A DNA stretch of 64,000 bases, from NCBI GenBank assembly GCA_037379345.1, contig CM074512.1, positions 67,167,597 through 67,231,596 of the forward strand, read 5' to 3'. The stretch is from Perna viridis. Its lineage: Eukaryota. Positions 1-64,000 of this stretch are shown piece by piece (positions within the stretch are counted from its first letter, which is position 1; every line of letters begins with the position of its first letter). Position numbers and translations under genes: made by a program. The notes below the pieces were generated by a model, which worked only from the letters and a program-made list of their open reading frames with translations, was not told the DNA's origin and made no database searches.

Positions 1-27955: not shown

Positions 27956-30900
27956 ATCACAAACTTTTTCTATGACAACCACTATTATTTGTATTATTTT
28001 GTGTAATTATTAAGGGTAACTTTTGAGGGAGAACCGGTGCTACAATTGTTTAGTCAAGACATGTAATTTGATTTAAAGTTATGGTACTCGAAATATATGG
28101 AGATAAACTGTAAGCTTTGGTAGATGTTATGCCTAGTATAAAAATGTTGAAATAACTTGACAAAAACACCATGACCTAAATGAAACATTGAGGACAATAG
28201 AATTATTTTAACACCAGAGTTTATTTTTATTGAAAAACTAAGTAAATGCAGTAAACTGTAATATACATGCCTTCGTTTGAATAATTTTTTCAATGATAGC
28301 ATTCTTAAAGCACTGGGAGGATAAATTGAAGCCTTATTGTTTCCCATTCATACTATAGGCAGGACTTGCTGTTAAATTTTGCCATTGTGTTCACAATTTT
28401 TAGAAAAATGATCAAGTCATCATCGATATTTTTGACTGAAGTGCTTCATTGTGATAAAATTGATCTCAAAGTCTAGGGGTATTTAGAGGCAAGAAAGGGA
28501 AATTGCACATTTTTTACTAGAAAAATGAATGCAGTGTATGTGATAACAATTGATAGTTAAATTTATGTTTTGAGCTAATATAGTCCAAACTGTTAAAAAA
28601 ACTGTTGTAAATGCTCAATACATTTGTATACAAGGATTCCATGACCTGATTTGGTACACACCCTTAACATTCCTTTTTATAATGAGAAACCGAGCACTGA
28701 CATCATATTTAAGTGCCTTTGGCTCTTTTCATAACCATTGCATCAGTTCCATTTTGCCTTGAAATAATTTGATATGGTGATTTTTCATGTTTTGACCATT
28801 TTTATGGAGCTTACTCTTTCAGAGTGTTCCTGAAGAGTGAAAAAATTTACACAAATTTTGTTTAGGAATGATTCAATGTTAGATGATGAAATATGATCAA
28901 TTCTAAGGGTATTTTATCACTTTTGTTCCAAGTGATATCGTGGTTTTTGGAGAGGTTTATATGACATGCATAGCATAGTCTTGTCTTGTCCCTTCAAATG
29001 AGCAGTAACATGAATATTTAAACATAGTGAATATATATTGCATAATTAAAGAAGGGATGAACCTAGAAGTCAATACCAGTGCAATCATTATAACATATTT
29101 ATTTGTCATGTTTCATCATTGAAATCCATTTTATTTGTTTTTGATATTTATTGCATTTTTACTGTCTCAGTATTCAGTGCGTGCAATTAATATTTTGAAG
29201 TATACTTGCCAGGAGTATTGAGAACAAAGGGGAATTGAAAAAAAGATGATTTGTGATGTTAATTATATATATATATACATATGTACAGTACAATGGCTCT
29301 TTTAATTACCATATCAAGTACAATCAAAATTTTAAGTGTGAGCGTTGTTTTGCTACCCCTGAAAATGTTAAGTTATATCCCATATTAATTTTTTTTGTCC
29401 CTGATTTTGATATGAATATATTTAAGTATGTGTTAATACCAACCAGTGCTTCTTAGAATGTACTTAATGCTCATATGCTTTTAATCCCATGGTAATGGGG
29501 GAAAATATTAATTATTTCTGAAAGAAGGAACCCCCATGAAAATAAATATCAGAAAAATTGGGGTAACATTTTATTCACACAGTGCAGTTTGCAAGCAATG
29601 TTATTTTTGTATTATTTTGTTGTCTGATAACTATAAAGGGAAATATCACAGGTGTGCAAAATGTTTATTGTTTTGCACTTGGAACTAGTATTTCTCTCAA
29701 ATTGAGAAATATGTCTCTGAGATTTCAGCTCGGTGCTACTTAATTGTATTGAACCTTGAATAATAGAGTGCCATACAATGATGAAAAAACTTTTTACTGG
29801 TTCTGCCTCATGTTACTAATAAGGCCTGACATTTTTATTGTGTAGTGTAGTCTTCATGCCGTCCTGTTTTGAGATTTTTTTGACAATTTTTGGTGTGTGA
29901 ATTAGGCACATTTGGATATAATCTCACAAAGTCACAAGTTTCATGATATATTAGCAAGAATACTATTGTAACTATATCTACTGTTGTTACTGTTATGCCC
30001 CAGAAATCATTGTATTTATGGGAGTGGATGACTTTCTCTTGTTGAGACAAGCAAGCAACACAAATTGTTGGTGTTCTGTTTAAGCCATGATTGCATCCCC
30101 TCAAATACAATTACATGTATTTGCAGAGCAGCTGTTGTGATTAAAACAACATCATTATTTAGTGTATTTCAAATTTGAATGCTATCTGGCTATTCACTAG
30201 ATTTAATGAAATACTTGTGATTTGTGATGTCTTCAGATTAAAGAGGTAGCTATTTCATGCGAGGTGTGAGGAGAATTCACATTGGTTAGAAAGATATACA
30301 AAATAATGACAGAAAACATCACCGAGAGCAAGATGTGATGTTCTGTATAGATGTTAAAAACTTGTGTTATTCTGTTTATCTGTGATGTCTCAGTGGATCT
30401 GACACAACAGTGTCATTTGAAATTGCAGATATTTTAAGTATCACAGCAGTATTCTAAAAAGGTGCTGATCTTCTTGAATGTATTTAAGGTTTTATTGTGG
30501 TTAACAGGAACAACAGTAGAAATTTTATGGTAGTGAAGTATTATGGCATGTAGTGTAAAACCAAAGTGTCTTTCAATTTTTGTTTTGTCATTTTATTGTA
30601 GTTTTATGCATTGCAGTTTTTGACCTTGTGATTTGAAAGCACATTTAGTCAACCTAGTCTTATATAAAATTGTACAAATTAAAGGTCAAGCATTGTGATA
30701 TATTTGTCATGTGTTCACTTGTCAAACTGAAGTCTCATTGCTGGTCAGGATCTTCCAGTGAAAGCTGGCATTTAATGGGGCTCTCGAGCTTTATATTCAG
30801 TGAACTTGTTTATATTAGATGTTACTAAGCATTGAGCAGCATTATTGAGGAACACATTAGGATAGTATTGGGGCTTGTTAACAATCTTAGAATATAATGC

Positions 30901-31001
30901 TTAAATGTAATATTTCAAAATTTTGGTCATTTTCCATGTTAATACACAATAAAATCATTGGACATTTATTTATTTGTATTCTACCTGCATATATGTAAGA
31001 C

Positions 31002-31010
<9 letters not shown>

Positions 31011-31058
<48 letters not shown>
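31011..31058. repeat. (AT)24 microsatellite
   Basis: Pure AT dinucleotide run. Confidence 0.95.
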
Positions 31059-31061
<3 letters not shown>

Positions 31062-34010
31062 TATATTGCACAATTAAAAGTCCTGTATGTATTAGGTGAT
31101 ATGCTACAACTTTTCATAATGGCCTTTTAGATAGAATATTGAGTTTCGTGGTGGTAAATATATATATATATATTGCCTTTTTTAGTGTTCTAAGTTCCTA
31201 TGTGTTCAATAAATCAGTTATGTGCAAAATAATGATCTTTTTAGACCATTGAATTTTGAATGATAAGATGATGTTGCTGCCTTGATGTTCTTTTCAAAGT
31301 TTTAATGTTTGAAGTCAATTAAAAGCTGATATTTGAATTGACATATCTTATGAAAATACATTACATGCCATTTTATGAGATTACTAGCTCTCAATAGGGT
31401 GATATCATCTTGTTAAGTGTGTTGGGTTGATATACACATTGTATACATATCGTTTGTGGGTTTGTTTTATTATGACTAGAATTGAACCATGTAATATGTA
31501 TTGTTTGTCTGGTGGGTTCATTTTATTTTCAATAGAATTGACCCACATTTTATTTGCTATAATGAGAACTGAAGTCCTCATTCCAAGAACAGAACCTTCA
31601 TCTGTCCTTAAATGTTTTATGAGTTTGCTGTCGTGATTTTATTATTTGTGGTATTTAAATGATGACCTAAAATAATTGAAGTCTAACTAATGCCAGGTGA
31701 CCATTTTTTTTGTTTGTAAATTTTTGGAGGACAACTGATTTGCTGTTCGTTAAAATATATACATATTTGTAATGGAAACATGTTTTCTATTTTGATAATA
31801 ATATAATGAATCTCAATCTAGTTTTAGTAGCCAAGATTTGATATTTTATTGTGAAAATATCTTTAATATTTGATAATATCACTAAATATCAGGCGAACTT
31901 GCAGGTTGTGATTAGTTTTGTTGTGTCTCCTTTTGTCTTCAATCATAGCCTCCAAACAACACAGAAGTGCAAATGTTTTTACTTAGGTACAGTTCATGTA
32001 AGACATTCAGGTAAAGTTAAAAATTGGTTTATTTTGTATTTTGAAGAAGCCAGGCATTGCCAGTTTCTGATTGTTAAATTTAAGATATGGATATGTAGCC
32101 ATCATTTACACCCATGAATCATCGTCATGTTATGGTGTAAAAGTTACTTTAAATTTCCTTGAAGGATTTCACTTGAAGTCCTAGGAGTAAAATTTATCTT
32201 AAGTTGTGACGTCACAATGCTATTTTCTGTTATGATGTCATAACTTGTGATCATTTTTACACTTGCAACTTTTTTTGAAATCAATGTTCAACATGGAAAA
32301 ATATTTTGTAATTTTATTTTTTTCAAGTCCATTCCAGAATTATTGACGTTTTGTGAAATTAAAATGTCTTTTTTATAAGTACATGTATAAGCTCAGTGAT
32401 ATCATGACTTGTGAATGATAATGGTACTGGTTATTGTTTTTATCGAGTGCCAAAACTTTGTATATGTTCTTGAAAACTGATATTGTTGTATTTATTACAT
32501 TTTCTCATCCTCTGCTCATTGAACAATTTCCTCATATTCATGATTTCATTCAATGTAAACAAATTCCGACAGATCTGATAAAGATATGGTGCTTAATGTA
32601 TGCAATTGATACAAATTAGTGCTTCCATGTAAGAAAAAAATATCATGATTTTTTACTTTGCTTATTTTTTATTAAAGAATAAAGTTTTTTTTTCTCATTG
32701 TTGAAGATGATTTAATCAGTCTTAGCTGTGATCTTTGTCTCAACTTTTTGTGCAATGTTTTTTTTTGAAATGTTCATTTATTTTTGTTGTGAATGTTTTT
32801 TAATCTCAAAAACATTTTTACTTCTAACAATAATAATTTTGCAAATGGCAATCTTATTTTTTTTTAATTTTATCGTTTTTATGGAAGGATGGAAGCGTTG
32901 TTGTTTATTTTTTGTTTTTTTGTTGTTGTGAGTGTGGGGAAGTAAACATGTGGCAGGGGATGGTCTGATTGTAATAAAAATGGTATAGAATTTTGTCAAA
33001 TAGATTGTATCTCTTGTTTAATAAGATCCATGTGATAGTTACTACCCCCTTTTCCCTTGTTTCTTAAAATTTCTAGATATATATTGTAGGAGACAGTCAT
33101 AACTAGATGTGTTGGAAGAAAGTTTTGTATTTAAATTGACTCATGATGACACTTTTTCTCAAAATTGATTTTTGGAGTTTTCTTACAATAATACTGAAAC
33201 CAAGTTTTTACATGGTATATTAATACAACTTGTTAAAAATAGTTACTTTTTTTTTTCATCTTCATTACTCTGAAATGCATACATAAAAGACTGCAAAAAA
33301 ATTAATTACACAGCTTTTTTTTTATCAGAACAAAATTTGGATTCTCTGTTGATAACATGCTATTAAAGCATTATATTAAGTGTCCTTGGTTTTATGTCTA
33401 GTCTTCGTCTGTCATTTTCATTATTTGATTTTTGTCTCACAATTTTTTTTAATGATTATCCTCAGATAAAATTTACCTTTTTTTTTTCATAGGGATAATA
33501 CTTACAGTGCATACATATGATTGTTTTGTCTTTTTTTTTCAGTATCTAATGTGTAATATTCTACTCAACCATTGTGCCAAGTGTTTCTACTGTGTTATAT
33601 GACTATGTACTTATTCTTTTCAATTGCTGGCCTCACTCTCATGATTATTTGTTTCTTTTTCCAAGAATTTGAGAGCTTTTTTATTAATGTATGCTGAAAA
33701 TAAATTTGGGAAGTAGAACTCAAATGCTACAGTGAAAGTGAGGCTTGTTCAATTTCTCCGACATTTTTTCAATGGGAATGTAATTCAATTCCTTGTTAGA
33801 TGTCACCTAAAGTTAATATTTGGGACCAGCCTATTGTGTGGATGGATATTAACCCACTGTATACTTGAAAATATGTATGAAGAGAGCTATGAAAATAGGG
33901 CGGCATTTATATGTAATATTTCATGTCAGGCCAGAAGGTGTTTGTTTTTTTAAATCTAGATCAAACATCTGTTTAACTTGTATTTTTTTACTTCTTGAAT
34001 GTGGTTGTTC

Positions 34011-34016
34011 AATAAA
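34011..34016 (+). terminator. Candidate distal poly(A) signal of DDX3
   Basis: AATAAA followed by a T/GT-rich tract at the end of a ~6 kb TE-poor, U-rich region. Other AATAAA sites at ~30948, 31208, 32678 and 33698. Confidence 0.4.
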
Positions 34017-35842
34017 AACATTCATTTCTGTAACATTCGTGTTCATTTCCATGATAGATAATTACATCAGACTTTCAGTCATGAAAAGTAGAAAATATTT
34101 TAGTTGCCAGTCAAACCAAAAAGTAATTTCCATTATGGTCTTTATCCCACATCTGTCATATTACATTGTTCCTGTTATGATGTTGTAAACCGCTAGTATA
34201 ATAAAAGATGTGTTCAGTATATGCCAGTGGTACCCAGGGATTTACATGTATGAATTAAAATATGGATTGTGTAAAAGATGCTGACCAGAAACCCTGTGCT
34301 TTCCAGAGGATAGTTTATCATAAAAATTATTTTCTACAGATTTTGTCTGGGAGTAGAAAAAAAGAAATTCATTTACATTCTTTCCAACTGGTCAATATCT
34401 AGGTCAAATTTTGTTTTAACCATAATAGATCACATAGAAACTATCTTATGATATCATAATTCTGACATACGTATCCAGTTCAGTGCAAAAACTTTGATAA
34501 AACCCCACATTTCATTTTTTCTGTTCAGATCTGTACTTTTCAGAAAACCATACATTTGTCTCTCACTAAATTCAACGAGATCAAACAAAATCAAGAACGA
34601 TAACTCTTTCAAAGTGCTAATTTCATGTACAATCTATATAAATTTTATCTTAAAAGTGCAACATCCAAATGAAAATTAGTGTCTGGTTATTTTGTCCGTA
34701 ACTTTTTTAAGATTAGAAATAAAAGTGAATTTGTTGGGTTTTTGACACACACGAATCGCCTCCTGCCTGATTTTTACAAAGGCTGCTTCTTAATAGCTTA
34801 AAATATGTAATCAAATTTGTGTCCCCTACCACCACATGGAGCAGTGGACATACAAATGTCAGGTGTCTGTTTATATGTCCATCCCACCACTGTTTGTGCC
34901 CTCACCCACATTTCTTGCTTAAATTTTATATTAGATTCATACAGAATGTTGCTACCACTAGTAGCTGACTGATAACTTGTTAAGAGTTATTTCCCTTTAA
35001 ACTACATGAAACTTATTTGTATCCCTACAACATGGAAAGCATTGCGAAGCCTACACTTACTGATGAATTAGTACAATTTATTTATCTTCAGGTTGCCATC
35101 GCCATTAGCATGGACTAGTGGGATGCTGCAAGCTGACTGATAGTTTTTTTTTTTTTTTTTTACAATAACTGTTGTTGCTCTTTGAACTTAGAAAATTATT
35201 GTAAGTGACATTGTATCATCTGCATTCGTTACATACTTTAATAATACTTTCCCCTTCATATTTTCAATTATTTTGTTAGAATGTCACAGGGACACTGTTC
35301 TTCAAGTGGTTGTCAATTTTTATGATTTAAATCTGACATTTTATAACAAAATCCCATCTCCTGCACTTAATAGTTATGTAACTGAATTTATTGATGCCTA
35401 AAATGAAAATACAGTAAAAATGGAGATTCATTATGAATTTATTGTTGATCACATTTGTAATTCATAAAAAAATATGAACCTTAAAAATATTTCCCTAAAA
35501 ATTGCAAGTGCAGATGCGTAAATTGTCATCTGTTGAAGCATTATGCTAAGTTTCATAGCTGTATCTTATACAAGTACATTTAAAACCAAAAAATATTGAA
35601 GTCTTGATAATTGCCCAGGTTGAACAAAGCAATCTGTCAAGTTATTAAGTAGCACCCCAGGTAAAAATCATGCAAAATGTGGAAAGCCTACATATTTTTG
35701 AAATTTTGTTTAAAATGTTATAGTTAACAGATATAAACATATGGCTTTTCTTAGGAGATAAACATTACAAAGAGTGTACTGTAGAATTCAAAATTAAGGG
35801 AGACAACTCTGTAAATGACACTGAAATGCAATAGAAACTATT

Positions 35843-36233
35843 GGTCTCACTAACCACTTCTAACGTTTCCATTACTTTACATGTTAAAAATGTAATTATC
35901 AAAGTCTCACTGTGAATTCCCAGGACAAATGACATCTTAAAGTTGCATACCGTTGCGAAGCTTGGAAAATAAGGCTTCCAAAATCAGTATGCTAATGGTA
36001 CGATGATAGTAGAAATTCTTCACAAAATTTACTTGAATAAATAATACTGAAAATCCACATTTTTACCTGTTCTGCTAATTGACAGCATGGAGGCAAATTA
36101 CTGACACATGTAAACAATATTCATACACTTTCGTAGTTAATTATATACATGATTTTAAAGTACACATTCTCAGCTTCATTTTGACTACTTTTAATCATAA
36201 TACACACAAATAATGCACTTACAATGCATATGT
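35843..36233 (-). mobile_element. MITE family A, truncated inverted copy
   Basis: Reverse complement of most of 14900-15359, with only one TIR kept. Confidence 0.85.
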
Positions 36234-36356
36234 AGACAGATTGGAATGAATGATAATACATTTTATCATAGACCCACAAAACAACTTTATAACAAAATTA
36301 AAAATGTGTAGCCTATTTAGAGGTGTATCACATATTTCAGAATTTGCATGATTCTT

Positions 36357-36477
36357 ACAAAGAGTAATCAAGGGAACCAAGGTTATAGCGGTAATCAAAA
36401 GAATGTAATCCAGGGACAAAGACCAGACATGGAAAACAGACATTCACAACAAAGAACATAAAGTAACTAAAATCATA
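36357..36477 (-). mobile_element. Penelope-like 3' terminal fragment
   Basis: aaagagtaatcaagggaaccaaggttatagcggtaat...aaagtaactaaaatcat is nearly identical to 2811-2928. Confidence 0.8.
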
Positions 36478-38433
36478 CAGCTAGCTGGACAATTGGCAAG
36501 GAGATAATTACTCAGATATTTTAATCTAAATTTGATAGAAACTTTTAACTTTGTCAATTTTCCAGCTAACTACTTAGGGAAGTTAATTGGGTGATTTATC
36601 TTTTAATCAAGAGAAGACCCAACTCTATTCCCTGAATTTACCTATATTACTCACTGTAAAGTATATATACTGGTACAGTGGTACTTGATTGTTGTACTGG
36701 TACATAAGGATCAATCTATTAAGGAGTTTACTTATCTTATTAAAACACAAATGGAAGAAAGTACATTTTCAGAACTACTGTACAACATACATATGTACAT
36801 ACATCACTTGCTTTATTCAATTTTCATCAACTCCATTTTGATGTGTTGTATATTTTTTACACCGAGTCCATGCTCCAAGTTTTTACTAAAGTCCAGGTCG
36901 CTCTTTTACTCTAGCGTCAATGAGTGTGATATTTTTGTTATTTCAATTTTTTTTATCATGTGCGATTATTTTCTTGGTTTAGTTATTATCCTTGGAAATA
37001 CATTCTTTATGATTATGGTACAAACCAGTAGAATCCTTGTTCCCTTGGTTTCCCTTGCTCATATATGACTTTGGCTTGACCCCTGAATATTTTAAGTTTA
37101 AAAAAGAGGTGTAAATGTAAATTTTGATTACATTTTGTCCAGATTCTACATAGCAGAATGATTTCATATTTAGTATAGGTTACAAGTCTCTTCCTACTAG
37201 AAGTTCTTTGCTGTTTTAACTAAATAAGTTAAGAAATATATGAGGGAAAACATGAAGAAAAAAGCTAGTAGATAAGAAAAATCCAGTTCATCAGACAAGG
37301 AGAGAAAAATCATGCAACAAGTTATAAACAGAAAGGCATTCTGCACCTTGGCAGGTATTGGGATACCAAGAAGCAGCTATTACCAGACAACATTACGACT
37401 AAGCAGAGATATGGTTTGCCCACTTCAAGACATTAATAGCAGTTTGGTGGCAATTCTTTTGAAAGATACCATGGAAGTGACTAAGCTTACGAGTACCATA
37501 GAAGTCAGATGTATCCAGAGCCTACAACTACCGCCAGTCAAATTGGGTTGCAAGTGATTTCCTCCATAGTTAGTACAGAAAATATTCCAATCAGAGAAAG
37601 GGAGTGAAAATAACCAGAACAAGAAAAACCCATTTATTATTGCATTCACAATTATCAATTCCAGTGAGAATGGGTTTTTAGTTTCATTTTTATTCTATCC
37701 AATCATTTTAGACAATTAAAAATTTAAATATCAAAATTAACTGATACATCTACCTAATCCAATACTTTGGTAGCATTATGTCCGGAATTCCACATGGAAG
37801 AATGGTTTCATATCAGGTCCTGTATGGTTTTATCATTTTATACAAATTCAGGTAGTGTATTGGAGGATTCACATAGTTTTTAAATAGAAATCTTCCATAC
37901 ATTATCAGTGGTAGGGAAGAAATTTTTGAGATAGGACCATTTTCAGGTTTTTTCAAAGATACTCAAAACTTAAAGTGGCCATTTGTTATCAACCATACAC
38001 ATTTCTTTTACATGTAGGGGCAATTTTCTGTCAGAAGGGGTAAATGGCCTATGGTCCCTTACCTTTCCAACACCTGCATTATATGTCTTACTTTATTACC
38101 AAAGAACCACTATATGTCACTTTTTTCGGCAATCTTTCATTGACAACACCTACAAAAATTTTCCATTTCAAACTATTGAACTATGCATCCTAACTTTATT
38201 GCCAAGGCTTTAAAAATTGCAACTGAACTACTGCAAATTAAAAGGTATAAATAATTTTACTTCATTTTAAAATATAAGAGTTTATGTACAAATAGAATTG
38301 CTGTTGATTTATCACAGAATAAAATGCTCTGGCGGTACTTCATGCCTTTTAAAAATGTTTTATTTTAGTATAACCTAACATTTGTCCTTTGGTGGTAAAA
38401 TGTCTTTTAATTTATACAGCACTGTTTTGTCTA

Positions 38434-41400
38434 TCAACGATCCAAGATCTTGAAGAAGTATTCAACCTGAAAAACACAAATACATTCATGAGTGATTGTA
38501 GTACTGTGATTTTTCTCTGAAAGTTCTCTTTGATAAGTTGATTATTTCTCAACACTAGAATAGTGTGAGCAAACTCTGATAGTAACTATATTCCTTTATG
38601 CATATCTACATCTGATGCCAAACCTTCCAATAAAGTTTTATTAAAATGCATTGAGCAGTTTAGGAGAAGTTGCACTTACATGGTTTTAACATGTAAAACC
38701 CTTAAATAGGATAACCTCCCTTTTGAGTACTCCAACTGTGGCAACAGTAAGCACATTTACATATGATGCCTAACCTTCCTACACAATTTTATCGAAATCC
38801 CTTTAGTGGTTTAGGAGGAGTTTTCTTACAAGAAATGTGGACAGATTGAAGTACAGACAATAACAGACAGCTATTGCTAAATACTCCATCAAACTTTGTT
38901 TGCAAGGGGGGATGGGTTATAATTATCTGCATTTGAGTGATATGCTTTTACTACTTTTTTTATAAAAAAAAAATGTTCAGGCCTTGGGGCCATGAAGCTT
39001 AAGAGTGAAGAGGATTTTAAAATCAATGGAAACACAAATAAAATTGTCTATATTGTATAATGTCACAGTTACAAAACTTTTCAGACCTATGCTGTACCAG
39101 GGTCTGCAATAAACAAATTCTAAGGCCATGAAGATATTCATTAGAAGCAGAGATGGAGTGGATATAGATGATCATATAAAGACTCTAACCTCTAATAATC
39201 CATCTTCTGGTAAGTCTGTACAATGGACACCATTCTGTACCTTGTCCATACCATATTTGGCTCGAAGGGTTCTTGGTCTTAAGTGACGAGCTATTTCCTA
39301 CGAAATATCAAAACATTAAAATGAAATGTCAGTTGATACTAATGGATAACCATTGATCACCTTCAATTAAATCAATCTTGATGATAATGATCAATGATAC
39401 TCAGTTAATATAGATATTGCTGTTGTGTCTTTGTGTCATTATTTGACTTTTTAGTTCATTTTGAAGAAGTGTCATCTTTCTGTTACCGTAAATTTTATTA
39501 TTTTTTGCTGTCAGGGCATTTCAGATCTTATTTAAAGCTGTGTTTCCACTTTTTGACGACCTTTTGGTGATCTCTGTAAGTATTACCTGTCTTTATAAAG
39601 GTTATACAGTGGTGCATTTTTCAGATTTTGCATGATTCTTACAAAGACAGCTACTTAAGTTTTCCATTAAAATCTTTTATATTGACATTGACACTTTTAA
39701 AAGCCCTTAAATTAAACAAATGAAGTCTATGTCCTTCTTACTGTGCTGAGAACATATGGTATATTAAATTACAGCAAAAACAAAAAAAAATTGTGAAAAT
39801 ATATGAGGTCTTCAAAACATAGTATTGATTAGGTAAGGCAAATAATTGATTTTTTCTAAGAAGATGGTATGTGTCAAGTTTTCAGGACATTTTATTCAAA
39901 CAAAAGAAGAATAAAGAAAAGAACTGAGTATTGATTGATGAATGATACATGTAGATTAATATTTCAAAATACTAAAATCTTCTTGTATTCATTCTAAATT
40001 ACTGTGTATGTCAAAAAGAGAAAAAAAAAAATTTATCAAAATATACCATTAGTAGCAGTGAAAATAGTTCCTTTTGATTGCAACTGGTACCCCATCGCTT
40101 TTAAAAAAAACAACTTTTTCTGAAATTTGTGGTAAATGTATTCAGATGAGTACCAGAATAATCTGGAATCTATCTATTGCTATCAATTAAATTATTAAGT
40201 TCATTCATGTCAACTTACTGGATCAACTGGACCAACCATTTCTCTGAATTTCTGAGGTGCATCTTGTGCTCGTACTTCCAAGGCAATACATGGCCCAGAT
40301 ATAATCTCAGCAACCATGGAGCCATATTCCTGAACAACACCTTTATAGACCTCATAAAACTCCTCGGCATTTGCCTTCTCCATATTGAACATTTGTAATG
40401 CCGAGATTTCAAATCCAGCCTCGGCTATGTCACAGATGATTTTTCCTGCCAGTCCTATAGTACAAGCACAAATATTTTATTAATTTGTTATATGAAAGTT
40501 TCTTTTTTCTTTTCTGATTCAAGGCAGACATATTTACTAGGTATGTTACACAATGGCCTTTTCAAATTTTGAAAATGATTAAAAATGACCCATTCTAAAA
40601 ACTTCAGTCTAAATCACATTTTATCAGCCTCGTATATTTTGTACATATATCATACCTGCTTTCACAGCATGAGGTTTGATTACACAACAGGTACATTCAC
40701 TGAACCTTGCAGTATTCTGTTTACTGGGGCCACTTGAGGGGAAGAAAAATTCAATTTCTCTTGCTGCTGATGCTGGACTGTCAGATCCATGACAGGCATT
40801 CTCTGTTTTATCTGCAAATACAATCAATATATATGTATTATATATTGTTACTGCATAGATCAGACAATGTACAAAAAGGTATTTTTCAACCATGACAACT
40901 ACAAATTTCAGGGTGATAATTGTTAAGTAAATTAACCTTGATATGACCTAGTTGTTATATATTTATGGTGTACAGGAGGGGGGCAACATTCATAATCTAA
41001 TATCAATTTCATTGTAAATCTTTAATGCAACATTTAATGATACACAGGATCAAGTTGTCTTGAATATTTTTGACAGACACTGCCTCATCAAGTTAGCTAT
41101 ACCTTTTCCAAATCTGGCCCTGATAGACTGTGGGTCAGATTGTCTGGCTTGTGTGGAATCTGTTGGACCTAACAAGTCTCTCCATGCTGAGATAACTCCA
41201 GGTCCCATCAATTCAAATGCTATCACTGGTCCACGAGTTACAAAGTTTAACAAATTACTGAAATACAATACAAAACAAAAGGTAAGTTGACTGAAATAGG
41301 CAAAATGAAATGACCTGAAGGAGACAGACCTAGGCTATGGGACATAAATCTGGAAATCAGTGATATGTTTATATCATATTGAATTTCACCAAACCTATCA

Positions 41401-44400
41401 GGCTTTCATCTGAAACAGAATTAAATCAATCCAAGTTACTTTGATGCTTACATGAGACTGATGTAAAATGATGAATACAAACGTTCCAATGATTTCTAAG
41501 AGTTGTGTCCCTTACCCTAGGTCTACCTCCTTAATTTCAACTTACAAATTCTGTTGTCATTAATTAAAGAATGCTGCTGAATTTAACTTCTTCATAAGAG
41601 TATATAATAAGATCAAGGCAGAAACATAACACCAAAAAATCAGCTCAGCATCTCCAATTATTTTCTAAACAGTAGGAAAGTGCAATGAAAAATTCTTTAA
41701 GATAATACCTGTCATAGCCATTCACTAGTCACTATAAGGGCATAAAAAAGCATAAGCAAAGGCAATGGTCACCTGCATTAATATGCCATTTTAAGGACCA
41801 ATCATAATTACAAGGGAACTAGAAACCCTTTGCTTAGGTCTCACTAACCACTTCGGGGTCAAATGGCCACCCCCCTATGTAGTTGGGGTTTAACGTCCGA
41901 GCAAAATGTACCAAAAACACACTGAACCTAGACATATGCATTGTAAGTGCATTATTTGTGTGTATTATGATTAAAAGTAGTCAAAATAAAGCTGAAAATG
42001 TGTACTTTAAATTCATATATGTAATTAACTACAAAAGTGTATGAATATTGTTTACATGTGTGAGTAATTTGCCTCCATGCAATCAGTTAGCAGAACAGGT
42101 AAAAATGTGGATTTTCAGTATTATTTATTCAAGTAAATTTTGTGAAGAATTTCTACTATCATCGTACCATTAGCATAATGATTTTGGAAGCCTTATTTTC
42201 CAAGCTTCGCAACGGTCTGCAACTTTAAGATGTCATTTGTCCTGGGAATTCACAGTGAGACTTTGAAAATTACTTTTTTAACATGTAAAGTAATGGAAAC
42301 GTTAGAAGTGGTTAGTGAGACCAAAAATTAAATTATGGCATATTTCAGAGAAATGCATAATTTGAGGAAAATTGCCTTTCCTGGTCGTTATTTCCATTTT
42401 CCCATAAAATCAGTATAGTGATATTGGTAATCTGGCTATATTTTAAGAGGTGCATTGCGCAAGGCATTTTAAAAAACAACATAGCAACAAGAATTTTATC
42501 AGTAACAGTGACTCATAACTTGACGTCATCCATGAAATATACAACGTCACTGCTTGGGATATTCAAAGTACTCAAATAATCACGCAGTAATGAAATAGGT
42601 ATGATATAAATTGTTGAAATCTGTTTTTTTTTTCATAATGATAAATGATATTTACTATTACAACTTCTTGAATTATCATAGGTATCAATTTGGTGTGACA
42701 AGTTAGTTAAAATTATAATTTTTTAGTAATTTAGGGAAAATATCACTGTGGGGCATGATATAAAAATGACCATTTCTTTGTAGTCCTATGTCTGATTTTG
42801 ATAGTTTTGGTCATATTAGACTCACAATACCACAAGCTTTCATAAAATGTAAAAAAAGAAAAACATAAAAACTAATAAAATGTTTTTAAGGTCTCACTAA
42901 CCACTTCCGGGTCAAATGGCCACCCCTCTATGTAGTACCAAAAACACACTGAACATAGACATATGCATTGTAAGTGCATTAATTGTGTGTATTATGATTA
43001 AAAGTAGTCAAAATAAAGCTGAGAATGTGTACTTTAAAATCATATATGTAATTAACTACAAAAGTGTATGAATATTGTTTACATGTGTGAGTAATTTGCC
43101 TCCATGCAATCAGTTAGCAGAACAGGCAAAAATGTGGATTTTCAGTATTATTTATTCAAGTAAATTTTGTGAAGAATTTCTACTATCATCGTACCATTAG
43201 CATAATGATTTTGGAAGCCTTATTTTCCAAGCTTCGCAACGGTCTGCCACTTTAAGATGTCATTTGTCCTGGGAATTCACGGAGAGACTTTGAAAATTAC
43301 TTTTTTAACATGTAAAGTAATGGAAACTTTAGAAGTGGTTAGTGAGACTTTAGGAGCACCATCTCTTGTACATTACTTCCTTTAATTTGTAAGACAGGGT
43401 TCCAGGGTTAAGACTTTCCAATCTTACTCTATGGGAAACTTACTCTAGAAATGGTTTTCCTTGGTGTTCTTGGTAAAATTGGAAAGCTTCATTCCTTGTG
43501 AGGTGGCACATCTTTAACTGTGTGACCATAAAACCTCTCTGGTAGATAACATCAAGTATCTGACCCATCTTGGCAGTAGCATCAGGTTTAATCATACCAA
43601 GAGTCCTGTATTTACAAATGAAAAAAAGTTGAGTTGTTATATTTACTTATGAACCATAGTAAAAGAATTGTTTTTAAGATTCCAACTGAAACTTACCAGA
43701 ACCTGTTAAGAAGGATTCAAATACTATGAGATAAAGAAATATCTAACAGTAATAGTACTTTTAGTTATATTCCCAAAACTATTTTATTTTTCCATTATTG
43801 TGAAAAGTAAAATAAAAACATCATCCTTATATTAAGTTTAAGAGATTTAACTGCAACTATATGGCAGAGCTACAGAACAGTATGATATTTGCATAGACAA
43901 AAAACCAGTGTATGATGATTTGCCCATACTGGTATACTCCTAGTAAAATAAAATTCTGGGAATAATTTTGTAAACCTGTTTTAAGAGACATTTCATTAAT
44001 TGCCATTTCAAGGGAATATATTGTCTCATTTTTACAAAATAATCTGGGTGGAGAACACACTGGTACATGTACAATTACAGATAAACAGGCCATTTGAACA
44101 TAAATCACTGAAAAAACTTCAGACAAAAAGTCATTTTCATTCTCTCAATAACATTAATGTAACAAACCAACACTGTCACAAGCTAAAGACAGAAAATAAG
44201 TTTCAAATTATACATACATGTATAACACAGAAGAAAATACAAAATAGCAATGCCATGGCATCTATACAAAAGAACAATTAATTTAGTCTAACTCCATGTG
44301 TATAAAAATTTAACACTGTAGAATTAGAACTTCTTTATAAACTAAATTGACTAAAACTTTACCTCTCTTTCTTGTTGGAAAGTTTCGACCGAGTGAAATC

Positions 44401-47037
44401 ATCCCCATAATCAACAAACTTGAGCTGTCGAGACAGAATATTAACTGTGCTGCCTATGTACATATCTTCTAGTTTAATTTGATCAATCACTTTTGTCCTC
44501 TTTAAAAATATTCTGTGATTTTTAATATCAAACTGAAAAAAGAAAGTAAACAATGGTAACATAACAGACTAGTATCCCCAAAAAAATCATAACAGACAGG
44601 CAGTGTACACAATAGGTAAACTTTAGGTTGCACTGTACAAATGGGATATAGGTGCACTGTTTCGTACACAAAACTGACACGGTCTAATTTTGTAAAACTT
44701 AAAAATAAAAGGTGAAACTTGGTGGAAATATTGATTGTGTATAGTAGAGCAATCATACATAAATAGATGCTATACTTGTGAAGGTAAAGGGGTGTAAAAC
44801 ACGCGATTTAAGCTATGTGGAAAGATTCAGGTCCTCACTGGATTAGATTCTCTTCCCTGCAGCAACAGGCTGTTTTTCAAAAATGCAAAATTTCGCACGA
44901 ATTTTAAGAATTAAAATCATGAACAAATGAGCAGAAAAAGGTACATTTTTTTTATTTGTTTTTTTACAATTATACCATGCAAACTTACTTTTTCTGGCAG
45001 TTTTTAAGTGTCTGATATTTTAGGAAACCTGTTTTTTTGACAATTAATTTTGGGAGGGCACCCAAAATTTGTTATGAAAACTGATGCATATTTTTATTAT
45101 GTTACCATGGCTACAGTTTTTCATAACAAAATAGAAAAGAATATCTATATTTTTTAAGGATCTCCATAATGTAAGATTTTGAAAAATATATACATTTTAC
45201 AGGAAAAAAATGGATTTACTTGTTTAAGTGTCTTAATATACTGGTAGATTTATTTCCATAAATTGTCATAAAGTTATCTGCAGTGACCTACCTATATAGT
45301 GGAACCTTATTTTTAATTAAAGACAAAAATAATTATAGTTTACAAATGCAGTTAAATGTATTTAGTTAATCAGAATTTAAAAACACAGGTGACTCTTAAA
45401 GGTAAGTGTTGATGATATATGAGGGACTGGAATGGAGCAAATTGCACTAAAAAAAACATTTGACTTCATTGATAATGTACCGCTATATTGTTATATTACT
45501 GATGCTAGACCAACAGGAATATGCCAGACTTTATACAACACACCTTATGTATCTGTGTTAAAAGTTAAAATGATCACTTCCTTCCTGTATTGTCTGTCAT
45601 TTCAAAGAGAATGATTAAGGTATAATAAACTTTTTTTAAAATGTTTTATGTGTATTTACATATATAAGACAGTGCTGATGCTCTATTCCATAATTGTTAA
45701 TAATATGGCTTACCATTTCTGCTGTTCCATCTTTGACATAGTACATAAACTGATATCTACGAATGAATGCTGCATGAGGGTCATACCACTCTGCGATGAA
45801 ACAATAGCGATCCTCTTCCTGAAATTAAATGCCTTAAGAATGATAATTATTTTTGATAATTTAAAAAATAGTTGTATATATAACCAAGCATCACATGCGA
45901 GGCTAACGATAGACATCCCATCAAACCTGGAATAGGAATCAGACAGGCCTGCCAAAATGGGTCAGGAAAGTGAATTTAAAGTAAAAGTAGCCTTTAAATT
46001 CATTTAAAATTAAAATATGCAATTCAAAATCAAAGGCAAAATGAAAAAGAATTACATATGTATTTACAGTATTTAGATCCGGTATGCTGAATTAATCTTT
46101 TTAAAAAAATGCACAATGAATTACGTATCCTATTTCATTCCTTTCAGCTTCGTTTTGTATCAATTCCCTTTTTTCAATGATTTTACAAACGTAAGAAAAT
46201 ATATATGTGCAATGCTCGAATGTACATTGTAGGCTGTTGCCTAACTCATTTCACTTCATACAAAGAAATGATTTCTCCCTAGCTAACAGATGAAAATATT
46301 CATATGAGTAATCAAAACAAATTCAATTAAAAGAGTCTCACAGAAAATTAGTTAAAATTCTCCTGATCATATGTGTTTATATGGAAACAGCAAGACTAAA
46401 CAGATCGAGCAGGATATTGAAAACCTGCATGGCAGTTACTAGACTTTCCTGAATTTTCCTTCAGATGAAAAATTAATACAGATGTCACAGTTTTTAAATT
46501 GCATGTCCCTTAGATGATAGAAAGTCATTTAGAGCAAATTCTTGGGTCAGTTGGTGAAAAATGTCAAGTATGAATGCTTGAATAAAATGTGGACAATTAA
46601 GGTACACTAAAATACAATTGTATGTCTTCTCTATCAACTCATTTGTGCCAGTTATATTATTTCTCAATATTTATGCATATACAGTTTGTATTATGAATTG
46701 ATGTTAATTATTCTCTTTTAATGCTCCTATTCCTATACGTTTTCTTTAATAAACTAATTTGAATTATTTATAGGCTATATATAACACTAAGAATGTTATC
46801 GATAAAAAGTTATAATAGGCAGATTTGAAGGAAATTACTTCTGTAATGAAAATGGCAAGCTTTACTGCTTTACAAGTAACTGGCTTTGCCTTTCCTTGTT
46901 TCCCTCCATTCAAAACCTCTCTATAACTAGTATCAGTGGGTAAAAGAGCTTGATTGTTTATATCGGTTTACATATACATTACAACTGGCACAAAAAATAA
47001 CCAATTTTTGTTTTTAAAATGTAGTTCTTACCCCCAT
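38434..47037 (-). CDS. NME7: Nucleoside diphosphate kinase 7 (DM10 domain + two NDPK domains), 9 exons, 376 aa
   Basis: complement join(47037-47032,45818-45714,44532-44363,43605-43444,41257-41103,40811-40656,40454-40219,39297-39190,38466-38434), 1131 nt, phases consistent. RYCFIAEWYDPHA (DM10), TLGMIKPDA, NACHGSDS, CCVIKPHAV, NGVHCTDLPEDGLLEVEYFFKILDR*. Confidence 0.96.
41837..42322 (+). mobile_element. MITE family A copy carrying a 26-bp insertion
   Basis: TIRs ggtctcactaaccacttc and gaagtggttagtgagacc. Extra gttggggtttaacgtccgagcaaaat at 41882-41907. Confidence 0.9.
42890..43349 (+). mobile_element. MITE family A copy
   Basis: Full-length with both TIRs, in NME7 intron 4. Confidence 0.9.
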
Positions 47038-47098
47038 GACTGTGTAGAATTGTGTTGGTGCCTTTGGAACAGTTCAAATATTGTTACAGTCTGGACAA

Positions 47099-47193
47099 GT
47101 TGTTGTTGGCAACAAAGGTCCAAGCTGTTGAGTATTGGCTTTTCTGATTGGACAAAGGGCTCAACTTCCGTCGGCTTGTTTTAAACCGGAAGT
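47099..47193. promoter_or_regulatory. Bidirectional promoter of NME7 and BLZF1 (X-box/RFX-like, CCAAT, inverted ETS/GABP pair)
   Basis: gttgttggcaac 47102-47113. attgg at 47134-47138 and 47147-47151. acttccg 47164-47170 and ccggaagt 47186-47193. Lies between the NME7 ATG (47037) and a plus-strand candidate first exon of BLZF1 (donor gtaact at 47396). Confidence 0.7.
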
Positions 47194-49577
47194 AAGATTG
47201 TTTTGGTACGTTTACTATTCTGAGTTTTTCCTCAAGATATTCAACAGTTATTTTTACCAATCTGGCCTGTGTAACTTTTTACATGCAACATATCTTACTC
47301 GTCTTTTACACCACTACCAATTGTAGTCTGGTAGGGAACAAATTCCCAAATTTCTATATAGATTATAGTCCGCGATGGACGTGAACTACACTACAGTAAC
47401 TGTTATGGCTAAAAGGTTCCTTGAGTGTGACTGTCTTATTTATTATAGAGTATACTAGTTATACTGAATATGATGAAGGTGAAACCTTTTGACGCTCCCG
47501 AAAAGGCATTAATTAAAAACAACTTTGATAATTTTTGTCAGCTATTATTTGATATTTTATAGTACTTATAATTATAAGTTGTAACCTTCAAGTAGGGTAA
47601 ATTTTGTAATAATATATATTTGTCCCAAAACATTATACTAATTGACATGGTTTGATATGTCTATTGGCTGAAATGTTGGGCATTCATAAGGAATTATTGG
47701 TTGTCATGGTCTGAAATGTCTTTGGGGCGAATTGTTCAGCACTGGTTATGGTTCTTATAATTTGCGAAACTTACTGAAAGATTTCTTTTATTGCATATAG
47801 TTTCACATCATTCTGTTTCATTTTGTATAGTTTAATTATGTTATTATGACGATTTAATTCATCTTATCGAATCAATTCGTTTCAACTTTTTTTTTTTTAT
47901 CAATTATTTTCATTTCGTTTTGGTTTTGCAATTTTTATGACCCGAGAATTATGGGTAATATTGATTACAGAATTTTCTTGAACATCTAGGCGCCATACTG
48001 CAGACTATAAGGCCAACCCTATCTTGGAAAAGCTATGATTCGATTTGTATTTAAATATCGAAACTAGCAAATACGAAGGGAGTGTATATGAAATAAGTTG
48101 ATGTCGCAAATGCTGAGTTAGTTAAAATGATTTTAGGATTTGTCTTAGAGGAATGAAGTTATTTGTACCAATGTTACATTTGACTTTAAATTATGTGAGA
48201 ACACGATGGCAAGGTGGCTTAGTGTAACTCAAGGAACAGGACTTGTGATCAGGAGGTCAGAGGTTTCACCAATTTTCCAGCCTGAAATATCAGGCTTTTC
48301 TCCTCACAGAAACCTGGTTAGCAGGTGAGAAGCATTTAAATAGCCAGATGGGTGATAATTTCATCTGTCTTCAAAATTTTTAAATGTTGACTTGTACAAG
48401 GTACATGAATGTTATTCACAATGCTACACATGTAAGTAAAATGTCCCATTATTTTTTATGTTATTGAAAATGCACTGATACGTTGTTATATGGCTGATTT
48501 TTCAACCAGCAGGAACATGCGAGACTTCCCGTAACACATGCATGATGCAGATTTGTCAAAATGCCTCCGACAACAATTAAAGCAAGGTCTGATAGAAAGT
48601 TCTACCTGTTAAAAAGACTGTATTGTCAAATTAATTGTGGAGTAGAATTTAATCTTTAGAAAATGATTGGATGTTGAGTGGTAGATCCAATCAGGCTTCA
48701 TTTTCTAATTGTCAAACCCTGATCAGCTGATTGCTCCTCGGAAGTTATTTACCGGTACCTGTCATAAAACGTACCCATACCTGTTTATACAGCAATTAAC
48801 ACCTTTTGTCAGATTAATGACTCTTATAATTAAAGAAATGAGATTGAAACGCAAATTAGAGGTTTGATTTCGGAGTTTTTAGGTGATTTTGACAAAATCA
48901 GGTTTTGTGTCAAATTTGACCTAAAAATTGTGTTGGGTAAACAGCAAAAATGGCGGCGTGGTTTCGAGAGGGCTAAAATTTCAACAGGGGCACATTTTTG
49001 CAACCAGAAAGGGCATTTGGCATGTTGGCAAGGGGCATGGCGTCCTGAAAAAAAGGGCATGCTACTTTGCTTTAGATTTAACTCTAGTCTAACTTGCTGT
49101 CTGGCTGGTTGTTTGCACAGGAGTTTGGTCCAAAATTAATGGATCAGTTAAACATACCGAAGTTACAAACATATATTTGTTCACCTAGATGGTGATTTTT
49201 ACTGTTACTCCTGATCTGAATGTATACTGGAAACCAGAAATTTGTATTGTGCATATTGATATTATGCTACTTTATCCCTTAAGCATTTTCTCCCATAAAA
49301 TTTCAGTTGTGATTTTTTTGGATAAAATAACAAATTTGGCATCATTGAGAATTGCAAGGCATTAAACTTTATTAAATAATGAAATAAAAGTGTATTATCA
49401 GATACATGTAAATAAGATCAACAGGGTAACAATTACCTTATTATCAACCTTGTATCTTTGGGGCGAAATAATGACTTTTCTGATGATTAGGAAGAGGATC
49501 AGTTTGACTGTGAGGAAAAATAATTGCTCCTTTTGGAAAGATATGCTGCAGATGAGTAATCTGATAATGCATTACAT

Positions 49578-50048
49578 TGTCGCAGGACGGCCTACCTGCA
49601 TTTTAGTAGGTAGTGAGATTTAAATAGGCAGTTAATTGACTTCACCAAAGGATTAATTCTTTAGCCGAATTGGTTTGTCACTGGCTTGTAACTAAGCGGT
49701 CTAGGGTTCGATCCTCAGTGGCGAAGTATAATTTTTTGAGTCAAATCAAAATCATGCTCTCCTGTTACATTTGGCGCCCAACTAAAAAACCCATAGGGTT
49801 TGGTTTGCTAATGAGCTAGTGTTAGAATCGTTCGTGGTACGAAGACTCTAAAGGTGGGGGAAATGTGGCAGGACGGCCTACCTGCGTTGTAGTAGGTAGT
49901 GAGATTTAAATAGCAGTTATTTGACTTGGCTGAAGGATTAATTCTTTAGCTGAATCAGTTTGTCGCTGACTTGTCACTGAGAGGTCTAGGGTTCGATCCT
50001 TGGTGGCATAGTATAATTTTGTGAGTCAAATCATGCTCTCCTGTTACA
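49578..50048 (+). mobile_element. TRIM (miniature LTR retrotransposon) with tRNA-derived Pol III promoter in each LTR (Helenus/TRIMp3-like)
   Basis: LTRs 49578-49769 and 49864-50048 (TG...CA). 4-bp TSD acat (49574-49577, 50049-50052). PBS tggcgcccaac 49772-49782 (tRNA-Lys 3' end). PPT aaaggtgggggaaa 49850-49863. A box tagccgaattgg and B box ggttcgatcc in the LTRs. Confidence 0.93.
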
Positions 50049-50557
50049 ACATCTAGAATTTTTAATTATAAATAGTATAAATGTATATTAAATAAAATTA
50101 CATGAGTTGTAATTAGTTATAAAAGGGCATGTCCAGGATTTAATTTATTTGGCGTTTTCATATCAACAGGCTCATGTAAATGTGCAATTTCCATCCCCAT
50201 TCCCATGGTATAGAGCTACATTGTAACAATTTACTGTTACAGATACTGTTGCAATCATGATATGAGAAGTATGTTTTATCTCAACACCAAATTTAATTAT
50301 AACTGGGAAGAAAGGTAAAACATTAGTTTTATAACAAAATAAAACTTTTTGAAGACTTAATCAGTGATAAGTATTACATGTAGTTATATAGTAAAAATCA
50401 TAGAAAAAAGTGGATCCAGTCAGAATTTGATGGGTCCTACCAATTGTCATTGTTGGTAGGACCTATTTTCCGGCCAACATGAAAAAGATTTCTACAACTC
50501 TAATGATGTGAATCTGCTTCAAAAGTCCAAACAATCACATCAGTCTTCACGGTTAAC

Positions 50558-51370
50558 TTTTCAGCTCACGCGGCCAATAAGCCATGTGAGCTATTGCCAT
50601 CACTACAATGTATGTGTCCGTTGTTGTCTGTTAACTCTTTCAAACATCTTTTCCTATGAAACTACCTGACAGAATATAACCAAACTTTGCATGAAATTCC
50701 TTTGGGTATTTTTAATAATCCTTGTGTGGGATTTTTGATCTGGCAAAAAAGACTGCTGCCATTACTGAAAATAGACCATAGGGGTCAAGTTGCAGAGTTT
50801 TGCACATTACTCAAACAGAGTTTGATGTATTTGAAATCTGGCTGGGAGTATTATTGTTCAGCACGATGGGATGGACACATGCCAAAATTTTCAGAAAGTC
50901 TTGTTGATGGATGAGATATGGGTCCTGAAATGGATTTTTTTTTCTGAATTTTACATTTCTAACTTTGAAAATGTTCTCCTCTGAAAGATTTGCTTTGATT
51001 GAAACAAAACTTAGCATAGATATTACATAGAACAACTTTAACAATCTATGTGTGAGGGAAAAAACATGTCAGCTGTTACCAAAGATAGACCATAGGGGTC
51101 AAATTGTAGAATTTTGCACATAATTAAAAAAAAACGTTGAGTTTAGCTAAATCTTGGCAGGGAGTAAAATTGTTTGACATGATAAGTTGGACCTATGCCA
51201 AAATTTTCTGAAAGATCTTTTGACGGATGAATGAGTTATGGGTCCTGAAATGGATTTTTTTTTTCAAGAAATTTTTTATTTCCAACTTTGAAAATTTTCT
51301 CCTCCTCATGGCATGAATGTATCTTTTGATATCCTAAACAATTTGTGTAGGGGGGAATTATGATCTGGTA
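50558..51370 (+). mobile_element. Helentron/HINE-type element, 3'-truncated
   Basis: ttttcagctcacgcggcc..gccatgtgagctattgccatcac start and repeated aaaatagaccataggggtca modules as in 14199 and 20164. End approximate. Confidence 0.72.
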
Positions 51371-53695
51371 AAACCCTCTATTCATTCAAATGTAATTAAA
51401 ACTTCTTTTTCAAATACTGTATATAAATCCTTGTCCTCATTTTCCAAAGTTGCTATTTTTAAGCTCTTTTTCCCAATTGCCTGGGCCCCTAGCCCTTTTC
51501 CTAAAACAGTAGGAAAACCACTGATTTAAGGTTATATGTATTAACGTTGTAATATTACATGTACCAGGATCTGACAATAAAGGCTGTCCTATTGCCCAGG
51601 ACAAGTAAAATTTCAGTTAGGGCAACTAGAAATCAAATTAGATTTGTCTGATGATTTTACAACATGCATCAACCTAATCACTACCTAGTTTTCAATTTGG
51701 GCAAGATGAAATTTCATCAACTTGCCACACAACTAAGACAAGGTTCACAAAATGTTAGTGTCAGAACTTGTACCTGTGTATATTTTCTGGTCATACTATC
51801 ATGATACTGGCAAAAAAGTAATTCAGCTATACCATGTGCGTAATATGATTTGACATTAATACAAAATTGCCAGCTTCACTGGCAAAACACTTTAATATGA
51901 GGCAGGTGTATCGTAAAATGCTTTTGAAGAATCAAAAGTGTCTGTTTAAAATTCATGAATTAGATAAACTATAAAAAAAAAAAAAGAATAGGCATGTAAT
52001 TGTAACTATAAATAAACTAGTAATTTCGATAACGTGCATGATTTCATGACTTATTTTGATGAAGGAAATGATTGCCACATCATGCCCACATGTGCCAACT
52101 TAAAATTTCAACAATGAAGGCCTATTTTATCTTACTTTTGACCAAATATTTATAACGAGAATGGAAGCGGTGAATATGTCACAAAGACAACAACCATTGT
52201 AGGATAAAAAATGTTAGCTCAAGACCACCCATGAGTCGTCAATTAACTCAATATAAAACAACTTAATAACAAAGATAAAAATGTATGGCCTTTTTTTGGG
52301 TGTATCAAGTATTACAGAAATTGCATGATTCTTTCAAAGACTACTACTTAAACATTTTAAAAGTTGCCAACGTCTCATTTGCAGGTCAGTAAATATTTTC
52401 ACTAAATAACAGGGCCTAAATGTGGTATATGCTCTTTTAAATTTATGAGATTCCAGACAATATCCCATCAATGCAAGGTATGACATTGAAGATTTACCTG
52501 TTGCCAAGGACAAGTGAAACTACCAATTGGACAAATTAAAGTTTAATTATACTTGCCCAGAGTTAAAACAAATCTTATTCATTTTTCAACATTCATTTAC
52601 TAAAGGACAACCTAGATTTAAATTTGGGCTATTAAAATGTTCATCAACTTAACCAATAGGAGAAGGTTCATACAACCATGCAAAGCTTAAGAAAACAAAA
52701 AACGAAATGGAAATAATGTTCCACCACAAAAGCTGTAATCATTCACTTTGGGAATGCAAGATCTGCATTTATGTTTTAAATTATGATGGAGTAAATGTTA
52801 ATCTGAATATTAAATAACCATGCCTGGTGGCTGATGCATTTAGTCTAAGTGAACTGTTCAGTTCATAGTAAGTCTTTGATGGAATTGGAAATGAAATATT
52901 TTTTTTGGACCAACCTTTGAGGATCTTGGAAGAAATTGCCTTACAATTTTACTGTAACTGTCATTTACTAATTTTATACTCTTTACTTATAATGAGAAAA
53001 GGTAGGTCTGTAAAGTAATTTTAAATAGACATTTTTTTATTAATGACATGATCGATCATGTGAAAAAAATGTACATTTTCAGTCAATAAAATTGTCTTTC
53101 ACATACATATTTGTGAAACATGACAACTATTAGCTAAACATTAGAATTCTGATTGTCAAGTGAAATAATGATAAATGACCTGTTCTTATAATACATTACC
53201 TTGACCAGGTAAGAACAGGTAAATCAGGTGTATTATTGTTTTATTTGCTCAGGTATGTAGATGTACTGAAGGCTACAGTTTTGTTTGAATAATTAGGGCT
53301 AATTTTGTAAATTACGATACATGTATCTACTCTTAAGTACTGTACTTGTATATGTGTATTGAAAGACTTGGATAGATTACATATTTTACTATTCACTGCC
53401 TAGATTACTTTAAATTTATTTTTTAAGAACTAAAACATAATTTTTGGTTAATTATTGTTTTGTTCATGGATGATAGACCTGATGCCTCTGGCAAGTCTAT
53501 ACTTTCATGATTATATAGGAAAAACAATTACAACAACAATGTTATGTTCTAAGTATTTTTTCTCTATACTCACAAGATGAAGTACTCTACGTGCAATTAT
53601 GACCTTATTTTCTGTAAAATATAATGCCCATGTAAGTATTTTTTTTTTAAAACAAAATTTGTTTTAACAGACAATTTTACTTTTTTTTACAGGCT

Positions 53696-56600
53696 ATGGC
53701 AACTAGTATTCCACCATCTGCCAGAGTGTTAACACCTAGTAAAAGTGAAATACAGATATCCCATGATTCCACATCAAGTTTGAAATCTAAAGGGAGACAA
53801 CTACCTAAAGCACCTTCAACATCTGAAGAAGTACCAGTAACTAAAGGAACAATATTAGTTAGGCAACCATTGCCAAAGTATAGCTTCCAAACTTCAAAGA
53901 AAATTAAAAAATCAGAAAAATTAAACAATGACTCAAAGAAAAGTGATTGCCCGGACAATGCTCAGTTACCCGTAGGGACGGTGAAACCGGTAAGCAAGGT
54001 TGAACCTAGCATTAACCATAATGGAATATTAAAGGCTGATATGAAAACACCAACTGAGGCACCAAAGTTAGAAGTTGTTCTTAGAAACCCTTCTCCACTA
54101 GATTGGCCTGGTTCAGAGGGTGAGGTCAAAAGATTAAAAGATGAAGTTTTGAGGTTGAAAGGTGAATTGGATGTTCAGGTCAAGGTAAGGAGCTTTTATC
54201 CTTGATTTTGCTGTTCGATATTGATATTTAGGTGATTTTGCAATGATTGTTAAATCTAACTAACTCCCAATTATAGGTACTTTTATGACAATTATAAAAA
54301 AAAATCATTGGTATAATGCTTACACTTGACTATAGATCTGTTAAAAGAAGTTGCTTGAATTAAAATCAAGGTTTGTTTATAGGGCTAGTATTGGTATTTT
54401 TTAACTTTGAACTATTAAATGCAATTTATTTATAATGCATTTTTTAAAACTGTCAGGTTGCAAATACAAGTTCATGAAACAAATGGATATATTAGTACAG
54501 GTACATGTATTAGCCTGAAAATACAATTATATAACTTTATGACTGTATTATTTTAACTTTTTTAAGTGCCTATCTAGTTGAATGTGTTTGTGTTGTTTTT
54601 TAGGTTAATTCTGAGTTGAAGAAATTATTAGTAGCTTCAGTTGGAGATGATTTACACTCTAGAGTTGAAAGGCTTGCCAGGTAAGTATGATTATATGATC
54701 AGTAATTGGGATAAAAATTTAGAGAATGGGCAAAAGAACTAATTTTATTGGAAAAGTTTCTGCTGGAATGTGATTAACTGCAGCAATATCACCTCTCATC
54801 TCAATCACTTTTTGAGTAAAGGACATTTTGTTATTAGTTTTTATAAACCATTTATTATGATAGATCAAGGCACACTAATTAAACAGTCAATTAAATCAGA
54901 AATACATGTACATATTAGATGTATTAAAAATTTAAATATGATGTGTAGAAAATTGTCAACATTTGCTGATACTCCAATGTTCTCCCTAAGATTTACAGAA
55001 AGCATCCTGGTAACCCCTGAATTTCATTTTGGCATCTTGCATCTGCATTTTGTAAAAATTATAGCATCACATTTGTATTGGACCTTATGGAAGTTTTTTG
55101 TGATAGCATCCTGGTAAAAAAATATAGCATCAGGGCAGTGTGATGCTATATGGCTCTTCAGAAATCACTGACTGGGACATGAAGTTACATACCGGTACAT
55201 ACCGGTTTGTTCATTTAGATGCAGCTGTGTCTTTTTAAAAGACTTGGTGGCATCTATTCAGAATTTGTGCATCTAGTACATTCAGTAAATGTAAATTAGT
55301 ATGTACTTACAGTTTTTTGAGTCCTTAATACTTTCATTTGAAATATAATTTTGGAATAAATATATACATGTAATAATGGAGTACATGTATATTGTAAAAG
55401 CTCAACTGTTTCATCACAATATTATTCAGTGTACATGTATATAACAAGAAAGATGTGTATGGACATTAATGGAACTTATTGTTCTATAATTATAGAGACA
55501 GAGCAGAATTGACACAAGAGTTAGGATTTACAACTCAACAGAGATCTGAAGACTATGAGAATTTGGATGCTGTCTCTATACAAGCTGATATGTGGAGGAG
55601 TAAATACCTAGCAAGCAGGTATTTGTCATTACAATATATAGATAGAAATATTATACATCATTGAGCGTGAGGATGATACATTGGAATCACCTTGTCAATT
55701 GTTCTGTCTGTCTGTCGGAATTTATTTGGAATTTTCTATTCTACCAATGGATGGGTTGATTTCAAATTTGATATATGGCTTAATATACATGTAATCAATT
55801 TTGGTTGCTGTCTGATTATGACTTTCTGTTTCATGGAACCTATCCATTTTTCTGTGTATGGAATGATAGTTTTCTTGCAAAAATCTTAACTCCCACTTGT
55901 GGGATTGACTTCAAAAACTGTATGTGGCTTTTAATATATAGATGGATTGATGTTGTAAGCAATTTTGGTTGCTGTCAGATATCAGCTTCCTGTAATAGGG
56001 GGTATATCACAACAATGTGTGCCACTTCATGTTTCTTCAACCAATCAGGGCCAAGTTTTATAAAAAATCTAAGATGAATTCATCAAACCCTCATATTTTG
56101 TTATAAGAAAAAATTTGAACTTTGTGAATAGAGGGAAGAATAGGTAACAGTATGAATGATGATTGGTCTCCAGCAATAACAAGAAATTGCTGAATATACA
56201 TGTTGATGGTTGTACCAATATTTTCCAGAACCCATACAACAATAAAAAACACTGCTACTTACAAGTGTTAAGCTTTGATTTGTACAATGTATATTGTCTC
56301 TTATACTTAGCTTTGATGGACCCTTTATATTGTTAGTTAAGCTGTTTCAATCCTTTTTGATTTGACAAGTGATACATCGATGTTAAGGAAATGTTGATTA
56401 GACAATTCCCAGTGGTTGGGAAGGTCATTTTCAGGATTTTTCAAAGATATTTACAATCTGAAGGGGCCATCTGTTAAGAAACCATATAGTTTTATTATAG
56501 ATGATGGAGGCCATTTCTAGCCAGAAAGGGCAAATGGCCCATGGCTCCTTGCCTTCCAACTCCTGAATTCCCCTCCAACCATTTACAAAAATAAATAAAC

Positions 56601-58471
56601 AAAAAAAAACCAAAACAGTGCTGTCTAAATTTCAACAATACTGTTGAACTAAACAGAAAGGTTTTATCAATCACTATAAAAAAAATTTCATGAAGCCAAC
56701 TAAACTTTTTAAAAAAATGCCATGTTTAATCTTAGATTTGGTTACAAAACATAATGAAAACCAATAATTTCTTTATATTGTGTCATACTTTCAGAGTAAT
56801 GAGTGATGAGTTAGCTAGTGCTAAATCTTTCTTTGCTGTCCAGTACCAGGAATCCCAGAATGCATTAGAACAATTACTGGATGAAAGGCATGAACTTCGA
56901 ACAAACTTGGTGGAGTGCAATAGGTAACTACATGTACATGTATGGTGTCAAGATGTTTTTGATAAACATTATATAAAGATTTTATTTACTGATTATTTGA
57001 TTTAGGTTCAGAACTAACGCATAAATATCAGCAGTATTGTTATACAAGTTATAGAAAACATCTTTTAGTTTGGAAATCACCTTCTTTGGTACTCCGTCTT
57101 AATCTTTGAACTTTGGATTAATATTTCAAAGCATTTTAACTTTTATTTAATTAAATAGCATTTTCAGATTGAAAAAAAAATTAACGGTATTGACGTTTCA
57201 GATGCTTACAACAAATCAGAGCAGCCTTTGACCCTTTGAACTCTCAAAGAGTTATACCCCAGAATGGTAGTAATAACCTTGACCTTGCCACAAATAGTCA
57301 CAGTCTGGCTGAAAGTATCAAATATAGGTTGTTGCCTAGTAACATAACACCTGACATTACTGTTGCTATGGATGCCAGATTTGAGGATGCTTTTACCCAT
57401 GCAGAGGCACATGCTAATGAGGTGAGATAGAATTCAAAAGAGAAAATGATACAGAATGAAACTATGAAATAAACATGGATTGTTGTGTCATAATGAAAAG
57501 AGGAGAACTGAAACTTCATTATGGAGCTCACTTCTAGAAATTATAACCTCATTGCATTTTTTTTCTTGTCAAATTTGTGGCTATGTGAAAAAAAAAATAA
57601 CAAACAAAAAAAAAACATGGGTGATAAATTTATGTCAAGGTTGTATTTATGGCTGTCAGGTTAATGAAAAAAATTAGCATATCTTTTATTACAGTCAAAC
57701 TTCACTTGCTTGAACTCAGAGAGCTGGAACTCACTGGATTATTCAGACAAAATTCAAAGTAAAAAAATATTTTCCAATATAGTGAATATAAATATCCTTA
57801 GACTTGTGAAACTTTTCGAACTCTTGCACTGACTTGTTGGTCTGCATGGTAATATATCTTAAAAATAACCCTCGCTAGCATGAACTTGTCAGCCATTTAA
57901 TGATTAGGTAATTACAGGTTATTTTTTTTTTTGTTATCCCTAATCAGGTAGCTAACATAGTACTGATTGCAGTTCGAGAGTGCTCCATAGTGGGTATGAT
58001 AAAACCGTAAAAAAATTAAATGAAAATGAAATTATTGACCCAAGAACTGGACTTCTGAAAGTTCTTAAAAGTAAACAAAGCATTTTTAATGTCTACAAAT
58101 CAGCTTAAACTTCTTGAAGTGAATGAAAAATCTCCAGAAACTAAAAAACATAGTTAAGTAAGCAATTTTTAACAATAAAGTTTATTAACTTCAATTTCTC
58201 AAACTCCGGATAACTCAAGCACACATTTGAATGGTCCCTTGGAGTTCCAGCTACCAAGGTTTGACTGTATTTCCGTTTGTTATTTTCACTTGGTCTTTCA
58301 TTTTAGTTACTGTCACGCAGAGTAACATCGAATGACATAAGGACTCACCTACCAACAGCTGTATGCAACACAGGATCTTCAGTAGCGGCCAGATACCATC
58401 CTAAAACTAAGTTTGACAACCTGACCTTCAACTGCTGCCCTCATTGTAAAGGGGAGATTCATGCTCTGTAG
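53696..58471 (+). CDS. BLZF1: Golgin-45 (basic leucine zipper nuclear factor 1), 6 coding exons, 400 aa
   Basis: join(53696-54184,54604-54680,55496-55618,56795-56923,57202-57421,58307-58471), 1203 nt. VQVKVNSELKKLLVASVGDDL, SIQADMWRSKYLASRVMSDEL and C-terminal RYHPKTKFDNLTFNCCPHCKGEIHAL* match golgin-45. An upstream in-frame exon MDVNYTT (47375-47395) may extend the N-terminus. Confidence 0.94.
57692..58267. mobile_element. Tc1/mariner-type (pogo/Tigger-like) MITE
   Basis: TA|cagtcaaac ... gtttgactg|TA, with further gaactc/gagttc subterminal match. Confidence 0.75.
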
Positions 58472-58601
58472 CAAAAAGGAGATAACTGCTGAGTGGTTTA
58501 TAATCAACCATATATTTGTTGATATCATTTGAAGTGCAATAATATCATTGGATCGGATATAAAGAAAGCATTTTGGTTTTATGATGCTTTAAATTAAACT
58601 G

Positions 58602-58745
58602 TGTTCATTGAATTAAGGATCAAAGTTCAGAGATCATTGTTTATTGGATAAGGGATCAAGGTTGAGAGGTCATTGTTCATTGGATAAAGGATCAAAGGTT
58701 GGAGGTCATAGTTCATTAGGGAAAGGATCAAAGGTTTAAGGTTAT
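58602..58745. repeat. Degenerate ~36-bp tandem repeat x4 in BLZF1 3'UTR
   Basis: Unit approximately tgttcattggataagggatcaaggttgagaggtcat. Confidence 0.8.
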
Positions 58746-60100
58746 TGATGAATCCTTAAAAAATTTTAAAATTATTTTTCCTATATAAGTTCAATTGAAA
58801 TTGTGTCCTTCATATTTTGCTTAAATGGTACGATGCCAAAAATTTTTTTTATTAAATTATTCAGCATAATGGAGTTGGTTAGGTATATTGTGGATTTTAC
58901 AAATAGGTGTCTTAAATGTTTTATTTCAAAGTGCTTTGATTAAAGGCCATAATTAAAGATAGCATTAAACACAAACATTGTTTGTATGATTATGGTTTTT
59001 TTATATTTTCGTTGATATTCTACTATTAACTGATGCCTTGTAAGTGATTTAAATGTTTTATGTAGTTTAAATGTGTATTACATGTACTGTTTTATTATTT
59101 AGTTTCTGGTACAGATTTATGTGTTTATAAATTATGATTATATTTAAAATAGATATATTGTGTGCCATATAAGAATTAATTTTAAGAAAAGAAAGAGGAA
59201 AGACCTGTATCATTGTCATAGATTTATATTCTGCCTCTATATGATTTGTCACAAACAGTGTTTTATATTTTATATCTAGTTTTTTTTAAACTTACTGTGT
59301 AAAGTGTATATATAAATGCTACTGTTTAGCTACATACATACTAGAAATATTTATATAAATACATTACGTATATCTATTGTGTGATTACAGTGTGAATAAA
59401 TGTGTAGACTGAAGTTTAAGTCTTTTTAGCTCTAGTATACAATATACATTCAGCATTATTTTTTGTAATATGTGCAAGTAATAATTTTGAATATTAAACA
59501 AGAAGAAAACCAAAGACCTATGTAGAATAGTTAATTGGAGATCTTACAATTATGACATAGAAACGTGAAACTGCTATGACATTTTTTTGCAAGTGATTAA
59601 TTTTTGTGAGGACAAAAATGTTCCTAAATAAATCATTGACAGTATCTGACAAAAACGTTGTAAAAATAGATCATTGGTACATATCTGTTCTCCTTATCAC
59701 TTATTTAGGGCTATTCCAGAAAAAAAATGTCTCCGCAGGAAGAACAGTGTTTTTTCATTAATGTTATTTTTTTTTGGGGGGGGGGGGCCTAAGTCCTACC
59801 AAAGTCTTGTTGAGTCAAAATTGTTGGGACAACTTCTTGTTAAATTTGTCGTCCTTGAATGGCAAAATTTAACCATGTGAGTGATTCAGGCTCCTGTTTG
59901 TTACAAGACAAATGTATCACATCTTAATTTTAATGTGTTAGTAGTACCCTTATATATCATGGACGTTCAGCCCCAGGACACAGGTTTTTTATGGAAAAGT
60001 CCTTGCTTATCAATTGTCTTATCATGGAGTACATGTAGGTATTGAATTGGAAGTGGCATTAGCTGTATTACTTGTCTTATAAACTGATACTCTTTTTTAA

Positions 60101-60482
60101 GTGTCAGTCTTTGTAAGAATCAGGCAGTGGATGAAACATGGAAATAAAAAAAAAACACATCATTTTGATAGTGTAATTTGACTGTTTGCTTGATCAAAAT
60201 GAAGGGAAAGTGTTTTTCCATATATTGCTGCATTAAGATATAATTTCATTGAAATGCGGTGTAAATGAACATTTAAAGAGCAGATAACTTTGTCGAAAAC
60301 ATCATTTTTCTAACATTCTATTGAAAAATTTACGAGCTAATCCAATGATGCAGAGATCAAATAATAGTCTTTTCAAATAGAGAAAGCATCCTTGAGTGAA
60401 ATTATGTTGTCAAATTGGTTGGGTTTTGATATGCATGTATCTGATTTATCCCATTTTGCCTGATTCTTAAAAATACTTTCAC
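60101..60482. mobile_element. MITE with TTAA target duplication (Kolobok/piggyBac-type)
   Basis: ttaa|gtgtcagtctttgtaagaatcaggca ... tgcctgattcttaaaaatactttcac|ttaa. Related termini at ~35645, ~39625-39658 and ~52320-52351. Confidence 0.72.
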
Positions 60483-60771
60483 TTAAATATTCAACATTTT
60501 AGCAAATGTCTGTTCCTCAGTTAAAATCATATGGTATTCTGTAATTTTCATTTCAAGATACGCTGATTTTGCTATCATATGAAACACATGCCACATTGTG
60601 GTTTTTCAATGATTTCTCTGTATTGTCAGATTATACACTATTACTTACATATATATGTATTTTGCCATTCCTACTTTTTAGGTAAACAAATTCAATTTAT
60701 TGCAGATGTTTTAAAAGGCCTTGATTACTTGCAAATTCAGTCTAGTTAAAACTGTTCCATTCAGTCACTGC

Positions 60772-60941
60772 ATGTAGGATCTAACAACACTCAATTTTAC
60801 TTTCTATTCTGATGACCTTTTCAGAATCTTTGGGTTTTTCCCTTTGAATAATACTTCCAAAATCATGAAAGACTAATCTGATTGGCTGATCAGAAAGGTC
60901 ATCAGCACAGAAGAAGAATTTAGTGTTGTTAGGTCCTACAT
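60772..60941. mobile_element. Short foldback element / MITE with ~50-bp inverted arms
   Basis: atgtaggatctaacaacactcaatt...ctgatgacctttt pairs with aaaggtcatcag...aatttagtgttgttaggtcctacat. Confidence 0.7.
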
Positions 60942-61853
60942 CTTGTGAATTGCTTGGTCTTATTTTAATTCGATTGCTGCAGATTAAGATATAATTTGAA
61001 TATTTTCATAAGAATATGACTATTATTATCAAGGTAAAATGGTCATTTGGTGAAGTGTATCTCATTCATATCTTGTCTTGTTATCATTTGACTGTTTATA
61101 AATAAATTGTTGATCATTTTCTTTTATTTTCCTTTTACTTGTTCCGAAAATGAATGCAATTATGATAAGAACTTCTGAATTTACTTTAAATCTTGCTTGA
61201 AACCAGTAGCTAGCTACAGATCTTTGGGTTTATTCTTTTGTTATTTTATGTCCAATTCAATAGAGCATTTGTTCTCAGCTGCTGATATGTAGATCATGTC
61301 TATGACCAGTTGGATTTAGCACAGGAGCCTGAAATCTTATCAGTATATGCTGTAAATAGCTCTAAAACAAGTATATCTTATAATAAGGAGCATCTCTCCC
61401 ATGGAAGTATGATTTAGTGATATATGTACCAGTACATGGAACCTTACTTTTGTCCATTATATGCTGCTGTGTAAAGTAGAAACATTTCTCTCATATTGTG
61501 CAGTATAATATAAAATTCAAAAGGGGTGTTTCAGGAAGACAAGTGCTCCTTAGCCATTTATAGTTTGCAATTGAAATGCAAAAGTTTTTTCTTTGCAAAT
61601 GTTGATTTTAGCAGTTTGCCCATTAAAAGAATTGTAGATTAACCATTTTACAAATGACTAACATTCAAATAAAGCTTACCTAATCTTTAAATGGTCAGTT
61701 TAGAAGCAAACAATGTATCTGTGAGTTAAACAAATCAATTATCCAGCAGACATATTCTATTTGTCGCATCTGAGAGCTGTTATGGGGAAATCAGTATATT
61801 TAATCGAATGAATAGGCAGTCCTGCATTATCAAATATTTTGGAATAAGGTTAA

Positions 61854-62093
61854 GGGAGCAACCATTTGATTTCCAGGGGGGATTAAAATATGTCCTGGGA
61901 TTGTTTTTTCAGTAAAAATTCTGGCCTGACTTTTTATTTTTTATTCTATTCTGTTCTGATTTTTTTTCGAACCAGATCCTGATTTTTTTCTATCACTTGT
62001 TCATCCTGGATTTGTTTTAACCATGTATCATTGTCCTGCCCAATTATTTCAAATTTGATCATAGCCCCCTCTAAAAATCAAATGGTCTCTCCC
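61854..62093. mobile_element. PIF/Harbinger-type MITE
   Basis: TAA TSD (61851-61853, 62094-62096). TIRs gggagcaaccatttgatttccaggggg and ccccctctaaaaatcaaatggtctctccc. Confidence 0.8.
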
Positions 62094-63439
62094 TAACTGG
62101 GAGAAATTGCAATAAGAAATGCCAATTACAATACTTATAAAACCATGGATGATGGCAGATAACGGGTGATGGTTTGGGAATGACACACCTCCTGTTTCGT
62201 TGGAGAATTTGTAGAATTTTGTGCATATCTGTAAGTTAAACATGAGCAAATGATGGCCTAATTTCATTTTTTTTCTAAATTTCTGGGCTAGAACCACTCT
62301 GGATCTGTCCTGAACTATGAACCACACACTATTCAGACTATTAGTCCATATAAGCATGATGTCTACACAACATAATGAAACGGATTATCCGTACAAGCTT
62401 AGATGCACAAGAAGTTTGGTTGATTATATAGTTAAGACTGAAAATCAATAGAGTGCACCCTGGCCCCTTTAAGCCAGTAATGTTCCTTCTGGATCCAACC
62501 CTGACAAATCTCTTGATTCAGAAGGAACTTTTTCTCATGTATAAAAATACAAAGCCCCTTCCCCCTTTTTTGAAGTCAACAGAGCTCCCTGAAAAGAAAT
62601 AATACAATGCCATGGCAACAGACTTTAAATACAATTCATAGTTTTTATTTTACAAAAAAAAAACTGTACTTTGGTGTGCACGAGACAGTGGACTTGATTT
62701 CAGGTTCACTCTTGCCCCCCCCCCCCCCCAAAAAAAAAAAAATTATTTGTGTAATCCGTACCCGTACCAAATTTCTCGTAGTCTTAGCCCGGCCTTACTT
62801 TCGCGGGAAAATGTAACAGCCGAAGAGAAGTCTGGTAACCCGCACGCGTTTCTTCAAGTTATAGGTATTGACAAAGTATTTTGTACTTCGCTAATTACAT
62901 TATTTGTCGATTTAGAATTGTAGGAATAGAGAGTTAATGAATTACACCCTGTTTAGTTGAAATTTCAGGCTACAAATCAGCCTCATCACTGCACCAATCA
63001 CATGAATCGGAATAATTATGCCGTCTTTTTATTTTGTCTGGTCGGCTCAGTGAGGCATAAACGTCAGATTTATAGCGAGCTAGATCTATATTTTTATTTT
63101 GAAAATCTGCTTTGTTTATTAATGGCAGAAATTTTTTTCAATGAATGAGTTAAAAAATGTTTTTCCGAAATCCCAGACCCAACCCCCTTTCCCCTTGCTT
63201 TCAAAATGGTTGATAACTGTAGCACCTGCATATTTTACAATTTTTAACCCTGAAGAGCATCTCAAGCAACACCCTTTTAAGTTTCAGCAGGTCAGTTTTA
63301 TTTATACAGATACAGATACCGGTAATATAACACTACCAGCGAGTTCTCCACGGATGGTGGGAATCGGGTCAGGGAGAAACACTAATTGATATATCTCAAC
63401 GCAATTTTTTTTATATGTAGGATAAAAACAGACTATTTT

Positions 63440-64000
63440 TTACATGAACAAATGTGATTTAGCACCAGCTTTGAATGAGTCTAGGTCTGGACTAGTTGCC
63501 ACCTGATATGGTACGGAATTCCACAACTTTAATGAACAGGGGAAAATTGAGTTTGAATGATAATTTGTAGGAGAGAATGGCTGTAAAAATTTCTGTTCTC
63601 GTGTTGGTACTAAACAGTTAGGTGGTACAATGATATTTACAAGTCGGTGTGTGATTTCATAAATCATGATGACAGATGTTAGGTCATGTCTTTGCTGTAG
63701 TGTTGACCATTTCAGTTGTGTAAGCATGGCACTTGTGCTTCTTTGATAGTCGTACTGATGTAAAGTGTACCTTGCAGCTCTTCTTTGTATCATTTCTAAT
63801 TTTTGGGTAAGTTGGTTTTGCTAGGAGTTCCAAATAATGCTGCAATATTTAAGTTTTGGTCTTAAGTCATTTTGTATGCTGGTTCCTTTGTTTTGATGCT
63901 GTTATTTCTGATGTTACATTTGATGAAGTCTAAAGTGGAGTTTGCCATATTTGAGATTGTGTTAATATGGCTGTTTCATGTGAGATCTTTTGTTAATGTT
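63440..64000 (-). mobile_element. CR1-like LINE ORF2 3' end, decayed, continues beyond window
   Basis: LEMIQRRAARY...SAMLTQLKWSTLQQR...NSIFPCSLKLWNSVP...DLDSFK, a typical CR1-clade C-terminus. Stops and frameshifts upstream. Confidence 0.85.

What the first reader, a model, noticed from the sequence alone, without database searches (positions are those of the whole stretch)
49574..50052. Miniature LTR retrotransposon whose LTRs contain a tRNA-derived Pol III promoter
Seen: a complete 471-bp element with 192/185-bp TG..CA LTRs, a 4-bp TSD, a tRNA-Lys PBS, a PPT and only 94 bp of internal sequence. Each LTR contains a tRNA-like cassette (tctttagccgaattggt..cactggcttgtaac..ggtc..gggttcgatcctca) with A box 49662-49673, B box 49705-49714, a TGT anticodon-like loop suggesting tRNA-Thr, and a TATA-like tttaaata ~40 nt upstream. 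Established: Cassandra TRIMs carry 5S sequence in their LTRs, and tRNA-bearing TRIMs (Helenus, with 4-bp TSDs in animals) have been described recently. So this is a rare and little-studied class rather than a wholly new one. Inference: a SINE/LTR hybrid transcribed by Pol III and packaged by a Gypsy-type partner. The LTRs differ at many positions, so the insertion is not recent.
Basis: partly seen in the sequence, partly recalled or inferred. Interest (0 to 1): 0.7.

Follow-up and report, generated by a model that had tools for sequence, protein, structure and literature searches.

The report
Helenus mini-retrotransposon with Gypsy hybrid copies
This is an old copy of a tiny, gene-less jumping element whose end repeats carry a broken tRNA gene that likely serves as its promoter, a kind described in 2024 as Helenus; hybrid copies elsewhere in the genome point to the larger Gypsy element it probably rode on.

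Summary
49578-50048 is a 471-bp element with TG..CA LTRs (192 and 185 bp), ACAT target duplication, an 11-nt tRNA-Lys-CTT primer site and a purine tract. Each LTR carries a non-folding cassette with A and B boxes, closest to this genome's tRNA-Thr-TGT. It is one of roughly 100 copies. It is a Helenus TRIM (Kojima 2024): by eye its LTR is colinear with the published mussel families Helenus-1/1B_MoPh and 1_LimFor. So it is a new member of a known kind.

Two additions. (1) Seven loci are hybrids with one decayed Gypsy family that shares the LTR end and primer site; 4 of 54 sampled internal domains carry its LTR, none that of 8 other Lys-primed references. It is the likely partner. (2) A T4 run follows the cassette, so a Pol III genome-length RNA would have to read through it once; this copy's 5' LTR has T6 and is likely dead.

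Pol III transcription is not shown: two stranded RNA-seq runs gave mostly antisense passenger reads. The scan noted Helenus, once with Copia hybrids, on other genomes before.

The parts
49574..49577 (.). Target-site duplication ACAT, left copy
   Evidence: exact 4-bp duplications in 21 of 30 family loci
49578..49769 (+). 5' LTR, 192 bp, TG..CA; 6 bp longer than the usual 186 bp through a local duplication near its 3' end
49619..49626 (+). TATA-like TTTAAATA, 43 nt upstream of the A box; could serve Pol III (TFIIIB) or Pol II
   Evidence: 56 of 64 LTRs; 34 of 40 complete 3' LTRs of the unbiased set; a TATA-like word at the same place in MoPh, LimFor and 3_MyGa families by eye
49655..49727 (+). 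tRNA-derived cassette, closest to tRNA-Thr-TGT; does not fold as a tRNA (acceptor 3/7, D 3/4, anticodon 3/5, T 4/5 pairs)
   Evidence: no ARAGORN or Rfam tRNA call
49662..49673 (+). A box of the 5' LTR
   Evidence: sequence; TAG...AR core in 58 of 64 LTRs
49705..49714 (+). B box GGTTCGATCC of the 5' LTR, 45 nt from the A box (46 in the Thr-TGT gene)
   Evidence: GTTCRA in 48 of 64 LTRs, CpG-decayed GGTTTGA in 10
49732..49737 (+). T6 run behind the cassette (T4 in the family); predicted strong Pol III stop upstream of the primer site
   Evidence: exact T4 in 54 of 64 LTRs, T6 in 2 of 64; effect inferred
49772..49782 (+). Primer-binding site, 11 nt complementary to the 3' end (with CCA) of this genome's tRNA-Lys-CTT; 9 nt for its Lys-TTT
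   Evidence: same site in Kojima Fig. S2C
49822..49849 (+). Predicted hairpin just upstream of the purine tract; inverted-repeat arms also seen by eye in the mussel Helenus internals
   Evidence: fold only, no shuffle control
49850..49863 (+). Polypurine tract
49864..50048 (+). 3' LTR, 185 bp; A box 49947-49958 (one G lost), B box 49990-49999, T4 run 50017-50020
50049..50052 (.). Target-site duplication ACAT, right copy

Best explanation
This is a decayed copy of a Helenus TRIM, a gene-less LTR retrotransposon of about 466 bp with a broken tRNA-Thr-like cassette in each LTR, that was likely transcribed by RNA polymerase III and likely copied in trans by one Gypsy family with which it forms hybrid copies. 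Shown: the anatomy, about 100 dispersed copies with 4-bp duplications, the tRNA-Lys-CTT primer site, A/B boxes in most copies, and seven hybrid loci joined at the shared LTR end and primer site. Inferred: (1) Pol III starts just upstream of the A box in the 5' LTR, sometimes reads through the weak T4 behind the cassette and stops at the same T4 in the 3' LTR, so the cassette itself is the repeated R region (about 85 nt) of an RNA of about 370 nt; (2) this RNA is packaged with the Gypsy RNA, primed by tRNA-Lys-CTT and integrated by the Gypsy integrase, which recognises the shared LTR end; (3) strand transfer between the two DNAs at the common primer site makes the hybrids; (4) this copy is dead, since its 5' T4 became T6. 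Odds: Helenus membership 0.95, this Gypsy as partner 0.7, Pol III origin of the template RNA 0.65.
For: Anatomy and copies; estimates of about 97 internal domains and 365 LTRs from exact-word counts of 54 and 211 (lower bounds). Kinship: the 15-mer CGTTGTAGTAGGTAG occurs in the Helenus supplement only in Helenus-1/1B_MoPh LTRs, and a 21-mer of primer site plus tail in 3 entries including 1_MyCo; same LTR length (186 bp against 186/188). Promoter: boxes kept in the family and across mussel families, correct spacing, AATAAA in 0 of 64 LTRs. Partner: the 1.03-kb-LTR family has RT (E 5e-20) and integrase (E 1e-4) remnants in Gypsy order, 4-bp duplications at 8 of 13 LTRs with both ends found, the same primer site, and 11 identical terminal bases, against at most 6 for the other Lys-CTT-primed loci. 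Its copies are about as diverged as Helenus copies (7.2% and 9.2%). 4 of 54 internal domains picked by an internal word carry its LTR upstream, 45 a Helenus LTR, 5 none recognised, 0 any of 8 other references. The seven hybrids do not form a clade. Two have exact flanking duplications (L159 GTAA, L160 GTTG).
Against: No RNA evidence for Pol III: in two stranded runs 121 and 145 reads lay on the element, 89% and 81% of what was laid ran on into unlike flanks, antisense depth exceeded sense about 3.7:1 and 2.3:1, none was 99% alike to this copy, and no start or end piled up. These libraries are poorly suited to short Pol III RNAs. Within the genome the boxes are no better kept than the rest of the LTR (0.967 and 0.969 against 0.957-0.979 at non-CpG columns). 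T4 terminated human Pol III very efficiently in vitro (PMC3141230), which strains the read-through step. The TATA-like word could serve Pol II. The one hybrid with unlike outer LTRs and both ends intact (L128) matches at only 3 of 4 flank bases, which 13% of random pairs do; three hybrids have lost an end. No intact member of the Gypsy family was seen among 40 scored hits. Identity to published families was judged by eye and by shared words, not by alignment.
Confidence: 0.68

Rival explanations
1. It is a Helenus by structure but its template RNA is made by Pol II from the TATA-like box or by read-through from host genes; the tRNA cassette is a relic or an enhancer.
For: TTTAAATA is the best-kept word of the LTR (0.979); a T4 lies upstream of the primer site; RNA-seq shows only passenger reads; no Helenus has experimental Pol III support.
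Against: AATAAA in 0 of 64 LTRs and 1 of 40; A and B boxes and their spacing persist across mussel families while the tRNA stems decayed.
Confidence: 0.2
2. The hybrids come from DNA recombination after insertion, through the roughly 24 nt shared at the LTR end and primer site. They say nothing on co-packaging; the helper is another Lys-CTT-primed Gypsy, or several.
For: All family junctions lie at the only shared homology. L159 and L161 have like outer LTRs, so their flanks could predate uptake of the middle unit. At least five other Lys-CTT-primed groups exist, two with 4-bp duplications (L060, L063), and L063 shares the first 8 bases with Helenus.
Against: Exchange between unlinked loci should leave unlike flanks (PMC1950507), yet all 4 hybrids with both ends match at 3 or 4 of 4 bases; 24 nt is short for ectopic recombination (own knowledge); 4 of 54 is a high rate for a family of modest copy number; L160, with an inverted LTR at one end and an exact duplication, looks like a faulty cDNA integrated whole.
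Confidence: 0.25
3. The cassette makes a working tRNA, so the family adds to the host's tRNA-Thr pool.
For: TGT triplet in the anticodon position in 64 of 64 LTRs; Kojima lists seven bivalve Helenus that can fold as tRNA-Thr.
Against: Stems are broken, position 37 is C in 52 of 64, ARAGORN finds none in 30 loci, Rfam none in 20 loci; 83 of 86 pattern matches lie in a true Thr-TGT gene array.
Confidence: 0.02

Closest known systems
Helenus-1_MoPh, 1B_MoPh (Modiolus philippinarum) and Helenus-1_LimFor (Limnoperna fortunei); then 1_MyCo, 1/1B/3_MyGa. Kojima 2024, PMC10886601 (whole main text read; supplement parts 1, 6, 9, 10, 11 of 11 and two word searches)
   Same: Size class (LTR 176-188 bp, whole 444-491 bp), 4-bp duplication, Lys-CTT primer site with an A-rich tail, purine tract, order of LTR words from start to end, T-run behind the cassette in the MoPh, MyCo and 1/1B_MyGa families.
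   Different: Not identical to any of the bivalve entries read; internal domain 94 bp; this paper proposes animal partners only from primer sites and reports no hybrids.
Cassandra TRIM (PMC7215508, passages; the 2008 paper was not held and is known here only through Kojima's account)
   Same: Small-RNA-derived Pol III promoter in both LTRs, tandem LTR-internal arrays, no coding capacity.
   Different: 5S-derived, plants, transcription validated, autonomous partner still unknown.
biv-TRIM (PMC6934838, passages)
   Same: Bivalve TRIM with solo repeats and tandem arrays.
   Different: No canonical primer site; no Pol III promoter discussed; no partner found.
Complex LTR insertions by template switching (PMC1950507, part 1 of 2 read); chimeric TRIMs of sugar beet (PMC13570524, passages)
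   Same: Multi-LTR or mixed-LTR elements with flanking duplications, explained by switching between two templates.
   Different: Those join copies of one family or two TRIMs; here a TRIM is joined to a coding Gypsy with an otherwise unrelated LTR.

Membership tests
Helenus (TRIMp3) | Non-coding LTR element under about 1 kb with two LTRs | tested here: met
   471 bp, 94-bp internal domain; no ORF of 110 aa or more overlaps it
Helenus (TRIMp3) | tRNA-derived sequence in the LTRs with box A (TRGCY, YGG) and box B (GGTTC) | tested here: met
   best of 10 genomic tRNA types tested is Thr-TGT (median of 64 LTRs 60.5; next Thr-CGT 53, Lys-TTT 50)
Helenus (TRIMp3) | Primer site complementary to a tRNA 3' end, and a purine tract | tested here: met
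   11 nt to tRNA-Lys-CTT; exact in 16 of 34 internal domains
Helenus (TRIMp3) | 4-bp target duplication (animal families) | tested here: met
   exact 21 of 30, 3 of 4 bases in 3 more, exact 5 bp in 1
Helenus (TRIMp3) | Sequence kinship with a described family | tested here: met
   shared exact words and colinearity by eye; no computed alignment
Helenus (TRIMp3) | Transcription by Pol III (proposed, not shown for any Helenus) | tested here: inconclusive
   passenger reads only, unsuitable libraries
Helenus (TRIMp3) | Mobilised by a Gypsy element (proposed for animal families) | tested here: inconclusive
   hybrids, shared end and primer site support one family; no functional test
Cassandra / Ajax | 5S rRNA-derived sequence in the LTR | tested here: not met
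   no 5S match in Rfam scans; cassette aligns to tRNA
biv-TRIM | No canonical primer site; conserved central internal segment | tested here: not met
   canonical Lys site present; the segment quoted is absent from the internal domain by eye
Functional tRNA gene | Cloverleaf with paired acceptor and anticodon stems | tested here: not met

The most novel reading that the evidence does not exclude
The hybrids are fossils of shared virus-like particles: this Pol III-driven mini-element rode in one specific Gypsy's particle, mimicked only its last 11 bases and primer site, and swapped DNA strands with it at the primer site often enough that about 7% of its internal domains carry the helper's LTR. 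One leaky T4 signal would serve as both pass-through and stop, making the tRNA relic the R region. Hybrids would then be a general way to name the unknown helpers of Helenus and Cassandra.
Probability: 0.4. Interest if true: 0.62.

Novelty: new member of a known kind. Interest (0 to 1): 0.42.

Why it matters
The element class is published, so the copy itself is ordinary. What remains open in print is which elements mobilise Pol III-type TRIMs and how an RNA long enough to be copied is made. Kojima matched animal Helenus to Gypsy only through primer sites, and Cassandra's helper is unknown. The hybrids give a concrete candidate pair and a cheap screening rule. The T4 behind the cassette gives a sharp prediction for transcript ends. 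The family also shows how such repeats scatter several hundred A/B-box sites over a genome.

Tried and rejected
tRNA gene finders: nothing in the window, in 30 family loci (ARAGORN) or in 20 loci (Rfam, E up to 10). Run search: no RNA holder listed; raw reads of two same-species runs were laid instead. No empty-site joint was among the joints shown for the one assembly-type run (58 not shown), so polymorphism of this insertion is open. Summed contig depth was not used as a copy number. First Thr-TGT pattern found nothing because it was too strict (corrected). A pattern for a Helenus LTR followed by the Gypsy's longer T spacer found nothing, although L159 has that kind of junction. The young Gypsy family L060/L067 (LTRs 98.9% alike, 4-bp duplication, same primer site) was the first partner candidate; it was set aside because it is much younger, shares only 5 terminal bases and gave no hybrids in 54. 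Extra conservation of the boxes within the genome: not found. Literature: 'Helenus' + 'retrotransposon' listed 5 papers, of which only PMC10886601 describes the class; searches for hybrids or co-packaging of non-autonomous elements gave no Helenus-Gypsy hybrid report, but subscription journals and Repbase were not searchable. The 2008 Cassandra paper was not held. No earlier scan finding matched by sequence.

Full report
Observation. The element is as described. TG at 49578 and CA at 50048 bound 471 bp flanked by ACAT on both sides. The LTRs are 192 and 185 bp with 164 matches and 21 mismatches; the internal domain is 94 bp, opens with TTTGGCGCCCAAC and closes with a purine tract. The window's genome (723 Mb, 46 contigs) gave 858 candidates; 40 were scored and 44 places listed, the other 43 at 85-90% identity over nearly the full length, on 13 contigs. 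Of 30 fetched loci, 21 have an exact 4-bp duplication (chance 0.6%) and 3 are tandem arrays of 3-4 LTRs. These 30 are the best-scoring copies, so they lean to well-kept ones. Exact words count 211 LTRs and 54 internal domains; scaled by their frequency in the fetched set this gives about 365 and 97, as lower bounds, so solo or broken LTRs are common.

Age. LTR pairs differ by a median of 7.9% (5.8% outside CpG columns); this copy differs by 11.4% (6.7%). CpG columns are far less conserved than others (0.82 against 0.96), which points to decay under DNA methylation (inference). The tree is star-like, as after one old burst.

The cassette. Of 10 tRNA types taken from this genome, Thr-TGT fits best: score 70 for the 5' LTR, median 60.5 over 64 LTRs, shuffles 27 +/- 4; the U3 part scores 24. 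Not all tRNA types were tested. A-to-B spacing is 45 nt (46 in the gene). The stems are broken, and neither ARAGORN nor Rfam calls a tRNA. In 64 LTRs the A-box core is kept in 58, GTTCRA in 48 (10 more show the CpG-decayed form), TTTAAATA in 56, AATAAA in none. In 40 complete 3' LTRs of the set picked by an internal word the counts are 30, 27 (+4), 34 and 1. The primer site pairs over 11 nt with the genome's tRNA-Lys-CTT plus CCA.

Family. Kojima 2024 (PMC10886601; whole main text; supplement parts 1, 6, 9, 10, 11) defines Helenus as TRIMs with tRNA-derived LTR sequence, with 4-bp duplications in animals, and lists 51 families from pteriomorph bivalves. A 15-mer of this element's LTR occurs in the supplement only in Helenus-1 and 1B_MoPh; an 11-mer of the LTR end in 4 mytilid entries; a 21-mer of the primer region in 3 entries. 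By eye the MoPh and LimFor LTRs carry the same words in the same order from TG to CA. The host is therefore probably a mytilid mussel (inference). I did not compute an alignment with the published sequences.

Partner. A 13-nt Lys-CTT primer pattern gave 28 places, falling into several LTR groups. One, L059, ends in the same 11 bases as the Helenus LTR; other groups share at most 6 (L035 and L043 are Helenus itself). It has a 1.03-kb LTR with no other similarity to Helenus, many solo LTRs with 4-bp duplications (8 of 13 with both ends found among 25 loci), and broken RT, RNase H and integrase frames in Gypsy order. Its LTRs differ by 7.2% pairwise over the last 186 bp, Helenus LTRs by 9.2%.

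Hybrids. A junction search returned 7 mixed loci among 40 scored candidates of 314: L128, L158, L162, L163 (Gypsy LTR, Helenus internal, Helenus LTR), L160 (the same behind an inverted Helenus LTR), L161 (Gypsy LTR, Helenus unit, short internal piece, diverged Gypsy LTR) and L159 (Helenus LTR, deleted Gypsy internal, part of a Gypsy LTR, Helenus unit). In all seven the Gypsy LTR end is joined to the Helenus internal domain at the primer site; each internal domain is followed by its own LTR. An unbiased sample, all 54 internal domains matching an internal word, has a Helenus LTR upstream in 45, this Gypsy LTR in 4, nothing recognised in 5, and none of 8 other references; all 54 have a Helenus LTR downstream. 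Reverse transcription makes both LTRs alike, so unlike-LTR elements cannot copy themselves as such (established); accordingly the hybrids' Helenus parts do not cluster (11.8% among themselves, nearest neighbours always plain copies). Four hybrids keep both ends: exact duplications at L159 and L160, 3 of 4 bases at L128 and L161; 3 of 4 occurs in 13% of random pairs. Flanking duplications are the criterion of PMC1950507 for origin during reverse transcription. The simplest route is transfer of the Gypsy plus-strand LTR-plus-primer-site DNA onto a Helenus minus strand in one particle (inference). Recombination through the same short homology after insertion is not excluded.

Transcription. A T run lies about 20 nt behind the B box, upstream of the primer site: exactly T4 in 54 of 64 LTRs, and T3-T5 or none in the bivalve entries read by eye, whereas most tRNA genes printed are followed by T5-T8. 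A Pol III RNA that can be reverse-transcribed must pass this run in the 5' LTR; stopping at it in the 3' LTR makes the cassette the R region. Human data show leaky termination in cells but efficient T4 termination in vitro (PMC3141230, passages), so this step is a hypothesis. In the window's copy the 5' run is T6. Two RNA-seq runs are stranded, as spliced reads of neighbouring genes show. On the element 121 and 145 reads were laid at 85% likeness from 19% and 24% of the runs; most ran on into other flanks, antisense dominated, none matched this copy at 99%, and no ends piled up. This fits passive transcription of copies inside host RNAs and neither shows nor excludes a short Pol III RNA.

Setting. 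The copy lies between a spliced minus-strand gene (joints 43604-47031) and a spliced plus-strand gene (joints 54182-58305); no listed joint spans it.

Verdict. A real, ordinary-class element: a new family in the mussel Helenus lineage. Its value lies in the hybrids, which name a likely helper, and in a testable terminator model. An earlier scan note reports Helenus-Copia hybrids in a fungus; I saw it after my own analysis and did not check it. Repbase and subscription papers could not be seen and may already hold this family.

Noticed in passing
L135, L136, L142, L151, L153, L156, L157: 7 of 13 Gypsy LTRs with both ends share the same 5' flank (TTGCAC) and nearly the same 3' flank: either a preferred target or a solo LTR spread inside another repeat.
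   Followed up: no
L160; L217; L170: Faulty Helenus products: an inverted LTR at the 5' end (L160, with exact duplication; L217 by eye), and a 14-bp palindrome of the LTR end in place of the 5' LTR (L170).
   Followed up: partly
L060:402-8044 and L067: Young Gypsy family with Lys-CTT primer site, LTRs 98.9% alike, AATA duplication and a 1460-aa protease-RT-RNase H-integrase frame; L060 lacks the PNMA-like gag frame seen in L067.
   Followed up: partly
L061:241-620: A more diverged Helenus-like LTR whose first 43 bp are repeated in tandem; possibly an older sister family.
   Followed up: no
G000 C2:28.56-28.68 Mb, C6:28.99-29.01 Mb, C8:20.32-20.36 Mb, C9:4.45-4.53 Mb, C2:45.08-45.13 Mb: Long tandem arrays of tRNA genes (Thr-TGT 83 matches; Lys-TTT/Met; Thr-CGT/Gly; Lys-CTT/Arg; 126 Lys-CTT-type ends in all), with single anticodon variants such as TCA in an Arg body.
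   Followed up: no
window:42000-43180: A repeat with about 200-fold RNA depth on both strands and sharp ends, far above the Helenus family.
   Followed up: no
window:13087-14162: RGG-rich reading frames that recall the N-terminus of a PL10/DDX3 helicase (recalled; no Pfam hit for 13725-14159).
   Followed up: no
window:25980-26708: Tandem repeat of about 45 bp, open in three frames.
   Followed up: no
window:752-1789: Two ORFs that recall a Mutator-type transposase remnant (recalled; not scanned).
   Followed up: no
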